Origin: Klebsiella phage NU-KP11 | Length of the DNA stretch: 64,000 bases | Sequence record: OR644643.1 | Strand: one strand, 5' to 3' | In this document: in pieces, positions 1 to 64,000 of the stretch | Layout of the letters: each line of letters starts with the position of its first letter | How positions within the stretch are numbered: the stretch's first letter is position 1 | Translations under genes and position numbers: made by a program | Notes under the pieces: generated by a model | The model's database searches: none | What the model was told of the DNA's origin: nothing | The model's input: only the letters and a program-made list of their open reading frames with translations

Positions 1-425
1 ATAACGGTGTTCGTCAATGGTCGCCTCCCCAGAAAAAATGGGTAACGCCTAAGTACGGTTCACCACGTAACGATCTGCGATACAAAAATATCAAAGGCGA
101 TAAAAAAGATAGTATCGCTTGCATTAAAATTAGAAATGATTATATTGTGACGAAGGTTGAAGGTGAACGCGCCCCAGCGGTAAAATCCTCTGAGTTAGAG
201 GCATGGCTGGAGGCAGACGATCCTACAACATTGATGACCCCTGAATGGGCCGCACGTTACAAAGAAAATGAGGAACTACGCGATTTCGAATTTATACCAA
301 AAGATATTGAAAATTCGATTATTGAAGCGTATAATACTCCAAAATCCGGAAGTAAAGCCAAAATGGAACGTTACTTCATGGATAACAAACTTTCCCGTAT
401 GTTCGAAAAACTGAGTGATTTTTGA
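1..425 (+). CDS. rnh: RNase H (T4 rnh-like 5'-3' exonuclease), C-terminal portion; gene starts upstream of window
   Basis: Frame 3 is open from the window edge. Translation KGDKKDSIACIKIRNDYIVTKVEGER...KMERYFMDNKLSRMFEKLSDF aligns with the C-terminus of T4 RNase H. It is followed by dsbA-33-59-32 as in T4. Confidence 0.7.
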   Translation, partial: NGVRQWSPPQKKWVTPKYGSPRNDLRYKNIKGDKKDSIACIKIRNDYIVTKVEGERAPAVKSSELEAWLEADDPTTLMTPEWAARYKENEELRDFEFIPKDIENSIIEAYNTPKSGSKAKMERYFMDNKLSRMFEKLSDF

Positions 426-434
426 GGTAACAAA

Positions 435-698
435 ATGAGTGTAGAATTTTTACAAACAAACCCTGATGTAGCAAAACAGGTAAAAGAACTGATCAAAGAA
501 GCATCCAACGTGAAAACTCAAGTTGAGATCTTCAACGGCACGTTCAAGGATATCAAATCCAAAGCAAAAACTGATTTCGGTATCGATGGAAAAACCTTCG
601 GGAAACTGTTCAAACTGTATCACGAACAGGCCCGTACCGCTTTCGAAGAAGAAAACAACGAACTGATCGAACTGTATGATATGATCGATAAGGCGTAA
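435..698 (+). CDS. dsbA: dsDNA-binding protein DsbA (late transcription accessory)
   Basis: 87 aa. KTFGKLFKLYHEQARTAFEEENNELIELYD matches T4 DsbA (GKMFNRLLALYHKDN...ELYD). It sits between rnh and 33. Confidence 0.75.
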   Translation: MSVEFLQTNPDVAKQVKELIKEASNVKTQVEIFNGTFKDIKSKAKTDFGIDGKTFGKLFKLYHEQARTAFEEENNELIELYDMIDKA

Positions 699-701
699 AG
701 C

Positions 702-947
702 ATGATCGGAAATAAGACCGAAGTCGGTTTGTATATCGAAAATCTGGTTGCCTCTGAGGGGGCAACCTACATGGAAGCAACGCTACAATGGATGGATGAA
801 AATTCTATTGATTATGCGATGCTGAATAAAACGGTTCCTCGCGCGATCCTTGATAAGATTAGCGACGAAGCGATCAAAGGGAACATGCTTCGCCCATCGG
901 TTGCGCTTGAACATAGTTCATCAACCACTCTGGACGGCTTCATGTGA
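702..947 (+). CDS. 33: late transcription coactivator gp33
   Basis: 81 aa. YMEATLQWMDENSI and NMLRPSVA match T4 gp33 (YLEATTAFLEENSI, NLLRPSVV). Confidence 0.8.
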   Translation: MIGNKTEVGLYIENLVASEGATYMEATLQWMDENSIDYAMLNKTVPRAILDKISDEAIKGNMLRPSVALEHSSSTTLDGFM

Positions 948-1603
948 GATTCAAAGCTCCGTTTGCTGATAGCGAGGCGAATTCACGGCTTGTGCCTTTG
1001 TCTGTATACAAGTTATATCTGGCGATGAAAACTCATTTCCAGGGGCGTTTTGATGTCCTTCAATACAACTGGCAGATCAAAGTTAGTGAAAACGCCTTTA
1101 ACAAGCGAAAGGATAGATATTTCTTTGTAAAATTAGCTCAACGCTTTACATTCAAAGAAATCTATTTTATATTCCTCTCCAACTTCGTAGCCAATCCGGA
1201 TTTCTGGGTAGGCGATGTTGATGAAGATAGTATTGTCTTTTACAGGCAGTACATAGGAAAGTTACAAAGACTAGATAACGTGTTTGTGGATGACGTTAAA
1301 AACGTGTACGAATTCGCCAAAATGAAAGAGATCCCCGTGTCTCTGGTGTTCAAGTACAGCGAAAAATCATCAACGTCCTACATAAGCAAACTTGTCCTGT
1401 CAAATGTGATATCTTACGAATCGTTTTTGATTTTTGACTCATTTTTAGGTATCATAAATAAACACGATCAAGTAGCTGATGATATTATTTGGTCTGACTT
1501 TAGCATTAAGTTAAAGGCATACAGAAAAATATTTGACCTTACTGAAAAAGATATCATAAAATATCGAAACTTAATGAAACAAACGTTAATCAAACTAAAC
1601 TAA
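944..1603 (+). CDS. 59: gp59 helicase loader (gp41 loading protein)
   Basis: 219 aa. SVYKLYLAMK, YNWQIKVSENAFNKRKDRYFF, FIFLSNFVANPDFWVGD and IKLKAYRKIF match T4 gp59 throughout. The start is GTG at 944 overlapping the gp33 stop; the first in-frame ATG (1025) would remove conserved residues. Confidence 0.85.
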   Translation: MRFKAPFADSEANSRLVPLSVYKLYLAMKTHFQGRFDVLQYNWQIKVSENAFNKRKDRYFFVKLAQRFTFKEIYFIFLSNFVANPDFWVGDVDEDSIVFYRQYIGKLQRLDNVFVDDVKNVYEFAKMKEIPVSLVFKYSEKSSTSYISKLVLSNVISYESFLIFDSFLGIINKHDQVADDIIWSDFSIKLKAYRKIFDLTEKDIIKYRNLMKQTLIKLN

Positions 1604-1618
1604 ACGAGAAAACAGAAT

Positions 1619-2590
1619 ATGAGCAGCATTTTTAAACGTCAAGATCCCGCTAAACTCCAGGCACAGGTAGCAAATCTGAAAGGTGGTTCCGGCTTCCAGA
1701 AAGATGAGAAAGAATGGAAACTGACCCTGGACGCACAGAAAAACGGTTCCGCCGTTATTCGATTCCTCCCAGCACGTTCCGATGATGAACTGGCGTTCGT
1801 CCGTATCGTGAGCCACTCTTTCAAGAAAAACAACCAGTGGTATATTGAGAACTGTTCCTCTACCCACGGCGATTATGACGGCTGTCCTGCATGTAAGTAC
1901 ATTTCCGAAAACGATCTGTATGAGAAGGCTAAAGCCAACAAAAACGGGCCAGAAGATAAGCTACTGAGCCAGATCGGTCGTAAACAAAGTTTCTGGGCTA
2001 ACGTCCTGATCGTTAAAGACCCAGGCGCTCCAGAAAACGAAGGTAAGGTGTTCAAATACCGCTTCGGTAAGAAAATCATGGACAAGATCACCGCCGCAAT
2101 TAACGGTAATCCAGAACTTGATGAACCGGGTATTGCTGTAACCTGTCCGTTTGATGGTGCTAACTTCACCCTGAAAGCGAAAAAAGTTGGTGATTGGCCT
2201 AACTATGACGATAGCTCGTTTGGTGTTCCGGCTAAGATCAAAAACATCGACGATGAAGAAGTTCAGAAAGCAATTTTCGAAGGTATGAGCGATCTTCGCC
2301 CAATCACTGCCGAAAGCGAATTCAAACCGCTGGCTGACCTGACTACTCGCTTCAATAAAGTTATGGGTAGTTCGATTGGTTCTGCTGGTTCCAGCGCTTC
2401 CGCTGACCTTGATAGCGAACTGAGCAACTTCGATAACGAAATGGCTAAGTTTGACAATCAGACATCTGATGTGAAATCATCTGGTGGTGTTGCATCGGTT
2501 CCGGTAGGCGAAGATGACGGCGTACCGTTCGACCTGGATGATTCTGATAGCTCCGGTGATGACGACCTGGATAAACTGTTAGACATGTAA
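1619..2590 (+). CDS. 32: single-stranded DNA-binding protein gp32
   Basis: 323 aa. EWKLTLDAQKNGSAVIRFLPA, YIENCSSTHGDYD, KDPGAPENEGKVFKYRFGKKI and an acidic Ser/Asp-rich C-tail match T4 gp32. Confidence 0.95.
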   Translation: MSSIFKRQDPAKLQAQVANLKGGSGFQKDEKEWKLTLDAQKNGSAVIRFLPARSDDELAFVRIVSHSFKKNNQWYIENCSSTHGDYDGCPACKYISENDLYEKAKANKNGPEDKLLSQIGRKQSFWANVLIVKDPGAPENEGKVFKYRFGKKIMDKITAAINGNPELDEPGIAVTCPFDGANFTLKAKKVGDWPNYDDSSFGVPAKIKNIDDEEVQKAIFEGMSDLRPITAESEFKPLADLTTRFNKVMGSSIGSAGSSASADLDSELSNFDNEMAKFDNQTSDVKSSGGVASVPVGEDDGVPFDLDDSDSSGDDDLDKLLDM

Positions 2591-2595
2591 TACAA

Positions 2596-2616
2596 GCGGG
2601 GGCTTCGGCCCCCACT
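2596..2616 (+). terminator. UUCG-tetraloop GC hairpin after gene 32
   Basis: gcgggggcttcggcccccac directly after the stop; weak U-tract. Confidence 0.45.
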
Positions 2617-2645
2617 CAAAGAATTCTAAGTTAGAGAAGAAATAT

Positions 2646-2915
2646 ATGAATGAAAGTAATGTTTTTGTTGACTACATGAACCGCGTCCGTAAATCTTGGG
2701 TTGCTAAACTCTCGGACGAAACAAAAGAACTGTTTAAAGCTATGCCTCAAGAGGAACGTTTTAAACACTATCGTGACATTGATGAAAAAGTGGTTGCGGA
2801 ACATCGTAAACTTACCAGCGAACGCCGCGAAGATCCGAAGCGTACAACCGTTAAAGAAATGGCTGATATGCTTGACACAGCAGCGGAAACCGTTGTAAAA
2901 TCACTTATTAAGTAA
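2646..2915 (+). CDS. hypothetical protein (89 aa) between genes 32 and 45
   Basis: ORF with an RBS-like gagaagaaatat upstream. No recognisable family. Confidence 0.5.
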   Translation: MNESNVFVDYMNRVRKSWVAKLSDETKELFKAMPQEERFKHYRDIDEKVVAEHRKLTSERREDPKRTTVKEMADMLDTAAETVVKSLIK

Positions 2916-2941
2916 CACTTATTGAAAACTAAAGGCTGAAT

Positions 2942-3607
2942 ATGAAATTCTCTAAACAAACTATTGATATCCTGAAAAACTTTTCTCAAATCAACTCTTC
3001 GATCATGCTGACCAAAGGTTCATTCATCATGACGAAATCAATCAACAGCGTTGTATACGCAGAAGCTGAAATTGCTGATGTGATTGATGAAGATGTTGGT
3101 ATCTACGATCTCAACTCATTCCTGAACATGCTGAACATCGTCGGCACTGACGCGGAAATCACTCATGATATTTCCACTGGTGAAATCGTGATTCGCGGCG
3201 ACAAGATGAAGATCATCGAACGTTCAGCAGACGCAACAACGATCCCGAAACCGAAAAAACGTCTGGTGATGCCAGTAGCAGATCTGATTTTCCAGATTAC
3301 CGCTAACGATTTCGAAAAACTGATCAAAGCGTCTCGCATGATGAAACTGACCGACCTGTCCGTTGAACCGATTGATGGTAAACTGGTCATCACCGCGAAA
3401 AGCAAAGAAAGTCAATCAACTTTCTCCGTTGAAGTCGGTGAGTATGAAGGCGACAATGTTTTCAATTTCGATATGAAGATTGATAACATGCAGTTCATCA
3501 ACAGCGATTACAAAGTAGAGATTTCCTCCAAAGGGGCTGCAAAATTCTCTTCTGATAACGGCGTTGCTTACGTCGTTGTACTTGAAGCAAGTAGCACATT
3601 CAAGTAA
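2942..3607 (+). CDS. 45: sliding clamp gp45
   Basis: 221 aa. MKFSKQTIDILKNFSQINSSIML, DVGIYDLNSFL, GEYEGDNVFNF and KGAAKFSSDNG...VVVLEASS match T4 gp45. Confidence 0.93.
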   Translation: MKFSKQTIDILKNFSQINSSIMLTKGSFIMTKSINSVVYAEAEIADVIDEDVGIYDLNSFLNMLNIVGTDAEITHDISTGEIVIRGDKMKIIERSADATTIPKPKKRLVMPVADLIFQITANDFEKLIKASRMMKLTDLSVEPIDGKLVITAKSKESQSTFSVEVGEYEGDNVFNFDMKIDNMQFINSDYKVEISSKGAAKFSSDNGVAYVVVLEASSTFK

Positions 3608-3616
3608 GATAGTTTT

Positions 3617-3641
3617 AAGGGGCTACGGCCCCTTTCTTTTA
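3617..3641 (+). terminator. rho-independent terminator after gene 45
   Basis: aaggggctacggcccctttctttt. Confidence 0.6.
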
Positions 3642-3665
3642 CACCATTTATTTTGAAGGTATATT

Positions 3666-4664
3666 ATGGAACTTAGTGAAAATATTGAAATCATCGAAAC
3701 CAAATACGGTAAAATCTCCCGATCTCCTGATGAATTTGCATGGGATCAGCGCTATCGCCCAACAACGATTGAAGAGTGTATTTTACCTTCTGGTGACAAA
3801 GCCGCTATGCGGGGCATAATCAAATCTGGGCGTGTTGAGAACATGACCCTTGTATCTGATTCCCCTGGCACTGGTAAAACGACCCTCGCGCTTGTGTTGG
3901 CCCGTGAGGTTGATGCTGAGGTGTTCTTTGTCAACGGTTCGAACTGTGGTGTAAACTTCATTCGTAATGAACTGGATCGTTTTGCTTCATCAATGACGCA
4001 GAAACCAGGCGGAAAGATCATCATCATTGATGAATTCGATCGTTCTGGTATGGCGGAAGCACAGAAACACTTGCGTAGCTTTATCGAAGCATACAGTAAA
4101 AACGTTTCTGTTATTGTAACAGCGAACAACATTAACGGTGTGCATAGTGCTCTGCTTTCTCGTTGCCCTCCTGTTAAATTCGGTGTTCCGTCTGATGCTG
4201 AACGTATCGAACTGATGAAACAGTTAATCAAGCGTTGTTTCGGTATCCTTGAAATCGAGAATATCAAGTATGATCCTAAAGTCATTGCAGCGTTTGTTAA
4301 AGAGCATTATCCGGATGCGCGTTCTATTATCAAAGCGATCGGGTTCTACTCGAAACGTGGTGAAATTGATGCGGGGATCCTAAATGAGATCGTTGGTTCT
4401 GATGTGTCTCATATCATTACCCTGTTGAAAGAAAAGAACTATAAAGGGTTGCGCTCTGAGGTTATTAAATATGCGTCAGAATACGATACCTTTATCGGAA
4501 AATTGACTGATACGATTTACCCTATCGTGAATCAGGATTCGAAAATCGCACTGATCCAGATTGTAGGCGAAAACAACGCGCAATACGGGCTGGCAATGAA
4601 TAAAGAAATTCATCTGCAATATCTGTTGATGAACCTGATGCTTTCTATGGTCTGGGAGGCGTAA
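3666..4664 (+). CDS. 44: clamp loader large subunit gp44 (AAA+)
   Basis: 332 aa. Walker A SPGTGKTT and Walker B IIIDEFD. Position 45-44-62-regA-43 as in T4. Confidence 0.9.
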   Translation: MELSENIEIIETKYGKISRSPDEFAWDQRYRPTTIEECILPSGDKAAMRGIIKSGRVENMTLVSDSPGTGKTTLALVLAREVDAEVFFVNGSNCGVNFIRNELDRFASSMTQKPGGKIIIIDEFDRSGMAEAQKHLRSFIEAYSKNVSVIVTANNINGVHSALLSRCPPVKFGVPSDAERIELMKQLIKRCFGILEIENIKYDPKVIAAFVKEHYPDARSIIKAIGFYSKRGEIDAGILNEIVGSDVSHIITLLKEKNYKGLRSEVIKYASEYDTFIGKLTDTIYPIVNQDSKIALIQIVGENNAQYGLAMNKEIHLQYLLMNLMLSMVWEA

Positions 4665-4666
4665 TC

Positions 4667-5230
4667 ATGAGCCTGGCGGAATTTCTGGATGAAGAAGAGT
4701 TATCCCCGCATGAATCCGCTTGGCTTTCTAAAGATTGGGATAAGGTTGAAGAACTGGTCAAAGAGTACGGCAAGGATAAAGAAAACACCTTGTTTAACAT
4801 CATAGACGAAATCAACAACGGTAAAACGCCGTTGGTTATCGATGAAGTGTATGATAAGTACTTTGTAGACAACGCAATGAGCCAGCACATAGACACGATA
4901 TACAACGCGTATGTGATGAATCTGGTAGGCGGTAGTATCTCTGACCAAATGCACTATAACTATTATCTCAACTCTGTTAGGAAGGCTAAACGCTTCGGTG
5001 CATGGGCTAAACTATCGGAAGATTTTGAAGAGAAAATTATTATCGAAATCCTTCGCGAAAAATACAGTGTAAATACACGTACAGCGATGGAATATTTGCA
5101 GGAACTTAAAGACCTCGGAATGTTCGAGGATTGGAAAAGAAAACACGCAAAGGTCGCTCTGTCTTTGTTGGGTATTGTGAAAAACAAAGCTGAACAAAAG
5201 AAATTGGAAAAATTGATTAAACAATGGTGA
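4667..5230 (+). CDS. 62: clamp loader small subunit gp62
   Basis: 187 aa ORF whose ATGA start overlaps the gp44 stop. Syntenic position between 44 and regA. Confidence 0.75.
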   Translation: MSLAEFLDEEELSPHESAWLSKDWDKVEELVKEYGKDKENTLFNIIDEINNGKTPLVIDEVYDKYFVDNAMSQHIDTIYNAYVMNLVGGSISDQMHYNYYLNSVRKAKRFGAWAKLSEDFEEKIIIEILREKYSVNTRTAMEYLQELKDLGMFEDWKRKHAKVALSLLGIVKNKAEQKKLEKLIKQW

Positions 5231-5233
5231 TGT

Positions 5234-5596
5234 ATGTTAGAAATTCAACTAATCAGCGACGATTCTTTTTTAAAGATCCGTGAAACGCTAACCCGTATTG
5301 GTATTGCAAACAACAAAAAGAAAATGCTCTGGCAATCGTGCCACATTCTGAAAAAGCAAGGTAAGTATTTTATCGTGCATTTTAAAGAACTGTTGAAACT
5401 CGATGGTCGTCAAGTCGATATGACGGAAGAAGACGAACTACGCCGGAACAACATTGCGCGACTTCTCGAAGAGTGGGGCATGGTTAAGATCGTAACCCCT
5501 GGGTTGAAGTTTGCAGAAGAAAACAACTTCCGCGTACTGACTCACTCGCAAAAAGCAGATTGGATCCTCAAGTACAAGTACCGGATCGGTCACTAA
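5234..5596 (+). CDS. regA: translational repressor RegA
   Basis: 120 aa. FLKIRETLTRIGIANNKKKMLWQSCHILKKQGKYFIVHFKELLKLDGRQVDMTEEDE and NNFRVLTH match T4 RegA almost collinearly. Confidence 0.93.
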   Translation: MLEIQLISDDSFLKIRETLTRIGIANNKKKMLWQSCHILKKQGKYFIVHFKELLKLDGRQVDMTEEDELRRNNIARLLEEWGMVKIVTPGLKFAEENNFRVLTHSQKADWILKYKYRIGH

Positions 5597-5600
5597 TCAA

Positions 5601-5636
5601 AAAGCCCTTGCATTCTTGCAGGGGCTTTGTTATATT
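5601..5636 (+). promoter_or_regulatory. fused terminator hairpin / sigma70-like early promoter module
   Basis: aaagcccttgcattcttgcaggggctttgttatatt. The -35 TTGCAT lies inside the hairpin, then a 17-nt spacer and extended -10 TGtTATATT. Confidence 0.6.
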
Positions 5637-5664
5637 GGGTGTACACCATTGAGAGGGATATATT

Positions 5665-5952
5665 ATGACTATTAACGAAATCATGGATTCAATCAAATCC
5701 AACGAAACTTTGATCATCCCGATTGTAAAAGATGACATCTTGTTATCGTTAACTTGCAATCTGTCAGATACCCGCACTTACAGCTATGCACAACACTACT
5801 TTCCTGGATTTTACGATCGTAACATTTCAGAGTACACGTTGTTATGCAATCAAGTTGAAACCACTCATTTCTATGAGCGTATTAAAAAATCTCTGGACTT
5901 GATCCAACAAGCAAAAGAAGTCTTTATGAAAAGAATGGAGGACGCGCAATGA
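5665..5952 (+). CDS. hypothetical protein (95 aa)
   Basis: ORF preceded by the promoter module at 5601-5636 and an RBS gagagggatat. Confidence 0.5.
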   Translation: MTINEIMDSIKSNETLIIPIVKDDILLSLTCNLSDTRTYSYAQHYFPGFYDRNISEYTLLCNQVETTHFYERIKKSLDLIQQAKEVFMKRMEDAQ

Positions 5953-6278
5953 TCCGCACTTACATGAATAAAATTTTCGCGGCCCGTATGGATAACGTTA
6001 TTGATCAACGTGCTTATGATGATCTGGTTTCCCTTGCAACCTGTCAACTGGATGAACATACAGTAACGGAAAGGAAACTACTGGTTAACAAAGCTATCAT
6101 GATGGTTAATCAGGGCATTGCAGAAGCAAAATATCATAGTATCAATTCCAGTATTTTTAGCATGTTATTCGACGGGTTTAAACTTGAACGCCAGCTTGTT
6201 CAACTGAGAAAGATCCGTGACTTGTTAGCAGAAGGTTTGTTGGTTTTAGAACATCGAGTAAACTTGAATTTGCTGTAG
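5949..6278 (+). CDS. hypothetical protein (109 aa)
   Basis: ORF whose ATGA start overlaps the upstream stop. Confidence 0.45.
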   Translation: MIRTYMNKIFAARMDNVIDQRAYDDLVSLATCQLDEHTVTERKLLVNKAIMMVNQGIAEAKYHSINSSIFSMLFDGFKLERQLVQLRKIRDLLAEGLLVLEHRVNLNLL

Positions 6279-6324
6279 GTGGTGTTACAATGGAACATTA
6301 TATTAATGGAGAAGACAAGATCCA

Positions 6325-9024
6325 ATGAATGAATTTTACCTATCAGTTGAACAAATGGGAGATACCATTTATGAGCGCTTCGTTGACTCTAACGGCACCG
6401 AACAGGTACGTAAGACGAAATATGCGCCCGTAATGTATCAACACGCTATGAATGGCGTAGAAACCCCATACAAAGACATTTACGGCAAGCCTTGCCTCAA
6501 AAAACAGTTTGACAGCATCAAAGAAGCTAAAAATTGGATGCAGCGTATGCGCGATGTTGGGATGGAAGCGCTAGGTATGGACGATTACCGACTGGCTTAC
6601 ATTTCTGACATGTACCGGAATGAAATCGAATACAACCGCGAACACATTCGCATTGCTTCTATCGATATCGAGGTGACCGCTCCAGAATTTCCGGATCCGC
6701 GTGAAGCAAAATATCCAATCGATGCGATCACCCATTACGATAGCATTGAAGATAAATTCTATGTATACGATCTGGTTGAGGGTGGCCTTGCGGAATGGTG
6801 CGCGGCAAACGTTGATCGCAAAGACATTAGCGAAGAAGATTTAAACAAAATTGTTTATCGGTCTTTCCAGACCGAGAAGTCGTTATTGTCTGCGTATATC
6901 AAAGATTGGAAAGAGCGAACCCCTGTTATTGTAACCGGATGGAACTCTGACAAATTCGATATTGCATATATCATCACGCGATACCTGAACATTTTCGGTC
7001 AAAACGTGGTAAGGCATTTTAGCCCGTTTGGTAAAGTAACCGCCAGAACCACTACTGACGCTTACGGCAACGAACAATTAGGATATGATATTTCCGGCGT
7101 TGCTCAAATGGATGGTATGGCGCTGTATAAGAAATTCAGCTTTACCCCGCAACCGTCTTACCGTCTGGACGCGATCGCGGAATACGAAACTGGTAAAAAT
7201 AAAGTTGAGTATGAAGGTTCCCTGTCTGAACTACGCCAGCGCGATCACCAACTGTACATCACGTACAACATTGTTGACGTTATCCGCGTACTTGATATCG
7301 ACGGTAAACGAAACTTTATTGAACTGGTTCTGTCTGTAGCGTACTATGCAAAAATTAACTTCCCAGGGGTTATGTCTCCGCTGAAAACGTGGGACGCGAT
7401 CATTTATAACTCTCTGCGTGAAGATAAGGTTGTTATTCCGGAAAACAGACGCCATACTAAAACCCCTTACCCTGGGGCATTTGTGAAGGATCCGGTTCCT
7501 GGGCCTTACAAATACATGGTATCGTTTGACTTAACAAGCCTGTACCCTTCCATCATCCGACAGGTGAATATAAGCCCTGAAACGATTATGGGAAGTTTTG
7601 CGGTACGTGCTCTTGAAGAGTATATTAATAAGACCGCGCCGCGCCCTAGCGATGAATTTAGCTGTTCTCCTAACGGGTGGATGTTCCGCCGTGATATCAA
7701 AGGCGTGATCCCAGTAGAGATCAAGAAAGTATTTGATCAGCGTAAGATGTGGAAAAAACGAATGATGGCGGGTGAGCGAAATCTTGAACTCATCAAGCAC
7801 GAACTCGAACACTTAACAGACGCGCATAACCAAATGGTTGATCCTGACTTTGATTTCTATACAGATTTCAGTGATGAATCTAAAGCAGTTCTGAAAACTC
7901 TTACAAAACAAATGCTTAAAGCAGTTAAGCGCGTATGTGAGAAGAAGATCGCACAAGCGAACACAGCACAACTTAACCGTAAGATTTCTATCAACTCCCT
8001 TTATGGTGCGTTGGGTAATGAACACTTCCGATACTTCGATCTACGAAACGCCAGCGCGATCACCATGTTCGGGCAGTTGGCTATCCAGTGGATTGAACGT
8101 AAGGTAAACGAATACCTTAACGACCTGTGCGGTACTACGGATCATGCATATGTGCGGTACTGTGATACTGACTCAATTTATGTTTGCATGGATAACGTGA
8201 TTGCAAAAGTTGGTGGTGAGGCTAAATTTAAGGATAATAACCATTGGGTTGACTTCCTGGATCGCTTTGCTAAAGAAAGAATGGAACCGATGATCGATAA
8301 AGGGTATCGTGAACTTTGCGAATACATGAACAACGTAGAACACCTGATGTTTATGGATCGTGAAATCATTTCTGGGCCTCCGTTGGGTTCCGAAGGGTTG
8401 GGAAGTTTCTGGACTGCTAAAAAACGATATGCGGCTAACGTGTGGGACTCCGAAGGAACCCGCTATGAAAAACCGAAACTGAAAATCATGGGTATGGAAA
8501 CACAGCGATCGAGTACTCCGACCTCTGTGAAAGTATTCCTGAAAGAAGCGATCCGCCGTATCCTGCAAGAAGGTGAATTATCTTTGCACGAACATTATAA
8601 AAAGTTCGAAGAAGAATATAAGGCACTTGACTACAGGGAAATTGCTGGTGTATCATCTGCCAACAACATTTCGAAATATCGTGATGGGGCTGGCTATCCA
8701 ATCAAGGGAACACCAAACCATATTAAAGGGGTGTTGTTCTTTAACCGTTTCACTGCTGGTATTGATGGTGTTACACCAATCATGGAAGGTGAAAAGGTAA
8801 TGGTTCTACCACTAAGGGATAAAAACCCGTGGCAAGCCGATTGCATCGCGTGGCAATCCGGAAATAAACTACCGTCAGAGATCGAAAGTGATATTCTGGC
8901 ATGGGTAGATTATCCGGGTATGTTTGAAAAACATGTTATTAGTCCATTGACTAATATCACGGAAGTATGTAAAATTGATTATGAAAAACGTGCCAGTTTA
9001 AACGATCTGTTCGGTGACTGGTAA
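6325..9024 (+). CDS. 43: DNA polymerase gp43 (family B)
   Basis: 899 aa. Exo motifs IASIDIEV and YNIVDV; polymerase motifs DLTSLYPSII, KISINSLYG and YCDTDS. Confidence 0.95.
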   Translation: MNEFYLSVEQMGDTIYERFVDSNGTEQVRKTKYAPVMYQHAMNGVETPYKDIYGKPCLKKQFDSIKEAKNWMQRMRDVGMEALGMDDYRLAYISDMYRNEIEYNREHIRIASIDIEVTAPEFPDPREAKYPIDAITHYDSIEDKFYVYDLVEGGLAEWCAANVDRKDISEEDLNKIVYRSFQTEKSLLSAYIKDWKERTPVIVTGWNSDKFDIAYIITRYLNIFGQNVVRHFSPFGKVTARTTTDAYGNEQLGYDISGVAQMDGMALYKKFSFTPQPSYRLDAIAEYETGKNKVEYEGSLSELRQRDHQLYITYNIVDVIRVLDIDGKRNFIELVLSVAYYAKINFPGVMSPLKTWDAIIYNSLREDKVVIPENRRHTKTPYPGAFVKDPVPGPYKYMVSFDLTSLYPSIIRQVNISPETIMGSFAVRALEEYINKTAPRPSDEFSCSPNGWMFRRDIKGVIPVEIKKVFDQRKMWKKRMMAGERNLELIKHELEHLTDAHNQMVDPDFDFYTDFSDESKAVLKTLTKQMLKAVKRVCEKKIAQANTAQLNRKISINSLYGALGNEHFRYFDLRNASAITMFGQLAIQWIERKVNEYLNDLCGTTDHAYVRYCDTDSIYVCMDNVIAKVGGEAKFKDNNHWVDFLDRFAKERMEPMIDKGYRELCEYMNNVEHLMFMDREIISGPPLGSEGLGSFWTAKKRYAANVWDSEGTRYEKPKLKIMGMETQRSSTPTSVKVFLKEAIRRILQEGELSLHEHYKKFEEEYKALDYREIAGVSSANNISKYRDGAGYPIKGTPNHIKGVLFFNRFTAGIDGVTPIMEGEKVMVLPLRDKNPWQADCIAWQSGNKLPSEIESDILAWVDYPGMFEKHVISPLTNITEVCKIDYEKRASLNDLFGDW

Positions 9025-9028
9025 ACTC

Positions 9029-9047
9029 TAGGGGCTTCGGCCCCTTT
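9029..9047 (+). terminator. terminator hairpin after gene 43
   Basis: taggggcttcggccccttt. Confidence 0.6.
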
Positions 9048-9098
9048 CATTAACTAGTGAGATATATAGAATGAGAATGAATAAATCGGAAAAATTAA

Positions 9099-10256
9099 AT
9101 GTCAAACAAAGCACTACTAAAAAAACTGATCAAAAACTCGAATAGCCAAACTGCATCTGTACTTTCTGAAAGCGACGTATTCAACAATATTACCATCACG
9201 CGAACCCGTGTGCCGATTCTGAATCTGGCGTTGTCCGGTGCGTTTAACGGTGGCCTAACTTCTGGTCTTACCCTTTTCGCTGGCCCGTCCAAACACTTCA
9301 AATCCAACTTGGGTTTGCTGACTGTAGCGGCTTATCTCAAAACGTATGAAGATGCTGTGTGCCTGTTCTACGATTCAGAAAAAGGTGTTACTAAATCCTA
9401 TCTGAAATCAATGGGTGTTGATCCGGATCGTGTTGTGTATACTCGTATCACGACGGTCGAGCAGTTGCGTAATGACGTTGTAAGCCAGCTTAACGCGCTT
9501 GAACGCGGTGATAAGGTGATTGTATTCGTTGACTCAGTAGGCAACACGGCAAGTAAAAAAGAACTTGCTGACGCGCTGTCTGATAACGATAAACAGGATA
9601 TGACGCGAGCAAAAGCATTAAAAGGTATGTTCCGTATGGTTACGCCTTATCTGGCTGACCTGGATATCCCGATGGTTTGTATCTGTCATACCTATGACAC
9701 ACAAGAAATGTACAGCAAGAAAGTTATTTCCGGTGGTACTGGTTTAATGTATTCCGCTGATACTGCGATCATCCTGGGTAAACAACAGGTGAAAGAAGGT
9801 ACTGAGGTAGTGGGTTATGATTTCATCATGAACATCGAAAAATCTCGATTCGTGAAAGAGAAATCAAAATTCCCGCTGCATGTTACCTATGAAGGCGGTA
9901 TTAGTATGTATTCTGGCCTTCTGGATCTGGCAATGGAAATGAACTTTGTACAGACCGTAACCAAAGGCTGGCGCAACCGTGCTTTCCTGAATACCGAGAC
10001 TGGCGAACTCGAAGTTGAAGAAAAGAAATGGCGTGAGTCAGAAACAAATAGCGTTGAATTCTGGCGTCCTCTGTTTACTCATCAACCATTCTTGAAAGCT
10101 ATCGAAGAAAAGTATAAGATCCCTGATCGTGAAATCAGTGATGGTTCCGCGCTGGAAGATTTATACAGCACTGATAGCATCCCAGATCCTGATCTGGATG
10201 ATGACGATATCCCAGAATCATTTGATGATATCGAAGAAGACAACGAAATTTTATAA
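9099..10256 (+). CDS. uvsX: UvsX RecA-like recombinase
   Basis: 385 aa. PILNLALSGAFNGGLTSGLTLFAGPSKHFKSN, CLFYDSE, ICHTYDTQEMYSK and GGTGLMYSADT match T4 UvsX. Confidence 0.95.
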   Translation: MSNKALLKKLIKNSNSQTASVLSESDVFNNITITRTRVPILNLALSGAFNGGLTSGLTLFAGPSKHFKSNLGLLTVAAYLKTYEDAVCLFYDSEKGVTKSYLKSMGVDPDRVVYTRITTVEQLRNDVVSQLNALERGDKVIVFVDSVGNTASKKELADALSDNDKQDMTRAKALKGMFRMVTPYLADLDIPMVCICHTYDTQEMYSKKVISGGTGLMYSADTAIILGKQQVKEGTEVVGYDFIMNIEKSRFVKEKSKFPLHVTYEGGISMYSGLLDLAMEMNFVQTVTKGWRNRAFLNTETGELEVEEKKWRESETNSVEFWRPLFTHQPFLKAIEEKYKIPDREISDGSALEDLYSTDSIPDPDLDDDDIPESFDDIEEDNEIL

Positions 10257-10259
10257 AAT

Positions 10260-10277
10260 ATGGGGCTTCGGCCCCAT
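10260..10277 (+). terminator. hairpin after uvsX
   Basis: atggggcttcggccccat. Confidence 0.5.
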
Positions 10278-10291
10278 AACCGAGGCAATGT

Positions 10292-10612
10292 ATGGATATC
10301 GAGAGCAAAGCAAAGAATTATATTGATGAAGCGATGAAAGATGTTATTCAGGAACTTCTGATTAACGATGAAAAAGGTGTTGCGCATCTGGTTTATATTC
10401 ATAAGGTGTTTTGGGATCATGGTCTGAAAGTAGAATTCAGTACCCCAGACGAAGACAAAGAAGCGTTGATCCCGCTGGTGCATGATGCAATTTATGCACA
10501 GATTAAAGAGCTTGAAAAGGGTTCAGTTGTCCCAAAGCCTAAGCTGACATTATGGGATGTATTCAAACAAAAGGTTTACAACTTTTTCATGATGTTCAGC
10601 AACCTGGTATAA
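10292..10612 (+). CDS. hypothetical protein (106 aa) in the gene-40 position between uvsX and 41
   Basis: ORF with an RBS gaggcaatgt. I could not confirm homology to T4 gp40 from memory. Confidence 0.5.
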   Translation: MDIESKAKNYIDEAMKDVIQELLINDEKGVAHLVYIHKVFWDHGLKVEFSTPDEDKEALIPLVHDAIYAQIKELEKGSVVPKPKLTLWDVFKQKVYNFFMMFSNLV

Positions 10613-10621
10613 GGCAATACA

Positions 10622-12058
10622 ATGATCGTTGATACAATATTTTCTAACCTGATTTATAACGGGACATATTTTGTCCAAGCATGGCCCCATCTGAAAAAGG
10701 AATATTTCGAAGGCAATGCACAAGTTTTGTTTGACCTCATTGATAAACATGTACAGGAATTCAACGGCATTCCGTCAAAAACTGCTTTAGAGGTTGCGCT
10801 TGACAAACGAAATCTAAGTGATGTAGTCTACGAAGACACGAAAAAGGCGATTCAGTCGCTGAAAAATGCGCCAGAAGATTTAGATTGGCTAATGAAGGAA
10901 ACGGAAACATATTGCAAAGATAAAGCAATGTATCGTGCTCTTTCTCGTGCAATCGAAATCCAGGCGAACGCAGAAAAACCACTGGCAGAACAAAACAAGA
11001 AACTTCCTGGTGTTGGGGCTATCCCTGAAATCATGGAGGAAGCATTAGCAATTTCATTCGATAGTTCAGTAGGTCATGACTATTTCGAAGATTATGAAAA
11101 ACGGTGGATGCTTTACCAATCGAAGGCGATGAAAATTCCGTTTGGTATCCCGATCCTGAACGCAATCACCAAAGGCGGCGCGGAACGTGGTACACTGAAT
11201 ATCATCATGGCTGGTGTTAACGTTGGTAAATCACTGGGCTTATGTTCTCTTGCGGCTGATTATCTGCAACAGGGTAAAAACGTTCTTTACATTTCTATGG
11301 AAATGGCAGAGCATGTTTGCTCTAAGCGTATCGATGCTAACCTTCTTGATGTGACTATGGATGACATCGACGAAGGGAACATTACATACGCAGACTATAA
11401 GAACAAAATGGAGCGCCTTAAAGCGGGTAAGGTTGGGCGTTTGGTGGTCAAGCAGTACCCTACATCGGGTGCGGGTGCAAACCACTTTAGAGCGCTTGTG
11501 AAAGAGCTTAAATTGAAGAAACAGTTTGTGCCGGATGTGATCATTGTCGATTACCTGGGGATCTGTACTTCAACCCGCGTTAAAGGTGCTGAAAATACCT
11601 ATATTCTGGTTAAAGCAATTGCCGAAGAACTACGCGGTCTTGCTGTTGAAACTAATACCGTAATGTGGACAGGCGCACAGGTTGGGCGTTCTGCATGGGA
11701 TAGTTCGGATGTGAGTATGGGTGATGTTGCGGAATCCGCTGGTTTACCTGCTACGGCTGATTTTATGTTAGCTGTAATCGAGACGGAAGAGTTAGCTGAT
11801 CAGGGTATGCAACTGTTCAAGCAAATCAAATCCCGTTATGGCGATAAGAACACTTTCAACAAGTTCAAGTTGGAAGTTCGCAAGGGTAATCAGCGCTGGA
11901 TGGATACCGACAACAGCGAATACGGGTTTAAATCTGACTACCACGGCAACACTATGCCTAAAACAGTAGAACAGACACAAGGCCCGATGATTAAACAGGC
12001 TGAATCTACCAGACGTGAAAAAATGGCACAGATTGCAAAATCTGACATTCAATTTTAA
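10622..12058 (+). CDS. 41: replicative DNA helicase gp41 (DnaB-like)
   Basis: 478 aa. Walker A GVNVGKS and Walker B IIVDYLG. Position uvsX-40-41 as in T4. Confidence 0.92.
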   Translation: MIVDTIFSNLIYNGTYFVQAWPHLKKEYFEGNAQVLFDLIDKHVQEFNGIPSKTALEVALDKRNLSDVVYEDTKKAIQSLKNAPEDLDWLMKETETYCKDKAMYRALSRAIEIQANAEKPLAEQNKKLPGVGAIPEIMEEALAISFDSSVGHDYFEDYEKRWMLYQSKAMKIPFGIPILNAITKGGAERGTLNIIMAGVNVGKSLGLCSLAADYLQQGKNVLYISMEMAEHVCSKRIDANLLDVTMDDIDEGNITYADYKNKMERLKAGKVGRLVVKQYPTSGAGANHFRALVKELKLKKQFVPDVIIVDYLGICTSTRVKGAENTYILVKAIAEELRGLAVETNTVMWTGAQVGRSAWDSSDVSMGDVAESAGLPATADFMLAVIETEELADQGMQLFKQIKSRYGDKNTFNKFKLEVRKGNQRWMDTDNSEYGFKSDYHGNTMPKTVEQTQGPMIKQAESTRREKMAQIAKSDIQF

Positions 12059-12063
12059 TTGAC

Positions 12064-12080
12064 TGGGGCGAATAGCCCCA
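12064..12080 (+). terminator. hairpin after gene 41
   Basis: tggggcgaatagcccca. Confidence 0.45.
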
Positions 12081-12101
12081 TAAAGAATGTAAGGTAATGA
12101 A

Positions 12102-12371
12102 ATGACTAAGACTATAACGATTCCGATTCCGGCTATCAAACTGCTGACTGGACTAACTCTGATTTTTGCAGCCGCTAAAGTGTTTGGCTTCTCGCAAATG
12201 TCATGGTTCTGGGTTCTCTTCCCAGTTCTATTACCCGTCTACATTGTTGTAGGCGTTGTGTTGGTGGGTATTGCGATCTATCTGCTGTTCTCACTGATTT
12301 CCAGTGACAAGGCCGAAGATATGTATCGCTGGGTAAAAGCCAAATACGAAAAATTTTTCAAAAAATCGTAA
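12102..12371 (+). CDS. small membrane protein (2 predicted TM helices)
   Basis: 89 aa with hydrophobic segments LLTGLTLIFAAA and VLFPVLLPVYIVVGVVLVGIAIYLLF. Confidence 0.55.
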   Translation: MTKTITIPIPAIKLLTGLTLIFAAAKVFGFSQMSWFWVLFPVLLPVYIVVGVVLVGIAIYLLFSLISSDKAEDMYRWVKAKYEKFFKKS

Positions 12372-12450
12372 AAAGGTATTGACCTGAATCTCCATTGTGG
12401 TAATATAACTCACGTAGACAAGATACTGAGTTAAACAAAGGAGATTCAAA

Positions 12451-12705
12451 ATGAACGTATTCAACAACCCTTACAACGAAATGCTGAACCCGAATGTTGA
12501 TTTCAGCGATGGTTATTTTGACGCAATCGTAAACAGCATCAAAAACAAAGGTTTACTGTTAGCGATGCTGGAAAAAGGTAAAGATGACGTTGAAGGAAGT
12601 GTTGATTTCCTCTGGAACTTCCTCCCTATCGAACCTGGTTTCAAAGTTGGTTGTAATGAGGAACAAGCGAAAAACGTTCTTCGGTATCTCATCAATAACG
12701 CATAA
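12451..12705 (+). CDS. hypothetical acidic protein (84 aa)
   Basis: Preceded by an extended -10 promoter (ttgacc...tggtaatat) and an RBS aaaggagattcaaa. Confidence 0.55.
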   Translation: MNVFNNPYNEMLNPNVDFSDGYFDAIVNSIKNKGLLLAMLEKGKDDVEGSVDFLWNFLPIEPGFKVGCNEEQAKNVLRYLINNA

Positions 12706-12711
12706 AAAATT

Positions 12712-12733
12712 AAGCCCCGAAAGGGGCTTTTTT
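12712..12733 (+). terminator. rho-independent terminator
   Basis: aagccccgaaaggggctttttt. Confidence 0.7.
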
Positions 12734-12797
12734 GTATCTGTAGGTATTGCATTCTTTCGCAAAAGATGATACCTTAATCATAACAAAGGAGGACATT

Positions 12798-13034
12798 ATG
12801 AAAATCGCATTCGTTATCACTTTCTTACTTGCAGCACTCAACATCGTAACTGGTAATTCTTTTAGTTGGTGGGTGGTGGCAATGCCTTACATTTTCGTGT
12901 ATAGCAAAATCATGGTGATTGCTGGCGTGAATCTTGTCCTTGCTATCTTACTATTTGTATTCGCCGCCCTGAATGGTGAAGCAGGTTCTACCTGGAAAGC
13001 CATGAAAGAGGGTGTTAAAGAGGGTTTGAAATGA
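12798..13034 (+). CDS. small membrane protein (78 aa, 2 TM)
   Basis: RBS aaggagg 7 nt before the ATG at 12798. Hydrophobic IAFVITFLLAALNIV and IMVIAGVNLVLAILLFVFAAL. Confidence 0.6.
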   Translation: MKIAFVITFLLAALNIVTGNSFSWWVVAMPYIFVYSKIMVIAGVNLVLAILLFVFAALNGEAGSTWKAMKEGVKEGLK

Positions 13035-13420
13035 ATATTGATTTTTGTAAGGCTGAAATAAAAGCGGATATGGACGAAAAAGAACCGAAGTTCGATAGTC
13101 CTCACAGTTCGCGCTGGATCGTAGCTGTTGACGATGAAGGTTATGTTACGGTATTATCTCGACCATTCATTCATGATGCATTCTTTGAATGTGGACGCAG
13201 CGCGGAAGATATCGGGCTTCCTGATTCTATCGAAATGCCTCCGGGTGTGTATGAATGGATCTGTGGTTTTGAACAAACTACTGACTGGGAAACCGGATAC
13301 GTGGACGGATGGGAATTCTATCCGAATGAAACAACATTATTGTATAGCTGGGACAATGGCAAAGTTAACGAAAGCGGAAACCAAGAAGCACAATCAGATA
13401 ATGGATCTGGTTCACTCTGA
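13031..13420 (+). CDS. hypothetical protein (129 aa)
   Basis: ORF whose ATGA start overlaps the upstream stop. Its C-terminal end overlaps the methyltransferase start. Confidence 0.5.
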   Translation: MNIDFCKAEIKADMDEKEPKFDSPHSSRWIVAVDDEGYVTVLSRPFIHDAFFECGRSAEDIGLPDSIEMPPGVYEWICGFEQTTDWETGYVDGWEFYPNETTLLYSWDNGKVNESGNQEAQSDNGSGSL

Positions 13421-14132
13421 CAAAGCGCTAACTTACGAAGAGAAGTTGTTCATCATTGAAAACTTTCATGAAGGCGCGTTTACAAATAATTCCGAATTAG
13501 GGGCGTTCTTTACCCCTATTGGACTTGCTCGCGATTTCACAATCGATGCTTGCACAGGTGGAAGTGTTATTGACCTGTGTGCTGGTATCGGTGGGTTATC
13601 TTTCGCTATGGTTCATTACATGATGTACAATACACCGCGTGAAATCGTCTGTGTTGAGTTAAATCACACATACTATGAGTTAGGTAAGCGTATCGTACCA
13701 GAAGCCTCCTGGGTGCATGGAGACGCCTTAACAACTGAATTTAATCAGGTGTTTGATATGGCGATCAGTAACCCGCCTTTTGGTAAAATCAAAACCTCTG
13801 ATTTTAAGGGTAAGTATACAGGGGCAGAATTTGAGTATAAAGTAATCGAACGTGCATCACAGATCGCGCGTCAGGGAACTTTTATAATCCCTCAAATGTC
13901 TGCAAATTTCCGGTATTCGAAAGCCCATTGTTTCCGACAAGATGACAGCACAACATCAAGTAAATGTAAAAAGTTTCTTGATGAAACTGGCCTTGTTATG
14001 AATCCTGGATGCGGTATAGATACTGGGTATTACCTGGAGGATTGGAAAGGGGTTAAACCACTATGCGAGGTTGTTTGTATGGAGTTTGAACCCGAAACCA
14101 AATCTGATTTATTCACTTTCACAATAGAGTAA
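13356..14132 (+). CDS. N6-adenine DNA methyltransferase, NPPF type (motif I then motif IV; gamma-class-like), orphan
   Basis: Motif I VIDLCAGIGGLS and motif IV ISNPPFGKIK. The start is uncertain: ATG 13356 or 13401. The track ORF begins at 13128, but its first 76 codons overlap the upstream gene. Confidence 0.75.
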   Translation: MAKLTKAETKKHNQIMDLVHSDKALTYEEKLFIIENFHEGAFTNNSELGAFFTPIGLARDFTIDACTGGSVIDLCAGIGGLSFAMVHYMMYNTPREIVCVELNHTYYELGKRIVPEASWVHGDALTTEFNQVFDMAISNPPFGKIKTSDFKGKYTGAEFEYKVIERASQIARQGTFIIPQMSANFRYSKAHCFRQDDSTTSSKCKKFLDETGLVMNPGCGIDTGYYLEDWKGVKPLCEVVCMEFEPETKSDLFTFTIE

Positions 14133-14137
14133 TAATC

Positions 14138-14626
14138 ATGAGTGATCAATTAGTTAAAAATATGGATTTAACATATAGCGTCCGGATGATCCGGCTACTC
14201 AAAAAGCCCTGGACTGAATGGACTGCTTACAAACTGGGGATCCTTGATGGACAAGGCGAAGTAATTCGCAACCCCAAAACAAAAGAAGAGTTAGAAGCGT
14301 ATTCTCCTTTTCATCGTTCAGTACGCCATATCAAGCGTAGAATGAATTCTGTTCCGTATATGACTGGGTTTATGAACCTAACCAGTTCATATGATACCCT
14401 ACGCAATCGCTACAATCTGACAGAACAAGAGCATGAAGAAATCATGTTGAACGTTCCACGCCTCAAAGAATATTATGATAAGGGGCGCATGTTAGAGGAT
14501 ATGGTCGCGGGTGATTCTGGCGGCGATACAGAAAAGATTGCTTCTGGTGTGACTACTGGAGCAGTAACCAACATCGGGCCGAAAGTATTAGGCGTTACCC
14601 GTGCAGGGAAAAGGAAAAAGAAATGA
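14138..14626 (+). CDS. hypothetical protein (162 aa), basic C-terminus
   Basis: ORF directly downstream of the MTase. No family recognised. Confidence 0.5.
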   Translation: MSDQLVKNMDLTYSVRMIRLLKKPWTEWTAYKLGILDGQGEVIRNPKTKEELEAYSPFHRSVRHIKRRMNSVPYMTGFMNLTSSYDTLRNRYNLTEQEHEEIMLNVPRLKEYYDKGRMLEDMVAGDSGGDTEKIASGVTTGAVTNIGPKVLGVTRAGKRKKK

Positions 14627-14841
14627 TAATTCCTCCGCTGAATATCACTATCTGGGCTACTGCTAACGATTATACATGGTTTCCAATTTGTATCATGTAT
14701 ATGAGTGACAACGCGACCGTTTATCAGAATCGTCGAAAAGGTTCTGATAAAATTGATATTGCAATAAATTATTCGTTTAAACAGGCATTTCGTGGTTGGA
14801 AGTTAATGCTTGACGGAACAGAAAAGCAAGTAAGTTCTTGA
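14623..14841 (+). CDS. hypothetical small protein (72 aa), weak
   Basis: ORF with an ATGA overlap. Low-complexity composition, so it may be non-coding. Confidence 0.3.
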   Translation: MIIPPLNITIWATANDYTWFPICIMYMSDNATVYQNRRKGSDKIDIAINYSFKQAFRGWKLMLDGTEKQVSS

Positions 14842-14866
14842 CAGAAAAATCCTCTTAGTCTATGAT
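14838..14866 (+). promoter_or_regulatory. sigma70-like promoter upstream of DksA-like gene
   Basis: TTGACA, 17 nt, TATGAT. Confidence 0.55.
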
Positions 14867-14896
14867 ATTGAAATCATTTGATTAGGAGGATTTACA

Positions 14897-15157
14897 ATGG
14901 CGGTTGGATTTGGCCCTGCTGACGGTGTTCAAGATACCATTCAGGCAACAATAGACAATGCGATAGATTTTGCACGTTCTCAAATCAGAAACGGAGAATC
15001 ATTAACGCATTGTTTTGATTGTGGGGATCCGATACCCGAAAAGCGTAGGGCTATCGTGAAGGGTTGCCGTTATTGTATTGAATGCCAAAAAGAACATGAC
15101 GAAATGATCAGCGCCGGGTATAATCGACGAGGATCGAAAGATAGTCAACTGAGGTAG
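14897..15157 (+). CDS. DksA/TraR-family C4 zinc-finger protein
   Basis: 86 aa. CFDCGDPIPEKRRAIVKGCRYCIECQ is the typical TraR/DksA C4 finger. Preceded by the promoter TTGACA-17-TATGAT and an RBS aggagg. Confidence 0.7.
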   Translation: MAVGFGPADGVQDTIQATIDNAIDFARSQIRNGESLTHCFDCGDPIPEKRRAIVKGCRYCIECQKEHDEMISAGYNRRGSKDSQLR

Positions 15158-15159
15158 AA

Positions 15160-16185
15160 ATGTATCTTGATATAGAATTTGCAACCCGAATTATGGGATC
15201 ATTGCCTCAAAGCGAAATCGTTCGTAAATCAGGGGCATTAAGCATCAATGCGCGTTGCCCTATTTGCGGCGACTCAATGAAAGACAAGTACAAAAAACGA
15301 TTTTGGATCTACCCTTCCAAAAAGGGCGATCACATGAATTGTGGTTGTTTTAACTGTGGTTATGGTGTACCGTTTAGCGTATTCCTGAAAGAATATTATC
15401 CAGATGATTACCGTGATTATCTCATGGAATCGTTTAAGGATCGCAATTCGTTAAAGCCAACACATACAGAACAACCGAAGGAAGAGAAGAAATTTATTCC
15501 TACTCTTCAATTCTGCGAAAGGTTAGATACCTTGCCGGATGAACATCCGATCATAAAATATGTGCAAAATCGTTGTATTCCCCGTGACAAGTGGGATCGG
15601 TTGTGGTTTACTCGCGAATGGCAACAACTGGTTAATACTGTGAATCCGGATACCTATCCGATTGCAAAACCAGAACCGAGATTAGTGATCCCTATCTTCG
15701 ATAAGAAAGGTAAAATAGAATCTTTCCAGGGCCGTGCTTTACGTGATGGTGCTAAGTCGAAATATATCACAATCAAAGCCTGTGAGGAATCAACTAAGAT
15801 TTACGGACAGGATACGATAGATCCGCTAAAAACGGTTTATCTTCTTGAGGGGCCATTAGATAGCCTGTTTGTTGATAATGCTGGCGCTATCACTGGTGGA
15901 CAGCTTGCACTTTCTGAGGTTCCGTATAAAAATATGCGTGTCTGGGTTCTTGACAATGAAGCACGTCATCCGGATACTACTCACCGCCTCTTTAAATTGA
16001 TTGAGGCTGGAGAAAAGGTTGTAATGTGGGATAAATGCCCGTGGCCTTCCAAAGATATCAACGAAATGATAAAAACGGACGGCGCAACTAAACTTGAAAT
16101 TATGCAGTATTTGAAAGATAATACTGTTTCTGGACTCACGGCAAAACTTCGATTTAAGTCGTGGGACAAATCACCGAAAAAATGA
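15160..16185 (+). CDS. 61: DNA primase gp61
   Basis: 341 aa. N-terminal zinc ribbon CPICGDS...CFNCG and TOPRIM-like LLEGPLDSLF...VLDNEA. Position 41...61-56 as in T4. Confidence 0.88.
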   Translation: MYLDIEFATRIMGSLPQSEIVRKSGALSINARCPICGDSMKDKYKKRFWIYPSKKGDHMNCGCFNCGYGVPFSVFLKEYYPDDYRDYLMESFKDRNSLKPTHTEQPKEEKKFIPTLQFCERLDTLPDEHPIIKYVQNRCIPRDKWDRLWFTREWQQLVNTVNPDTYPIAKPEPRLVIPIFDKKGKIESFQGRALRDGAKSKYITIKACEESTKIYGQDTIDPLKTVYLLEGPLDSLFVDNAGAITGGQLALSEVPYKNMRVWVLDNEARHPDTTHRLFKLIEAGEKVVMWDKCPWPSKDINEMIKTDGATKLEIMQYLKDNTVSGLTAKLRFKSWDKSPKK

Positions 16186-16192
16186 GATTGAT

Positions 16193-16729
16193 ATGACTAC
16201 TGATAAAACTCCTGTATTTAATTCATGTGCGCACCTGGTTAACCCGGAAGATCTGGAATTTGTAGATTCCGAATATCAAAAGATTCTGGCCCGTAATGGT
16301 GATCCTTTACAATCCATGCTGGATTTACAAAACCATGCACAACAAAGCCTGTCTGATACCCTGCATTGGGTTCCGCGTCCGGATAATCTGGAAACTTGTG
16401 GAGAAATCCTTGATTGGCTGAAACTGCAAGACGACGCGATCGCCGATGAAACCCGCGAATTGTATACCGCTCTGGGTGGAATGTCTCGCGGTGTTAAACC
16501 TGCTTCCGGTGTTTGGAAACCGTGGAAAGCAAATCACCAGGAATTGCGCAATACTAAATTTGCGGATCTGAGTGAAGAGGATCGTTTAGAAGTTCTGTTT
16601 GAACTTATCGATCAGTGGCATTTCTTTATGTGCAAATTCCTGGCGCTGGGTATGGATGCGGAAACCATATACAAACTGTATGCACTGAAACAAGCCGAAA
16701 ACCTCCGCCGTTGGGCTAACAACTACTAA
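16193..16729 (+). CDS. 56: dCTPase/dUTPase gp56 (MazG-like)
   Basis: 178 aa. CAHL, DPLQSMLDLQ, GMSRGVKPASGVWKPWKA and DQWHFFMCKFLALGMDAETIYKLYALKQAENLRR align with T4 gp56. Confidence 0.9.
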   Translation: MTTDKTPVFNSCAHLVNPEDLEFVDSEYQKILARNGDPLQSMLDLQNHAQQSLSDTLHWVPRPDNLETCGEILDWLKLQDDAIADETRELYTALGGMSRGVKPASGVWKPWKANHQELRNTKFADLSEEDRLEVLFELIDQWHFFMCKFLALGMDAETIYKLYALKQAENLRRWANNY

Positions 16730-16914
16730 TGGATCCGATCATCGCGCTATTAGCTGTTGGGGTTCTTTCTTATGGTGTTTGCGCGATGATCACATATCTT
16801 TTCGGTTGGTGTGTGTTTCACGTAAATGGCGTTGAAAGAAAACTTTTACTGATTATACTATCAGTGTTTTGGTTTGTTGGAATATTCTACGTTTGTTATG
16901 AGGGGCGAGAATGA
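16729..16914 (+). CDS. small membrane protein (61 aa)
   Basis: Two hydrophobic segments. ATGA overlap with gene 56. Confidence 0.5.
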   Translation: MDPIIALLAVGVLSYGVCAMITYLFGWCVFHVNGVERKLLLIILSVFWFVGIFYVCYEGRE

Positions 16915-17201
16915 TTACAAAATATTATATCGTCGTTAGTAAGGATAAAGACGGGTTTAAAATCCCCTTCATTAAGGAGGGAGAGTTAACACCTTTGTTG
17001 TTTCTATCTCCGGACGATGCTAACGAGTATAAAAATTCGATTATCAAAGAATATAATGATAAGATGAATCCAGTTAAACAAAGTGGTCTTAGCCGATTCT
17101 TTCGAAAGGAAGAAGTGGAAACCGTAACCGAAAAGAAAAAGAAAGATATGCGTTGGTTTATTGAACACGCAAGTATTCAAGGGGTATTGATTAAAGTATG
17201 A
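16911..17201 (+). CDS. hypothetical protein (96 aa)
   Basis: ORF with an ATGA overlap. Confidence 0.5.
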   Translation: MITKYYIVVSKDKDGFKIPFIKEGELTPLLFLSPDDANEYKNSIIKEYNDKMNPVKQSGLSRFFRKEEVETVTEKKKKDMRWFIEHASIQGVLIKV

Positions 17202-18526
17202 GCGAATTAACTTTTGACGATCTGAGCGAAGACCAGAAAAACGCACATGATCGAGTGATTAAAAATATCAGAAACAAAATCCATACTACTATCACAGGTG
17301 GGCCGGGTGTTGGTAAAACTACTCTGGTAAAATTTGTGTTTGAAACATTGAAAAAACTGGGTATTAGTGGGATCTGGCTGACAGCGCCGACACACCAGGC
17401 TAAAAACGTTCTCTCTGAGGCGGTGGGTATGGATGCAACGACCATTCACTCAGCACTGAAAATCAGCCCCGTGACCAACGAAGAGTTACGAGTATTTGAA
17501 CAGCAAAAAGGCAAAAAGGCCGCTGATCTGTCTGAATGTCGTGTGTTTGTGGTTGAAGAAGTATCGATGGTTGACAAAGAACTATTCCGTATCATCAAGC
17601 GTACTATTCCTAGTTGTGCGGTGATCCTGGGATTGGGTGATAAGGATCAGATCCGTCCGGTTAATACCGAAGGGATCACCGAGCTTTCACCGTTCTTTGA
17701 TGAGGAAATTTTTGATGTCATTCGCATGGATAAGATTATGCGTCAGGCAGAAGGAAACCCAATCATCCAGGTATCACGCGCTATACGCGACGGTAAGCCG
17801 TTAATGCCCCTCATGAATGGTGAACTAGGGGTAATGAAGCACGAAAACGCTGGTGACTTCCTGAGACGTTATTTTAGCCGTGTTAAGACTCCGGATGACC
17901 TGAACAATAACCGTATGTTTGCTTACACTAACGCAAACGTAGACAAGTTAAACGCAGTGATCCGCAAACACTTGTACAAAACTGATCAGCCGTTCATTGT
18001 TGGTGAAGTGGTTGTGATGCAAGAACCGTTAGTGACAGAAGGCCGTGTGAATGGGGTTTCGTTTGTTGAAGTTATCTATAACAACAACGAGCAAATTAAA
18101 ATTCTTGAAATCATCCCGCGTTCTGATACTATCAAAGCTGACCGATGCGATCCGGTGCAAATCGATTATTTCTTGATGAAAACAGAATCGATGTTCGAGG
18201 ATACGAAAGCGGATATTCAGGTTATCGCGGATCCGGTTATGCAGGAACGTTTAGGCGATTATTTGAACTACGTCGCGTTTCAGTATAAGAAGATGAAACA
18301 GGAAACCGGATACAAAGCCCCCTGGTATTCGTTCTGGCAAATCAAAAACAAGTTCCAGACGGTTAAGGCGCTTCCGGTTTGTACGTATCACAAAGGTCAG
18401 GGAAGCACGTATGATCATTCATACATGTATACGCGCGATGCATACGCATACGCCGATTATGAATTGTGTAAGCAGTTGCTTTATGTAGGAACTACCCGCG
18501 CACGATTCACTGTTGATTATGTCTAA
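17198..18526 (+). CDS. dda: Dda DNA helicase (SF1)
   Basis: 442 aa. TFDDLSEDQKNA, GGPGVGKTTL, APTHQAKNVL, CRVFVVEEVSM, VGEVVVMQEP and LLYVGTTRARFTVDYV match T4 Dda. Confidence 0.95.
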   Translation: MSELTFDDLSEDQKNAHDRVIKNIRNKIHTTITGGPGVGKTTLVKFVFETLKKLGISGIWLTAPTHQAKNVLSEAVGMDATTIHSALKISPVTNEELRVFEQQKGKKAADLSECRVFVVEEVSMVDKELFRIIKRTIPSCAVILGLGDKDQIRPVNTEGITELSPFFDEEIFDVIRMDKIMRQAEGNPIIQVSRAIRDGKPLMPLMNGELGVMKHENAGDFLRRYFSRVKTPDDLNNNRMFAYTNANVDKLNAVIRKHLYKTDQPFIVGEVVVMQEPLVTEGRVNGVSFVEVIYNNNEQIKILEIIPRSDTIKADRCDPVQIDYFLMKTESMFEDTKADIQVIADPVMQERLGDYLNYVAFQYKKMKQETGYKAPWYSFWQIKNKFQTVKALPVCTYHKGQGSTYDHSYMYTRDAYAYADYELCKQLLYVGTTRARFTVDYV

Positions 18527-18542
18527 GGGCTTCGGCCCTTTG
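18526..18542 (+). terminator. terminator after dda
   Basis: aagggcttcggcccttt. Confidence 0.6.
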
Positions 18543-18550
18543 AGGTTCTT

Positions 18551-18859
18551 ATGAAAATTATTGTTAAAGTCAAAGATGTAGAAAAGATTTTGCGAGAAGT
18601 TGACCGTATTGGTAGAGAGGGGCTTGATTATCTCGAAGGGTTCAATTCTATCGATATCAATTTGTTGTTTGCAAAATTGCGCTGCGTTGTCAACGCAAAC
18701 AAAGAAGTTGGGTTATACTGTCCTAACGGGCCGACCTATACGTGGGGAAACATTTCACAAGATATCGAATTCACTTTTGAAGAGTATGCAGTTATCATTG
18801 ATACTTTGAAAATGGGTCGTAACATTCGTGAAAACAAAAACATGCTTGAGGGGTTTTAA
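18551..18859 (+). CDS. hypothetical protein (102 aa)
   Basis: ORF after the dda terminator hairpin. Confidence 0.5.
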   Translation: MKIIVKVKDVEKILREVDRIGREGLDYLEGFNSIDINLLFAKLRCVVNANKEVGLYCPNGPTYTWGNISQDIEFTFEEYAVIIDTLKMGRNIRENKNMLEGF

Positions 18860-19144
18860 ATGAATATTCACCTTCCGCGCCTTTATGCTGAATTGGTTGC
18901 CGATCTGATTTTGAAAAGTGATCGTTCTACAATGGAAGATTACCACGATTGGGAACATCTGGACAATTTTGCAGAGGCTGTAGAAAACATGATCCGACTG
19001 GAAAAATCGATTGCTCGTTGTGGGCTTCGTCAGTTCGGTATGATGGCGGTAACTCCAGGCATGATCGAATCCGTTGATGTTGCTCCGGAAGTCGCGCTAT
19101 CATTGGCCTATTTCATGGAATCGTATAAGCGGGGTCGCGAATGA
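18860..19144 (+). CDS. hypothetical protein (94 aa)
   Basis: ORF abutting the upstream stop. Confidence 0.5.
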   Translation: MNIHLPRLYAELVADLILKSDRSTMEDYHDWEHLDNFAEAVENMIRLEKSIARCGLRQFGMMAVTPGMIESVDVAPEVALSLAYFMESYKRGRE

Positions 19145-19812
19145 GTCATTTACCCGTAGATTTTGTATTTGATTATGAAAGTATTGGCCCGTTTCCAAAA
19201 GGAAAACTAGCTGAACTTAGCTATGTTCCGTTTGTTGATGATCCTTATGATCCGCCTACCTTTCAGGAACTGATTGCTAAAGGAAGAAAGTACAAATTTG
19301 ACATCCGGAAACAACCAGAACGCATCAAAGATGAAAAAACGATCGAATGGTGGAAACAGCAATCTAAAGAAGCACAAAGGGTTTTGTTCCCTTCCGATAT
19401 TGACATGGATTTGTACGAAGGTCATCGACAATTCTTTGCTGATTTAGCGGCTGACGGTGTGAGTCGTTGGCAGTCATACGATTATACGCGCGGCCCTGAA
19501 TTCGATCGTTCTATGCTAACCGATGTTGTACGAACTATGACAGGGAAACTTGACACGTTTGAAGATATGCCGACAGTGTTCTGGAATAGTCGTGATGTGC
19601 GTACAGCTATTGAAAACCGTTTACTGACTCGCGGAGTGACCACGTGTCCACTGCGTAAAGGCATGTTAGATGGATTCATTCAGCATGATTCGATTCATGA
19701 TTGCGCTAAAGATGCATTGATGCTAATCTATGCTAAACGTTATGCTCTGGGGCTGGAAGAACCTCCATCCTTAGAAGAGACAGACGAAAACAGCATAGGA
19801 AAGAAACGATGA
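19141..19812 (+). CDS. dexA: DexA-like 3'-5' exonuclease (DEDDh)
   Basis: 223 aa. EWWKQQSKEAQ and C-terminal HDSIHDCAKDALML resemble T4 exonuclease A. In T4, dexA lies near dda. Confidence 0.55.
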   Translation: MSHLPVDFVFDYESIGPFPKGKLAELSYVPFVDDPYDPPTFQELIAKGRKYKFDIRKQPERIKDEKTIEWWKQQSKEAQRVLFPSDIDMDLYEGHRQFFADLAADGVSRWQSYDYTRGPEFDRSMLTDVVRTMTGKLDTFEDMPTVFWNSRDVRTAIENRLLTRGVTTCPLRKGMLDGFIQHDSIHDCAKDALMLIYAKRYALGLEEPPSLEETDENSIGKKR

Positions 19813-20090
19813 TCACATTAACTATTATGGATCGCCATTACTACGGGAACACGATTAACGAAGCGAAAGCAAAAGCCTTTGATGATATCATTAACCAGGA
19901 TCTGGTTAAAATTGAATCTGATCGCTATGTCGTGCAACCAGGTGATAGCCTATATTCTATAGCAAAGAAACTGTATGGTGTTGGTGAACTTTGGCCTGAT
20001 ATCGCCAAAATCAACCGTGATTCTATTCCGGATGCACGTCTGATCCATCCTGGTATAGTTCTTCGATTGCCAAAACTGGTAAAAATTTAA
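19809..20090 (+). CDS. LysM-domain protein (93 aa)
   Basis: VVQPGDSLYSIAKKLYGVGELWPDIAKINRDSIPDARLIHPGIVLRLP has LysM-domain spacing. Confidence 0.65.
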   Translation: MITLTIMDRHYYGNTINEAKAKAFDDIINQDLVKIESDRYVVQPGDSLYSIAKKLYGVGELWPDIAKINRDSIPDARLIHPGIVLRLPKLVKI

Positions 20091-20093
20091 AAC

Positions 20094-20130
20094 AAAGCCC
20101 TTGACTTCGGTTGAGGGCTTTTGTTATATT
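20094..20130 (+). promoter_or_regulatory. fused terminator hairpin / early promoter module
   Basis: aaagcccttgacttcggttgagggcttttgttatatt. The -35 TTGACT is in the stem, then an 18-nt spacer and TGtTATATT. Confidence 0.65.
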
Positions 20131-20153
20131 GGGTTCTCAGAAAGGAGATTGAT

Positions 20154-20303
20154 ATGAATTTTACTAAATTTGAAATCCGGCTGTTGATTACGCTGGCTAT
20201 TTGCGGAGCGGTATCATTGATTAGTTTGTTAACGTATATCGCTGTAAGAACAACGATATGGCTTCATGACTGGTTTACTGTACTTGACACAATTAAGGGG
20301 TGA
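20154..20303 (+). CDS. small membrane protein (49 aa)
   Basis: RBS aaaggagatt before the ATG at 20154. Single TM segment LLITLAICGAVSLISLLTYIAV. Confidence 0.5.
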   Translation: MNFTKFEIRLLITLAICGAVSLISLLTYIAVRTTIWLHDWFTVLDTIKG

Positions 20304-20306
20304 TTT

Positions 20307-20531
20307 ATGCGTATAGCGATTATTGGGGCGGCTTTGGGTGTAATCGGTGACCGTTTAGTAAACTGCATGATCGAAGAGTTAAAGTCACCACCCTATCCAT
20401 TTTCTATAGAATGGAACAACCAATTTCCTAATTTGGTTGGGGAAGAACCCACGATCCATAAAGTCAAACCATACCGAAATCCGGTTGTGCCTAAATCATT
20501 GCACCGTCAATCAGTAAACAGGGGTAAATGA
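20307..20531 (+). CDS. hypothetical protein (74 aa), N-terminal hydrophobic
   Basis: ORF with an RBS aattaaggggtgattt. Confidence 0.5.
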   Translation: MRIAIIGAALGVIGDRLVNCMIEELKSPPYPFSIEWNNQFPNLVGEEPTIHKVKPYRNPVVPKSLHRQSVNRGK

Positions 20532-20830
20532 TGTCAGAATTCGCGTTAGCTATCCTTGTCGTGATTGCTGTAATGGGTTCGATCCTGTTTTGTCGCATGT
20601 ATCAGTTAGATGATACACAGGAATGGTTGGACATTAACGAAAAACAGTTCCGTAAGCACTTTGCAGGTGAATTTGTTTTTGTGAAATTTCGTAGTGACTA
20701 CAAGGTCGAGTTTGAGTTTTACGGAAAAGGGAACAACTACCACATAATCACTTCTGTTATTGATGCAAAGAAAATCTTTGATAAGACACAGGGCGGCGGG
20801 ATCCGTAAATTGCTCAAAGAAATAAAATAG
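20528..20830 (+). CDS. membrane-anchored protein (100 aa)
   Basis: N-terminal TM segment FALAILVVIAVMGSILF. ATGA overlap. Confidence 0.5.
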   Translation: MMSEFALAILVVIAVMGSILFCRMYQLDDTQEWLDINEKQFRKHFAGEFVFVKFRSDYKVEFEFYGKGNNYHIITSVIDAKKIFDKTQGGGIRKLLKEIK

Positions 20831-20844
20831 CACTTTTTGTTAAA

Positions 20845-20880
20845 GAAGCCTCTTGCATCGCGGGAGGCTTTTTGGTATCT
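20845..20880 (+). promoter_or_regulatory. fused terminator hairpin / early promoter module
   Basis: aagcctcttgcatcgcgggaggctttttggtatctt with -35 TTGCAT. Confidence 0.55.
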
Positions 20881-20918
20881 TGTATTCATCGAAACGAAAC
20901 AGAGAAAGGAATACGAAA

Positions 20919-21182
20919 ATGGTTAAAGTAAAATATGCAGCACACGTTAAAGCAGGTGAGATTGTTGGTTTAACTTTCGGTGCTGAAATTGGTTCTCAGT
21001 GGGCGCTGGTTGAAAAGGTAGAAGACCTGGGCGATAAAGTAGCAATCACTGTGAAAATGCAAAAACGTTTTACTAACCGTCCTGTAATCACTAAGAAAGT
21101 GAAGAAGGAAAAACGTGTTAATACTCAGACTTTCGAAGAATTCATGAACTGGTGCAAAATGTATAAACTGGATACCTACTAA
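20919..21182 (+). CDS. hypothetical early protein (87 aa)
   Basis: Own promoter module (20852-20880), conserved leader CATCGAAACGAAAC and an RBS agaaagga. The track ORF start at 20853 lies inside the promoter. Confidence 0.6.
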   Translation: MVKVKYAAHVKAGEIVGLTFGAEIGSQWALVEKVEDLGDKVAITVKMQKRFTNRPVITKKVKKEKRVNTQTFEEFMNWCKMYKLDTY

Positions 21183-21255
21183 TAGCACTTTTTGTTAAAA
21201 TATTCTGGGGTAGCTTTGGTATAGTTACCCCATCGAAACAAGGGAGGAAATTATT

Positions 21256-21480
21256 ATGATGGTTAACGGTTCTCTTTATCAACAAGCAGTTGCACAGTGG
21301 AAACAGAAAGTTCAGGATGCAGAACGCGGGATCGCTTATTGTGATGAAGCGTTGGCAAGTAATCTTGAAAACTGGGAACGCAAAGAGTATGAGAAAGTTA
21401 AGCAACGCCATTTGAACGAACTCCCTGCATTAAAAGAACACTTAAAATATTTGATGGATAACGAAAAAATCCTTGCATAG
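21256..21480 (+). CDS. hypothetical early protein (74 aa)
   Basis: Own promoter TGgTATAGT, leader CATCGAAACAAG and an RBS gggagga. Confidence 0.6.
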   Translation: MMVNGSLYQQAVAQWKQKVQDAERGIAYCDEALASNLENWERKEYEKVKQRHLNELPALKEHLKYLMDNEKILA

Positions 21481-21539
21481 AATAACCATCTTTGATATAG
21501 TACTTACATCGAAACGAAACACACTTTAGGAGATATACC

Positions 21540-21869
21540 ATGAACACTTTCGAAATCCTCGCAGAAAAAGCAGCCCCTTTCATGGAAGCAATGTACAAAG
21601 CGCGTAACGCTCGTTTCCAAGATTCTCCTTTCGAAACTGTTTTCGTTCTGGAGAAAGGCCGCAAATATCATCGTGTTGTTCAGGATACTCGCAACAAAGA
21701 AACAGGCGAAATGTTCAATCAGCGTTCTGTTGCCGCCTTCATCGATAATGATGGTAATATCCTGAAACCTGCAAGCTGGAAAGCACCAGCAAAAGGAATT
21801 CGTGGCAATATCTTCAATGACGCAGACCGTGCGATTGACCAAAGCGGTTATGTGGTTTATCTTCGTTAA
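21540..21869 (+). CDS. hypothetical early protein (109 aa)
   Basis: Own promoter TGaTATAGT, leader CATCGAAACGAAAC and an RBS taggaga. Followed by a terminator hairpin. Confidence 0.6.
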   Translation: MNTFEILAEKAAPFMEAMYKARNARFQDSPFETVFVLEKGRKYHRVVQDTRNKETGEMFNQRSVAAFIDNDGNILKPASWKAPAKGIRGNIFNDADRAIDQSGYVVYLR

Positions 21870-21871
21870 CA

Positions 21872-21892
21872 AAAGGGCTTCGGCCCTTTTTC
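21872..21892 (+). terminator. rho-independent terminator
   Basis: aaagggcttcggcccttttt. Confidence 0.7.
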
Positions 21893-21908
21893 TTAAAAGG
21901 AATATAGC

Positions 21909-22505
21909 ATGAGTAACAAAAACGAAGACGCTAAAATCTGGAAAGCTGTAGGGGTTATGGCTGTAATCGCTGTTGTGGGTTACTATGCGTATAATTCCTG
22001 GCAAGAAACGATTGATGCGCAAGTACAGGAACAACAAAAAGCCGACGCAATCGAACAGCATAACCAGCTTATGCAATTGCGCTCGCTGGGATATACCACA
22101 AAGGAAGATTTTAAAAATTCCTTTGGTGACTATACCGGATCCCTTTATACCGCGTGGGGAATGGCTGACGGCGATTACATGTACATCGAAACAGACCGTT
22201 ATAATGTCCCACAAAGTGTATGTTTCTATAGTACGCCGAGAGACAACGGCAAAATCACGTCATATGCACCAGAATTCAAAACGATTTCTGTTGATATGAA
22301 GATTGACGGGGGAGAAACCCTATCATTTGCCGCTAAAGGAAACAACGGATCCGAGCGGTTGTGTCTTCTTTCTCCTACTCGTTTCTTACGCAACATTCAA
22401 GATGCGAGTAATTTAAAAATTGCTTTACCATACATCAACCATTATGATATTGTTGATGAAGTAAAAGAATGGAACGTATCGCAAATAGGGGTGAAATTCA
22501 AATGA
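21909..22505 (+). CDS. membrane-anchored protein (198 aa; N-terminal signal-anchor, extracytoplasmic domain)
   Basis: IWKAVGVMAVIAVVGYYAY TM segment near the N-terminus. RBS aaaaggaatat. Confidence 0.55.
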   Translation: MSNKNEDAKIWKAVGVMAVIAVVGYYAYNSWQETIDAQVQEQQKADAIEQHNQLMQLRSLGYTTKEDFKNSFGDYTGSLYTAWGMADGDYMYIETDRYNVPQSVCFYSTPRDNGKITSYAPEFKTISVDMKIDGGETLSFAAKGNNGSERLCLLSPTRFLRNIQDASNLKIALPYINHYDIVDEVKEWNVSQIGVKFK

Positions 22506-22780
22506 GAAAAGCACGTAAAACTAATGCAGTGTTGATGATCAACGGTGAAGTAGGAAAACCTTGCACCAATTCTAAATTCATGCACATTGCAGGGCTTCCT
22601 GGCATGACGCTTAAAACGTCGTATGATACCCATTACAACGAAGAAACTACTTCGGTATACATGGGAGAAGATCTAATGGCCGAACGCATCATGCAATGCA
22701 TTCACTTCCCTGGTGAACGTCCTTCAATTGATTGTTATATTTTTGGCTACCATAAAGGTATTGTAAATGAATCTGTATAA
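22502..22780 (+). CDS. hypothetical protein (92 aa)
   Basis: ATGA overlap with the upstream stop. The track ORF begins 33 nt earlier, inside the previous gene. Confidence 0.5.
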   Translation: MRKARKTNAVLMINGEVGKPCTNSKFMHIAGLPGMTLKTSYDTHYNEETTSVYMGEDLMAERIMQCIHFPGERPSIDCYIFGYHKGIVNESV

Positions 22781-23351
22781 AGAAAATGATCTCTATGTTC
22801 CTGCATTTGGCCTACTCACGTATCACAGTATGTTGGCTGGATACGGGAAAGAGTTCGATTTTGTAGCAAGCGTTAAACGACATTTGGAACGCAGCGGCGG
22901 GTTGTCTATTCCGCGCCAAATCCATTATGTTTGTAAAGAAGGGGTGTTTTTGAATGGTGTTCCTCATGTGATCCCTTTCAACGTGTTTGAAAACTATTTT
23001 ACAAAATACGTTGTTCGCCAAACGGAGACGACATCCGAGAATACTGCAACGCGAGAAGAAACGGCGATCGTACTTGATAAGTTTTTCGAAATCGCTCATA
23101 AAGTGAAGAAACGCACGAAGAGTGATGTGGTTCATCACCTATCAGCGGAAGTTGGCGAGATCAGCGAATGCCTCATTCAGCCTCAACGCGGCGGTAATAT
23201 CGTTGAAGAAAGTGTTGATGCGATTGTGTGCGCACTTGATGTGATTTACCTGGAACTGGGTACTACTCACGGACGGTACGAAATTGCAAAAATTATCAAC
23301 GAAATGCTTGCAGAAAAATTAGATAAGTGGTATCGTACTTGTAAACCTTGA
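22767..23351 (+). CDS. MazG-like nucleotide pyrophosphohydrolase-domain protein (putative)
   Basis: The C-terminal half REETAIVLDKFFEIAHKV...LSAEVGEISE...EESVDAIVCALDV has the E-x2-E...E-x2-D pattern of the MazG/HisE fold. Confidence 0.4.
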   Translation: MNLYKENDLYVPAFGLLTYHSMLAGYGKEFDFVASVKRHLERSGGLSIPRQIHYVCKEGVFLNGVPHVIPFNVFENYFTKYVVRQTETTSENTATREETAIVLDKFFEIAHKVKKRTKSDVVHHLSAEVGEISECLIQPQRGGNIVEESVDAIVCALDVIYLELGTTHGRYEIAKIINEMLAEKLDKWYRTCKP

Positions 23352-23373
23352 GTTTACTTGTGAGGATTATATC

Positions 23374-23814
23374 ATGTTCGTATATCGTGTGGAATTTTCT
23401 TGTTCTTTCTGGAATGATTGTACAGAAAAATGGCAAACAAAAAGCGGCCCATATGTCAATCGTTATTTGTCAATGGATACTGCTGAATGGTTGGATCAAT
23501 TCTGTATGAATCCTGATATCTATATTGATATGGATGATAACCGACATCCAGCGCCGGATGACGATAATCGATTGATGCGCAACCTTGAAAAAGATAACAT
23601 AGACTTTCAAGCGGCTGGGTTATACTTTGGTTTTCAGTCAATACAGCGCCTTTCTCGTTGGTTCAATGCATATGAACGCGAGTACATGCACAATGTTGGT
23701 TTCGTCTGCATGGTATACGAAGTTGAAAAGTTGTATCCGGGCGCACGTCAATGTGTTTTTGACATAGACAAAGCCCGTTTAGTTAAGATGTTAAGTTTAA
23801 AAGAGATTTATTAA
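23374..23814 (+). CDS. hypothetical protein (146 aa)
   Basis: ORF with an RBS gtgaggattatatc. Confidence 0.5.
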   Translation: MFVYRVEFSCSFWNDCTEKWQTKSGPYVNRYLSMDTAEWLDQFCMNPDIYIDMDDNRHPAPDDDNRLMRNLEKDNIDFQAAGLYFGFQSIQRLSRWFNAYEREYMHNVGFVCMVYEVEKLYPGARQCVFDIDKARLVKMLSLKEIY

Positions 23815-23978
23815 TGCCTACCTATACCTATAAATGCACCAAGTGTAATAAAGAATTTCCAAAAATGGCAAGCATTGCTACCCGTGATGCACCGAAAGAT
23901 TGTGATTGCGGAGGCGAAGCAAAACGAACGGTTGATAAACCTCAAATGGTTCGTGATGGTTTCCCTTATAACAAGTAA
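23814..23978 (+). CDS. FmdB-like zinc-ribbon protein (54 aa); not in the supplied ORF track
   Basis: MPTYTYKCTKCNKEFP...DCDCGG gives CxxC...CxC. TAATG start overlap, and the stop is followed directly by the terminator hairpin at 23978-23995. Confidence 0.55.
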   Translation: MPTYTYKCTKCNKEFPKMASIATRDAPKDCDCGGEAKRTVDKPQMVRDGFPYNK

Positions 23979-24001
23979 ACCCCGAAAGGGGTTTTCTTTT
24001 T
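23978..24001 (+). terminator. rho-independent terminator before topoisomerase operon
   Basis: aaccccgaaaggggttttctttttc. Confidence 0.7.
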
Positions 24002-24045
24002 CATAGAACCCTATATAATGTCAGTGATTAAACAAAGAGGTGAAT

Positions 24046-25944
24046 ATGAGTTTAGATTTTCTTCTGGCAGATGATGAACCAGAACAGAAACCACAACCAG
24101 CCAAAAAAGGCGCAAAGGTTGACGAATCATTTTGTATGAGCGATCGCGATCATATTCGGTTGCGTCCAAATATGTACGTCGGATCGGTTAACAAAGAAGC
24201 GCATGAACGTTTCATAATGGGCCAATATCGCAAGGTTGAGTACGTGGAAGGGTTGGTTAAAATCATCAACGAAATCCTTGATAACTCGATTGATGAAGCG
24301 ATCCGAACTGAATTCAAACATGCTAATAAGATTGATGTAACCATTGATCATAATCTGGTTAAAATCTCTGATAACGGGCGCGGTATTCCCCAGGATGATG
24401 TAAAAACCCCAGATGGGAAAATAGTTCCTAAACCAGTTGCGGCATGGACTATGGCAAAATCGGGTTCTAACTTCGATGATAAAAACCGCGTAACGATGGG
24501 TATGAATGGTGTTGGTTCTTTCCTGACAAACTGTTATAGCTCGATTTTTATTGGCGAGACTGCAAACGGGAAACGCAAAGTAACCATTAACTGTACGGAC
24601 GGCGCACAGAACATCGATTACCGAACCAGCCCCAGTAAAGAACAAGGTACTACTGTTAAGTTTACTCCAGACTTCTCTATGTTTGGTGTAACTGGTATCG
24701 ATGAAGAAACCAAAGAAGTGATTAAGGATCGCTTAATGGCCCTTGCCGTTGCTTTCCCGTCTGTGAAATTCACATATAACGGCGAAACGCTCTCTAATCG
24801 CTTCCCGCTGTACGCTTCCATGTATGGGGATAAAACCATTGTCCAGACAAATAATCGCCTCAGCTTCATTCTGGCGAGCACTGAGGACGGGTTTAAACAG
24901 AAATCCTTTGTTAACGGTCTGGATACGAAAAACGGCGGTGTTCATGTTGAGTGTATGATTGATGGTATCTATTCTGAACTTGAACCGATGATCAAGAAAA
25001 AGCATAGTATCGAGATCCCGAAAGCACGTGTAAAAGAATGCTTAACTCTTGTGGTATTCCTGCATAACTTTAATGCACCTGCATTCGATAGCCAAACAAA
25101 AGAGCGATTAGCAAATACAGCAGGTGAGTTTAACAATCATGCGAATTTGAACTACAAAAAGATCGCAAAAATGATTATGGATACCCCAGAAATCATTACT
25201 CCGATCATTGAATCCGCATTGATTCGTAAACAAGCAGCAGAAGCCGCCGCGATCACCAAAGCGAAAAAGAAAGCAAAAAAGGCAAAAATTGCTAAACACG
25301 TTCCGGCTTCCGGTATTGATACCCCTGGGGTAGAAACAACATTGTTTCTGACAGAAGGCGATTCCGCTGTTGGTCAGTTCATCGAATGCCGTAATGAAGA
25401 AACACAAGGCGCTTTCCCGCTACGTGGTAAGCCTCTGAATACATGGGGTATGAGTTTTACAGACATTATCAAAAACAAAGAACTGTTTGAGCTAATGGCT
25501 ATCCTCAATATTCATCCTGGTGATACTTCCGGAATGACTTATGATAATATCGGCATCATGGTCGATGCTGACGTTGACGGCGGCGACATTTTAACTCTGT
25601 TGCTTGCATTCTTTAGCCGTTGGCCTTCTTTGTTCACTGAGAAACGGATCCGATATATTCGAACCCCGATCGTTATCGCTAAAGTTGGGCGCGAGGAAAA
25701 ATGGTTCTATTCTCTTGATGAGTTTGCGCCGTTCCGCGATAAAGCAAAAGATGTACGATATATCAAGGGGCTGGGTTCTTTACGCAAAGAAGATTACGAC
25801 CGTGTTCTGGGTGATCAGTTGAAGTATGATGTCATTGTACTTGACGACGAATACAAAGAAGTGTTAGAACTATGCTTCGGCGACGAATCTGATCCGCGTA
25901 AAGATTGGGTTAATGGAAAACACAAATTTTCTAAGGTTGACTAA
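24046..25944 (+). CDS. 39: DNA topoisomerase II large subunit (fused gp39+gp60 equivalent, GyrB-like ATPase)
   Basis: About 632 aa. GHKL ATPase motifs INEILDNSIDEA and ISDNGRGIP, TOPRIM LFLTEGDSA...IMVDADVDG. RBS aaagaggtgaat precedes the ATG at 24046; the track start 24040 is GTG. Confidence 0.9.
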   Translation: MSLDFLLADDEPEQKPQPAKKGAKVDESFCMSDRDHIRLRPNMYVGSVNKEAHERFIMGQYRKVEYVEGLVKIINEILDNSIDEAIRTEFKHANKIDVTIDHNLVKISDNGRGIPQDDVKTPDGKIVPKPVAAWTMAKSGSNFDDKNRVTMGMNGVGSFLTNCYSSIFIGETANGKRKVTINCTDGAQNIDYRTSPSKEQGTTVKFTPDFSMFGVTGIDEETKEVIKDRLMALAVAFPSVKFTYNGETLSNRFPLYASMYGDKTIVQTNNRLSFILASTEDGFKQKSFVNGLDTKNGGVHVECMIDGIYSELEPMIKKKHSIEIPKARVKECLTLVVFLHNFNAPAFDSQTKERLANTAGEFNNHANLNYKKIAKMIMDTPEIITPIIESALIRKQAAEAAAITKAKKKAKKAKIAKHVPASGIDTPGVETTLFLTEGDSAVGQFIECRNEETQGAFPLRGKPLNTWGMSFTDIIKNKELFELMAILNIHPGDTSGMTYDNIGIMVDADVDGGDILTLLLAFFSRWPSLFTEKRIRYIRTPIVIAKVGREEKWFYSLDEFAPFRDKAKDVRYIKGLGSLRKEDYDRVLGDQLKYDVIVLDDEYKEVLELCFGDESDPRKDWVNGKHKFSKVD

Positions 25945-27230
25945 TGGAAAGAAGTATTAAAGATGTTGTACAGGTGGAAGGGCTAACGTTTGCCCTTTAC
26001 ACGATTTATTCACGTGCGATCCCGCACCTGGTAGACGGGTTTAAACCCGTTCACCGTTTCTTTATTCACTCTGCTATGCAGGGCGGAACGGGATTTCAGA
26101 AAGTAGCTTCTATCGCTGGCGGTGTTGCTATGTATGGGTATCACCACGGGGAAACCTCTGTAGAAGAAGCGTTATCCCTTATGGCGGCGCACTGGTGCAA
26201 TAACATTCCGTTATTCGACCGTGATGGGTTCTTTGGTTCCCGTTTGGTTAAGAAACCTGGCGCACCTCGTTACATCAAGTGTAAACTATCGCCAATATTC
26301 AAAGCAATTTATATGGATGGTGATTTAACGCCAGTTCATGAAGATCCGGAACATGTACCGCCAGCTTACTATCTCCCGATCATCCCGATGGTACTGGTTA
26401 ACGGGTTTAGCGGGATTGCAAAAGCATATGCAACAAACATTCCGCCTCATGATCCTAAATCGGTTGTTAACGGGTGCATTGCATATCTGAATGATAAAGA
26501 TTTCACACTGGATCTGAAATACCCTTACTTTAAAGGTGAAATCACAGACGGGACAATTTACGGCACGTATGAATTGCAAGGTAAAACCAAATTGGTGATC
26601 ACCGAGATCCCAGTGAAGTATGACCGTGTGAAATACATTGCAATCCTTGACAAGCTGGAAGAAAAAGGCGTTATCGTTAGCTACAAGGATCTATCGAAAG
26701 AAGATTTTCGTTATGAAGTAACGCTCAAGCGAGAGTATGCCAACGGGTTAACCCGCGAAAAGATCCTGAAAGATTTCGGGTTGATTGAAAATTCAAACCC
26801 AAACATTAACGTTATCTTTGAGGGTAAATTATACTCATATGAACGCCCCGAAACGCTTCTAAAGGATTTCGTTGATATTCGTATGAATGTATATCAACAG
26901 CGTATCAATAAGCGTATCCAGGAAACTAAGGAAGCGTTAGATAAAGCACTGGCAAAGGTTGCGTTTATTGCTCAAATGGTAGAATCTCCTGATTCTCTGC
27001 GTGGCCTTAGTCGCAGCGAAGCGGTTAAATTCGTGTCTACGTGGATAGGTTGCGAGAATCATGCCGAAATGTTAGTGGCTATGAACATCTACCATCTAAC
27101 CACGGACGAAAGCAAAAAGCTGGAAGACGAAGCCGAAGAATTGCGTAAACAGTTGAAATACTGGGAAGAAACAACCCCTAAAATTGAGTATCTCAATGAT
27201 TTAAAAGAACTTTCTAAGAAGTTGAAATAA
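25944..27230 (+). CDS. 52: DNA topoisomerase II medium subunit gp52 (GyrA-like)
   Basis: 428 aa. RAIPHLVDGFKPVHRF is the GyrA/ParC N-terminal signature. TAATG overlap with gene 39. Confidence 0.9.
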   Translation: MERSIKDVVQVEGLTFALYTIYSRAIPHLVDGFKPVHRFFIHSAMQGGTGFQKVASIAGGVAMYGYHHGETSVEEALSLMAAHWCNNIPLFDRDGFFGSRLVKKPGAPRYIKCKLSPIFKAIYMDGDLTPVHEDPEHVPPAYYLPIIPMVLVNGFSGIAKAYATNIPPHDPKSVVNGCIAYLNDKDFTLDLKYPYFKGEITDGTIYGTYELQGKTKLVITEIPVKYDRVKYIAILDKLEEKGVIVSYKDLSKEDFRYEVTLKREYANGLTREKILKDFGLIENSNPNINVIFEGKLYSYERPETLLKDFVDIRMNVYQQRINKRIQETKEALDKALAKVAFIAQMVESPDSLRGLSRSEAVKFVSTWIGCENHAEMLVAMNIYHLTTDESKKLEDEAEELRKQLKYWEETTPKIEYLNDLKELSKKLK

Positions 27231-27235
27231 TAACA

Positions 27236-27271
27236 AAGCCTCTTGCAATGCAAGAGGCTTTTTGCTATATT
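27236..27271 (+). promoter_or_regulatory. fused terminator hairpin / early promoter module
   Basis: aaagcctcttgcaatgcaagaggctttttgctatatt with -35 TTGCAA in the stem and TGcTATATT. Confidence 0.6.
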
Positions 27272-27301
27272 GGTTTTGTACCAAGCAAAGGAGATTCTAA
27301 A

Positions 27302-27856
27302 ATGTTGAAAACTCGTAGTGCAATGGAAGTAACCCACTGGGCGCGTACCATGATGGAAAAACACGGTTTGATCAGTAATGGTTGGACATTCCGGATCAAT
27401 GGACGCATTACAAAAACTCTGGGCCGTTGCAGTTATACCAAAAAACTGATCGAACTATCTGGTCGTCATGTTGCGGAAGATATCTACGAGGATATTTTAG
27501 ACACTCTTTTACACGAAATCGCTCATGCTCTTGTCGGGCGCGGTTATGAACATGGTAAAGTGTGGCAAGCTATGGCCTTGCGCCTGGGTGCTAAACCTTC
27601 ACCGAGTAAAACAACTACAAAGGATGCTAATCTGGTTGATAAGAATGAGATCCTTTACTGTTTGTTCATGAAAGATTATCAAGGCCGTGAAGTCTATCAG
27701 GCTAAAGCTGATAAGAAGTTTTACAACGATGTGATGAACGGTGTTAAGGATATGAAAAACATTTGGATCAGTGGGCGCAAGGCATATACAAAAGGCCGTC
27801 TGTATATCCGTCCAGTAACCCATGAAGAACTTGCATACATTCGCAAAGAGGGGTAA
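27302..27856 (+). CDS. SprT-like zinc metallopeptidase-domain protein
   Basis: HExxH motif LLHEIAHAL with a TLGRCSY region. RBS aaaggagattctaaa precedes the ATG at 27302; promoter module at 27244-27271. Confidence 0.6.
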   Translation: MLKTRSAMEVTHWARTMMEKHGLISNGWTFRINGRITKTLGRCSYTKKLIELSGRHVAEDIYEDILDTLLHEIAHALVGRGYEHGKVWQAMALRLGAKPSPSKTTTKDANLVDKNEILYCLFMKDYQGREVYQAKADKKFYNDVMNGVKDMKNIWISGRKAYTKGRLYIRPVTHEELAYIRKEG

Positions 27857-27859
27857 GGT

Positions 27860-28096
27860 ATGACACGTTATAATGCGCCTAAGTTGGGAAAATATCTGAC
27901 CATATTCGGATTTTGTGCGTTCTTTTCTATCATTATCGGGGCTATCGTGTGGGGTATACTTGATATGAAGAAACAGCAGGTCGAGGAAGAAAAATTGGTA
28001 AAATTCCTTGACACTTATTGCGAAGTAGTAGAATATGGCCTGAACAAAAAGCCAACGAAGTACTCTTGTGACCAAGTTATTTTTAATGTTAAGTGA
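27860..28096 (+). CDS. small membrane protein (78 aa)
   Basis: TM segment YLTIFGFCAFFSIIIGAIVWGIL. Confidence 0.5.
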   Translation: MTRYNAPKLGKYLTIFGFCAFFSIIIGAIVWGILDMKKQQVEEEKLVKFLDTYCEVVEYGLNKKPTKYSCDQVIFNVK

Positions 28097-28106
28097 GAAA
28101 TAAACA

Positions 28107-30368
28107 ATGAAATTACGCGAAGATACACCGCAAACAATCTACCGAGTTGGTACAGATACCAGCAAGGGACGAAACAAACTATCTCTACGCGCAAACAAGA
28201 AAGCGTATAAGATCCTTTCTTCGACAGTATACAAATACAAGATCCGCGCAATCATTCGCGAACTGTCTTGTAATGCGATCGATGGACACAAAGAAGCGGG
28301 AAATCAGAACCCGTTTGATGTCCAGTTGCCAACTGCTGTTGATCCTCGTTTTGTTATTCGTGACTACGGGATCGGTATGTCTCCTGATTTCGTTAGTGAT
28401 GCGTTTACCGTTTACTTCGAATCAACCAAAAATGATTCAAACGACCTGATCGGTTCTATGGGTCTGGGTTGCAAATCTCCGCTTTGCTATGCCGATGCGT
28501 TCACAGTTGAATCTGTAAAAGACGGTATCAAATGCGGTTACACAATCTATATGGATGATGGGGAACCGTTCTGCGATCCTCTGTATGAGATTGAAAGCGA
28601 TGAACCTAACGGGGTTACTATCACTGTTCCGGTTAAGGTTGAAGATATCAAAGAATGGGAAAACGAAGCAGCAAGGGTATACGAATCATTTACTGATATT
28701 CGTCCTAACTTTGTTGGTGCTTCTATTCTCAAAATCAACTATCAGCCGAAAGAAGCAACCAACGATAGTGGGGTGATCCGTCATAAATCAGCATACACTA
28801 GCGGTGTATATGCTCGCATGGGTAACATCATTTATCCTCTGGATAAAGATTTGTATGATACCTCGATGTTCTATTGCTATACAGAAAGCCAGTATACGTA
28901 TATTATTGACTTCCCGATCGGTGAACTTGATTTCATGCCTTCTCGCGAAGAGTTGAGTATGGATAAAATGACAGTAGGGATTATTAAAGAACGTCTGAAA
29001 CAAATCAGCCGGGTGTATTTCAATCGAGTTAAATCAGAATTCGATAAGTTACAAACCGTTCGTGATAAACTGACGTGGTTCCATTCTCTGCCTTCAATGG
29101 TACAAAACTTTGTTGGTAAAGATGCTAATTTTCGCATCAACGGTGATTCTATTGGCTGGATCCATAGCGAGCTAGTCAAACCCAACAAATATAATGATGA
29201 TTATATTGCTGGGTATTGGGCGAACGAATACGACGGTAAAGATGCATGGTATCAGGTAACGGGTAGCGGAGGCCGCTGGAGCAAGTATAAGCCAGAAACA
29301 ACCAAACGCCAGGACATCACACGCATTTATTATCCGTGGAAACAAAAGAAACTCATTCTGTTAAAAGTGGATACCAACACGGTTAAACCGTATATCGTCG
29401 GGTATGCTAAAATGCATAACCTAAGCCGTGTTAGCTTTGTTGCATATTACGATAGTGATTCAAAGCGTGAGATTGTTAATGATATCGTTCGGAAAGGTCA
29501 TTTTGATGAATCGGAAATTGTGTATCTCCGTACCAGTGAAATGACAAAAGAAAAAGAGATCTATGATGCAGATCGCGAAAAATCAAAAGCGCTATATGCA
29601 CCGAAAAATTCAGAACCGCGCCCAAAAACCCCGACCGTATATCGTTATGAGTTGGATAGTAACGGCAATCTGGCAAAAACTTCTCTGTTTATGACAAAAT
29701 CAGAGTTTTTATCACTGGATAAAGCCCCAGGTGTTCGGTTGTATGGTATTGATGAATATAGCCGCTTAGATGGTGAAAATTCCAGGTTGTCTATGGATTC
29801 AGCAATGAAAGAATCTACTTTATCGCGTATCATGCGCCATACTGGGATCCCTGTTGTGTTTGCTATCCGTAACAGCCTATGGAAGTGGATCCCTGATTCA
29901 AATCTGGTATGCTTTGATGATATGCTGTGCAAGCAGTATGTTAAATCCGAAAAGGCATTGAAAGATAATTGCTTGCCTGGATGGATTGGTAAGGAACACT
30001 CAACAGAAACAGACGCATTGCATAGCCGTTTTGGTGTATCGCTTGATCGGATTGTGAAAAACCGATATAATGAAAAACTGTATAAGATTGTTGATACCCT
30101 CGAACGTATAGTGTGTCTGGAAGGGTATGAGAAAGATGGTAAAAATCTTTCCAGGGCGCGTTGTCCGATTCTGCGTGAATCTGTAGCATCAATGCGCGTT
30201 AAACGCAGCAATATGAAAAAACGTGTTGATCAGGCATGGGAAATCTTTAAATCACTAAACCCGTTACTGGCTTCACTTGTTGAACATAGCGATTCTTATT
30301 CAATTCGTCCGATTTACAACAACGAAAAGAATCTCAGTGAGTTTAAGAAATTAATACGGTGGAAATAA
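28107..30368 (+). CDS. rIIA: rIIA protein (membrane-associated, GHKL-like ATPase N-domain)
   Basis: 753 aa. KAYKILSSTVYKYKIRAIIRELSCNAIDGHKEAGN...DPRFVIRDYGIGMSPDF matches the T4 rIIA N-terminus. Confidence 0.9.
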   Translation: MKLREDTPQTIYRVGTDTSKGRNKLSLRANKKAYKILSSTVYKYKIRAIIRELSCNAIDGHKEAGNQNPFDVQLPTAVDPRFVIRDYGIGMSPDFVSDAFTVYFESTKNDSNDLIGSMGLGCKSPLCYADAFTVESVKDGIKCGYTIYMDDGEPFCDPLYEIESDEPNGVTITVPVKVEDIKEWENEAARVYESFTDIRPNFVGASILKINYQPKEATNDSGVIRHKSAYTSGVYARMGNIIYPLDKDLYDTSMFYCYTESQYTYIIDFPIGELDFMPSREELSMDKMTVGIIKERLKQISRVYFNRVKSEFDKLQTVRDKLTWFHSLPSMVQNFVGKDANFRINGDSIGWIHSELVKPNKYNDDYIAGYWANEYDGKDAWYQVTGSGGRWSKYKPETTKRQDITRIYYPWKQKKLILLKVDTNTVKPYIVGYAKMHNLSRVSFVAYYDSDSKREIVNDIVRKGHFDESEIVYLRTSEMTKEKEIYDADREKSKALYAPKNSEPRPKTPTVYRYELDSNGNLAKTSLFMTKSEFLSLDKAPGVRLYGIDEYSRLDGENSRLSMDSAMKESTLSRIMRHTGIPVVFAIRNSLWKWIPDSNLVCFDDMLCKQYVKSEKALKDNCLPGWIGKEHSTETDALHSRFGVSLDRIVKNRYNEKLYKIVDTLERIVCLEGYEKDGKNLSRARCPILRESVASMRVKRSNMKKRVDQAWEIFKSLNPLLASLVEHSDSYSIRPIYNNEKNLSEFKKLIRWK

Positions 30369-31267
30369 TGGTCAAAATTCTTGACGAAGTACAACAGAAA
30401 GCTATCTATAATGGATGGTTGACGGGGGCAAGTAAAACAGCACTGGCCCAACAGTTCAACGTAAGCGCCCGAACCATTGGGCGCGTTATCAACCGCAAGT
30501 TAGCGGAATTCCCTAAGAAAAGGGATGTAAAACAAAAGCCTAAATTATCAGACACTGTACCGCGTATGATCGGATCTGAATCGTTCATTACGGTTGTATA
30601 CGAAGGGCGCGTTTTCATGGCGGGTGAAACACATCCGAACTTTAAGAAAGCGCATGAAATGCTGAAAGCTGGTGATGTCAAAGGTGCTGTAACTTGTTTG
30701 GATACTCAAGAAGCGATCCGAACCTATAGCAAAGGCAACATTAAAATCATTGGTCATCAGCTTCTATATAAAGATGTAGTGTTTGATTCTGATATCACTC
30801 AACGAATCATTCGCGAAATGTATAACGATCGTCCGTATGAACATCTGGTGAACTTCTTTGAACGGTTGATGCGAAACCCTTCACGCGATGCTGTATACCA
30901 GCTTTACGGGTTCCTTGTACATAATGACATTGAACTGACCGATGATGGTTGTTTTCTTGCCTGGAAACGTGTACGCGATAACTATAAAGATCTCGCTACT
31001 GGCAAATTTGATAATAGTCCTGGTGTGACTGTCTCCATGCCTCGAAACATGGTAGACGAAGATAAAACGCGCACCTGTTCTACTGGCCTACACGTTGCGG
31101 CTAAATCATACCTTCCACACTACGGGGGCGGTGTTGGTAGAGTCATTCAGGTAAAGGTGGATCCTGCTGACGTGGTAGCGATCCCAGTGGATTACAATAA
31201 CGCAAAAATGCGTGTATGCCGTTATAAAGTCATGATTGATGTTACATATGGTTTTAGCCATTACTAA
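30368..31267 (+). CDS. rIIB: rIIB protein
   Basis: About 299 aa. NPSRDAVYQLYGFLVHNDIELTDDGCFLAWKRVR, TCSTGLHVAAKSY and IPVDYNNAKMRVCRY match T4 rIIB. ATG at 30368 overlaps the rIIA stop; the track start 30359 is GTG. Confidence 0.9.
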   Translation: MVKILDEVQQKAIYNGWLTGASKTALAQQFNVSARTIGRVINRKLAEFPKKRDVKQKPKLSDTVPRMIGSESFITVVYEGRVFMAGETHPNFKKAHEMLKAGDVKGAVTCLDTQEAIRTYSKGNIKIIGHQLLYKDVVFDSDITQRIIREMYNDRPYEHLVNFFERLMRNPSRDAVYQLYGFLVHNDIELTDDGCFLAWKRVRDNYKDLATGKFDNSPGVTVSMPRNMVDEDKTRTCSTGLHVAAKSYLPHYGGGVGRVIQVKVDPADVVAIPVDYNNAKMRVCRYKVMIDVTYGFSHY

Positions 31268-31312
31268 CTAAACAACCGCGCCCGGAGAGTTCTGGGCGCA
31301 TAGGAGACTATC

Positions 31313-31687
31313 ATGAAATTTAAAAACATGCCTTCGGCTAACGAAACCCGCGCTAGTGGTGAATCTATTCTGAAAACTGCCCGTGAAATGTGGGCCGACG
31401 ACCGGATAGAATCCGGGAAAGGTTACGTATTTCGTAAAGGATTTGGTGAATTTTATATTGCATCAACCTTTATAGTAGGGTATAGTTGTTTAGGAATCGC
31501 GTGGATGCAACGATATCTTGAACGTGCTGTTCTTTTTGTGATACGTTTTCTGTTTACATTGATCAGCGTAGTGATTAGCATCCCATTTCTGAGCATCGCC
31601 TTGTTTGTTAACGTAAAAACAGGCGAAATTACAAAATTAGGCAAACTGGTATCTAAAAAATATGAAAAGAATTCTGACAAGACTTGA
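31313..31687 (+). CDS. membrane protein (124 aa, 2-3 TM)
   Basis: Hydrophobic FYIASTFIVGYSCLGIAWM and FVIRFLFTLISVVISIPFLSIALFV. RBS ataggagactatc. Confidence 0.55.
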   Translation: MKFKNMPSANETRASGESILKTAREMWADDRIESGKGYVFRKGFGEFYIASTFIVGYSCLGIAWMQRYLERAVLFVIRFLFTLISVVISIPFLSIALFVNVKTGEITKLGKLVSKKYEKNSDKT

Positions 31688-31718
31688 CATTCACAAATAT
31701 GCAATTAAAATTGGTGAC

Positions 31719-32099
31719 ATGAAACGCGGAACCTTCAAGAAATTCGAAGGCGTGGATCTGAAAGAAAACGGGTTTTACCTGGTAGTTGATGATAAAACAG
31801 GGCGCGTAGTATTCCGTTTCTACGTAGCACCAAATCAACGCCGTAAAACTGGTGCTAGTCGTACTCTGTTACGTATCAAGCGCCGCGAACACGAACCGTC
31901 TGCGATGGTTGCGATGCTGGAAAGTGCTTCTCTGTACTATGTAGCACATGACAAAATCAAAAACCTGTTCGGTTTCCCGAACCTCAACGGATCAACGTTC
32001 GAAAGTGCTATTCAAATGCGTTATGGTGCTGGTGAAAACTACACCGAGTGGAACCGCGCACTGAATGACATTTATGATTTTGAATTTCAACCATATTGA
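31719..32099 (+). CDS. hypothetical protein (126 aa)
   Basis: Promoter-like TTGACA...17...ATTAAAAT and an RBS ggtga before the ATG at 31719. The track start 31662 lies upstream of the promoter. Confidence 0.5.
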   Translation: MKRGTFKKFEGVDLKENGFYLVVDDKTGRVVFRFYVAPNQRRKTGASRTLLRIKRREHEPSAMVAMLESASLYYVAHDKIKNLFGFPNLNGSTFESAIQMRYGAGENYTEWNRALNDIYDFEFQPY

Positions 32100-32135
32100 T
32101 GTATACTGATTAAAACTAACCAATTGAGATAAATT

Positions 32136-32384
32136 ATGAAACTGTTTAATAAAATTCGTTCTGTAGATGAAATCGTAGCAACTTTCGACAAAACCCTGTC
32201 TGAACTGGAAGCGCGTATTGCTCACGATAATGAGCAGGTTGCACAGGTTGCAGCAGATCGTCAAGCAGCAGAAGAAGAACATCAGCGTAAGCTGGCGGAA
32301 CTGGCTTCAAAAGAAAGCGATCATACTGCAAGTGCAACCCGCGCCGGACGTATCGCAGACAAGATCCGCAAACTGCTGGATTGA
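32136..32384 (+). CDS. coiled-coil protein (82 aa)
   Basis: Heptad-rich LSELEARIAHDNEQVAQVAADRQAAEEEHQRKLAELASKE. Followed by a terminator hairpin. Confidence 0.55.
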   Translation: MKLFNKIRSVDEIVATFDKTLSELEARIAHDNEQVAQVAADRQAAEEEHQRKLAELASKESDHTASATRAGRIADKIRKLLD

Positions 32385-32387
32385 TAC

Positions 32388-32412
32388 AGGGGCGAAAGCC
32401 CCTAAATATTTT
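32388..32412 (+). terminator. rho-independent terminator
   Basis: caggggcgaaagcccctaaatatttttc. Confidence 0.6.
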
Positions 32413-32540
32413 TCTTTAAGGGGCTTATATGAATAATTTGGTAGCGAAACATGCCTGGATTAACCGCGCTTCTACTCACCGCGATCGCAAGCGAGCATTT
32501 AAAGAAGCAAAACGTAAACAGAAACACAAAGGTAAGTGTG

Positions 32541-32873
32541 ATGAAAACCGCTTTGATCATTCTTGAAGAAATTCCTGAAAATACAACGCTTTACAAAGTC
32601 GAAACTGACGATAGCGAAGTAATTGAGATCCTCAAAACCGCCCACGGGCATTATGTAAACGGTTCCGGCAACACCAAAGAACAGGATTATGCTGTTGATG
32701 TTGTTAACCTCATGCTGGGGCCGAATACCGATGATAACCTGAAATGGGCGCGTGAATCCAACATTCCTGAAAAGTATGTTGGTATGTTCTATCAGTGTAA
32801 CATCGATAGCAAATCACCGTTTGAACCAGAAAAGAAAATCGATCTGATTGTTCGCACTGGGTTCTTCTTATGA
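32541..32873 (+). CDS. hypothetical protein (110 aa)
   Basis: Start chosen at the internal ATG with RBS aaggtaag. The track ORF starts at 32451. Confidence 0.45.
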   Translation: MKTALIILEEIPENTTLYKVETDDSEVIEILKTAHGHYVNGSGNTKEQDYAVDVVNLMLGPNTDDNLKWARESNIPEKYVGMFYQCNIDSKSPFEPEKKIDLIVRTGFFL

Positions 32874-33097
32874 GTATACAAATTCTGTTCAGTAAAGAAG
32901 ATCCATTAGGTACGGAATCATCGGTTCAGCGCTTATTCTGGCATACAGATTATATAAAAAATCGATGTCGTGGCCCAAACAACACATGGGGAAGCAACAA
33001 CGATATTGACAAAGCAAAAATTTATCCTCGCGGAAAGGCGTACTGGAAAATTTTTGATATTCATCTTCATAAAACAATGAAAGATTCGAATGAATGA
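32870..33097 (+). CDS. hypothetical protein (75 aa)
   Basis: ATGA overlap. Confidence 0.45.
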   Translation: MSIQILFSKEDPLGTESSVQRLFWHTDYIKNRCRGPNNTWGSNNDIDKAKIYPRGKAYWKIFDIHLHKTMKDSNE

Positions 33098-33102
33098 TTA
33101 AA

Positions 33103-33139
33103 AAGCCCTTGACTTCGGTCAGGGGCTTTTGCTATATTA
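33103..33139 (+). promoter_or_regulatory. fused terminator hairpin / early promoter module
   Basis: aaagcccttgacttcggtcaggggcttttgctatatt. The -35 TTGACT is in the stem, then TGcTATATT. Confidence 0.65.
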
Positions 33140-33177
33140 GCCATATCGAAACGAGATACCCTTTAAGGAGAAATACC

Positions 33178-33975
33178 ATGACTAACGCAACCGTAGTTAC
33201 TACCACTTACTTCATTTCTTCTGGTCGTAAAAATGCAATGTATACCTTGCGTGTTGAGCGTAGAGGTGGCGGTTATACTTCTGATAACTATATCTGCAAC
33301 TTATCTACCGATCCGGAGAAAGCGGAAGCGAAAGCGCGTGAGTATTTCGACCGTGTTTCAGCCCGTTTAACTGAAACTGATACTTTCAAAATGGTATTCC
33401 AGGGCTTTGCAGATTTCGATCTGTTCGAACGTCGCGGTAAACTGTCAGTGTTCGATACTGAAAAACTGGAACTGCTGGAAAAAGGGATCATGCCGATTGG
33501 CAAGCGTAAAGGCGAAGTAATTGCAGAAATGCCAATGTTTACTGTTCTTTGGTGGGCTGACCAGTCTAAAGAAGACAACAAAAACAGCCCTGTATTTGAC
33601 GCCGTGTGCGCTTACTGCATGGGTGTTGCACTGGAGAAGGATTATATCGCCAAACGCGAAGAAATCCGCGAACAGTGGGAACAAGAGCGCCAGGAACGCA
33701 TTTCTAAAGCTAACCACATCGGTGAAATCAAACAACGTCTGGAAATGACCGGAACCGTTGAGAAAGTGATTTCACTGGGATATACTCAAGTTTCTTACTA
33801 CACTTCTGTAGAAAGATTCATGACCAAAATTAATGTTGATGGTAATGTTGTTGTTTACTTCGGTAATAACATTGCAAACGAAGGTGATGAAATCACTTTC
33901 AAAGCAACCGTTAAAGAGCACGGAGAATACAAAGACGTTAAACAAACCATCGTTCAACGTGTAAAGGTTTTATAA
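33178..33975 (+). CDS. hypothetical early protein (266 aa)
   Basis: Promoter module at 33109-33139, leader TATCGAAACGAG and an RBS taaggagaaatacc. The track ORF start 33094 lies upstream of the promoter. Confidence 0.6.
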   Translation: MTNATVVTTTYFISSGRKNAMYTLRVERRGGGYTSDNYICNLSTDPEKAEAKAREYFDRVSARLTETDTFKMVFQGFADFDLFERRGKLSVFDTEKLELLEKGIMPIGKRKGEVIAEMPMFTVLWWADQSKEDNKNSPVFDAVCAYCMGVALEKDYIAKREEIREQWEQERQERISKANHIGEIKQRLEMTGTVEKVISLGYTQVSYYTSVERFMTKINVDGNVVVYFGNNIANEGDEITFKATVKEHGEYKDVKQTIVQRVKVL

Positions 33976-34265
33976 TGACATACGAAGATATGCTTAATGA
34001 AGTGTGCGCGGGTAAAACCGCGTACCGCACTACCAACCCTGATATGATTGTGTTTCGTGAAGGGGATACAATCATCAGACGTACACACCGCAAGTGTGAA
34101 GTAAACCAGGTATTCATTGCCACGGTAGAAGAACAAAAGGCTACTGATTGGGATATCGTCATTGACGAAGAAAACCACGATGAGCTAGATCATCCGATAT
34201 TCATTTTGAGTGAAACTATCGGAATTCGACCATTCATGCATAGAAATTTTTGGGGGTATCAATGA
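33975..34265 (+). CDS. hypothetical protein (96 aa)
   Basis: TAATG overlap. Confidence 0.5.
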   Translation: MTYEDMLNEVCAGKTAYRTTNPDMIVFREGDTIIRRTHRKCEVNQVFIATVEEQKATDWDIVIDEENHDELDHPIFILSETIGIRPFMHRNFWGYQ

Positions 34266-34531
34266 CGTTCGATGAGGCTATGAGAGCCGCTAAGAGAGGT
34301 TGTAAGGTTGCGCCAATAGGTAGGCCATTCTTCGTGTATTATCACGACAGCGCTGGATACAGGAGGGTTACGTTGGGGGTTTCGGCAAGGAATGAAGATT
34401 ATGTTCCGGATCCGTGGGACAAATTGAAAGTTTGGGATATTTACGAGAAAAATAGCCCGGTGATGAACTTCTTTAAAGCAATCAAACGGGCTATTGGAAG
34501 ATCACACAATTTAACACCAGCATTACGTTAA
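34250..34531 (+). CDS. hypothetical protein (93 aa)
   Basis: Overlapping ORF. Convergent with holin t at zero spacing. Confidence 0.45.
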   Translation: MGVSMTFDEAMRAAKRGCKVAPIGRPFFVYYHDSAGYRRVTLGVSARNEDYVPDPWDKLKVWDIYEKNSPVMNFFKAIKRAIGRSHNLTPALR

Positions 34532-35179
34532 TCACCTCGCTCGACCTAAAATGCGCGCGGCCTGTCCACATATGATGTTTAGCTTCATATCTGGTATATC
34601 AGGCCGCTTTGCATACCATTCCATCAAAACCGATCCAGAATAGTAGTTATCAAGATTAAAATAAGGGCAACTAAAAGTATAAGCTACTGGCACAAAATCA
34701 CGTGTCGGTAGGTAGGAACTTGCTTTAGTGGATGAATAATACAAGCCATTTATATGATTCGTGTATTCTTCGGATGTTTTATCGATCGGATAACCGCCGA
34801 GGTTTTTAGGATCGATCTGGGATGGTAATTTTCCCTGATATTCTACAATGTCAACAAAATAGTTTATATTCTTTGGTCTGAATGCCAATACCGCTGAAAA
34901 ATCCGCGTTGGAAGTAAGATGAACTATGCTCAACTGTTCCAACGCGGATTGATTAAACTTTTCTGTTCTTTCCATTTCGATAGCCCTTGTATCGACTACA
35001 AGGGCACCTTTTATCATCGGGAATATATCAGTCCATTTGTACCAAGTTACTACCATAAGAAACATAACCATTATTAGAATTATTTTTATCAGCAATTGTT
35101 TCCATGTTTTCACACCCATCACAAACGAGATTACCCGATCAAATAAGGCTAGTTTATCTACGGGATTTCTCTCAGCCAT
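34532..35179 (-). CDS. t: holin t
   Basis: 215 aa. N-terminal TM segment, then ALEQLSIVHLTSNADFSAVLAFRPKNINYFVDIVEYQGKLPS...LGGYPIDKT...CPYFNLDN...ICGQAARILGRAR, collinear with T4 holin T. Confidence 0.92.
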   Translation of the reverse strand: MAERNPVDKLALFDRVISFVMGVKTWKQLLIKIILIMVMFLMVVTWYKWTDIFPMIKGALVVDTRAIEMERTEKFNQSALEQLSIVHLTSNADFSAVLAFRPKNINYFVDIVEYQGKLPSQIDPKNLGGYPIDKTSEEYTNHINGLYYSSTKASSYLPTRDFVPVAYTFSCPYFNLDNYYSGSVLMEWYAKRPDIPDMKLNIICGQAARILGRAR

Positions 35180-35230
35180 TTTATAAGACTCTTCTTAGGT
35201 TACTATACGTATATTTAGGATACAACAAAA

Positions 35231-35253
35231 AAGGCTACCTGTATGGTAGCCTT
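35231..35253 (-). terminator. rho-independent terminator after gene 38
   Basis: Minus strand reads aaggctaccatacaggtagcctttttt. Confidence 0.65.
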
Positions 35254-35258
35254 TAAAA

Positions 35259-35786
35259 TTATATCTCAGTAATGATCCCAGAAATGGTTACACCTACGTT
35301 ACCATTAAGAAAACCATACCAATCTTTACTCATCGCGTCATAGTTTCTGAATCCATCACGCATATAACTTGATATCCTGAAATCAAAAGTCCATTGTTGA
35401 TTGTTATCTACACGGGTAAACAAAATGCGTACATTTCGATTTGGCCCGTCATAGATTGTTAAGTTAGAATAGTTTTCTGCTGAATCGCCGATAGCGCCAA
35501 TAGTACCAATCTGCTTACCATTATAATCACCAACGATAGTATAAGCAGAGTCAGAAATGTTGTACCATACACCAGTATCAGCACCCTTACGCCAAACACC
35601 ACGCCAACGAGTGTTGTTATACCAACGTTCCTGGGGAACAAAAGTAAAATGCCATTTGCTACGCCCAATTAATTGAGACATATAAAATGGTGTTCCAAGT
35701 CGAACTACGGCAGCAGCTTGAATCATGGATCGTTGTCCAGTTTCATTAACCGCCGAACTTCCAACTAGTGGGCCGGAAATAGCCAT
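35259..35786 (-). CDS. 38: gp38 tail-fibre tip adhesin, T2-type N-terminal gp37-attachment domain with divergent C-terminal domain
   Basis: 175 aa. N-terminus MAISGPLVGSSAVNETGQRSMIQAAAVVRLGTPFYMSQLIGRS matches T2-type gp38 (MAVVG.PGWIG.SAVNETGQRWMSQAA...RLG.P..MSQ.AGRS). The C-terminal 130 aa lack the Gly-rich motifs. Position 37-38-t as in T-even phages. RBS ggaggttaactaatg. Confidence 0.75.
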   Translation of the reverse strand: MAISGPLVGSSAVNETGQRSMIQAAAVVRLGTPFYMSQLIGRSKWHFTFVPQERWYNNTRWRGVWRKGADTGVWYNISDSAYTIVGDYNGKQIGTIGAIGDSAENYSNLTIYDGPNRNVRILFTRVDNNQQWTFDFRISSYMRDGFRNYDAMSKDWYGFLNGNVGVTISGIITEI

Positions 35787-35802
35787 TAGTTAACCTCCGA
35801 AA

Positions 35803-35819
35803 AGGGGCCGAAGCCCCTT
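35803..35819 (-). terminator. hairpin between genes 37 and 38 (attenuator-like)
   Basis: aaggggcttcggcccctt on the minus strand, directly upstream of the gp38 RBS. Confidence 0.45.
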
Positions 35820-38800
35820 AATTAAGTTTTCTTTCAAGTTCATTAACTTTAGCAGTTAACTTGTTGACCTGATCTACCAGAACCGCAACAATCGCATTAT
35901 AGTTCAAGCGAATATGTTCAGGATCTGAATCATCAACAGCAGTAGGAAGGCTTTCCTGAACTTCCTGAGCAATAAGCCCCGTTGATTTAGTCCATGCGTC
36001 ATCTGCTGTAGGATCTCGAACTTCGTAATGATAAGCTGACATTTTGCTCAAAATTTCTTCGGAGCTTTCAACTTTAGTGATATTACGTTTATGTCGTTTA
36101 TCGGAAGTTATATAAACATCCTGTGCGTACAACGTACCGTTACACGACATATCACCATTATTACGGAATTCGAACCAACCGTTACTGTTAGCCCCAAACA
36201 CATGAAGCATATGGAAATGACGTTCGCCTACACGTTCAACAAATATATTCTCAGAACCGAGGTCGGTTCCTTGCATAAGATGTCTTACGCCACGAACTTC
36301 ACGAACCCAGCGGTTTCCTGCGTTGGCATCCTGATACGCGCGTGTACCTGCGCAATCAATAGAACCTTTGTTGTAGAAGTTAGCTTTGTTCCTGTCTTCG
36401 TTGTTTTCGCCAGTACCACCGTTGTTAACACCAACGTTCAGTTCGCCTTGCTGAATGATAAAGTAGTTACCAGTGTTCCATATAACGTTTTTACCGTTTA
36501 TATTACTAAACCCGATATTACCAGCAGCATCAGCAAACAAAATACCACGATTTGTATTACCGTCCGTATGCCTAAAGTTAATAGACGCCCAGGCGTTATT
36601 ATCACTCGTTGGCTGAATAATCGGAGAACCTTTAACACGAAGACCTGTTGTCAGTTCCGCATGGTTTGCTCGAAACATTCCATTTGTATGAAATTCAAAC
36701 CATCCAGTATTATCTCCTGCTGTTGATTGTAATCCAATGAATGCGCTATTTCCTACACGTTCTGTAAATCGCAGAGTTCCTAAATTAGAACCAGCACCAA
36801 ACATCGTAATGCCGTCGGTTTCGTTGACAGTAACAGAACCTTCTGTATACGTCCTGATCCCCCGTTTCTCGATTGGCCCTACATTATTAACCGTTAATGT
36901 GTTGTTTAATGTAGTAGCACCAGAAACAGTTAACGTACCAGTAGCAGACATATTTCCGTTTGCACTGATATTACCATTAACTATCATGTTACCACTAGAA
37001 TCAATCCTTGTTTCGTTTGTGCTGGATGTATCTCCTTGAGGACGTAGATAAATCGTTTGTCCAGCTTTAGCAGAAATAATCAACGCACCGCCGTTATTAG
37101 CCCTGATTTTAGCCCCTTGTGCATACTCGATCGCGGTATCACCACCACTTCCAGCGGTAGCAGTTACTTTGATCAAGTTGTTGGTTTGAGTTGGGCCACC
37201 AGGACGCAATTCAACAGCACGACCACCACCAGAACTACCAATAATCACGCGACCATCAGTACTTTCTAACAGAGCACTACCACTACCGATCACAACACCT
37301 TTATCAGTGTACTTCGTGGAAGAAGCACCACCTAACCCTAAGTTGCCACCTACGCGAGCGTTGTTAGCAACAATCAGATCATTTCCGCTGTTCAGGTTTC
37401 CTGTAGTCGTGGTAACAGATTTAAATGATACATCGTCATCGTTTCCGCTAATGACGTTCATTCTCCACGGTGTCCATGCTTTAGCAGTACCGCTAACAGT
37501 GAACCAACGTTCCCAACTGCGTTTATTGTCCGATGCGCGTAATACTTGACGGTTAGTGTAATCTGTATCGCTTACTTTACGGAGACATTCAACAATAACA
37601 ATAAAGTTACCACCGACGCCAGAAGGTTTATTGGTGATGTTATCACCGCCACCCATACTACGGCACGAATAAACTTTAACAGTACCCGGTTCGGTATAGT
37701 TCAATGTTAAAGCATCAAGATCCTGAGTTACCCCAGTCAAATCATACGCAGCAACAGGGCCAGTAAATCCACCAGTTGAATTAACCACACCAGCAACGTT
37801 AATATCACGCCCGAAGTTAACTACCCATCTGTTTATTGTATCCGAAGACAACAGCCATGCGTTTTGTGTCTGGTTTTCTGCTTCACCGTAACGAATATCA
37901 CCGTTTACATCAATACCCAAACGTTTCATGTTCATACCGGAAAGTTTGAACCCGATAGACAAGTTCGAGTTAGTCGGTCTATTCAGTAACAGCGGAGTGT
38001 GCTGCGAACCACTAATAGAAACGGTTTGTTCGGTTGTAGTTGAACTTGTGTTATTAAAGTTCGCATAGGATGTATTAACAGTTCGACCGTTAAATGCACC
38101 ATATGTGATGTTAATATTACCCGGTGATGTAAATGTACCGTCAGATTTAAAAGAGAATTCTCCACCTGTCGTTCCACCACTCGTTCTGGCACGAATGCGA
38201 ACTTCACCAGAAGAGGCAGTGTTAGGCAACGCCCACACAGCACCACTTTCAACCCCTTTATACTTAAACCAAATTACGGAGTTTCCGCTCTCAGCATTCA
38301 AATGAAAACCAGGTGATGTTTTCGAGATCGTTAGATCACCAGACATCGTATCACCAACACGTGCAACAGCCCCTACGTCATCAGGAGTCGGTTTAAATGC
38401 AGTACCGTACAGTTCCTGGAAGTTGATTCTTCCTGTATCTGAGTTTAAGTTAGCATCATTAGTTGCACCAACTTTAACGCGACCAGTATTCCAATCAACT
38501 GAGATCACCGCATGAACATCTGATACAGAACTATAAAAACTTGCGCCCATACCATAGTTAATTTCAGTACCAAGCGTATTTCGCATGAACTGAGAACCAT
38601 CAGTACGCAGTTGTTTCAGATAGTCGCGAGCGTTAGAAACGGTGTATGATGTACCCTTACCGCCTAAACCGTAAGCACCAACAAGCATTACTTGTCCGGA
38701 ACCTGTACCAACATCACGGGTTGCAGCAGTACCCAAACCTAAGTTTGTGCGAGCAGCAGCCGCTGTACTTGCGCCTGTACCACCTTTAGCAACAGACAGA

Positions 38801-40020
38801 ATACCATCAGTACCATCGTCAAGGTTAGGTTTGTTCATTTCGTCATAGATACGAATAACCGTACTCTCAACTAACCCTTCCGGAGCAGTTGCAGAGATTG
38901 TGTAACCAGTAGGCAGATAATATTCAGTAGCAGCACCGCCAGCGATAGACAGCAGAGCAACTTTAACACCACCAATGAATGCGCGTTGAGTAAACCACAG
39001 TTCTAAACCTTCGGAGGTACGAACCAGGCTATAACGCATCTGGTTAGTATAATCAATTGCAGTATCTCCTAAACGTCGAACTTGCAGGTAAGAACGAACG
39101 TTACCGCTTGTTAATGTCGATGGAATGCTTCGAGCGCTACAATCGATAAAGTCAATAGAACTGCGCGTATTGCCATAGTTACCGCCGTTAGTCACCATCA
39201 GTTGCAAGCGACTCTGACCTGAGCCAGGATCTTTTAACAGAGCAACTTTAATCCAACGAGTTTCGTTACCTGTAGTTACAGGGAAATTATCTTGCTCAAG
39301 TTGACGCGCGTTTTCAACCCGCCCGATCCCCAGTTCGGTTAAAGTCGGTTTACGACCGTCCCAGTATACAGGTTTTGCTTGAAACAGCAATTCACCGCCA
39401 TCAGTGATCGTTAACTGATTTGTTGCACCGCCAGCCGTGTTACGCATATAGATATCAGCACCACCAGCGCCGAAATATGCTTTGTTTTTTGAAATAAAAG
39501 CAGAACCACCACCGCCCATAGCTTCATCAATATAGATGTTACCTGGTACGCGAGTGTTACCACCGGAATCAATAAGTTTCAGAGTACGGCGAACAGTATC
39601 ACCAGAACCACGGGAAACGAAACGGATCTCTTCATCACCGTCATCAATTGTACCGATTTCTAAAAACCCTTTATTACTCTCACCACCAGAACCAATGTAC
39701 CAACCATCGTTAAGAGCGTTTCTACCAGTGATATGACGAACCACACCCCCGCTCAAATCCGCGTTGCTGAAAGTAATAGTTTTACCTTCCGCTACGGTAA
39801 CGGTATCATTAAGAGCACTAGGCCCATCAACTGTTAATTTTTTGGTATTTGTTTCTGGGATACCTTTACCCGCTAACTGAACGATCGAAGAACCATTTTT
39901 CGTGTAAATGGCATAATCAGCCATGTTGATCGCCAGTTCACCATCTGCAAGCTGACTTGTAGTAGGTGTTTTCCCCGCAACTGTGCTACGTAGGAATTGA
40001 ATTTTTGCTAAATCAGCCAT
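35818..40020 (-). CDS. 37: long tail fibre distal subunit gp37 with C-terminal intramolecular chaperone (peptidase S74) domain
   Basis: 1400 aa. The N-terminus MADLAKIQFLRSTVAGKTPTTSQLADGELAIN matches T4 gp37. The C-terminus ...TSDKRHKRNITKVESSEEILSKMSAYHYEVRDP...TGLIAQEVQESLPTAV...LNYNAIVAVLVDQVNKLTAKVNELE is a typical S74 autoproteolytic chaperone module. Confidence 0.88.
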   Translation of the reverse strand: MADLAKIQFLRSTVAGKTPTTSQLADGELAINMADYAIYTKNGSSIVQLAGKGIPETNTKKLTVDGPSALNDTVTVAEGKTITFSNADLSGGVVRHITGRNALNDGWYIGSGGESNKGFLEIGTIDDGDEEIRFVSRGSGDTVRRTLKLIDSGGNTRVPGNIYIDEAMGGGGSAFISKNKAYFGAGGADIYMRNTAGGATNQLTITDGGELLFQAKPVYWDGRKPTLTELGIGRVENARQLEQDNFPVTTGNETRWIKVALLKDPGSGQSRLQLMVTNGGNYGNTRSSIDFIDCSARSIPSTLTSGNVRSYLQVRRLGDTAIDYTNQMRYSLVRTSEGLELWFTQRAFIGGVKVALLSIAGGAATEYYLPTGYTISATAPEGLVESTVIRIYDEMNKPNLDDGTDGILSVAKGGTGASTAAAARTNLGLGTAATRDVGTGSGQVMLVGAYGLGGKGTSYTVSNARDYLKQLRTDGSQFMRNTLGTEINYGMGASFYSSVSDVHAVISVDWNTGRVKVGATNDANLNSDTGRINFQELYGTAFKPTPDDVGAVARVGDTMSGDLTISKTSPGFHLNAESGNSVIWFKYKGVESGAVWALPNTASSGEVRIRARTSGGTTGGEFSFKSDGTFTSPGNINITYGAFNGRTVNTSYANFNNTSSTTTEQTVSISGSQHTPLLLNRPTNSNLSIGFKLSGMNMKRLGIDVNGDIRYGEAENQTQNAWLLSSDTINRWVVNFGRDINVAGVVNSTGGFTGPVAAYDLTGVTQDLDALTLNYTEPGTVKVYSCRSMGGGDNITNKPSGVGGNFIVIVECLRKVSDTDYTNRQVLRASDNKRSWERWFTVSGTAKAWTPWRMNVISGNDDDVSFKSVTTTTGNLNSGNDLIVANNARVGGNLGLGGASSTKYTDKGVVIGSGSALLESTDGRVIIGSSGGGRAVELRPGGPTQTNNLIKVTATAGSGGDTAIEYAQGAKIRANNGGALIISAKAGQTIYLRPQGDTSSTNETRIDSSGNMIVNGNISANGNMSATGTLTVSGATTLNNTLTVNNVGPIEKRGIRTYTEGSVTVNETDGITMFGAGSNLGTLRFTERVGNSAFIGLQSTAGDNTGWFEFHTNGMFRANHAELTTGLRVKGSPIIQPTSDNNAWASINFRHTDGNTNRGILFADAAGNIGFSNINGKNVIWNTGNYFIIQQGELNVGVNNGGTGENNEDRNKANFYNKGSIDCAGTRAYQDANAGNRWVREVRGVRHLMQGTDLGSENIFVERVGERHFHMLHVFGANSNGWFEFRNNGDMSCNGTLYAQDVYITSDKRHKRNITKVESSEEILSKMSAYHYEVRDPTADDAWTKSTGLIAQEVQESLPTAVDDSDPEHIRLNYNAIVAVLVDQVNKLTAKVNELERKLN

Positions 40021-40028
40021 GTTTCACC

Positions 40029-40697
40029 TTAATAAGATCCAAAATCTATGATAGTCCCTTTAGTAATTACCTGGTCGAGCCGTGGTACGTGTTCGGGACG
40101 GGAAGCCGCGCCTGTGCTCGCGAATTGCGGGGCAGTTAATAGCCCTGTCATTGTATCGCCAGCGCGTAATACCCTGCTATTAGCATTTGTTGTGACAGTA
40201 TTTATCTGTCCATCAACATAACTTTTTCGTGTTGCATGACTTGCGTCAGTAGGGTTAGCGGTTGTAATACTGATTTGTTTTTCAACCGTAATATTACCCT
40301 GAGTGTTTAAATCACCATTTCGAGCGTTGATGACTAATACGCGACCATTAGTACCGGAAGATGAACGAATACCAATACCATACCATGATACAAGATCCAT
40401 GTTAGCTTTTGATAATGTCGCGCCATCACCATCACCAGAATATAAACCGTTCTGGTCACTTCCGCCTGTGAAAGTAGCGTTAATTTGTAGCCCCTGTTTA
40501 AAGGCAACTACACCCAAATATTGACCACCGCTTGCTTTAGAAACGAAGTCGTTATTTGATGCTTGTGGTTTATCGTTTTCAGTATAAACCTTATATCCGC
40601 GATAGGTTAGAGTATTACCAACCGGAACCAGCGGAAATGTGCCGGAGTGCCAAATAGGTAAACCCCCGACTGTAGAACCAGCTTTTAAATCTGCCAT
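40029..40697 (-). CDS. 36: long tail fibre distal connector gp36
   Basis: 222 aa. MADLKAGSTVGG.IWH.G.FPL, DGATLSKANMDLVSWYGIG, INARNGD.NT.G and NANSRVLR.GDTMTG.LTAP.F match T4 gp36. Confidence 0.9.
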   Translation of the reverse strand: MADLKAGSTVGGLPIWHSGTFPLVPVGNTLTYRGYKVYTENDKPQASNNDFVSKASGGQYLGVVAFKQGLQINATFTGGSDQNGLYSGDGDGATLSKANMDLVSWYGIGIRSSSGTNGRVLVINARNGDLNTQGNITVEKQISITTANPTDASHATRKSYVDGQINTVTTNANSRVLRAGDTMTGLLTAPQFASTGAASRPEHVPRLDQVITKGTIIDFGSY

Positions 40698-40714
40698 AAT
40701 AACCCCTTTTTACA

Positions 40715-40744
40715 TATTTATAAGGCCCGATGATCCGGGCCTTT
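40715..40744 (-). promoter_or_regulatory. terminator hairpin plus T4-type late promoter TATAAATA upstream of gene 36
   Basis: Minus strand reads aaggcccggatcatcgggccTTATAAATAtg. Confidence 0.55.
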
Positions 40745-40746
40745 GT

Positions 40747-41871
40747 TTATGCATCAACTTCACGGAATTCGGAAGCAGAATAATCGCCACCAGGATAAAC
40801 CTTAGTATTCGGCAATTCAAATATATACGGTGTTCCACCATCGATCATGTTGTTCATTCTGATACCGTTAACCCCAAACTGTGCAGCAAAGTTTTGATCA
40901 GCTTCGACAGCAGATACCTGAACCATCACGAAGTTACGGATCGCAGATAAACTATCCGTAGCGGGTTTAGGATAACGAGATACAGCAACGTTAAATCCAT
41001 CACAACCACTGGGGATCGTATAGAACTGTTCAAATCGTAACCACTCATCAGGTTTATTTGCAGGAACTTCAATCACCGATGATGAAGTTTGAGCAGTACC
41101 CGTAAACCATCGAACAGTAACCCTTGTTGTTGATCCAGCATCCAATAATTCTTTACTGGCGTAAAAATCACCAGTAATCATCATAGCCAATCCAGGAGCC
41201 ATACCATAATCAGCTAGTTTAGAGATCACTGGGTTTGCAACAGGATACACTTTATATTCAGATCCATTGGTTGAATTGTATTCTTCCGTATCTTCAACAG
41301 ATCGGAAAGGTACACCAGTTCGACCAACATCACCAACGTTATCATAGACAAGATCGATTGATGCGCGTGAATCTTCTTTTAAAATTCCATCGTTCGCGTA
41401 AAACGATTCAATCAGTATACGAGATTTTGCGGCCCCATACAATGCAACATATGCAGAATTTGGGAATCTCTGAGCGAAATCAGCGCCTTGCCACATAACG
41501 GATCTGTTTTTAGCAAACCAATCATCAACGATTTGGCTTGTTTTGTATTCACCGTTAGTCATTATCAAATACAGCCCAGAAGTTTGAGCATCCATATATT
41601 CAACAAACGCTTTGTTTGCAGTTGCTGAATTATCATTCGATAATGTGAAGGTTTTAATTGGATCAACTATAGCATTGTTAATTCTCCATACGTTGATCCC
41701 AACACTAGGCGGTGTCCCTACCGCCTTTTGATTTAGTGTAAACTCATACTGATTAGGAACCGCATTGGGATGTGTTGCCTTTGCGGTTATTCTGTAAGTT
41801 ACGCTGTTTGTTTCCGATAGAATTTGCGTTTCTACAAAATCGGGGCCGAACCCCGCCATTAAGTTTGACAT
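40747..41871 (-). CDS. 35: long tail fibre hinge gp35
   Basis: About 374 aa between 34 and 36. ATG at 41871 overlaps the gp34 stop; the track start 41883 is GTG. Confidence 0.7.
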   Translation of the reverse strand: MSNLMAGFGPDFVETQILSETNSVTYRITAKATHPNAVPNQYEFTLNQKAVGTPPSVGINVWRINNAIVDPIKTFTLSNDNSATANKAFVEYMDAQTSGLYLIMTNGEYKTSQIVDDWFAKNRSVMWQGADFAQRFPNSAYVALYGAAKSRILIESFYANDGILKEDSRASIDLVYDNVGDVGRTGVPFRSVEDTEEYNSTNGSEYKVYPVANPVISKLADYGMAPGLAMMITGDFYASKELLDAGSTTRVTVRWFTGTAQTSSSVIEVPANKPDEWLRFEQFYTIPSGCDGFNVAVSRYPKPATDSLSAIRNFVMVQVSAVEADQNFAAQFGVNGIRMNNMIDGGTPYIFELPNTKVYPGGDYSASEFREVDA

Positions 41872-44800
41872 TATGCCACCCACTCAAATTTAACTGTCTG
41901 AGTAACCGGATCTGGGTAAATCTTAACATTACCAACTTTGATCCAATCGGTAACAGTCATGTTTTTAACCGTAGTACCAACAGCAGACGTTGCACCAATC
42001 TCGCCAGCAGTAGGCGGGTTGTTGCTGGTATACATGCGGCCCCACTCATCAAATTTACCCGTGATTGGGTTCATTTGACGGATCCAGAAGGATTGCGCCA
42101 GCGCATTAACACCAGTACCAGAGGTCGGACGAGGTGCCCAAATCTGATAAGTGAATGCAGTTCCGTTACCAAACTGCGTTAAAGTACCAGGTGCTTTAAC
42201 ATAGGTATAACGGGTTACAATCATGATATCCGGATTAATCGGGTCTGGTTCAAGAACCGGAACCGCATAACCAGGAAGCAAGTTGTACTGTGCCGATGCA
42301 GTGATCTCCGCCGTCCAGTTACCCCTAGATGCTTCTGTTACTGCATCCAGCGTTGACCAAGCCGCTTGACCTGCGATGATAATTGAACTGTTGTTTACCG
42401 TCAACCGTCCAGACATCGTATCACCTGCTTTACGTACATACGTAGGATTCAGCAAGGTTTGCGCGTTCTTCTCAGTAAAGACTTTATAAGAGTTCGCAGA
42501 TTCTTCCGCTACGATGTTGCCAGCATCAGAAGTCAGGATCTTAGTTGTCTTATTTTTAGTACCCATAGAGAGAACAGAACCAGCAGCCGTGATCACTGTA
42601 TCATTACCCAGCGTCACTTTGCTAATCGCCTGAATTTCAGGAGCCTGGAATTTAACGTTAGCTACAACGCCGCGAGTATCATTATACACAGAAAGATGAA
42701 CTGTGCTAGTGTTACCCGTTGAGATCATTGCAATACGCCCAGAGGCTGAACTTGCTTGAATTGACCAGTCGTTAGATGAACCACCATTCAAACGAAGTTT
42801 ACCCATCGATGAACCATCACCAACGTTCAGATCTCCACTAACATTCATTACCCGGAAACTTGCGTCGGCTGTTGAATTAATGTCAGCCTGTACAGTGGTT
42901 GCTTTCGTTAGAGTCAATGCCCCGTTAACCGTCTGATTAACATCACGACGAATGAACTGGGAAGAATCCAGGTTATCCAGCTTATCAGCATCAACCGCTT
43001 TAGCCCCGATCGGCAGATAGTGTTTCAGTGTTAAGTTCAGTTCATACGGAGAAACAGCAACACCTACAGCGGCATAACCATCATCCGGAAGAGTAGAACC
43101 AGCCACATCATTACCCGACCAAGTACCAAGCCCCTTAGACAGCTTCACAGTACCACGTACCAGATCGGTAGCTTGCCATGAAGTATCAACCTGAATTGTA
43201 TTTTTCAAGTTCTTAGGAGAAACAGCCTTGTTTGCAACGGTGCCAGCAGTAGTTTCAGTAGCCGTAGCCACCTGAATGATACCTTCTGCGCTCTCAGTCG
43301 CTTTCTTAGCGTGTAACTTCTTAGGGGTGACAAATACTGTATCTAATGTCCCTGCGTTCGTCTCAGACTGTGTAGCGACGCGTAAAGTACCACGTTGAGT
43401 TTCAGTTGCTGATTGAATACCGATGTTAACCGTAGTCCAGATAGTCCCAGATTGAGTTAACCCGTCAGCAGTAGCAACAGTAATATGGCTTGTATCGTCC
43501 AGATAACCTTTCAGTTTAGACGGTACGATCGCTTTATTCGTTACAGTACCTGCTGATACTTCGGCAGTGGTTGCAATTGCAATGATACCTGTCAGCGTTT
43601 CTGTTGCAGCACGATCGTTAAGCGTTTTAGGCGTTACCGCTCGCGTATAATCAGTCCCTGCGTTGGTTTCTGTCTGAGTAGCAATCTCGATCAAACCAAT
43701 ACGACCATCAGTAGAGGTTTTCTTGTGCAGCATTTCCGGAGTAACTACGGTCGGGATGTTTGCACTTGCAACAGTACCGTTAATAACTTCGGTTTCAGAA
43801 GCCAGCCATACAGCACCGGATTGTAACTGAGTCGCTTTATACTCACGAAGAGTTTTAGGCGTTACCGCTTTCTGATAATCTGAATGGTCATAAACCCCAG
43901 TACCAGCCTGAGCACGATCCGTGTTAGTGTTAGGAGCACCACCAGTAGCAACAAGGGCAAGGATACCAGTTAAGGTCGGCGATGCAATACGGTTATGCAA
44001 CTTTTTCGGGGTTACAATCGTAATATCATCGGTGCTTCCGTTTGTTTCTGCCTGAGTTGCGATTTCTGCCAATCCACGACGGGTTTCAGTCGCTGTTCTT
44101 TCGTTCAGCTTCTTAGGGGTAACAATCACATCATCCAGATAGCTATCGGTTGAAAGTTTGTTAACCTCGGCAGTTGTTGCTAACCGTGCAATACCACGAC
44201 GGGTTTCTGTAGCAGTTTTATTTGCTAACGTCATCGGAGTAATAGCAGTTTCGTCGTTCGGGTTATCTTCTAGGTTTTTGTTTACTTCTGCCTGTGCAGC
44301 CAGAGCAATAACACCAGTACGCGATCTGTTAGTTGCGTCAACACGTTCAACGATCGGACGATAATTAGCAACAACCCATTCTTTCGTAGCTTTCAGGTAA
44401 GAAAACTCGATATACGGGAGGTAATCACTAGCAGCATTAAATGCTAATGAAGTTACGCTAAACCAATCATCGGGCGGATAGTCTTTGCGCTGCGGGAACT
44501 GCATCATATTTTTGTTGGTGCGGATCTTGTCCGTTGTACCATCTTTAACTTTGATTGTACAGTTCTGGTTCTTACCCATCATATAAAGGGATACGTAAAC
44601 GCGATCACCATCAGCAACATCAGTTGGAAGGGTAACTGTAACGTTTGGTATAGTCCCAGAAGGGTTTGCAGTAACAAAAACGTAATCGTTAGGAACCGCG
44701 TTTAAATCACTGTAGATACGACGCAGACGAACACGGTTGTCAGCATCATATACTTTCCATTGGCTATTCTGTGCATCAAAGATGAACATACCAAAGCCGG

Positions 44801-45644
44801 ATTTCTGGCTAGTTACAGAAGTAACACCAGTACTTGCGCCGTCAGAAATAGTGTGTCCACTACCTGGATAAATCTGCAAAACGGCTACGTTGATAGAGTT
44901 CATTTTATCAGCGTCATAGGTTGTGATCACATCACCATCATTTGCATATTTCGGCAACTGGAGAGTGATTTTACCTGTAGCACTGTTACGGAAAACTGTC
45001 ATGCCAGATTGTAACTGGAATGAACCTGTTCCGGTTGCGTTCACGATCTCAGAATCGCGGTTATCCAGAGTTTCAGCAACACGCCATACGTTACCGTTAT
45101 AGATAAACGTTGCGATCATGTACGGGTGGGTCAGTCGATACTGTGCCGATTGTACAGTACGTAAACGGATCTGACGGGTGTTAGACTTAACAAGGATACT
45201 GTTCACACCTACTAAACCACCACAATCTTTAAACGTGATTACGTCGCCCTCTGTCGGGTTGTCCGGCAGCAGGTACAGAAGTTCAGTAAAGCGTCCATCA
45301 GCCATAATGTAACTACCAGATTCAATAATGCTACCATCTGGAGTGGTTACGTTACTATAAACCCATTTCGGGTCATTACGAGTTGCGATCCATTTGGATT
45401 CGTCGAAAGCCCCAGCAGGGGAAGCAATATTCTGTTTTGCGTACCAGATACGACGCGCATAAATGATCGCCATGTCTTGAGAATAACCACGGGTCGGGTC
45501 ATACTGCTGGATTCCGTTAAATTCATTGAAAAAGTCAACGTTAACGCCGTCACTCAGCGTATTACGATCAGCCTTCCCAACGTTGATAACTTTTTCACCA
45601 GCAGCATCAAGGCCACTTCGTGCGCGGAATGATTTAGCTACCAT
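41871..45644 (-). CDS. 34: long tail fibre proximal subunit gp34
   Basis: About 1257 aa. MVAKSFRARSGLDAAGEKVINV...QQYDPTRGY and C-terminal IGATSAVGTTVKNMTVTDWIKVGNVKIYPDPVTQTVKFEWVA match T4 gp34 (ends ...IVPDPVNKTVKFEWVE). Repeated TATETRRG blocks as in T4. The track start 45689 is TTG, so the ATG at 45644 is used. Late promoter TATAAATA 33 nt upstream. Confidence 0.9.
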   Translation of the reverse strand: MVAKSFRARSGLDAAGEKVINVGKADRNTLSDGVNVDFFNEFNGIQQYDPTRGYSQDMAIIYARRIWYAKQNIASPAGAFDESKWIATRNDPKWVYSNVTTPDGSIIESGSYIMADGRFTELLYLLPDNPTEGDVITFKDCGGLVGVNSILVKSNTRQIRLRTVQSAQYRLTHPYMIATFIYNGNVWRVAETLDNRDSEIVNATGTGSFQLQSGMTVFRNSATGKITLQLPKYANDGDVITTYDADKMNSINVAVLQIYPGSGHTISDGASTGVTSVTSQKSGFGMFIFDAQNSQWKVYDADNRVRLRRIYSDLNAVPNDYVFVTANPSGTIPNVTVTLPTDVADGDRVYVSLYMMGKNQNCTIKVKDGTTDKIRTNKNMMQFPQRKDYPPDDWFSVTSLAFNAASDYLPYIEFSYLKATKEWVVANYRPIVERVDATNRSRTGVIALAAQAEVNKNLEDNPNDETAITPMTLANKTATETRRGIARLATTAEVNKLSTDSYLDDVIVTPKKLNERTATETRRGLAEIATQAETNGSTDDITIVTPKKLHNRIASPTLTGILALVATGGAPNTNTDRAQAGTGVYDHSDYQKAVTPKTLREYKATQLQSGAVWLASETEVINGTVASANIPTVVTPEMLHKKTSTDGRIGLIEIATQTETNAGTDYTRAVTPKTLNDRAATETLTGIIAIATTAEVSAGTVTNKAIVPSKLKGYLDDTSHITVATADGLTQSGTIWTTVNIGIQSATETQRGTLRVATQSETNAGTLDTVFVTPKKLHAKKATESAEGIIQVATATETTAGTVANKAVSPKNLKNTIQVDTSWQATDLVRGTVKLSKGLGTWSGNDVAGSTLPDDGYAAVGVAVSPYELNLTLKHYLPIGAKAVDADKLDNLDSSQFIRRDVNQTVNGALTLTKATTVQADINSTADASFRVMNVSGDLNVGDGSSMGKLRLNGGSSNDWSIQASSASGRIAMISTGNTSTVHLSVYNDTRGVVANVKFQAPEIQAISKVTLGNDTVITAAGSVLSMGTKNKTTKILTSDAGNIVAEESANSYKVFTEKNAQTLLNPTYVRKAGDTMSGRLTVNNSSIIIAGQAAWSTLDAVTEASRGNWTAEITASAQYNLLPGYAVPVLEPDPINPDIMIVTRYTYVKAPGTLTQFGNGTAFTYQIWAPRPTSGTGVNALAQSFWIRQMNPITGKFDEWGRMYTSNNPPTAGEIGATSAVGTTVKNMTVTDWIKVGNVKIYPDPVTQTVKFEWVA

Positions 45645-45676
45645 TATCTTTTTTCCTATATTGTATTCAATACCAA

Positions 45677-45710
45677 TATTTATATACAAAAAATGGCCCG
45701 AAGGCCATTT
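45677..45710 (-). promoter_or_regulatory. terminator hairpin plus late promoter TATAAATA upstream of gene 34
   Basis: Minus strand reads aaatggccttcgggccattttttgTATATAAATAttgg, about 33 nt before the gp34 ATG. Confidence 0.6.
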
Positions 45711-45723
45711 AACTGATTATTTA

Positions 45724-46023
45724 TTACTTCCGAACCATCTTTTTATATTTCTTGATTGTTTCGTCTGTAATCTGGTTTCGCTTATATAGAGGGGTTACAC
45801 CGAACGCCTCAACACCACGTTCATTAAGGATCGTTGCTACGATTTCCTGTCTGATAAACCAGCGCTTAACCTTTTCCGGAAACTGTTCATTGATGCTTTT
45901 AAACAGTTTGGCTTCCCAACTATCCAACGTTTCAGGGTGGATAATATGATCAAACCCTTCCAGAAAATCAATAGTTGTTGCGTGAATAGCGTTTGCTACT
46001 TTGCGAATGTATTCTTTATTCAT
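45724..46023 (-). CDS. hypothetical protein (99 aa)
   Basis: ORF followed by a terminator hairpin at 45691-45710. Confidence 0.5.
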   Translation of the reverse strand: MNKEYIRKVANAIHATTIDFLEGFDHIIHPETLDSWEAKLFKSINEQFPEKVKRWFIRQEIVATILNERGVEAFGVTPLYKRNQITDETIKKYKKMVRK

Positions 46024-46295
46024 GCTTCACCCAAATACTCTTTCAATTGCATATAACCGCCAATAAAATTACCATCTACAAAGATCCGAGGGTAAGTAAA
46101 TGCCATGCTTCGACTACGAACACGTTTCGCTAACTCTTCAATGCGGGGCCGATCGTAATCAAACCCCACACTGTTATTTGCTGGCTTTAGAACAGAATAA
46201 AATTCGTATTCTAATCCATGCTCATCAAGTAATTTCCGAGCTTCAATACAACCATAACATTTATGAAGCGATTCGGGAATACCGTAAATCTCGAT
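46020..46295 (-). CDS. glutaredoxin-like protein
   Basis: HKCYGCIEARKLL...PRIFVDGNFIGGYMQLKEY shows the glutaredoxin fold signature (CxxC, then P.IF..G..IGG). Start taken at the internal ATG (MKIEIYG). Confidence 0.65.
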   Translation of the reverse strand: MEIYGIPESLHKCYGCIEARKLLDEHGLEYEFYSVLKPANNSVGFDYDRPRIEELAKRVRSRSMAFTYPRIFVDGNFIGGYMQLKEYLGEA

Positions 46296-46929
46296 TTTCA
46301 TCAATTGCTTTCCTTCGTGCCGGAGTGATTTTGCTAATGATATCTTTCTTTGTATCAGAAAGCATACGCTCAATCAATTCCACCGCTTCAAGTTGTTGAT
46401 GCAGAGAAAGAAGGTTAATGATTTCCTTTTTCTGTTCATCAATAGCAGCTTCCTTGTCAATCGCGTACAGCTTATTATCACCGAAAACATGCTGTAATGC
46501 AAATTCAAGTGCCTGTGAATCAGTCGGCGCTGGTAGTACAGAAATCGAAGTGATCCGCTTGACAAAAGGATAATCAAATCGCAGATCATTGATATCTTGT
46601 TGAACAGGTTTTACAGTCATCCACATTTTAGGATCGGAAGATACAAAATTTAAAACAGGCGCGGCGACTTCTTCTTTAGTAGCGATCTTCGGTTCTTCTT
46701 CCGGCAAATCATATGCTTTGAAGTATTTCCAGATATGGCTAGGGATCTCATATTCGAAATCATCTTGCAGAACATAAGCAATGTCCTCAGTATCCCCAAT
46801 CGCAATACGATCGATTGTGATATAGCCGTTGTTTTTGATCAATTCAGCTAAAGCATTTCGCCAGGTTTTTTCTGCAAATTCTTTAGCGTCGATGTTCAGG
46901 GTATAAGATTTACCTTCTAATAATTCCAT
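46261..46929 (-). CDS. hypothetical protein (222 aa)
   Basis: ORF with no family recognised. Confidence 0.5.
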   Translation of the reverse strand: MELLEGKSYTLNIDAKEFAEKTWRNALAELIKNNGYITIDRIAIGDTEDIAYVLQDDFEYEIPSHIWKYFKAYDLPEEEPKIATKEEVAAPVLNFVSSDPKMWMTVKPVQQDINDLRFDYPFVKRITSISVLPAPTDSQALEFALQHVFGDNKLYAIDKEAAIDEQKKEIINLLSLHQQLEAVELIERMLSDTKKDIISKITPARRKAIDENRDLRYSRIAS

Positions 46930-46947
46930 GTGTCACCTCATAAAAAA

Positions 46948-46963
46948 GGGTGCCGGAGCACCC
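46948..46963 (-). terminator. terminator hairpin after gene 46972-47946
   Basis: gggtgccggagcaccc followed by a T-run on the minus strand. Confidence 0.55.
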
Positions 46964-46971
46964 AGTTTAAT

Positions 46972-47946
46972 TTACTTGCTTACTTCTGCTACTTTTCGAG
47001 CAGCTTTGCGAACCAGGTCGGAAGCAGTACGCAGATTTTGAAGCGCGTCATCATGGGCTTTAACCGCTTCTTCAAGCTGTGCCATTGCTTTTGCGATTTC
47101 TTCTTTCTTAGCCGCTTCGTCTACGTTGATAGCGATAGTGCTATTACCGGAAACGCTAACAGGTTCATCAACAGTTCCGGTCGCCAGTTCACGGAAGAAC
47201 GAACGTTCAGAATCAACCAGATAGTAACCAACTTTTCCGGTCGGGGAATCAATGGTCTCTACCGTTTTGCTCAATTGATGATGTCCGTGTGCATTTGTAT
47301 GGTAAACGGTGTATACACCATTACTGTGTTCATCGGTATATGATTTGATCCCGTTGTTAGCACCACAACGATTTTTAAATTGCTGCGGTTTAACCAGAAC
47401 ATACGAACGGCCTTCAACAAATTTAGTCGGATCCAGTTCAACCGATATTGCCGAACCACCATCAAGCATTTGATCAAGATCTGCGGTTACTGGTGCAACA
47501 GGCGCAACCGGAGCCGTAACGTTGGCTTTTTTCGGTTTAGCTTTCGTTTTCTTAACCGGAGCCGCGCCAACTTCGACGAAATAACGAGCTTCCCACGAAC
47601 GCAGAGAGCTAAAAGTCATTTCCGGAGTATGCTCAATTTTGAAAGTATCTGAATTGGTTTTCGAGATAATTTTTACCTCGTTATTCAGGAATTTTTCGAT
47701 CTGTCTCGCCTGGATAGTGTTTGCGGTGTTAGATCCGCCGTGTGAATTGGTAGTAAACCCTTCACGGTCAACCAGTTTGTAAGTTTTACCAACCACGAAC
47801 GTTTTCAGTTCATTTGCTTGAACTGTCCACGGGCAAGAACCGCGCCCTGTATTACGGATGGTTTTCAGGGGAATGTTCCACTTCCAGCAGTAGTTACGCG
47901 CTTCTTTACGGGTTTTGAAATTCAGGATCATGATATTATCTCTCAA
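46972..47946 (-). CDS. two-domain protein (324 aa) with Ala/Pro/Val/Lys-rich linker
   Basis: Two roughly 110-aa halves of similar composition, joined by AAPVKKTKAKPKKANVTAPVAPVAPV. Followed by a terminator hairpin. Confidence 0.5.
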   Translation of the reverse strand: MRDNIMILNFKTRKEARNYCWKWNIPLKTIRNTGRGSCPWTVQANELKTFVVGKTYKLVDREGFTTNSHGGSNTANTIQARQIEKFLNNEVKIISKTNSDTFKIEHTPEMTFSSLRSWEARYFVEVGAAPVKKTKAKPKKANVTAPVAPVAPVTADLDQMLDGGSAISVELDPTKFVEGRSYVLVKPQQFKNRCGANNGIKSYTDEHSNGVYTVYHTNAHGHHQLSKTVETIDSPTGKVGYYLVDSERSFFRELATGTVDEPVSVSGNSTIAINVDEAAKKEEIAKAMAQLEEAVKAHDDALQNLRTASDLVRKAARKVAEVSK

Positions 47947-48000
47947 TTAAAGTTAATCGTCATTTACGATGTGGTAAGATTACCATAGTTACACATTAGG

Positions 48001-48492
48001 TCAAGCAATATTTTTAATTTCTATCGAATTTTTAGCGAATTCGATCATACGTTGATTATCTGAACCGCGAAACGGCTTTTTAGTTGGTAAATCTTTTTCA
48101 TACTTACCATCAATCAGAACATCAATGTAAGGAAGTAGCTTAGAACGTTCTGGGTCGGCCTGTAAAGCCTCCAGGGTATATCCTGTCCATAACCATACGT
48201 TTTTCTTTGGAAGTTCCTTAGAAACGCGCTCAAGCAGTTTTAGGATAGTAGGATAGTTGTCACGGTAAAGCGGATCGCCGCCAGTTAATGTAAGTCCATC
48301 AACATGCGGATTACTCAACAGAGAAATCAGATGATTTTCTGTCTCTTCCGTGTACGGTGTTCCGTTGCAAGGGTTCCACGTCGATTTGTTATAGCAACCT
48401 TCGCATTTATGATTGCATCCAGTCACAAACAAAACAACACGGATCCCTTTTCCGTTGACCACATCCATATTATAGATGCGGTCGTAATTCAT
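48001..48492 (-). CDS. nrdG: anaerobic ribonucleotide reductase activating protein NrdG (radical SAM)
   Basis: 163 aa. Cluster GCNHKCEGCYN (CxxxCxxC) near the N-terminus. Confidence 0.85.
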   Translation of the reverse strand: MNYDRIYNMDVVNGKGIRVVLFVTGCNHKCEGCYNKSTWNPCNGTPYTEETENHLISLLSNPHVDGLTLTGGDPLYRDNYPTILKLLERVSKELPKKNVWLWTGYTLEALQADPERSKLLPYIDVLIDGKYEKDLPTKKPFRGSDNQRMIEFAKNSIEIKNIA

Positions 48493-49016
48493 GCTTTTTC
48501 ACCAAACAGACGTTCTCTGATCGCTTCGTCAATAATGTCTGGGAACTGAGTGTTAACCCGTTGCATTACTGCTTTGCGTACAGTAACTTCCAGGTTATTC
48601 GAGACGCGAGCGATAAACGCGGCTTCGTCTGCAATAATGTTTTCTGTTGCATGAGCAATCGCCTCTTTCTCGATATCTTTAAGAATGGTTTGGCATTGCT
48701 GTTTTACCGATTCTTTGATTTTACCAGACAGTTCGCGAATATTGCCATAGTTGACATCGAAAACATTCGAATAACCATAACGTTTTTCGACGTAATCCGA
48801 GAATTCAGATTTGATGATCTGTGTAATTTCGGATGAGTTCGGCATTAGAACAGCTAACTGTTCCTGGATCCGTTTGTTGATTTCTTCGCTAACACGCTTA
48901 CCAACTACGCTATTCACCACGTTTTTGATGATAGCAGATTGGAGATCTACGCGGGCGGTTGAACCTTCCGGAAACAGGCTTAACACCGCATTTGTGTCTA
49001 ATTTCAGTTGAATCAT
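48489..49016 (-). CDS. hypothetical protein (175 aa)
   Basis: ORF with an ATGA overlap. Confidence 0.5.
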   Translation of the reverse strand: MIQLKLDTNAVLSLFPEGSTARVDLQSAIIKNVVNSVVGKRVSEEINKRIQEQLAVLMPNSSEITQIIKSEFSDYVEKRYGYSNVFDVNYGNIRELSGKIKESVKQQCQTILKDIEKEAIAHATENIIADEAAFIARVSNNLEVTVRKAVMQRVNTQFPDIIDEAIRERLFGEKA

Positions 49017-49228
49017 TTCATGTTACCTTTCTTCACGAGGATCAGTTCTTTGATCCGTTCAACAATAACGATGTATTCCCATTTAGCTAACTTTTGGGTA
49101 TCACACCACTTTTGAAACTCTTTCATAGCCTCTAAGTGACCTTTACTCCAGTACATTTCTGCAATTTCGTTGCAAAGAGTTTCAGTAGCAGTGTTTTTGA
49201 TTTTCATAACATCCTCCTTAGTTGACAA
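49013..49228 (-). CDS. hypothetical protein (71 aa)
   Basis: ORF with an RBS aaggagga. Confidence 0.45.
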   Translation of the reverse strand: MSTKEDVMKIKNTATETLCNEIAEMYWSKGHLEAMKEFQKWCDTQKLAKWEYIVIVERIKELILVKKGNMK

Positions 49229-49267
49229 GAAGGATGTTACTACATTCAGATATACAGGTCAATACTT

Positions 49268-49519
49268 TTATGGATAATATTGAATGAAAAATGAAGGATG
49301 TCCTTCATAGTTCACATCAACAGCACCAATTTTAACGATTGCATCGCGGCGGGTAGCCTCTTCGACAATCTGATCGGTTAGGCTTACAATCTCACCGGAT
49401 ACCCAATGCAATTTGTGTTCCGGATCTGTAGCCCCACAGAAAAACAGTTCGATTTCGTTAGCTTCCAGTTCACAGCGTAGATAGTTCAAATTACGTGAAT
49501 TTGTTTTGTTGAAAATCAT
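49268..49519 (-). CDS. hypothetical protein (83 aa)
   Basis: ORF. Confidence 0.45.
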   Translation of the reverse strand: MIFNKTNSRNLNYLRCELEANEIELFFCGATDPEHKLHWVSGEIVSLTDQIVEEATRRDAIVKIGAVDVNYEGHPSFFIQYYP

Positions 49520-49528
49520 AATTTATAC

Positions 49529-50041
49529 CTATTTCAATAGTTTACCGCGTAGATAATCAGGAGCTTTTAAAATTTTCCCGTCGTCTACATACCCAACTTC
49601 AATTAAATCATCAATTAGATTGATAGATTCCCCAGATGCTGCATAGAATTGCAACCTTCTTTTCTTTACGATAGCCATATAAACATGATTATACGTAGGA
49701 GTCATTCTCTTAACAACACCAATCATACAGAGTCTGTTAAGGCATCCAGTATAAGATCGGCCCGTTGCTTTTGAGTAATCTTCCAGGCTTCCGCGTGGTA
49801 TAGCAGAAACAAGATCCTTGTAGTCTTTTCGTTTCCACGTCCGACCAACCGCACATTTTGTTACACCGTCAGCCATTTTAGAATTTGGGTGCTTCTCATC
49901 TTCACGCATCTTTTTATCTTCAAGAAATTTCTGAAATCGAATTTCTTCGAGATAGTCAATAGCGTTCTGAAAACGATTTTGTCTCTTCTCGCGTTCAACA
50001 ATACGGGAAGGAAATAACTTATCAAGGATCTTGCTAATCAT
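49529..50041 (-). CDS. hypothetical basic protein (170 aa)
   Basis: ORF. Confidence 0.45.
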   Translation of the reverse strand: MISKILDKLFPSRIVEREKRQNRFQNAIDYLEEIRFQKFLEDKKMREDEKHPNSKMADGVTKCAVGRTWKRKDYKDLVSAIPRGSLEDYSKATGRSYTGCLNRLCMIGVVKRMTPTYNHVYMAIVKKRRLQFYAASGESINLIDDLIEVGYVDDGKILKAPDYLRGKLLK

Positions 50042-50247
50042 TTTATATCATCCCGAATCGAATCAAGAACAATGTAATCTATCCCATTCACTCGTTTACC
50101 ACTGGGTTTACGATAGCGAATGTTACGGCCTTTCATATCAGTTGCTTTTGAAATGTAGAATGACTTTGTTTCACGTAGCCATTCACTCCATTCCTGATAT
50201 GAATTCCCGACATTTCGACGCACTTTAGCGTATAACGGAAACATCAC
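50038..50247 (-). CDS. hypothetical protein (69 aa)
   Basis: ORF with an ATGA overlap. Confidence 0.4.
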   Translation of the reverse strand: MMFPLYAKVRRNVGNSYQEWSEWLRETKSFYISKATDMKGRNIRYRKPSGKRVNGIDYIVLDSIRDDIK

Positions 50248-50741
50248 AAAGCCTTTAATTTAGCAAGGGTTGATTTATGAAAATCAACTTGTTTTTCTGA
50301 ATTTTTCAGATTGCGTTCAGCTTCCCGGATCAGGTAATTCCGGCGAGAGCGCAACAAGTTGAGAACATCTTTCGCTTTACGGGCGCGTTTACCGAACAGA
50401 TGACAAGTACCGAGATTGTCAAGCATGTTCAGGAGATCATAGATTTCCTTTGCTTCGTCCTCTTTTGGTAATAACGGTTTCTCTTTAACAACAACGTGTT
50501 TTTTGAATAATTCACGATCGCTATTAGTAAAAATGTAAGATTCTGATTCAAACTTTGTACCAAAGTAATCAGTAAACCCTTTAACACCGAATACGTCATA
50601 CTCAGTAACTTTAATAGGAAATACTACCTTAGACAAATCATTAGCCGAGAACGAACCGCCACGAATAGCTAAGTTTCGGTATGCAGTCCCAAAGCACGTA
50701 TCATCACGAAAAACAAATTTATCTTTTGTCCAATACATCAT
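50244..50741 (-). CDS. hypothetical protein (165 aa)
   Basis: ORF with an ATGA overlap. Confidence 0.45.
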   Translation of the reverse strand: MMYWTKDKFVFRDDTCFGTAYRNLAIRGGSFSANDLSKVVFPIKVTEYDVFGVKGFTDYFGTKFESESYIFTNSDRELFKKHVVVKEKPLLPKEDEAKEIYDLLNMLDNLGTCHLFGKRARKAKDVLNLLRSRRNYLIREAERNLKNSEKQVDFHKSTLAKLKAL

Positions 50742-50980
50742 AAAGCCCTCAATTTTGCGCCGCTAATGAGAACATCTTTCATTTGTTTTGCGGTGCGGAT
50801 AGTAGTTGCCAGTTCTAAAGAGACATCATTACGATATGCTGTGCCGTCTTCACACAGAACCAAACCAGGACGGCCCTTGATAGGGTTGATGACTTCAACG
50901 CGAGTTGGATGATTTTCAACTTTGTAGCCTAATGCAAACGCACATGCTACTACATCGGTCATTTTCTTAGTCAGTTTCAT
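50738..50980 (-). CDS. hypothetical protein (80 aa)
   Basis: Strong RBS aaaggagacagatt before the ATG at 50980. Reverse-oriented terminator/promoter module at 51005-51042 upstream. The track start 51016 is TTG. Confidence 0.55.
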   Translation of the reverse strand: MKLTKKMTDVVACAFALGYKVENHPTRVEVINPIKGRPGLVLCEDGTAYRNDVSLELATTIRTAKQMKDVLISGAKLRAL

Positions 50981-51004
50981 AATCTGTCTCCTTTTTCGAT
51001 AGGC

Positions 51005-51042
51005 CCAATATAACAAAAGCCCTCAACCGAAGTCAAGGGCTT
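51005..51042 (-). promoter_or_regulatory. reverse-oriented copy of the fused terminator/promoter module (terminates nrdD, promotes 50738-50980)
   Basis: Minus strand reads aaaaagcccttgacttcggttgagggcttttgttatattggg, nearly identical to 20094-20130. Confidence 0.65.
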
Positions 51043-51047
51043 TTTGA

Positions 51048-53171
51048 TTAATTTTGATGCTTAATGCGATGCATCATTTCTTTGTTCTTACCTTCGTTGA
51101 ACCCACGGACAGCAGGAGCACCCAAATAGCCGCATGTACGGCGCGTGACGCTCATTTTTTCCGGATCATGGTTCCCACAATGGGTACAATGAAAACCGTC
51201 TTCTGTTGGCTTAAATTCATCATCAGAGCCACACTCAAAGCATTTATCAACCGGAAGGTTAGTTCCGAAGTAGTCCAGTTTATCCATTGCATAATCCCAG
51301 ACTTTTTCAAGGGCTTCCAGGTTGTTTTTCATATCAGGGAATTCTACATAGCTGATATGACCAGCAGTAGCGATGTAATGATAATCGGCTTCATAGTCGA
51401 TTTTCTCGAACGGTGTTACCTTGCGGTCAACGTCCAGATGAAAACTGTTAGTGTACCAGCCTTTATCTGTGATCCCTTTGATACTTCCGAATTTCTCATA
51501 GTCCAGTTTGCAGAAACGATGACATAGAGATTCAGCAGGGGTTGAATACAGACTAAACCCAAATCCGGTTTTCTTTTTCCATGCTTCGGTCGCAGCGCGT
51601 AGATATTCCAGAATCAGTCTACCCATGTTCTGAGAACCGATCCTGTCGAATGGGTGTTGTCCAGATCCGAAAAGCATCAGAGTTTCATGCAATCCGATGT
51701 ATCCCAGACTGATAGAACTACGTCCATTTTTGAACAGTTCCAGAATTTCATCATCAGGTTTCAACCGTACACCAAACGCACCTTCTGTATAAAGGATCGG
51801 GGCTACACTGGCTTTAACACCTCTGAGACTATCAATACGAGTCATCAGGGCTTCAAAACACAGTTCCAGACGTTCATCAAGGATACGCCAAAATGCATCA
51901 TGCGCGTCTTCATCTTCCTGTGCTTCGGCTTCAATCGCAATACGAGGAAGGTTGATCGTCACAACGCCCAGGTTATTACGTCCATCAAGAATTTCATTAC
52001 CGTGCTCATCATGCCACACACTAAGGAAACTACGACAACCCATAGGAGATACAGGAATGCTAGAGCCAGTAATACGACGGTTATTAGCCGCGCTAATAAT
52101 ATCCGGATACATACGTTTTGAAGCACATTCCAGGGCCAATTTCTTAATATCATAGTTTCTGTCTTCCGGATTAAGGTTAACCCCTTTTTCCATAAACATA
52201 ACCAGTTTTGGGAATACAGGGGTAATGCCCTTTTTACCCAGTCCACGAATACGGTTTTTCAGAATCGCTTTCTGGATCATGCGTTCGCGCCAACCAGTAC
52301 CCATACCGAAAGTGATCGTGACAAAAGGCGTCTGTCCATTTGCAGTATGTAAGGTGTTTACTTCATATTCGTATGACTGGAACGCATCGAATACATCCTT
52401 TTCCGTTTTTTCCATCGCATACTGTTTTGATTTAGGAACCCCGTACCAAACAGCATCTTTAAAGTGTTTGTTGTACGTCATTTCAACGTAAGGGGCCAGC
52501 ACCTGATCGACATTTGCAAAGGTTGTCCCGCCGTACTGGTGAGAAGCAATCTGTGCGGTGATCTGAGCCATAAGAGCAGTAGCAACACCGATTGATTTAG
52601 GCGGTTCGATATCAGCGTTACCCATCCGGAACCCGTTTTCTAACATGCCTTTCAGGTCAACAAGACAGCAGTTAGTGTATGGGGTGAACGGGCTGTAATC
52701 CAGATCGTGATAATGAATATCACCGGAATCATGCGCCGCAACAATATGTTTCGGTAGAATATGGTTACGCGCCATATGTTTAGAAACGATACCAGCCAGA
52801 AGATCGCGTTTAGTCGGGAATACGCGAGAATCTTTGTTTGCGTTTTCGTTGGTTAATTCTTTGTTACTAAGAGTCATCAAACCCTTGATATCACGGAATA
52901 ATTTTCCGTTTTGTTCACGGGCGATATCACGATCATGACGATATTCGATATATGCACGGGCAACAGTCGGATTTGTCTTCATTAAAGATTCTTCAACAAG
53001 TTCTTGAATTTGTGAAATCTTCATTGCTTTACCGTTGCGGATCTGACTACGCAACACAAGCATAATCGCACTGTCTTCATCCGTCATCGTACCGCCAGCT
53101 TTATACACAGCATTACGAATTTTTTCTTTATCGAAATCGACGATTGTTCCGTCGCGTTTTTCTACTTTCAT
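51048..53171 (-). CDS. nrdD: anaerobic ribonucleoside-triphosphate reductase NrdD (class III, glycyl radical)
   Basis: 707 aa. Glycyl-radical motif TRRTCGYLG and the C-terminal Zn-ribbon cysteines CFECG...CTHCG. ATP-cone-like N-terminus. Confidence 0.9.
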   Translation of the reverse strand: MKVEKRDGTIVDFDKEKIRNAVYKAGGTMTDEDSAIMLVLRSQIRNGKAMKISQIQELVEESLMKTNPTVARAYIEYRHDRDIAREQNGKLFRDIKGLMTLSNKELTNENANKDSRVFPTKRDLLAGIVSKHMARNHILPKHIVAAHDSGDIHYHDLDYSPFTPYTNCCLVDLKGMLENGFRMGNADIEPPKSIGVATALMAQITAQIASHQYGGTTFANVDQVLAPYVEMTYNKHFKDAVWYGVPKSKQYAMEKTEKDVFDAFQSYEYEVNTLHTANGQTPFVTITFGMGTGWRERMIQKAILKNRIRGLGKKGITPVFPKLVMFMEKGVNLNPEDRNYDIKKLALECASKRMYPDIISAANNRRITGSSIPVSPMGCRSFLSVWHDEHGNEILDGRNNLGVVTINLPRIAIEAEAQEDEDAHDAFWRILDERLELCFEALMTRIDSLRGVKASVAPILYTEGAFGVRLKPDDEILELFKNGRSSISLGYIGLHETLMLFGSGQHPFDRIGSQNMGRLILEYLRAATEAWKKKTGFGFSLYSTPAESLCHRFCKLDYEKFGSIKGITDKGWYTNSFHLDVDRKVTPFEKIDYEADYHYIATAGHISYVEFPDMKNNLEALEKVWDYAMDKLDYFGTNLPVDKCFECGSDDEFKPTEDGFHCTHCGNHDPEKMSVTRRTCGYLGAPAVRGFNEGKNKEMMHRIKHQN

Positions 53172-53650
53172 TTGGTTGCCTTCATTAATTGTCTTCTATA
53201 GCTCTTTGCTAAAGCCTTGCGATCCTCAGTTTCTGAGTACTCAAAGCCCATAGAAATCATTTCGGCTATCATATCCGATTTAGTAAGGCGTGTAAACCAT
53301 TTAACCTTATCGGGTATAAATTTGTCGTGCATACGGTTTTGTGAATAGTCGCGTTTGAGGTATGCTACCAGGCTTTCTAGCCATTCGATGTAATCAACAT
53401 CACGGGAAACCAGTCCAGAACGATTAAATTTGTGCTTTACAATACCTTCTGTACCGTTGCATAGGTTACATAGGAGGCCGCGCACACGTCCGGCATTAGA
53501 GCCAGATAGAGCATGATCATGGTCAAGGTGATGTTTTTCAAGGTCACCCTCTAAAGGGCGACCACATAACGCGCACAAGCCGTTTTGCTGTTCAAAAAGA
53601 GCTTGTTTAATGGATGGATAATCTTTCTTAGTAATACGTTTAGTGAGCAT
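53168..53650 (-). CDS. 49: endonuclease VII (Holliday junction resolvase gp49)
   Basis: About 160 aa. QQNGLCALCGRPLE...HLDHDH.LSG..AG.VRGLLCNLCNGTEGIVKHKFNRSG...DYIEWLESLVAYLK matches T4 gp49. The track start is TTG, so the ATG at 53650 is used. Confidence 0.9.
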   Translation of the reverse strand: MLTKRITKKDYPSIKQALFEQQNGLCALCGRPLEGDLEKHHLDHDHALSGSNAGRVRGLLCNLCNGTEGIVKHKFNRSGLVSRDVDYIEWLESLVAYLKRDYSQNRMHDKFIPDKVKWFTRLTKSDMIAEMISMGFEYSETEDRKALAKSYRRQLMKATK

Positions 53651-53681
53651 AATAACACCAATCAAATAAAGGTGTTAATAT

Positions 53682-53957
53682 TTATCCCAACGTGCGAACG
53701 TACTCACGCAGTTGGTCAAAGCCGCCGATGTGCTTACCATCGTGGAAAATTTGAGGCATGGTCAGTCTACGAGTACCCAACAGGCTTTCGAGTTCAGAAA
53801 TGACCGTTTCATTCAGGATCGGTTTGCCGTCTGCGTCTTTTTCATCGGCTACAGAAACAAACTCATATTCTTTTCGTTTTGCGTCCAGGAGACGTTTAGA
53901 ATTCAGGCATGGAGCGCAATTGTAAACAGAAGGGATATAACCAAAAATCTTAAACAT
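53682..53957 (-). CDS. nrdC: NrdC thioredoxin/glutaredoxin
   Basis: 91 aa. MFKIFGY....NCAPC.N.KRLL and MPQIFHDGKHIGGFDQLREY match T4 NrdC (MFKVYGY...CVYC; QVFAPDGSHIGGFDQLREYF). Confidence 0.88.
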   Translation of the reverse strand: MFKIFGYIPSVYNCAPCLNSKRLLDAKRKEYEFVSVADEKDADGKPILNETVISELESLLGTRRLTMPQIFHDGKHIGGFDQLREYVRTLG

Positions 53958-53965
53958 ATGTTACC

Positions 53966-54817
53966 TTACATTAAGTCATCCAGTGTTTCAGGGTATGTAT
54001 TTACGTCGCGTTTCTGATAGTTGCACACGTAGACTTCTTGCGTTTTATTTTGTTCGTAAGAATCAGTATGCTGGCCTAACAGATACTTTTTATCGAGGTT
54101 ATGCACATTATATTTTTGCATCCACTCGATCAGGATATCATTTTGCTTTCCTGCATGATGTGTAACGTTTGATAAACCAAACTTGATACCATCAGAGTTT
54201 AAATTATCGAGAAAATCATATAATTCATGCTCTCGTTCTTCGTTCCAGAATTTGTTATAAACTGCATCAGTGATCAGGTACGGCGGATCGCAGTACACAA
54301 AATCATTCAAACAGATATCAAGATCCTTAAACGATGCGCTAGAGAATTCAATTCCCCGAACATTATTTTTGAAGTGTTCAAACCGTTTAACGGTAGAATC
54401 ATTCAATGTTCTACAACCAAAATTGGCGTTAAAATCGCCTTTATCGTTGGTTCGATTAACATTACTAAACGAATGCAGGATTAGAACATAGAGCCATAGC
54501 GGATCCTTGTTCTTATTATATGCATCACGAAATGTGAGATACGCTTCTTTCTCGTTCTTACCCAGACCATACTGTTTAATCAATTCTCGCACCGGAGAGA
54601 GGTCAGGAAGCATTTGAAGGCGCTTATACATATCAATCAACGTCCGATCGTAATCGTTGCTTAGAACGGGTTTAGGGACGTTTAGTGACACACTCAACCC
54701 ACCACAAAAACAGTCGATGAATCGCATATAGCTGTTTCTGTCTGGAAATAATTTGAACAGTTCAGGAAGTAGCTTTTGCTTGTTTCCTGTGTATGGGATC
54801 ACACCATAATAACTCAT
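53966..54817 (-). CDS. dam: Dam DNA N6-adenine methyltransferase (T4 Dam-like, DPPY)
   Basis: 283 aa. YTGNKQKLLPEL, FCGGLSVSLNV, motif IV YCDPPYLITDAVYNKFWNEE and KFGLSNV, collinear with T4 Dam. Confidence 0.92.
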   Translation of the reverse strand: MSYYGVIPYTGNKQKLLPELFKLFPDRNSYMRFIDCFCGGLSVSLNVPKPVLSNDYDRTLIDMYKRLQMLPDLSPVRELIKQYGLGKNEKEAYLTFRDAYNKNKDPLWLYVLILHSFSNVNRTNDKGDFNANFGCRTLNDSTVKRFEHFKNNVRGIEFSSASFKDLDICLNDFVYCDPPYLITDAVYNKFWNEEREHELYDFLDNLNSDGIKFGLSNVTHHAGKQNDILIEWMQKYNVHNLDKKYLLGQHTDSYEQNKTQEVYVCNYQKRDVNTYPETLDDLM

Positions 54818-55116
54818 AATTCACAAAGCCCTTTTTCAAATTTTGCAATGGTATCGTACTTGTAACCACGATTCACTATGAAGCATTGAGTTTCACCCAA
54901 TTTATTGATCATGTCAATAGCTCTTTGTTCGTCTTTCTTACCTCTTAATTGTAAGGCAATTCTTACGATCTCTTTTAGTGTTTCGTCGTTGACTTCTTCC
55001 AGTTTAAAGGAATACCCAGCGATTTTAGCAAAAAGCCCCTTGCGAGCTACAAGGGGCATGTTGTCATAGAAAATCACGGTTCCTTTGTCGTTTTTGCGGA
55101 TACTAAATCCCGGCAC
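54814..55116 (-). CDS. hypothetical protein (100 aa)
   Basis: ORF with an ATGA overlap. Confidence 0.45.
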   Translation of the reverse strand: MPGFSIRKNDKGTVIFYDNMPLVARKGLFAKIAGYSFKLEEVNDETLKEIVRIALQLRGKKDEQRAIDMINKLGETQCFIVNRGYKYDTIAKFEKGLCEL

Positions 55117-56536
55117 GGTTCCTAATTTCCTCTAAAGTGTCACGGGCAGTAATCTTTCCGTTGACATAGTATGTGATCATAGCATCTTTCCAGCCTTCCG
55201 GCACTTTCTGTTCCAGAGTATCAATGGTTTTAAAGTTAACACCATCAGTGATAGTCATCAACAACCCTTTTTTACTCTTTTTCCATTCAGCGCCTTTTGG
55301 ACATTTATACACACCAGTCCACACACCGTTAATTTTGATTGCGCACATTTTCATCGCATATTTTTGAGTGTCGCGGGTAACTTCTTGAAGCAATCCGCCG
55401 CCCATACCAAACGCGATGTTTTCAGACGCCCAACGGTTAGACTCCATCCAGTTCAACACCCGATTGATTGTTTCAGGGCCATGAATTTCATCGCCTTGAA
55501 TGATCCTTACTGCTGGGTGTAGTACTTTATACCCTTTTGAGTTCACTGTATAGCCAAAGATACGGCCCAGTTCTTCAAGAGCGTACATGATATTGTCTAC
55601 CATATCACCAGAATCCGGACGAACTACCAGAGTACCGCCCTTAGAAAGAATCGAATCTTTATATTCTGCGATACGGCGAACCGCCGCTTTAAAATCCCAG
55701 GAATCATACACACATGCATACATCCCTTCACCGAAGATCTCAATACTGTTTTTGTACGCAAGGTCTTCGTTTTCTTTGCCGTAAGAAACGGTAGTGGAAT
55801 GTTCGCGAGCAGGAATTGAAATACCAGCCGCCATTTCACCATCATCAAACGCTTTCTGACAATCTTCAAACAGAGAGATAGCCATAATCAGCGCTTCTAC
55901 GGTATCAGTACCGAGGAAGTTATACAGGTGCGCGAGGCCACCAATACCAGCGGATTCAGCAGAAGAGGTTCCACGTGCGCCGAAGTCATGCAAACGGGTA
56001 CGTAACACCATATCAAATGCTTCACCTTCGAGATCGGAGGTTTTCTTGAGATATTTCTTCAACACTTTTTTACATTCACGGGATAGAGTTGCTACGGTTG
56101 AAGGGAACCATACTCCCCTGATCGCCAGGGTTTCTACGTGTCCTGCTAACCACAGCGCATTTTTCCCAGCGTGGAAAGTTGCAACCGGATTTTTAACCGC
56201 TACTGGGGTTCCTTCCGGAATCGCTCTGAATTCAAGAGGGATGTAACCCAGTTCTGCAATTTCTTTCCAACCTTTGTAGTTGAAGATTTCGCGCCCAAAG
56301 TGCATTTTGTACAACCGATTAGCAAAATCCACGTTTTCCATAGTCACCGGACGTGATAGGATTTGCGCAAGGCGGTTACAGCCAGCCGTAACTACTTGAT
56401 CAAATTTACCACCACGAGATTCAATATAAAACAGCGCCTCTTCGGAGCCAGTTGGATATTGCGACCAGTGAGAAACCTTATAGGAATCTACGGAAGTGAT
56501 GATGCTGTTCAGTTCTTCGAAAGTTTTGTTGTTCAT
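55103..56536 (-). CDS. nadV: nicotinamide phosphoribosyltransferase NadV (NAMPT)
   Basis: 477 aa. N-terminal ...TSVDSYKVSHWSQYP, and internal FGARG and GGG motifs typical of the NAMPT family. Its size fits. Confidence 0.8.
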   Translation of the reverse strand: MNNKTFEELNSIITSVDSYKVSHWSQYPTGSEEALFYIESRGGKFDQVVTAGCNRLAQILSRPVTMENVDFANRLYKMHFGREIFNYKGWKEIAELGYIPLEFRAIPEGTPVAVKNPVATFHAGKNALWLAGHVETLAIRGVWFPSTVATLSRECKKVLKKYLKKTSDLEGEAFDMVLRTRLHDFGARGTSSAESAGIGGLAHLYNFLGTDTVEALIMAISLFEDCQKAFDDGEMAAGISIPAREHSTTVSYGKENEDLAYKNSIEIFGEGMYACVYDSWDFKAAVRRIAEYKDSILSKGGTLVVRPDSGDMVDNIMYALEELGRIFGYTVNSKGYKVLHPAVRIIQGDEIHGPETINRVLNWMESNRWASENIAFGMGGGLLQEVTRDTQKYAMKMCAIKINGVWTGVYKCPKGAEWKKSKKGLLMTITDGVNFKTIDTLEQKVPEGWKDAMITYYVNGKITARDTLEEIRNRAGI

Positions 56537-56563
56537 AAACGTACTCCACGTTTTAGGTTTATT

Positions 56564-57013
56564 TTAAAATACCCGATCCAGTCGTTCGGGATGGATTGTA
56601 TTGTGATATTTAGACTTACAATCCTTACTGGTTTTTCTGCCATTCGAACAGAAAACTTTGTGATACGTTGTCTTTGTGTGTTTTTCTTTGCACACAGGGC
56701 AAACAATCACAGAACCTATTTTAGCAGCCTTAGCCACTTCATACAAGTTCTTTACATCAATTTGTCTTTCTTTTGTGATAACCCGACCACGGAATTCAGC
56801 AACAACAGTTTCATCACGTACAGAACCATCACTATACTGAACTTTTTGTTTACTACTTTTTCGTTTGGATCCTGATATTTGAGAGGAACCCGATAAAAGT
56901 TTACGGAGTTCTAAACGGTCTTTATAAGCACCACGATTAACGCAGAAATATTCACCGTCTTCTTCGTCATCAAAATCAGCCCAATCTTCTAAAGCCTCAG
57001 CTTCATCGCTCAT
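56564..57013 (-). CDS. hypothetical protein with acidic N-terminus and C-terminal Cys cluster (149 aa)
   Basis: MSDEAEALEDWADFDDEEDGEY...CPVCKEKH...CSNGRK..C. Confidence 0.45.
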   Translation of the reverse strand: MSDEAEALEDWADFDDEEDGEYFCVNRGAYKDRLELRKLLSGSSQISGSKRKSSKQKVQYSDGSVRDETVVAEFRGRVITKERQIDVKNLYEVAKAAKIGSVIVCPVCKEKHTKTTYHKVFCSNGRKTSKDCKSKYHNTIHPERLDRVF

Positions 57014-57022
57014 AGTGGTTCC

Positions 57023-57283
57023 TTAGAAATAATCTTTGTTGCTCAACAGGTAAACCCGGTTATCGTTGTAGTCAATGTAAGCATCCCACCAACCAGCACA
57101 ATCAACACCATCAACTTCCAACGCCTGGATAAGAACGCTACCCGCTACGTTGTCGTATTCGTATATTGCATGTAATTCATCCAGCATTGCTTCAACATTG
57201 GCCCGTAAGCCTTTGCCGTTGTTAGCAACACCTTTTGCTTCCAGGCAGTATCCAGCATAAGTTGCTTTCATTACGATTTCCAT
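57023..57283 (-). CDS. hypothetical protein (86 aa)
   Basis: ORF. Confidence 0.45.
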   Translation of the reverse strand: MEIVMKATYAGYCLEAKGVANNGKGLRANVEAMLDELHAIYEYDNVAGSVLIQALEVDGVDCAGWWDAYIDYNDNRVYLLSNKDYF

Positions 57284-57360
57284 GATGTTTATCCTTCTGA
57301 GTTAGTGTCTTGTCTACGGGAGTTAGAATACTACTATAACCAACCCCCGTCAACACCTTT

Positions 57361-57867
57361 TTACCAACTAATGTAAAAAGTGAATTCACTTACACGGCGA
57401 TCCGTTTTCCTTTCAGAAAACACTTCACGTTCTTCATGGTTTCGATACGTTTGATTGTACTTACTAGCCAGAGAATTTGTAATCTTAGCGGCGTTGCGTT
57501 TTTCTTCTGTATCGAATTTTAGCCCTTCTTCTTCCAACCATTCAGAAACTCGTTGGAATGCATAGCGAGTACATTCAATACCCAGACAAGAGCCGATATC
57601 ATGCTTCATATCATAGATAAGGTTTTGTTTTGTCGCGTGTTTCAAAACACCTTTTGTGATTGTATCCCGCGCATGTTCGATCATCTTAGCATTCTGATCG
57701 TTGATAATTTCTCTTGCTCGTTCTGCGAGAGTGGGAGATCGGCCTTCTACCGGAGTTTCTCCGTCAGTACCGATACTACGTACATGAATCATATTTTCAC
57801 CTATTGCGTTATTAACAGCCCATCTTTCGTATGTTTCACGAAGTAAGGGCGCATGTTCAATTACCAT
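57361..57867 (-). CDS. hypothetical protein (168 aa)
   Basis: ORF. Confidence 0.45.
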   Translation of the reverse strand: MVIEHAPLLRETYERWAVNNAIGENMIHVRSIGTDGETPVEGRSPTLAERAREIINDQNAKMIEHARDTITKGVLKHATKQNLIYDMKHDIGSCLGIECTRYAFQRVSEWLEEEGLKFDTEEKRNAAKITNSLASKYNQTYRNHEEREVFSERKTDRRVSEFTFYISW

Positions 57868-58514
57868 AAAAAATCCAACGTTGGGGGTTTGATATTGATC
57901 CCTAACGTATCACACACATCGTTCAATACACTTTCTTTGAAGAGATTGAAACATGGAACCCTGTACAACCTAGCCAATCTTACAGCGATCGCGGTTCCAC
58001 CTTTAACACATCCTTCACGTTCTTCCGCCCAAAATAAAACAAAATCAGTTGGATTATCAAGATTTTCACGAAGAACTTGAATCGTGTTTCGCGCATACCT
58101 TCTTTGAACGTATTCATTCTGTGTATCGAAGTTACCTGCTACCTTTCTGGCTTCGTCAGCGGCTTTCTGTGTGTTTAAATCTTGAAAGTCGATGATATCC
58201 TTTCCGTTTGAGAAAAGGCCGTTAAAACCGTTCTCAGGAAGGATTATACACCTGTTATCCGGACTATAGTCAAACAGAAAGTGACTATCCATACCAGGAG
58301 CGCCGCCAGAATAAGCCCTGATCCCGCGTTCGTTCAAAGCACGTCCGATTTTAACAGCAATGTTTGCGATACGTTCAGGAGGTTTACGACTGCCAATTAA
58401 TGTTACTGTCTTGGCAGTTTTAATTACTGTACTAAAATCATTCGACATAAAAATTACCGAACAATTCTTTTGCTTTTTCGTTGTAAACTTCATAAGCCTT
58501 TTCAGGGTTATCAT
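57861..58514 (-). CDS. DprA/Smf-like Rossmann-fold protein (SLOG superfamily)
   Basis: TLIGSRKPP, YSGGAPGMDSHF and GGTAIAVRLA parallel the DprA motifs (AIVGSRK, SGGARGID..AH, SGSLITARLA). The start is either ATG 58514 or 58448. Confidence 0.55.
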   Translation of the reverse strand: MITLKRLMKFTTKKQKNCSVIFMSNDFSTVIKTAKTVTLIGSRKPPERIANIAVKIGRALNERGIRAYSGGAPGMDSHFLFDYSPDNRCIILPENGFNGLFSNGKDIIDFQDLNTQKAADEARKVAGNFDTQNEYVQRRYARNTIQVLRENLDNPTDFVLFWAEEREGCVKGGTAIAVRLARLYRVPCFNLFKESVLNDVCDTLGINIKPPTLDFLW

Positions 58515-58956
58515 ATGAACCTAGAAAAATCTGCTTACCATCAACAACTATTCGCGCTTGATAGTTATTTCTTCTTTTATCAAAAATAACCCCTCTTTTT
58601 CCAGAAGCATTGCTTCGTTTCTTTATCTGCTTTCTTATGTTCTCTTGTTGCGTTGCCTCTTGCAAATTATCTATACCATCACCAAATTCAACACCATTCT
58701 TATGGTCAACAAGAGCGGGAAGATACCCATTAGCAACATAAAAGATGATCCGATGTCTGCGATAATGTTTCTTTTGAAACTTTATAACACAATATCCATC
58801 TTTCATAGTACCAGCGGAATCACCAACCCTCCTACCTTGACGCGGAGAAGACCATACTATATTTCCGGAAGTAACATCAACTGAAACGTGTTGAAGAAGT
58901 TCTCTTATTCCGGCTATTTCATCAGAAATAGTTCTATAGTTTCCGTGACTGTTCAT
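58438..58956 (-). CDS. free-standing HNH homing endonuclease with AP2 DNA-binding domain
   Basis: HNH core HRIIFYVANGYLP..VDHKNG...DNL, and AP2-like SGKRGVIFDKRRNNYQARIVVDGKQIFLGSYDNPEKAYEVYNEKAKE. Confidence 0.75.
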   Translation of the reverse strand: MNSHGNYRTISDEIAGIRELLQHVSVDVTSGNIVWSSPRQGRRVGDSAGTMKDGYCVIKFQKKHYRRHRIIFYVANGYLPALVDHKNGVEFGDGIDNLQEATQQENIRKQIKKRSNASGKRGVIFDKRRNNYQARIVVDGKQIFLGSYDNPEKAYEVYNEKAKELFGNFYVE

Positions 58957-58959
58957 AGT

Positions 58960-59979
58960 TTAAAATTCATGGTTCAGGATTTTGCCCCATACAGGGCGAA
59001 TCATGTTTTGGGCTTCGGTTACAAACAGCTTTTTAGCCATTGCTGGGTCTTCGAACTGTTCGAGGAAAGGCCCGTGATTACGGCTGATTTCTTCGATAGC
59101 ATCCTGAACAGTTAAGCCCATAATGCGACCGAAATCTTTAGCAGTGATCGAAGCCAGATCCAGTTTCGAAAGAACGTTTTTCACACGGTTCTCTGTAAGG
59201 TAACAAACAAACTCATCGAGTTGGTTTTTGTCTTTTTCTGACAGTGAAACCGGAGCATTAAAGCGGGTTGCTTTCTTCGCTTTCTTCTCAGTGAATTTGG
59301 TTGTTTTGCATTTGATTGCAACGCGTTCACCGTTTGGCATAAAAGCAGGTGAAACAGGTTTCATTACAAAACCTTCTGCAATGTTGCCCTCTTCAACGTC
59401 CATGATAGGATATACGAATTCACCATATACTGTGTTATCGCTACCAATGCCGCTATTTGCTTTATTCACAACAGATTCAAACGTGATCGGCAGTTCTTTG
59501 ATCTCTTCAAAAGTACCGTATCCCAACAGCGGGGCCATTTTCAGGCCATGAGATCGAGAGATAAGCGAGCACAGGTTATCCGGAAGGAATTCACCATTTA
59601 CACGGATATCGAATACGTAGAAATCTTTTTCGCCGTAATCAACATCTTTCTGTACACCGCGCCCCGCAAATTCACCGTAGACTTGAATAACCAAATCATC
59701 ATAAGTTCCGGTCTTTTTGAGGGTTTCCCACATCTTACGGATCCCTGGTGAATACTTTGCAACTACTGCTGAACAGCCATAAAAATCTTCGGCTGGCTTC
59801 ACAACATCAGTACGCTTTGCGGGGGTAACGGTAACGCCGTCATCGGTGATAAAACTAAAGTTAGCACCGTGGATCTTTTCACGCGCAACCCACACACCGC
59901 CAGTAAGCCCGTTCATAATTACACCATTGATGAACTTACCTTCATAATGGTTAGTCAGAGAAGAATATTTCTTAAACAT
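58960..59979 (-). CDS. rnlB: RNA ligase 2 (RnlB)
   Basis: 339 aa. MFKKYSSL.NHY..KFI, motif I EKIHGANFS, VYGEFAGRGVQK, DKDFYVFDI, RVAIKCK..KF.EKK and GLTVQD match T4 Rnl2 nearly collinearly. Confidence 0.92.
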   Translation of the reverse strand: MFKKYSSLTNHYEGKFINGVIMNGLTGGVWVAREKIHGANFSFITDDGVTVTPAKRTDVVKPAEDFYGCSAVVAKYSPGIRKMWETLKKTGTYDDLVIQVYGEFAGRGVQKDVDYGEKDFYVFDIRVNGEFLPDNLCSLISRSHGLKMAPLLGYGTFEEIKELPITFESVVNKANSGIGSDNTVYGEFVYPIMDVEEGNIAEGFVMKPVSPAFMPNGERVAIKCKTTKFTEKKAKKATRFNAPVSLSEKDKNQLDEFVCYLTENRVKNVLSKLDLASITAKDFGRIMGLTVQDAIEEISRNHGPFLEQFEDPAMAKKLFVTEAQNMIRPVWGKILNHEF

Positions 59980-59982
59980 AAT

Positions 59983-60507
59983 TTAACCTTTCATTTTCAC
60001 ACGTTTTTCGACTTGATAAAGTGCTTTACGCAGCAACTTCACTTTTACTTCATCCAGAATGACATCACCCTTAACGAATGCATCAAGCTGTGATTTTTCT
60101 GCATTAGCGGCATTGATAACCGCTATTGTATTTTCTTGTGTATATCCCAGACGTGGATTAATACGTTCCATTGTACGGGCATACGGGCTACCTGGTTTAT
60201 TGCTAAACATCTTACCGGAATACTGACAACGTTCAGTTGTCATCAATACTTTCCAATCTTCCAGAGTAAGGTCAAAAGAATGGTTGTTCTTTGCGGCGTG
60301 TTCATGCTTGAGATTATATGAACGCGCAATACGCAGATCCAATTCAATAGCAGACGCACGGCGGCGATGCTCAATGAGTTCGGGGCTAAGGGCCACAATC
60401 TCAGGTTCTTTTGCTTTACGAACCGCTTCTACATCAGGTGCGGCTTGGTTTGGTTTTACGTTTGAAGTAGCAATACTAGCCCAACGATCCATCGCAGATT
60501 TACGCAT
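59983..60507 (-). CDS. hypothetical protein (174 aa), possible degenerate HNH-like C-terminal region
   Basis: CQYSG...ERINPRLGYTQENTIAVINAANAEKS only loosely resembles an HNH core. Confidence 0.35.
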   Translation of the reverse strand: MRKSAMDRWASIATSNVKPNQAAPDVEAVRKAKEPEIVALSPELIEHRRRASAIELDLRIARSYNLKHEHAAKNNHSFDLTLEDWKVLMTTERCQYSGKMFSNKPGSPYARTMERINPRLGYTQENTIAVINAANAEKSQLDAFVKGDVILDEVKVKLLRKALYQVEKRVKMKG

Positions 60508-60896
60508 TAGATAATCCCCGCATCTTGAAACGCCAGCGCCATAGAGGTGTTAAGATGTTCGCGTTTAAACGGGCGAGGTTTCTTTTCTTTCTTCATCGGA
60601 CGTTTAGCACGTTCTAAATTGTACACACGCTTACGATGGATTTCGATCGCTTCGCGGCGCATTGCATTTTTAACAGGGAGATTTGCAGAACGGAACGCGC
60701 GGATACGTTCAATTTCCTGTACTACCTGGTAAATATCGCCGTTATCTAACCCATGTTCACGGGCAATTTCGGCATAACCTTTACGCAAATCATTGAATTT
60801 GAAATGAATTTGCACTTTTTCGGCTTGAGACAGTTCGGAAATGCTACGGTGTACAATTTTCATATTATTTTCCTTTGGTAGAATCGATTTTTGCAA
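60507..60896 (-). CDS. hypothetical basic protein (129 aa)
   Basis: ORF with an ATGA overlap. Confidence 0.45.
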   Translation of the reverse strand: MQKSILPKENNMKIVHRSISELSQAEKVQIHFKFNDLRKGYAEIAREHGLDNGDIYQVVQEIERIRAFRSANLPVKNAMRREAIEIHRKRVYNLERAKRPMKKEKKPRPFKREHLNTSMALAFQDAGII

Positions 60897-61191
60897 CTAC
60901 ATTCAACACGCTATCGTTTCGGCTGTCAACATTTTTTAGAACAAAAGTTACTACCGTATACACTCCAGCGCTCATGTTGAAATTATCAACAAACGGGATC
61001 TGCTGATCATCAAGAGTGTTGACCATTTCTTCCATGTCATTTGGGTGGTCAACGTTGATGAAAATACTTTCCGATACATGATTTTTGTATCGGGTTCCAA
61101 TTCGTTCATCGAGTTTTTTACACATTACATCAACTAACATTTGTTTGTCAATGCCTAAAACACCAGAGTAGACCACATGATATAGTTTCAT
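60865..61191 (-). CDS. hypothetical protein (108 aa)
   Basis: ORF. Confidence 0.45.
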   Translation of the reverse strand: MKLYHVVYSGVLGIDKQMLVDVMCKKLDERIGTRYKNHVSESIFINVDHPNDMEEMVNTLDDQQIPFVDNFNMSAGVYTVVTFVLKNVDSRNDSVLNVVAKIDSTKGK

Positions 61192-61364
61192 ACAATATCC
61201 TCTTCCGATTCATTAACAATTGCAAAGGAAAGGAATGTAAAAGCAACCCCTAACCCAACCATCCAGATAGCCGTTAAATCACCATACATTGATGAATACG
61301 CGCCCATCACTTCTAAGCGATATCCCAGCAAGAAAACGAGATACGCCAACACTTTATCATTCAT
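61188..61364 (-). CDS. small membrane protein (58 aa); not in the supplied ORF track
   Basis: MNDKVLAYLVFLLGYRLEVMGAYSSMYGDLTAIWMVGLGVAFTFLSFAIV... ATGA overlaps with both flanking genes. Confidence 0.45.
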   Translation of the reverse strand: MNDKVLAYLVFLLGYRLEVMGAYSSMYGDLTAIWMVGLGVAFTFLSFAIVNESEEDIV

Positions 61365-61678
61365 AATTCCTCACAAAACGCCCATGCTGCATGGTAAACG
61401 CTCGCGCCTTTGTCTTCGTTCATGCATACAACATCAACCGGACACACAACCCTGTACAGAACAGGATCCCCACCTATAGAACGCGCGGCCCTTCCAGCAT
61501 ATATACGAGCTAACCCGATATCAGCGGTAAAGAAAACACGGTCTAAATTTTTCTTTCTGCCCTTTTCAGACAGAGTATCAGAATCACAGGGAGGCAATAA
61601 CATGCTTTCAATACCAGCAGCAGTACACGAACCGTGATAATAAACAACGTTTTCATTTCTGCAATGTATCGTTTTCAT
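61361..61678 (-). CDS. hypothetical protein (105 aa) with YYHGS motif
   Basis: MKTIHCRNENVVYYHGSCTAAG... An ART-like H-Y-E signature is possible but unproven. Confidence 0.45.
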   Translation of the reverse strand: MKTIHCRNENVVYYHGSCTAAGIESMLLPPCDSDTLSEKGRKKNLDRVFFTADIGLARIYAGRAARSIGGDPVLYRVVCPVDVVCMNEDKGASVYHAAWAFCEEL

Positions 61679-61710
61679 GTATCCTCCCTTAAAAAGATGC
61701 TTACATTATA

Positions 61711-62586
61711 TCAAATGGATAAATCCATGCAAGAAATTTCTCGATCTACATCTTCTTTTGTCTTGTTGACATACGCCAGGTATTCATCGGTATACATTTT
61801 CCGCTTTCTGGCTATTCTTTCAGCAGTCGCACACATTTGAGCTTCTGACGGTTTATAAGGCAACCTTTCTCCAAATCCTTCAACAGTTAGACGAACGAAA
61901 GGAACCGCAGAAGTTATAATGTCATTACCATACGCATAACCATTTTTAGTAAATACGGCTTTGTTGAATCGTTCATGGTGTACGCCTTCAACCTCAACCT
62001 GATCACCATAGTAAGCAATAGTATCAATGCGATGGTTAAGAATGATAGCACCAGATTCAATGATTTTCAGTGCAGCGGCCTTTCCTTGTTCGCGAGCATA
62101 AGCCACGATTTCATAAGAACCGATATCTATAGCGGAACCATGATTACCAACGATGTAAAACATGGAGTTAATTAGGTGCTTAGAGATATATGCATACGTT
62201 TTATACATCTGATACTGTTCATTACGCAGACACATACCCGCTTTGTATTCACGTCGTAACTGCATAAGGTTTTGAATCACTTCATCAATACGCCATCCGT
62301 TAGGGAATTCTGCCTTTTTCTCACGTGCGATATGGATCAACGCGTTTCCATACATCGCGTTAAACGTCATGATCCGGATCCCTTCAACGTAACCATCGAT
62401 AGGGGCTTGCCATGTAATAGGGCTATACTTCGGATCGTGGTCAGGACGCATTTTAGGGGTATGGTGGCGACGGAATCCAACATGAGCCGCAAAACGATCT
62501 TCAATTTCACGGGAGTAATAGTTGTAAGAGTCCATGTCGCGGTCGCGGGAAAATTCTACAATGAAGCGATGTAAATTGATTTTCAT
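61711..62586 (-). CDS. hypothetical protein (291 aa), possible metallophosphoesterase-like (GNH motif)
   Basis: IVGNHGSAID resembles the GNH[DE] motif, but the other calcineurin-like motifs are not evident. Confidence 0.35.
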   Translation of the reverse strand: MKINLHRFIVEFSRDRDMDSYNYYSREIEDRFAAHVGFRRHHTPKMRPDHDPKYSPITWQAPIDGYVEGIRIMTFNAMYGNALIHIAREKKAEFPNGWRIDEVIQNLMQLRREYKAGMCLRNEQYQMYKTYAYISKHLINSMFYIVGNHGSAIDIGSYEIVAYAREQGKAAALKIIESGAIILNHRIDTIAYYGDQVEVEGVHHERFNKAVFTKNGYAYGNDIITSAVPFVRLTVEGFGERLPYKPSEAQMCATAERIARKRKMYTDEYLAYVNKTKEDVDREISCMDLSI

Positions 62587-62700
62587 ATCGTATACCTTAT
62601 GGTTTAAAGTTCTTCCGGCCTATCCGTCGAACACCATAACCATACACCACTGTCAGAAAGCATGTCAATAAATAATAGAAAATAAACTGGAGAATTTTAC

Positions 62701-63540
62701 ATGAAGTCATTTAAACAATTCACAGAAAGCACCTTAACCGAAGCGCTGATCACCTTCGGAGGCCGTGCTTATCCTAAGTTCGGTCAGGTTGTTATTCTGG
62801 CTGGCGGTGCTGGTTCCGGTAAAGGGTTCACACTGGAAAAACTGCTAGGCATCGAAGGTATTACCCTGGACGTTGACGCCCTGAAAAAACTTGTAATGGG
62901 TAGCGATAAACTCGCAGCAGAGATCAAGAAACAAACTGGTCATGATGTCAAAACAATGAACCTCAAAAACCCAGAAAACGTATCTACCCTCCATCATGTG
63001 ATCGCCGACGTTTTCAACATTTCCAACAAAAACCAAAACCGTGTTTATTCCGGTATTATGGCAGCACCAGAAGATCGTAAACCTAACCTCATCTTTGACG
63101 TAACGTTAAAAGGCATGAGCAAGCTGGCAAGCATCGCGCGTGATGTCGAAAAGCTGGGATACAAGAAAGAAAACGTACATATCGTATGGGTTATGAACGA
63201 TGTGCATATTGCTATGCAGCAGAACCAGAAACGTGATCGTGTAGTTCCTAAAGAAATTCTCATGGATACCCACGAAGGCGCGGCCCTTACTATGGCGAAG
63301 ATCCTGAACATGGGTGATTCTCTTAAACAGTATATGGACGGCGACATTTGGATCAGCTTTAACAAAGTTGGTGTTGATAGCGAGATCAAGAAATCAAGTA
63401 ACAAAGGGATGTTTGTTGTTAAGTCAAACTACATCAAAGTTAAAGCCCGTGGTAAACCTCAGAAATCGGTAGCTGAACTGGATAAGGAAATTGTGGCTAA
63501 AGTTGCAGCATACGCACCGAAAACTGATACTTGGGGTTGA
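62701..63540 (+). CDS. P-loop kinase (polynucleotide kinase/dNMP kinase-like)
   Basis: Walker A VVILAGGAGSGKGFT and Walker B-like NLIFDVTL. RBS ctggagaatttt. Confidence 0.55.
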   Translation: MKSFKQFTESTLTEALITFGGRAYPKFGQVVILAGGAGSGKGFTLEKLLGIEGITLDVDALKKLVMGSDKLAAEIKKQTGHDVKTMNLKNPENVSTLHHVIADVFNISNKNQNRVYSGIMAAPEDRKPNLIFDVTLKGMSKLASIARDVEKLGYKKENVHIVWVMNDVHIAMQQNQKRDRVVPKEILMDTHEGAALTMAKILNMGDSLKQYMDGDIWISFNKVGVDSEIKKSSNKGMFVVKSNYIKVKARGKPQKSVAELDKEIVAKVAAYAPKTDTWG

Positions 63541-63589
63541 CATTAATGATTAAACATTATAGTATGCATACACAAACTGAGGAATTGAT

Positions 63590-64000
63590 ATGAATAAGTT
63601 TTTCTTTGATATGGATGGTGTATTGTTCGACTGGGAAGGTTCATTTGTGCCAATGTATGGCGAACCCTCGATGATGACAGAAGATGAGTTGAAAAAGTGC
63701 AAAGCAAAAATTGCCAAAACTGATTTCTACGAAAATCTGGAACCAATCAAAGAAGGATTTGAATTATTCCATCATTTAAGAACACTTGGTGATGTAGCAA
63801 TACTAACCAGTGTCGGTAAATTCAATTCTGACGGTGTTGCCGAACAGAAACGTAAAGCATTACAAAAAGTATTGGGTTACGTTCCAGAATTCCACTACGT
63901 TAAAAGTAGCCATGAAAAAGCAGCATTCGCTGGTAAAGGAATCCTGTTTGACGATCGGGCAAAAGCGGTGTTGCCTTTCAGAAAAGCAGGAGGTAAAGCA
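63590..64000 (+). CDS. HAD-family phosphatase/5'-nucleotidase-like protein (partial, runs off window end)
   Basis: HAD motif I FFDMDGVLFDW at the N-terminus. RBS gaggaattgat. The frame is open to 64000. Confidence 0.6.
   Translation, partial: MNKFFFDMDGVLFDWEGSFVPMYGEPSMMTEDELKKCKAKIAKTDFYENLEPIKEGFELFHHLRTLGDVAILTSVGKFNSDGVAEQKRKALQKVLGYVPEFHYVKSSHEKAAFAGKGILFDDRAKAVLPFRKAGGKA

Follow-up and report, generated by a model that had tools for sequence, protein, structure and literature searches.

The distal long-tail-fibre locus described here lies in a 64-kb stretch of DNA (the window) from a Slopekvirus, a T4-like Klebsiella/Enterobacter myovirus. It very probably encodes the canonical fibre tip of this genus, in which gp38 serves as the adhesin. 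Following the better-studied relatives, we propose that gp37 would trimerise and that its C-terminal S74 chaperone of 95 residues (aa 1306-1400) would nucleate folding of the trimeric fibre. The chaperone would then cut itself off between T1305 and S1306 via an S1306/K1311 dyad, with S1306 as the predicted nucleophile and K1311 as the predicted base, leaving a flat trimeric tip that ends in ...DVYIT. One gp38 monomer would dock on this tip with its N-terminal attachment domain of 44 residues, and the 130-residue RB43-type beta-sandwich of gp38 would recognise the receptor, probably an outer-membrane protein and/or the LPS core. From homology we infer that gp37 is cleaved, that it pairs with gp38 at 3:1, that virions contain gp38, and what kind of receptor is bound; directly observed are the domain identities, the intact catalytic motif, the gene order, the boundaries of a distal cassette and the way in which gp37 tip and gp38 N-domain vary together.

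Organisation of the locus

The genes on the minus strand of the window follow the T4 order gp34-gp35-gp36-gp37-gp38-holin t (Table 1). In nucleotide sequence, gp37 is 96.9% identical to Klebsiella phage pR7_1; the locus is ~97% identical to pR7_1 and 92% identical to phiEap-3. gp38 is located directly downstream of the gp37 gene with its intramolecular chaperone (IMC) and upstream of holin t, and the order gp36-gp37-gp38-holin is shared with phage S16. The late-promoter motif TATAAATA has two exact matches in the 64-kb window, upstream of gp36 and upstream of gp34, a count that is not above chance (~4 expected). The copy upstream of gp36 is likely the start of a gp36-37-38 transcript, although only its position is suggestive. 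A GC-rich hairpin sits between the stop codon of gp37 and the Shine-Dalgarno sequence of gp38, and KP15 has an annotated terminator in the equivalent position; one may speculate that the hairpin reduces the dosage of gp38.

Table 1 Features of the distal long-tail-fibre locus, with positions in the window
Feature	Position	Strand	Basis
T4-type late promoter TATAAATA, upstream of gp36	40715..40722	-	exact match
gp36, distal hinge connector	40029..40697	-	Pfam Phage_T4_gp36, E=5e-26
gp37, long-tail-fibre distal subunit, 1400 aa	35818..40020	-	ORF; phrog_10316 tail fibre protein, E=0
gp37 aa 1-1020, genus-conserved shaft	36961..40020	-	per-block identity to KP15, Roth22, phiEap-3
gp37 aa 1-42, N-terminal gp36-attachment segment	39895-40020	-	within shaft
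gp37 aa 1021-1305, variable distal module	36106..36960	-	identity drop vs KP15, Roth22
gp37 aa 1306-1400, S74 intramolecular chaperone, ends in coiled coil	35821..36105	-	Pfam PF13884
GC-rich hairpin GGGGC-UUCG-GCCCC, then UUUU	35802..35819	-	read from sequence; palindrome recovered by scan
gp38, 175 aa	35259..35786	-	next gene after gp37
gp38 aa 1-44, Gp38_N attachment domain for gp37 tip	35655..35786	-	Pfam Gp38_N
gp38 aa 45-175, RB43-type specificity domain, compact beta-sandwich (predicted)	35262..35654	-	homology to RB43 gp38
Predicted receptor loop of gp38, around aa 100-106	35469-35489	-	model and RB43 alignment
Intrinsic terminator 3' of gp38	35230..35254	-	10-bp stem, then T-run
Holin t, downstream locus boundary	34532..35179	-	Pfam Phage_holin_T, E=6.5e-53

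The C-terminal chaperone of gp37

gp37 belongs to the Peptidase S74 family of autocleaving IMCs, as the initial annotation had proposed, with the domain match, the Ser-Lys dyad and the extreme C-terminal place all present. The Pfam profile Peptidase_S74 (PF13884) matches aa 1306-1362 over 57 of its 58 positions with 41.2 bits (E=2e-10; curated cut-off 22 bits). The SDxxxK motif is intact (DVYIT^SDKRHK, S1306 and K1311) and aligns column for column with the site DLNVS^SDRRIKK of S16 gp37, at which cleavage is experimentally established according to PMC7917993. Since this motif is located at S1306/K1311, the domain comprises the last 95 aa of gp37 and not 110 as first stated, which agrees with the ~95-115 aa typical of such chaperones, while its placement at the C-terminus stands. 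SDxRxK, GLIAQEV and RLNYN are invariant in all five gp37 proteins compared (window, phiEap-3, KP15, AR1 and S16), and the terminal segment VDQVNKLTAKVNELERKLN aligns with the S16 helix.

At the P1 position of the cleavage site the window has Thr, where the other loci inspected have Arg or Ser. This unusual residue could mean that the domain has degenerated, no longer cleaves and remains attached to the fibre; we regard such a remnant as very improbable, given that neither the Ser/Lys dyad nor any conserved motif is disrupted, that the domain is 96-100% conserved across window-type phages, and that a retained chaperone would occlude the surface bound by Gp38_N in S16 (PMC7917993). By analogy, the predicted mature gp37 would end in ...NGTLYAQDVYIT and this end would form the docking surface for gp38. 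For S16 gp37 (PDB 6F45), which shares the S74 chaperone, the SDxRxK site and its position at the gp37 end with the window, PMC7917993, citing Dunne et al. 2018, describes autocleavage of the last 113 residues, which exposes a trimeric tip as docking surface for a monomeric gp38 with an N-terminal domain homologous to that of the window. Docking of gp38 on a gp37 end exposed by self-cleavage, considered in the initial annotation, thus has a reported precedent, although the sequences preceding the cleavage site are unrelated in S16 and the window.

But, is the chaperone foreign to this kind of fibre? The mosaic proposed in the initial annotation can be read as a recent and unusual graft, with an S74 domain of T5 L-shaped fibre or endosialidase tailspike origin added to a T4-like gp37 that kept a T2-type gp38. 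The T4-like character of the gp37 N-terminus is borne out, its first 42 aa being 55% identical to gp37 of Tequatrovirus AR1. Labels in GenBank ('L-shaped tail fiber protein' or 'chaperone of endosialidase' for this gp37) would fit a graft, and so would T4 itself, whose gp37 is devoid of S74 (PMC3157838, PMC9569957). However, the best solved-structure match of the chaperone domain is a T-even gp37, that of S16 (6F45_A, E=5.6e-14), and neither T5 fibre nor endosialidase chains were among the PDB matches at E<=1, which led us to reject both as sources. The domain is also 38% identical to its counterpart in AR1 gp37. S74 is present on gp37 of both AR1 (E=1.1e-12) and the Slopekvirus KP15 (E=1e-15), and both phages show the S74/Gp38_N domain pair, AR1 as a representative with a T2-type gp38.

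The same pairing is nearly universal among the 24 unrelated IMG/VR loci with a Gp38_N gene that we surveyed: in 20 of them the adjacent gp37 carries SDxxxK 94-112 aa before its C-terminus, and in two more (22/24 in total) a second gp38-like gene lies between the SDxxxK gp37 and the Gp38_N gene. Homologues of gp38 occur in 799 records of the phage collection, and those of this chaperone domain in 776. C-terminal processing of T2 gp37 has been known since 1986, and for T2/T6 the gp37 C-terminus is reported to be removed by proteolysis and gp38 to cap the fibre (Drexler et al., as cited in PMC3157838). Literature likewise treats the pairing as the majority state (PMC7917993, PMC9569957, PMC3157838). 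Among T-even-like phages, the combination of an S74-ended gp37 with a gp38 adhesin is the canonical arrangement (T2, T6, S16, RB49, RB43) and T4 is the exception. T4 shares the gp37 N-terminus, the logic of the fibre shaft and the operon order with the window, but in T4 gp37 itself extends at the C-terminus into the adhesin, and the T4 gp38 chaperone folds this part (PMC3157838); T4 gp38 is an unrelated, non-structural protein (PMC3157838, PMC9569957), whereas gp38 of the window carries an adhesin docking domain. Comparison of the same locus in related genomes, which had been recommended as a check, recovered the domain pair; the views that S74 is alien to T-even gp37 and that the locus is unusual have to be abandoned, and a recent graft is extremely improbable.

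gp38 as a probable short adhesin

That gp38 starts with the domain docking on gp37 proved correct: Gp38_N (PF21721) matches aa 1-40 with 72.7 bits (E=2.4e-20; cut-off 25 bits), and this match, like that of S74 on gp37, is beyond chance. In a phmmer comparison, gp38 matched S16 gp38 (6F45_D) at E=5.6e-5, and the two S16 chains are the best solved-structure matches for both proteins of the window. Over its full length gp38 matches phrog_1121 'tail fiber adhesin' (E=3e-46), and it is 34.4% identical to RB43 gp38 over 99% of the query; overall identity to the RB43/RB42/RB16 proteins is about 35-38%, and the C-domains of RB43 and the window alone are 31% identical (E=6e-12). PF05268, the glycine-rich C-terminal domain of T2-type gp38, is absent from gp38 in Pfam even at E<=0.1, whereas AR1 gp38 matches it at E=4.9e-73. 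This absence, the length of 175 aa (about 250-260 aa in T2/T6/S16-type gp38) and the lack of polyglycine runs in these 175 aa argue against a T2-type protein; judged by its sequence, gp38 is a short RB43-type adhesin. The earlier designation 'T2-type gp38' holds only for the N-terminal 44 aa common to both types.

S16 gp38, by description in PMC7917993, has 249 aa and a polyglycine-rich C-domain with hypervariable loops, typical of the T2/S16-type; that of the window has 175 aa and an unrelated, predicted beta-sandwich domain. It resembles the short gp38 proteins of RB43, RB42 and RB16 (174-175 aa), in which a novel specificity domain of ~120-130 aa follows an N-terminal stretch of ~45-50 aa with homology to T6/T2 gp38 (Trojet et al. 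2011, PMC3157838). RB43 gp38 likewise lies downstream of an S74-bearing gp37 (DVYIR^SDIRLK). A query of a word-indexed protein collection with the single gp38 sequence returned five close relatives, and a seven-sequence alignment query of the same collection gave 103 matches. An exhaustive HMMER search with gp38 against 1.84 billion representatives gave 31 matches and no new kind of relative.

Could gp38 nevertheless be merely a non-structural assembly chaperone as in T4, with the gp37 tip binding the receptor? Several GenBank records annotate gp38 homologues as 'distal long tail fiber assembly catalyst', and bioRxiv 10.64898/2026.05.12.724579, which also belongs to the literature on the mechanism, assumes by analogy with T4, and gives no evidence, that the Slopekvirus gp37 tip engages OmpC directly. 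This assumption conflicts with gp38 as the adhesin, and the gene content argues against it. gp37 ends in S74, therefore a C-terminal adhesin extension of the T4 type does not fit, and with S74 gp37 already has a built-in chaperone. gp38 carries the adhesin attachment domain and is an end-to-end homologue of RB43 gp38, a protein in which C-domain mutations alter host range, and its orthologues in phiEap-3 and KP15 are labelled 'tail fiber adhesin' in RefSeq. We thus consider a mere assembly role very unlikely. In the literature on Slopekvirus and the nearest relatives (pR7_1, phiEap-3, KMI7, PSKm2DI), we found no experiments on gp37 cleavage, gp38 in virions or the receptor.

For gp38 as the adhesin, a functional parallel comes from RB42/RB43, in which the gp38 C-terminal domain sets host range, with genetic proof by Trojet et al. 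2011, and host-range mutants all map to Q100 of this domain (PMC3157838). RB43 infects E. coli via the LPS core and OmpF (PMC3157838). The aligned residue in the window is G100, within a lower-confidence loop of the structure model. By this analogy, the expectation in the initial annotation that the locus sets host range appears well founded.

The attachment domain deviates in one respect from its relatives. In the S16 structure, as presented in PMC7917993, the conserved tryptophans of this domain are prongs that enter pockets of gp37. W7, W20 and W36 of S16 are replaced by L7, S20 and Y35 in the window, while RB43 gp38 retains the docking tryptophans and KP15 gp38 has W7, W20 and W35. Within the Gp38_N family, W7 is conserved in 38 and W20 in 37 of the 41 members and the third position is predominantly Trp, a trait of most members rather than a formal defining criterion. 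As the prongs are replaced, the docking chemistry may differ from that of S16.

A swappable distal cassette

Up to ~aa 1000, gp37 is at least 84-100% identical per 50-aa block to its counterparts in KP15, Roth22 and phiEap-3. Beyond aa ~1020-1100, identity falls to 12-48% (KP15) and 16-42% (Roth22), and gp38 is ~35% identical to that of KP15. The slopekviruses KP15, KP27 and Miro share the architecture of the window, with S74 (E=1e-15) and a Gp38_N protein of 175 aa, yet KP15 carries a different allele of this cassette; the gp37-gp38 complex of Miro has been modelled with AlphaFold3 and was called 'another variant of gp38' (PMC13611949). The gp37 module of aa 1021-1305 is 92-98% identical between the window and locus L032, whose genes are arranged in a Jiaodavirus-like order. 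As a unit, gp38 and the distal ~380 aa of gp37 make up a swappable recombination cassette. Because this cassette differs among Slopekvirus isolates and has been exchanged with a Jiaodavirus-like lineage, we regard it as a host-range module.

The gp37 tip co-varies with the gp38 N-domain like lock and key. In the Jiaodavirus Metamorpho, a window-like gp38 C-domain is combined with a KP15-like N-domain and a KP15-like gp37 tip (NVEIR^SDRR), and loci L031 and L032 keep the window-type gp38 N-domain together with the DVYIT^SD tip. We tentatively suggest, as a possibility still short of an even chance, that the tip ...NGTLYAQDVYIT and a gp38 N-domain with L/W/N7, S20 and Y35 constitute a distinct docking subtype that has given up the Trp-prong contacts of the S16/T2/KP15-type tips and would then be orthogonal to them.

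The variable gp37 module (aa 1021-1305) might itself bind LPS, capsule or O-antigen, so that recognition would take place at two sites. Compatible with gp38 as the main adhesin, this idea draws on the observations that the module matches gp38 in variability and moves along with it, and that RB43-GVA requires both the LPS core and OmpF (PMC3157838). In contrast, the Pfam scan of gp37 gave neither carbohydrate-binding nor enzymatic domains, the variability could reflect mere linkage to the docking tip, and the gp38 C-domain of Metamorpho has moved without this part of gp37. We consider a second binding site rather unlikely.

S74 plus gp38 is the textbook T2/S16/RB43 design and no new mechanism, and near-identical genes are already deposited in GenBank/RefSeq under the label tail fibre adhesin. 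Minor new details are the cassette boundaries and the docking subtype without the otherwise near-invariant or predominant tryptophans. The finding also has corrective value as many public records mislabel gp37 and gp38 (the 'L-shaped tail fiber protein', 'chaperone of endosialidase' and 'distal long tail fiber assembly catalyst' entries). For engineering, it is useful to know that the cassette runs from gp37 aa ~1020 through the last residue of gp38 and that the receptor loop is likely located at gp38 aa ~100-106. Should the docking subtype prove orthogonal, T-even-like phages that infect the same cell could exchange adhesins less freely, and the design of fibre tips would gain a second handle free of cross-reaction. 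For the genus, the locus represents the host-range cassette of broad-host-range Klebsiella/Enterobacter phages that are of interest for therapy.

Organisation of the fibre operon

By megablast the window belongs to the genus Slopekvirus, and its minus strand carries a long-tail-fibre operon in T4 order (34.5-45.7 kb), in which the span singled out by the initial annotation coincides exactly with gp37 plus gp38. Across the fibre locus, megablast found 96.9% identity to Klebsiella phages pR7_1 and R4_1, 93% to KMI7 and 92% to Enterobacter phage phiEap-3, with 128 matching phage records in all. Labels of the gp37/gp38 pair are inconsistent among GenBank records and include 'L-shaped tail fiber protein', 'distal long tail fiber assembly catalyst', 'single-stranded DNA-binding protein' and 'tail fiber assembly protein U'.

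Genes of the long-tail-fibre operon and the adjoining holin gene in the window
Gene	Position	Strand	Match	Length
gp34	41871-45689	-	Pfam Gp34_2nd	
gp35	40747-41883	-	phrog_1154	
gp36	40029-40697	-	Pfam Phage_T4_gp36	
gp37	35818-40020	-		1400 aa
gp38	35259-35786	-		175 aa
holin t	34532-35179	-	Pfam Phage_holin_T	

The window has exact matches to the T4 late-promoter box (TATAAATA) immediately upstream of gp36 and of gp34 and nowhere else, a count of two in 64 kb that is not above chance. The listed gp34 reading frame opens at a TTG (45689) and overlaps the box at 45677-45684; translation probably begins at ATG 45644 (MVAKSF...). A hairpin (GGGGC-UUCG-GCCCC, then UUUU; 35802-35819) lies between the stop codon of gp37 and the ribosome-binding site of gp38, where KP15 has an annotated terminator, and could, speculatively, attenuate read-through and help to set a 3:1 gp37:gp38 ratio. 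A strong terminator follows 3' of gp38.

Domains of gp37 and gp38

The gp37 C-terminus had been read as an S74 intramolecular chaperone, and an HMM search bears this out, as aa 1306-1362 match Pfam Peptidase_S74 above the curated cut-off (E=2e-10). Judging by the position of the cleavage motif, DVYIT^SDKRHK (^, predicted cleavage site; S1306 and K1311), the released domain comprises the last 95 residues and not the 110 originally given. The N-terminus is T4-like as proposed, its first 42 residues being 55% identical to gp37 of Tequatrovirus AR1. Among solved structures, the last 288 aa best match S16 gp37, from a T-even phage (6F45_A, E=5.6e-14), with TSDKRHKR set against SSDRRIKK; T5 fibre or endosialidase chains are absent among these matches, even at E<=1. 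Near the mature tip (aa ~1267-1273, window ~36200-36220) we observed an HxH motif, RHFHMLH, aligned with HLHEG in AR1 and reminiscent of the HxH motifs that bind metal in the gp37 needle of T4.

The neighbouring protein had been called a T2-type gp38. Its N-terminal docking domain was recovered by HMM search (Gp38_N, aa 1-40, E=2.4e-20); the T2 assignment of the whole protein does not stand, since a Pfam scan found no PF05268, the glycine-rich specificity domain of T2 and S16, and the C-terminal domain is RB43-like. The full length matches phrog_1121, and identity to RB43 gp38 is 34% over 99% of the length (31% for the C-terminal domains alone, E=6e-12). Judged by its sequence, this gp38 is of RB43-type and not T2-type. 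The RB43-type adhesin, described by Trojet et al. 2011, has 174 aa, of which the first ~50 resemble T6 gp38, and an unrelated C-terminus; Q100 of the C-terminal domain was changed in all RB42/RB43 host-range mutants, and RB43-GVA requires LPS core and OmpF (PMC3157838). RB43 Q100 aligns with G100 of the window gp38, located in a lower-confidence loop of its model between strands 91-99 and 107-112. Short proteins with Gp38_N only (150-185 aa) form a large family, and the gp37-gp38 tip of Slopekvirus Miro was modelled earlier as 'another variant of gp38' (PMC13611949). Many Gp38_N proteins of ~170 aa come from assembled Salmonella and E. coli genomes, with contigs as long as 5.9 Mb (P0018, P0022, P0066, P0067, P0085); contaminating phage DNA, carrier states or gp38-like adhesins borne on prophages might account for them.

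Pairing of S74 and gp38 in T-even-like phages

The initial annotation regarded this pairing as a surprising mosaic. That reading fails because it took T4 as the norm, whereas T4 is the exception and the pairing is widespread in T-even-like phages. According to PMC7917993 (citing Dunne 2018), the last 113 residues of S16 gp37 autocleave after trimerisation and bare the gp38 docking surface; for T2/T6, PMC3157838 traces gp37 C-terminal cleavage followed by gp38 capping to Drexler et al. 1986. S74 is also found in gp37 of AR1 (E=1.1e-12), whose T2-type gp38 has both PF05268 and Gp38_N, and of KP15 (E=1e-15). Among 24 IMG/VR loci fetched via the Gp38_N motif, 20 have SDxxxK 94-112 residues from the end of the adjacent gp37; in two a second gp38-like gene intervenes after an SDxxxK-bearing gp37, and in two the gp38-like gene lies elsewhere in the genome. 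In the phage collection, gp38 homologues occur in 799 records and homologues of the window chaperone domain in 776. Docking of gp38 on a cleaved gp37 end was rightly proposed, but this mechanism is already established, and novelty of the combination is not supported. Literature searches yielded no experimental data on gp37 cleavage, virion gp38 or receptor for any Slopekvirus, so that all three rest on homology in this genus. The statement that Slopekvirus engage OmpC via the gp37 tip, as in T4 (bioRxiv 10.64898/2026.05.12.724579), is at odds with a gp37 that ends in S74 and precedes the gene of a gp38 adhesin.

Other arrangements occur in the survey. Two T4-like contigs carry an S74-bearing gp37 followed by tandem gp38-like genes, both short-type in L006 (~2330-3513; 182 and 172 aa), and T2-type polyglycine (264 aa) then short-type (170 aa) in L022 (~2160-3510); these could be alternative adhesins vying for one fibre tip. 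On two contigs resembling Yersinia phage fHe-Yen9-01, a Gp38_N-bearing gene lies away from gp37 (289 aa, L021:3001-3870; truncated to 38 aa, L027:3001-3117), preceded by a 347-aa putative primase/Toprim-like ORF.

Alleles, probable exchange and predicted docking of the fibre tip

Across Slopekvirus, gp37 aa 1-1000 are ~90-100% identical, and identity drops sharply past aa ~1020 against KP15 and past aa ~1080-1100 against Roth22. The genus has at least three tip alleles: in the window-type and KP15-type, gp37 ends in S74 and a 175-aa gp38 follows (35% identical between the two), while the Roth22/Helios-type has a gp37 without S74 and then a 133-aa protein without Gp38_N. The Helios tip has been described as Mu-like with a Tfa chaperone system (PMC13611949). 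In Roth22 (L003:2561-6902), the 1297-aa gp37 preceding the 133-aa protein lacks S74, yet is annotated 'chaperone of endosialidase'. In the surveyed locus L032, the window-type module (gp37 aa ~1050-1400 together with gp38) is present at 92-98% identity, the gp37 shaft is only 16-66% identical per 50-aa block, and the downstream order (holin, then asiA, motA) matches Klebsiella phage Metamorpho, a Jiaodavirus. This combination indicates exchange of the module between genera.

Of the attachment-domain tryptophans, W7 (38/41 sequences) and W20 (37/41) are nearly invariant, and W35 (25/41) is the most frequent residue at that position; PMC7917993 describes the conserved tryptophans as prongs fitting gp37 pockets. 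In their place, gp38 of the window and of phiEap-3 has L7, S20 and Y35, and within the S20/Y35 subtype residue 7 varies (L, W or N). Metamorpho and the surveyed loci L031 and L032 share a window-like gp38 C-domain but differ in both N-domain and gp37 tip, which are KP15-like in Metamorpho (W, W, W; NVEIR^SDRR) and of S20/Y35 type with DVYIT^SD in L031 and L032. In these alignments, the gp38 N-domain therefore varies with the tip of gp37 rather than with the specificity domain of gp38. Such tracking is what lock-and-key docking would predict, with a recombination joint that we infer near gp38 aa 45, and suggests that the S20/Y35 docking subtype may be independent of tryptophan contacts. This proposed docking subtype would be the sole mildly new point of the window's fibre locus.

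What the first reader, a model, noticed from the sequence alone, without database searches (positions are those of the whole stretch)
55103..56536. NadV (NAMPT) without an adjacent NMN adenylyltransferase partner
Phage NAD-salvage or NAD-reconstitution pathways that counter NAD-depleting defences normally pair Nampt with an Nmnat or Nudix bifunctional enzyme (NatV). Here NadV sits between dam and small unknown ORFs, and no (H/T)xGH nucleotidyltransferase motif is visible in any protein in the window. Either the partner is elsewhere, or one of the neighbouring unknowns (54814-55116, 56564-57013, 57361-57867) supplies a non-canonical activity.
Basis: partly seen in the sequence, partly recalled or inferred. 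Interest (0 to 1): 0.55.

Follow-up and report, generated by a model that had tools for sequence, protein, structure and literature searches.

The report
Phage NadV; NatV partner encoded elsewhere
The nicotinamide phosphoribosyltransferase gene is real, but its "missing" partner enzyme lies about 72 kb away in the same phage genome, outside the window, so this is an ordinary and already catalogued two-gene NAD-rebuilding pathway (NARP2).

Summary
The window is a T4-like Klebsiella phage of the genus Slopekvirus (KP27/R2_1 type, 98-99% identical). The ORF at 55103-56536 (-) is an intact, full-length NAMPT/NadV with all the motifs I checked.

The puzzle dissolves at genome scale. KP27 encodes a canonical bifunctional NMN adenylyltransferase/Nudix enzyme (NatV, KP27_146, 353 aa; HYGH, SSTNLR and Nudix box present) at 75,408-76,469. 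That is about 72 kb from nadV and at least 44 kb outside the stretch the window covers. R2_1, the closest relative, has the same gene.

In this phage clade, NadV (178 records) and NatV (175 records) occur in near-equal numbers. Separation of the two genes is normal. They are about 48 kb apart in a KVP40-like Vibrio phage, 3.7 kb apart in Aeromonas phage 25 and adjacent in Sinorhizobium phage phiM7.

Table S2 of the NARP paper already lists the KP27 and KP15 NadV as "Nmnat-associated". The neighbours show no NAD-related features and do not accompany nadV in the two other genera examined. Verdict: already known, low interest.

The parts
55103..56536 (-). nadV: nicotinamide phosphoribosyltransferase (Nampt), the first enzyme of the NARP2-type NAD+ reconstitution/salvage pathway
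   Evidence: Pfam NAPRTase and NAMPT_N. NCBIfam PRK09198 at 463.7 bits, above the 405 cut-off. PDB NAMPT E 3e-104, full length. Motifs intact. 100% identical to NadV of several Klebsiella Slopekvirus phages and 49-53% identical to KVP40-like Vibrio phage NadV. KP27 and KP15 NadV are listed as 'Nmnat-associated' in Table S2 of 10.1101/2024.02.11.579819.
54814..55116 (-). orf100: conserved small protein of unknown function. Its GTG start overlaps the nadV stop by 14 nt and its stop overlaps the dam start. Context only; no evidence that it belongs to the pathway.
   Evidence: ORF list. PHROG 7497, unknown function. 73% identical over its full length in Pseudotevenvirus IME-CF2, absent beside nadV in Aeromonas phage 25 and Vibrio phage D484. 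A terminator-like hairpin lies inside it at 55057-55035.
53966..54817 (-). dam: D12-class N6-adenine DNA methyltransferase (context)
   Evidence: Pfam MethyltransfD12, E 7.7e-35. Equivalent to KP27_267.
56564..57013 (-). orf149: small protein with a variable acidic N-terminus and an invariant C-terminal four-Cys zinc-ribbon-like module. Context only, not enzyme-like.
   Evidence: Alignment of 26 homologues with invariant C105, P106, C108, C122 and nearly invariant C132. No significant Pfam family in any member. PHROG 7424, unknown function.
57023..57283 (-). orf86: small protein of unknown function (context)
   Evidence: PHROG 7372, unknown function. No Pfam family. 67% identical in IME-CF2 only.
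57361..57867 (-). orf168: orphan small protein. The conserved core starts near residue 26-40. Context only, with no enzyme-like features.
   Evidence: 12 hits among 1.84 billion representatives. Invariant residues are mostly structural in type: G92, W110, L111, E114, G115, S160, T163, W168. The AF2 core has pLDDT about 90. No PDB fold match better than E = 1.2.
57861..58448 (-). DprA-like (SLOG-fold) protein (context)
   Evidence: PHROG 768, E 5.6e-61. Pfam DNA_processg_A at 26.2 bits, below the 29.6 cut-off. AF2 pLDDT 89.4. Foldseek hits DprA at E 3e-5, then Moco-carrier, ShosA and LOG proteins, with TM about 0.5.

Best explanation
nadV at 55103-56536 is the Nampt half of the known two-enzyme phage pathway NARP2, the KVP40-type NAD+ salvage route. 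NadV condenses nicotinamide with PRPP to give NMN. A bifunctional NatV (NadM-type NMN adenylyltransferase fused to a Nudix ADP-ribose pyrophosphatase) then adenylates NMN to NAD+. In this phage lineage natV is encoded about 72 kb from nadV, outside the window, next to the nrdC.11-type nucleotidyltransferase near rI and tk. The two genes are unlinked on the map but co-inherited. The pathway rebuilds NAD+ during infection. This supports phage nucleotide and DNA metabolism and blunts NAD+-depleting defences (Thoeris, DSR, SIR2-type).

Shown here: the identity of both enzymes, their motifs, their positions in complete genomes of close relatives, and the clade-wide co-occurrence counts.

Inferred: that the window's own genome carries natV (only relatives 98-99% identical to the window can be read in full), the enzyme activities, and the anti-defence role. 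The last two are demonstrated only for the KVP40 homologues in the cited paper.
For: Identity of the window: 99.2% to Klebsiella phage R2_1 and 98.7% to KP27 over 54000-58600. It is colinear with KP27 140,995-174,413 plus 1-30,633.

NadV is a NAMPT.

KP27_146 at 75,408-76,469 carries Pfam CTP_transf_like and NUDIX. It matches NCBIfam bifunctional NMNAT/Nudix models over its full length (E 1.7e-76). It also matches the solved NadM-Nudix structures 2qjo and 2qjt over its full length (E 6.9e-52 and 2.1e-43). Its motifs HYGH18, SSTNLR143 and the Nudix box at 243 are present.

R2_1 has the same gene, 99.4% identical with 100% coverage.

Co-occurrence counts among phage records: NadV at 60% identity or more in 178 records (108+1+2+67); NatV at 60% or more in 175 records (69+41+1+64).

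Separation of the genes is common. In D484 natV is at 122,547-123,575 and nadV at 171,841-173,088. In IME-CF2 they are at 39,329 and 145,131. In Aeromonas phage 25 they are 3.7 kb apart. In phiM7 they are adjacent.

The NARP paper defines NARP2 by genome co-occurrence (94% of phages with a KVP40-type Nampt also encode Nmnat) and shows that the KVP40 pair overcomes Thoeris and DSR2. Its Table S2 lists KP27 and KP15 NadV as 'Nmnat-associated'.

No Adps/Prs homologue exists in KP27 or the window.
Against: The window's own complete genome is not available. No record in the phage collection is identical (best about 98.8% over 24.9 kb), so the presence of natV in this isolate is inferred from relatives.

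KP27 NatV scores below NCBIfam's equivalog cut-offs (257.7 bits against 397), so it is a divergent member of the family.

No activity or anti-defence phenotype has been measured for the Slopekvirus enzymes. The co-occurrence figures compare counts, not a record-by-record list, because the tool shows at most 60 rows.
Confidence: 0.9

Rival explanations
1. A neighbouring unknown protein (orf100, orf149, orf86, orf168 or the DprA-like protein) provides a non-canonical NMN adenylyltransferase or another NAD-related activity that partners NadV locally.
For: The neighbours are tightly packed with nadV on the same strand, and orf100 overlaps both nadV and dam. They are conserved together with nadV in Slopekvirus and Pseudotevenvirus. 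The DprA-like protein has a Rossmann-like SLOG fold of a kind that can bind nucleotides.
Against: A canonical NatV exists elsewhere in the genome, so no local partner is needed. No neighbour matches any nucleotidyltransferase or NAD-related family in Pfam or PHROGs. orf168 has no fold match (best E = 1.2) and no conserved set of catalytic-type residues. orf149 is a zinc-ribbon protein. None of the neighbours is found beside nadV in Aeromonas phage 25 or Vibrio phage D484. Overlapping, tightly packed genes are the rule throughout these T4-like genomes.
Confidence: 0.02
2. NadV works as a NARP1-type Namat, joining nicotinamide to ADPR-pyrophosphate, rather than as a PRPP-using Nampt.
For: Namat and Nampt are homologous, and KVP40 Nampt can make some NAD+ from ADPR-PP in vitro.
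Against: No Adps/Prs-like gene exists anywhere in KP27 or the window (tblastn with Klebsiella phage KB57 Adps finds nothing at E <= 1). The protein is 49-53% identical to NadV of KVP40-like Vibrio phages. The NARP authors place it in the 'Nmnat-associated' class. KVP40 Nampt prefers PRPP.
Confidence: 0.03
3. The pathway is chiefly a metabolic booster that supplies NAD+ for phage nucleotide and DNA metabolism, not a counter-defence device.
For: nadV is embedded in a nucleotide-metabolism block (RnlB, Dam, NrdC, endonuclease VII, NrdD, NrdG, NrdH). NARP2 raises NAD+ even in cells without a defence system.
Against: This rival concerns biological role only and is not mutually exclusive with the best explanation. 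The KVP40 pair abolishes Thoeris and DSR2 defence. No test has been done in Klebsiella.
Confidence: 0.3

Closest known systems
NARP2 (NAD+ reconstitution pathway 2) of Vibrio phage KVP40: Nampt (NadV) plus bifunctional Nmnat/Nudix (NatV); Lee, Li & Miller 2017 as cited in, and Osterman et al., bioRxiv 10.1101/2024.02.11.579819
   Same: The same two enzyme families are present. NadV is 49-53% identical to that of KVP40-like Vibrio phages and NatV about 38-40%. The genes are unlinked in both lineages, about 48 kb apart in the KVP40-like phage D484. KP27 and KP15 NadV already appear as 'Nmnat-associated' in the paper's Table S2.
   Different: The host (Klebsiella) and genus (Slopekvirus) differ. 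The Slopekvirus enzymes have not been assayed themselves. The gene distance is about 72 kb in KP27.
NARP1 (Adps plus Namat)
   Same: Namat is a homologue of NadV, and both pathways end in NAD+.
   Different: NARP1 needs an adjacent PRPS-like Adps gene, and none is present in KP27 or the window. Some other Klebsiella phages, such as KB57, do carry NARP1.
Aeromonas phage 25 / 44RR-type T4-like phages
   Same: nadV occupies the same slot upstream of gene 49 and nrdD. The natV and nrdC.11-type nucleotidyltransferase pair is conserved: 50% and 47% identity to KP27_146 and KP27_140.
   Different: In phage 25 the natV-nrdC.11 pair lies only 3.7 kb upstream of nadV. In KP27 the same pair lies about 72 kb away, near rI and tk. 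This suggests a rearrangement, whose direction I did not determine.

Membership tests
NAMPT / NadV (type II phosphoribosyltransferase, nicotinamide-specific) | Full-length NAMPT architecture: N-terminal NAMPT domain plus NAPRTase catalytic domain | tested here: met
   Pfam NAMPT_N (79.4 bits, cut-off 25) and NAPRTase (141 bits, cut-off 20.8). NCBIfam PRK09198 at 463.7 bits against 405. Residues 8-475 align with solved NAMPT structures.
NAMPT / NadV (type II phosphoribosyltransferase, nicotinamide-specific) | Active-site motifs. From my own knowledge of human NAMPT, these are the equivalents of F193/R196, D219, H247, R311/D313, D354 and G383-G384. | tested here: met
   HDFGARG183, GTDT209, EHST245, RPDSG306, IQGD346 and GMGGGLLQ377 are present and aligned with the same motifs in 7yqo. 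The residue-to-function assignment is recalled, not tested.
NAMPT / NadV (type II phosphoribosyltransferase, nicotinamide-specific) | Catalyses nicotinamide + PRPP -> NMN | not testable with these tools
   Shown only for KVP40 Nampt.
NARP2 | The same phage genome also encodes an Nmnat (NatV) homologue | tested here: met
   KP27_146 at 75,408-76,469. R2_1 at 143,856-144,914, 99.4% identical. Record counts are 178 for NadV and 175 for NatV in the clade. This is met in the closest complete relatives; the window's own genome beyond 64 kb cannot be read.
NARP2 | Nampt belongs to the KVP40-type, Nmnat-associated clade and not the Adps-associated Namat clade | tested here: met
   Table S2 labels the KP27 and KP15 proteins, which have the same N-terminal sequence, 'Nmnat-associated'. 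No Adps is present in KP27 or the window.
NARP2 | Restores NAD+ and overcomes NAD+-depleting defence systems | not testable with these tools
   Demonstrated for the KVP40 genes only.
NadM-Nudix / NatV (the partner, outside the window) | N-terminal nucleotidyltransferase domain with HxGH and SSTxxR motifs, fused to a C-terminal Nudix domain with a Nudix box | tested here: met
   HYGH18, SSTNLR143 and GHKNGNETFLDCAIRELLEE at 243. Pfam CTP_transf_like and NUDIX are above their cut-offs. Full-length match to 2qjo. NCBIfam equivalog cut-offs are not reached (257.7 bits against 397), so it is a divergent member.
NARP1 | PRPS-like Adps gene next to the Namat gene | tested here: not met
   No Adps homologue at E <= 1 in the whole KP27 genome or the window. 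None is annotated.

The most novel reading that the evidence does not exclude
Some conserved neighbours could have a role of their own in the NAD or defence conflict. Examples are orf100, which overlaps nadV at its start and dam at its end, and the DprA-like SLOG protein, whose fold also resembles ShosA of the Shosta defence system and LOG phosphoribohydrolases. They might act as a NadV regulator, a nucleotide or signal binder, or an antitoxin mimic, which would make this block a small counter-defence island and not just a lone metabolic gene. Nothing found here supports this beyond fold resemblance and shared synteny in two sister genera.
Probability: 0.04. Interest if true: 0.5.

Novelty: already known. 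Interest (0 to 1): 0.07.

Why it matters
It matters little beyond correct annotation. The apparent anomaly of a lone NadV is an artefact of viewing 64 kb of a roughly 175 kb genome. The practical lesson is that NARP2 genes in T4-like phages are often unlinked, so the absence of an adjacent Nmnat within a window is not evidence for a non-canonical partner. Many deposited records of this clade label natV 'cytidyltransferase' or 'hypothetical protein' and nadV 'nicotinate phosphoribosyltransferase' or 'hypothetical protein'. Those labels hide the pathway and could be corrected.

Tried and rejected
1. Lee, Li & Miller 2017 (PMC5388814) is not held, so I could not read the KVP40 gene arrangement there. 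I read the spacing from a KVP40-like Vibrio phage (D484) instead.

2. I looked for the exact source record. None is identical; the best is about 98.8% over 24.9 kb.

3. I tested the neighbours for hidden enzymatic identity. Pfam, PHROGs, an exhaustive HMMER search, AF2 models and Foldseek gave nothing NAD-related.

4. I considered NadV as a NARP1 Namat and rejected it because no Adps is present and the published clade label is 'Nmnat-associated'.

5. I considered KP27_140 ('nucleotidyltransferase') as an alternative partner. It is an RlaP/nrdC.11-type Pol-beta-family protein, not an NMNAT. KP27_194 is a small stand-alone Nudix protein.

6. The literature search for Slopekvirus plus nicotinamide phosphoribosyl found no paper.

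7. One search_dna_similar call was malformed (a protein sequence sent in DNA mode) and returned an error. Searches failed because locus files are bundled several to a FASTA file.

Full report
WHAT THE WINDOW IS. The region 54000-58600 matches 165 phage records. It is 99.2% identical to Klebsiella phage R2_1 and 98.7% to KP27, a T4-like phage (Straboviridae, genus Slopekvirus). A local megablast shows the whole window is colinear with KP27. Window 1-30368 corresponds to KP27 30,633-1, and window 30369-64000 to KP27 174,413-140,995. The window therefore runs across the arbitrary ends of the KP27 record and covers about 64 kb of a 174 kb genome. No record is identical to the window; the best is about 98.8% over 24.9 kb.

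THE OBSERVATION. The ORF at 55103-56536 on the minus strand encodes 477 aa.
- It has Pfam NAPRTase and NAMPT_N domains above threshold.
- It passes the NCBIfam PRK09198 cut-off, 463.7 bits against 405.
- It matches PHROG 448.
- It aligns end to end with solved bacterial and human NAMPT structures, E 3e-104 and about 1e-87.
- The motifs HDFGARG, GTDT, EHST, RPDSG, IQGD and GMGGGLLQ are all present. From my own knowledge of human NAMPT they correspond to the PRPP and nicotinamide site and the phospho-histidine.

Downstream are a 100-aa ORF that overlaps the nadV stop, and then dam (Pfam MethyltransfD12). Upstream are four small ORFs without a Pfam family, plus a DprA-like gene, an HNH homing endonuclease, RNA ligase 2 and Srd.

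The window contains no NMN adenylyltransferase. A tblastn with KP27 NatV gives a best E of 0.14. The only [HT]xGH in any frame of at least 60 aa is inside NrdD.

WHERE THE PARTNER IS. I read the annotation of the entire KP27 RefSeq record. KP27_146, labelled 'cytidyltransferase', lies at 75,408-76,469 and encodes 353 aa.
- It carries Pfam CTP_transf_like and NUDIX domains.
- It matches the NCBIfam models for 'bifunctional nicotinamide-nucleotide adenylyltransferase/Nudix' over its whole length. The best E is 1.7e-76, although the score is below the equivalog cut-offs.
- It matches the solved NadM-Nudix proteins 2qjo and 2qjt end to end, E 6.9e-52 and 2.1e-43.
- It has HYGH at residue 18, SSTNLR at 143 and a Nudix box at 243.

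This is a canonical NatV. It lies about 72 kb from nadV (KP27 148,471-149,904) and at least 44 kb outside the part of the genome the window covers. R2_1, the closest relative, has the same gene at 143,856-144,914 (99.4% identity, full coverage), annotated only as 'hypothetical protein'.

Two other candidates in KP27 are not NMNATs. KP27_140 is an RlaP/nrdC.11-type nucleotidyltransferase, and KP27_194 is a small stand-alone Nudix protein. A tblastn with the Adps of Klebsiella phage KB57 finds nothing in KP27 or the window at E <= 1. A NARP1-type arrangement is therefore excluded.

CO-OCCURRENCE AND GENE SPACING. Among 50,697 phage records, NadV relatives at 60% identity or more occur in 178 records. 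NatV relatives at 60% or more occur in 175. Some records in this clade are partial genomes. The near-equal numbers fit one-to-one co-inheritance, though this compares counts and is not a record-by-record test.

The distance between the two genes varies widely:
- adjacent in Sinorhizobium phage phiM7 (119,248-120,312 and 120,368-121,780);
- 3.7 kb apart in Aeromonas phage 25;
- about 48 kb apart in the KVP40-like Vibrio phage D484 (122,547-123,575 and 171,841-173,088);
- about 72 kb apart around the circular map in Citrobacter phage IME-CF2, as in KP27.

In phage 25, nadV sits upstream of gene 49 and nrdD, as it does here. The natV and nrdC.11 pair lies just beyond it. KP27 keeps the natV and nrdC.11 pair (50% and 47% identity) but in a different part of the map, near rI and tk. 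I infer that a rearrangement separated, or in phage 25 joined, two blocks. I did not determine the direction.

WHAT IS ALREADY PUBLISHED. The NARP paper (bioRxiv 10.1101/2024.02.11.579819) classifies Nampt homologues by whether 'the phage genome' also encodes Nmnat. It reports that 94% of phages with a KVP40-type Nampt do. It shows that the two KVP40 genes abolish type I Thoeris and DSR2 defence and raise NAD+, and it names the pair NARP2. Its supplementary table lists the NadV of KP27 (HQ918180_00239) and KP15 as 'Nmnat-associated'. The N-terminal sequence quoted there is the same as that of the window's protein. The finding is therefore already catalogued.

THE NEIGHBOURS. All four small ORFs fall into PHROGs of unknown function.
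- orf149 (56564-57013) has 33 relatives, all in T4-like phages of enterobacteria and without a significant Pfam match. It consists of a variable acidic N-terminus and an invariant CPxC...C...C zinc-ribbon-like module.
- orf168 (57361-57867) is nearly an orphan, with 12 hits among 1.84 billion representatives. Its conserved residues are mostly structural in type. Its model has a confident core, and no solved structure resembles it better than E = 1.2.
- The DprA-like protein (57861-58448) gives a good model, pLDDT 89. The model resembles DprA, then Moco-carrier, ShosA and LOG proteins, that is the SLOG fold, at TM about 0.5. This is not an HxGH nucleotidyltransferase.
- All of these neighbours are conserved in the sister genus Pseudotevenvirus (IME-CF2). 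None is found next to nadV in Aeromonas phage 25 or Vibrio phage D484.

The neighbours therefore travel with the local genome block, not with nadV.

VERDICT. The 'partner elsewhere' alternative is right. The 'non-canonical neighbour' alternative has no support. The gene is the Nampt half of a known, previously listed NARP2 pathway, so novelty is 'already known' and interest is low.

The remaining uncertainty is small. The source isolate's own natV cannot be seen. In addition, the activities and the counter-defence role are extrapolated from the KVP40 homologues.

Noticed in passing
window 55035-55057 (-): A strong terminator-like hairpin (9-bp stem, 6 G-C pairs, followed by TTTTTGC) lies 46 nt downstream of the nadV stop and inside the predicted 100-aa ORF 54814-55116. 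The ORF looks real, since it is 73% identical over its full length in IME-CF2. The hairpin may be an attenuator or an RNA-stability element between nadV and dam.
   Followed up: partly
window 58438-58956 (-): An HNH homing endonuclease (Pfam HNH_3 plus a weak AP2 match) lies between RNA ligase 2 and the DprA-like gene. It appears to be present in some relatives and absent in others. Several close relatives (R4_1, 150040, pR7_1, RCIP0009, 05F) stop aligning at about window 58,390. A 53%-identical paralogue sits elsewhere in KP27, at L002 34898-35416.
   Followed up: partly
window 57861-58448 (-): A DprA-like SLOG-fold protein with invariant GSR...YSGGAPGMD and GGT motifs. Fold hits include DprA, Moco-carrier proteins, ShosA of the Shosta defence system (8zva) and LOG phosphoribohydrolases. 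Its function in a lytic T4-like phage is unknown. An ssDNA-binding or nucleotide-binding role, or antitoxin mimicry, is speculation.
   Followed up: partly
window 48478-50043: The window departs from KP27 here. KP27's MobC homing endonuclease segment is replaced, and about 500 extra bases carry a 170-aa ORF (49529-50041). A 175-aa ORF (48489-49016) lies beside nrdG. Neither ORF has a Pfam family.
   Followed up: partly
window 35258-39636: The distal long-tail-fibre gene (ORF 35818-40020, 1400 aa) is the most divergent part of the window relative to KP27. It aligns only in part, at about 90% identity. This fits host-range variation among isolates.
   Followed up: no
KP27 NC_020080.1 75,408-76,469 and equivalents (L002 25408-26469): natV is annotated inconsistently across this clade, as 'cytidyltransferase', 'hypothetical protein' or, correctly, 'bifunctional NMN adenylyltransferase/Nudix hydrolase'. 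nadV is sometimes labelled 'nicotinate phosphoribosyltransferase' or 'hypothetical protein'. These labels hide the NARP2 pair.
   Followed up: yes
window 57361-57867 (-): The first 25 or so codons of orf168 are not covered by the PHROG profile or by the IME-CF2 homologue; both align from residue 26. The true start may therefore be the internal ATG near 57792.
   Followed up: no
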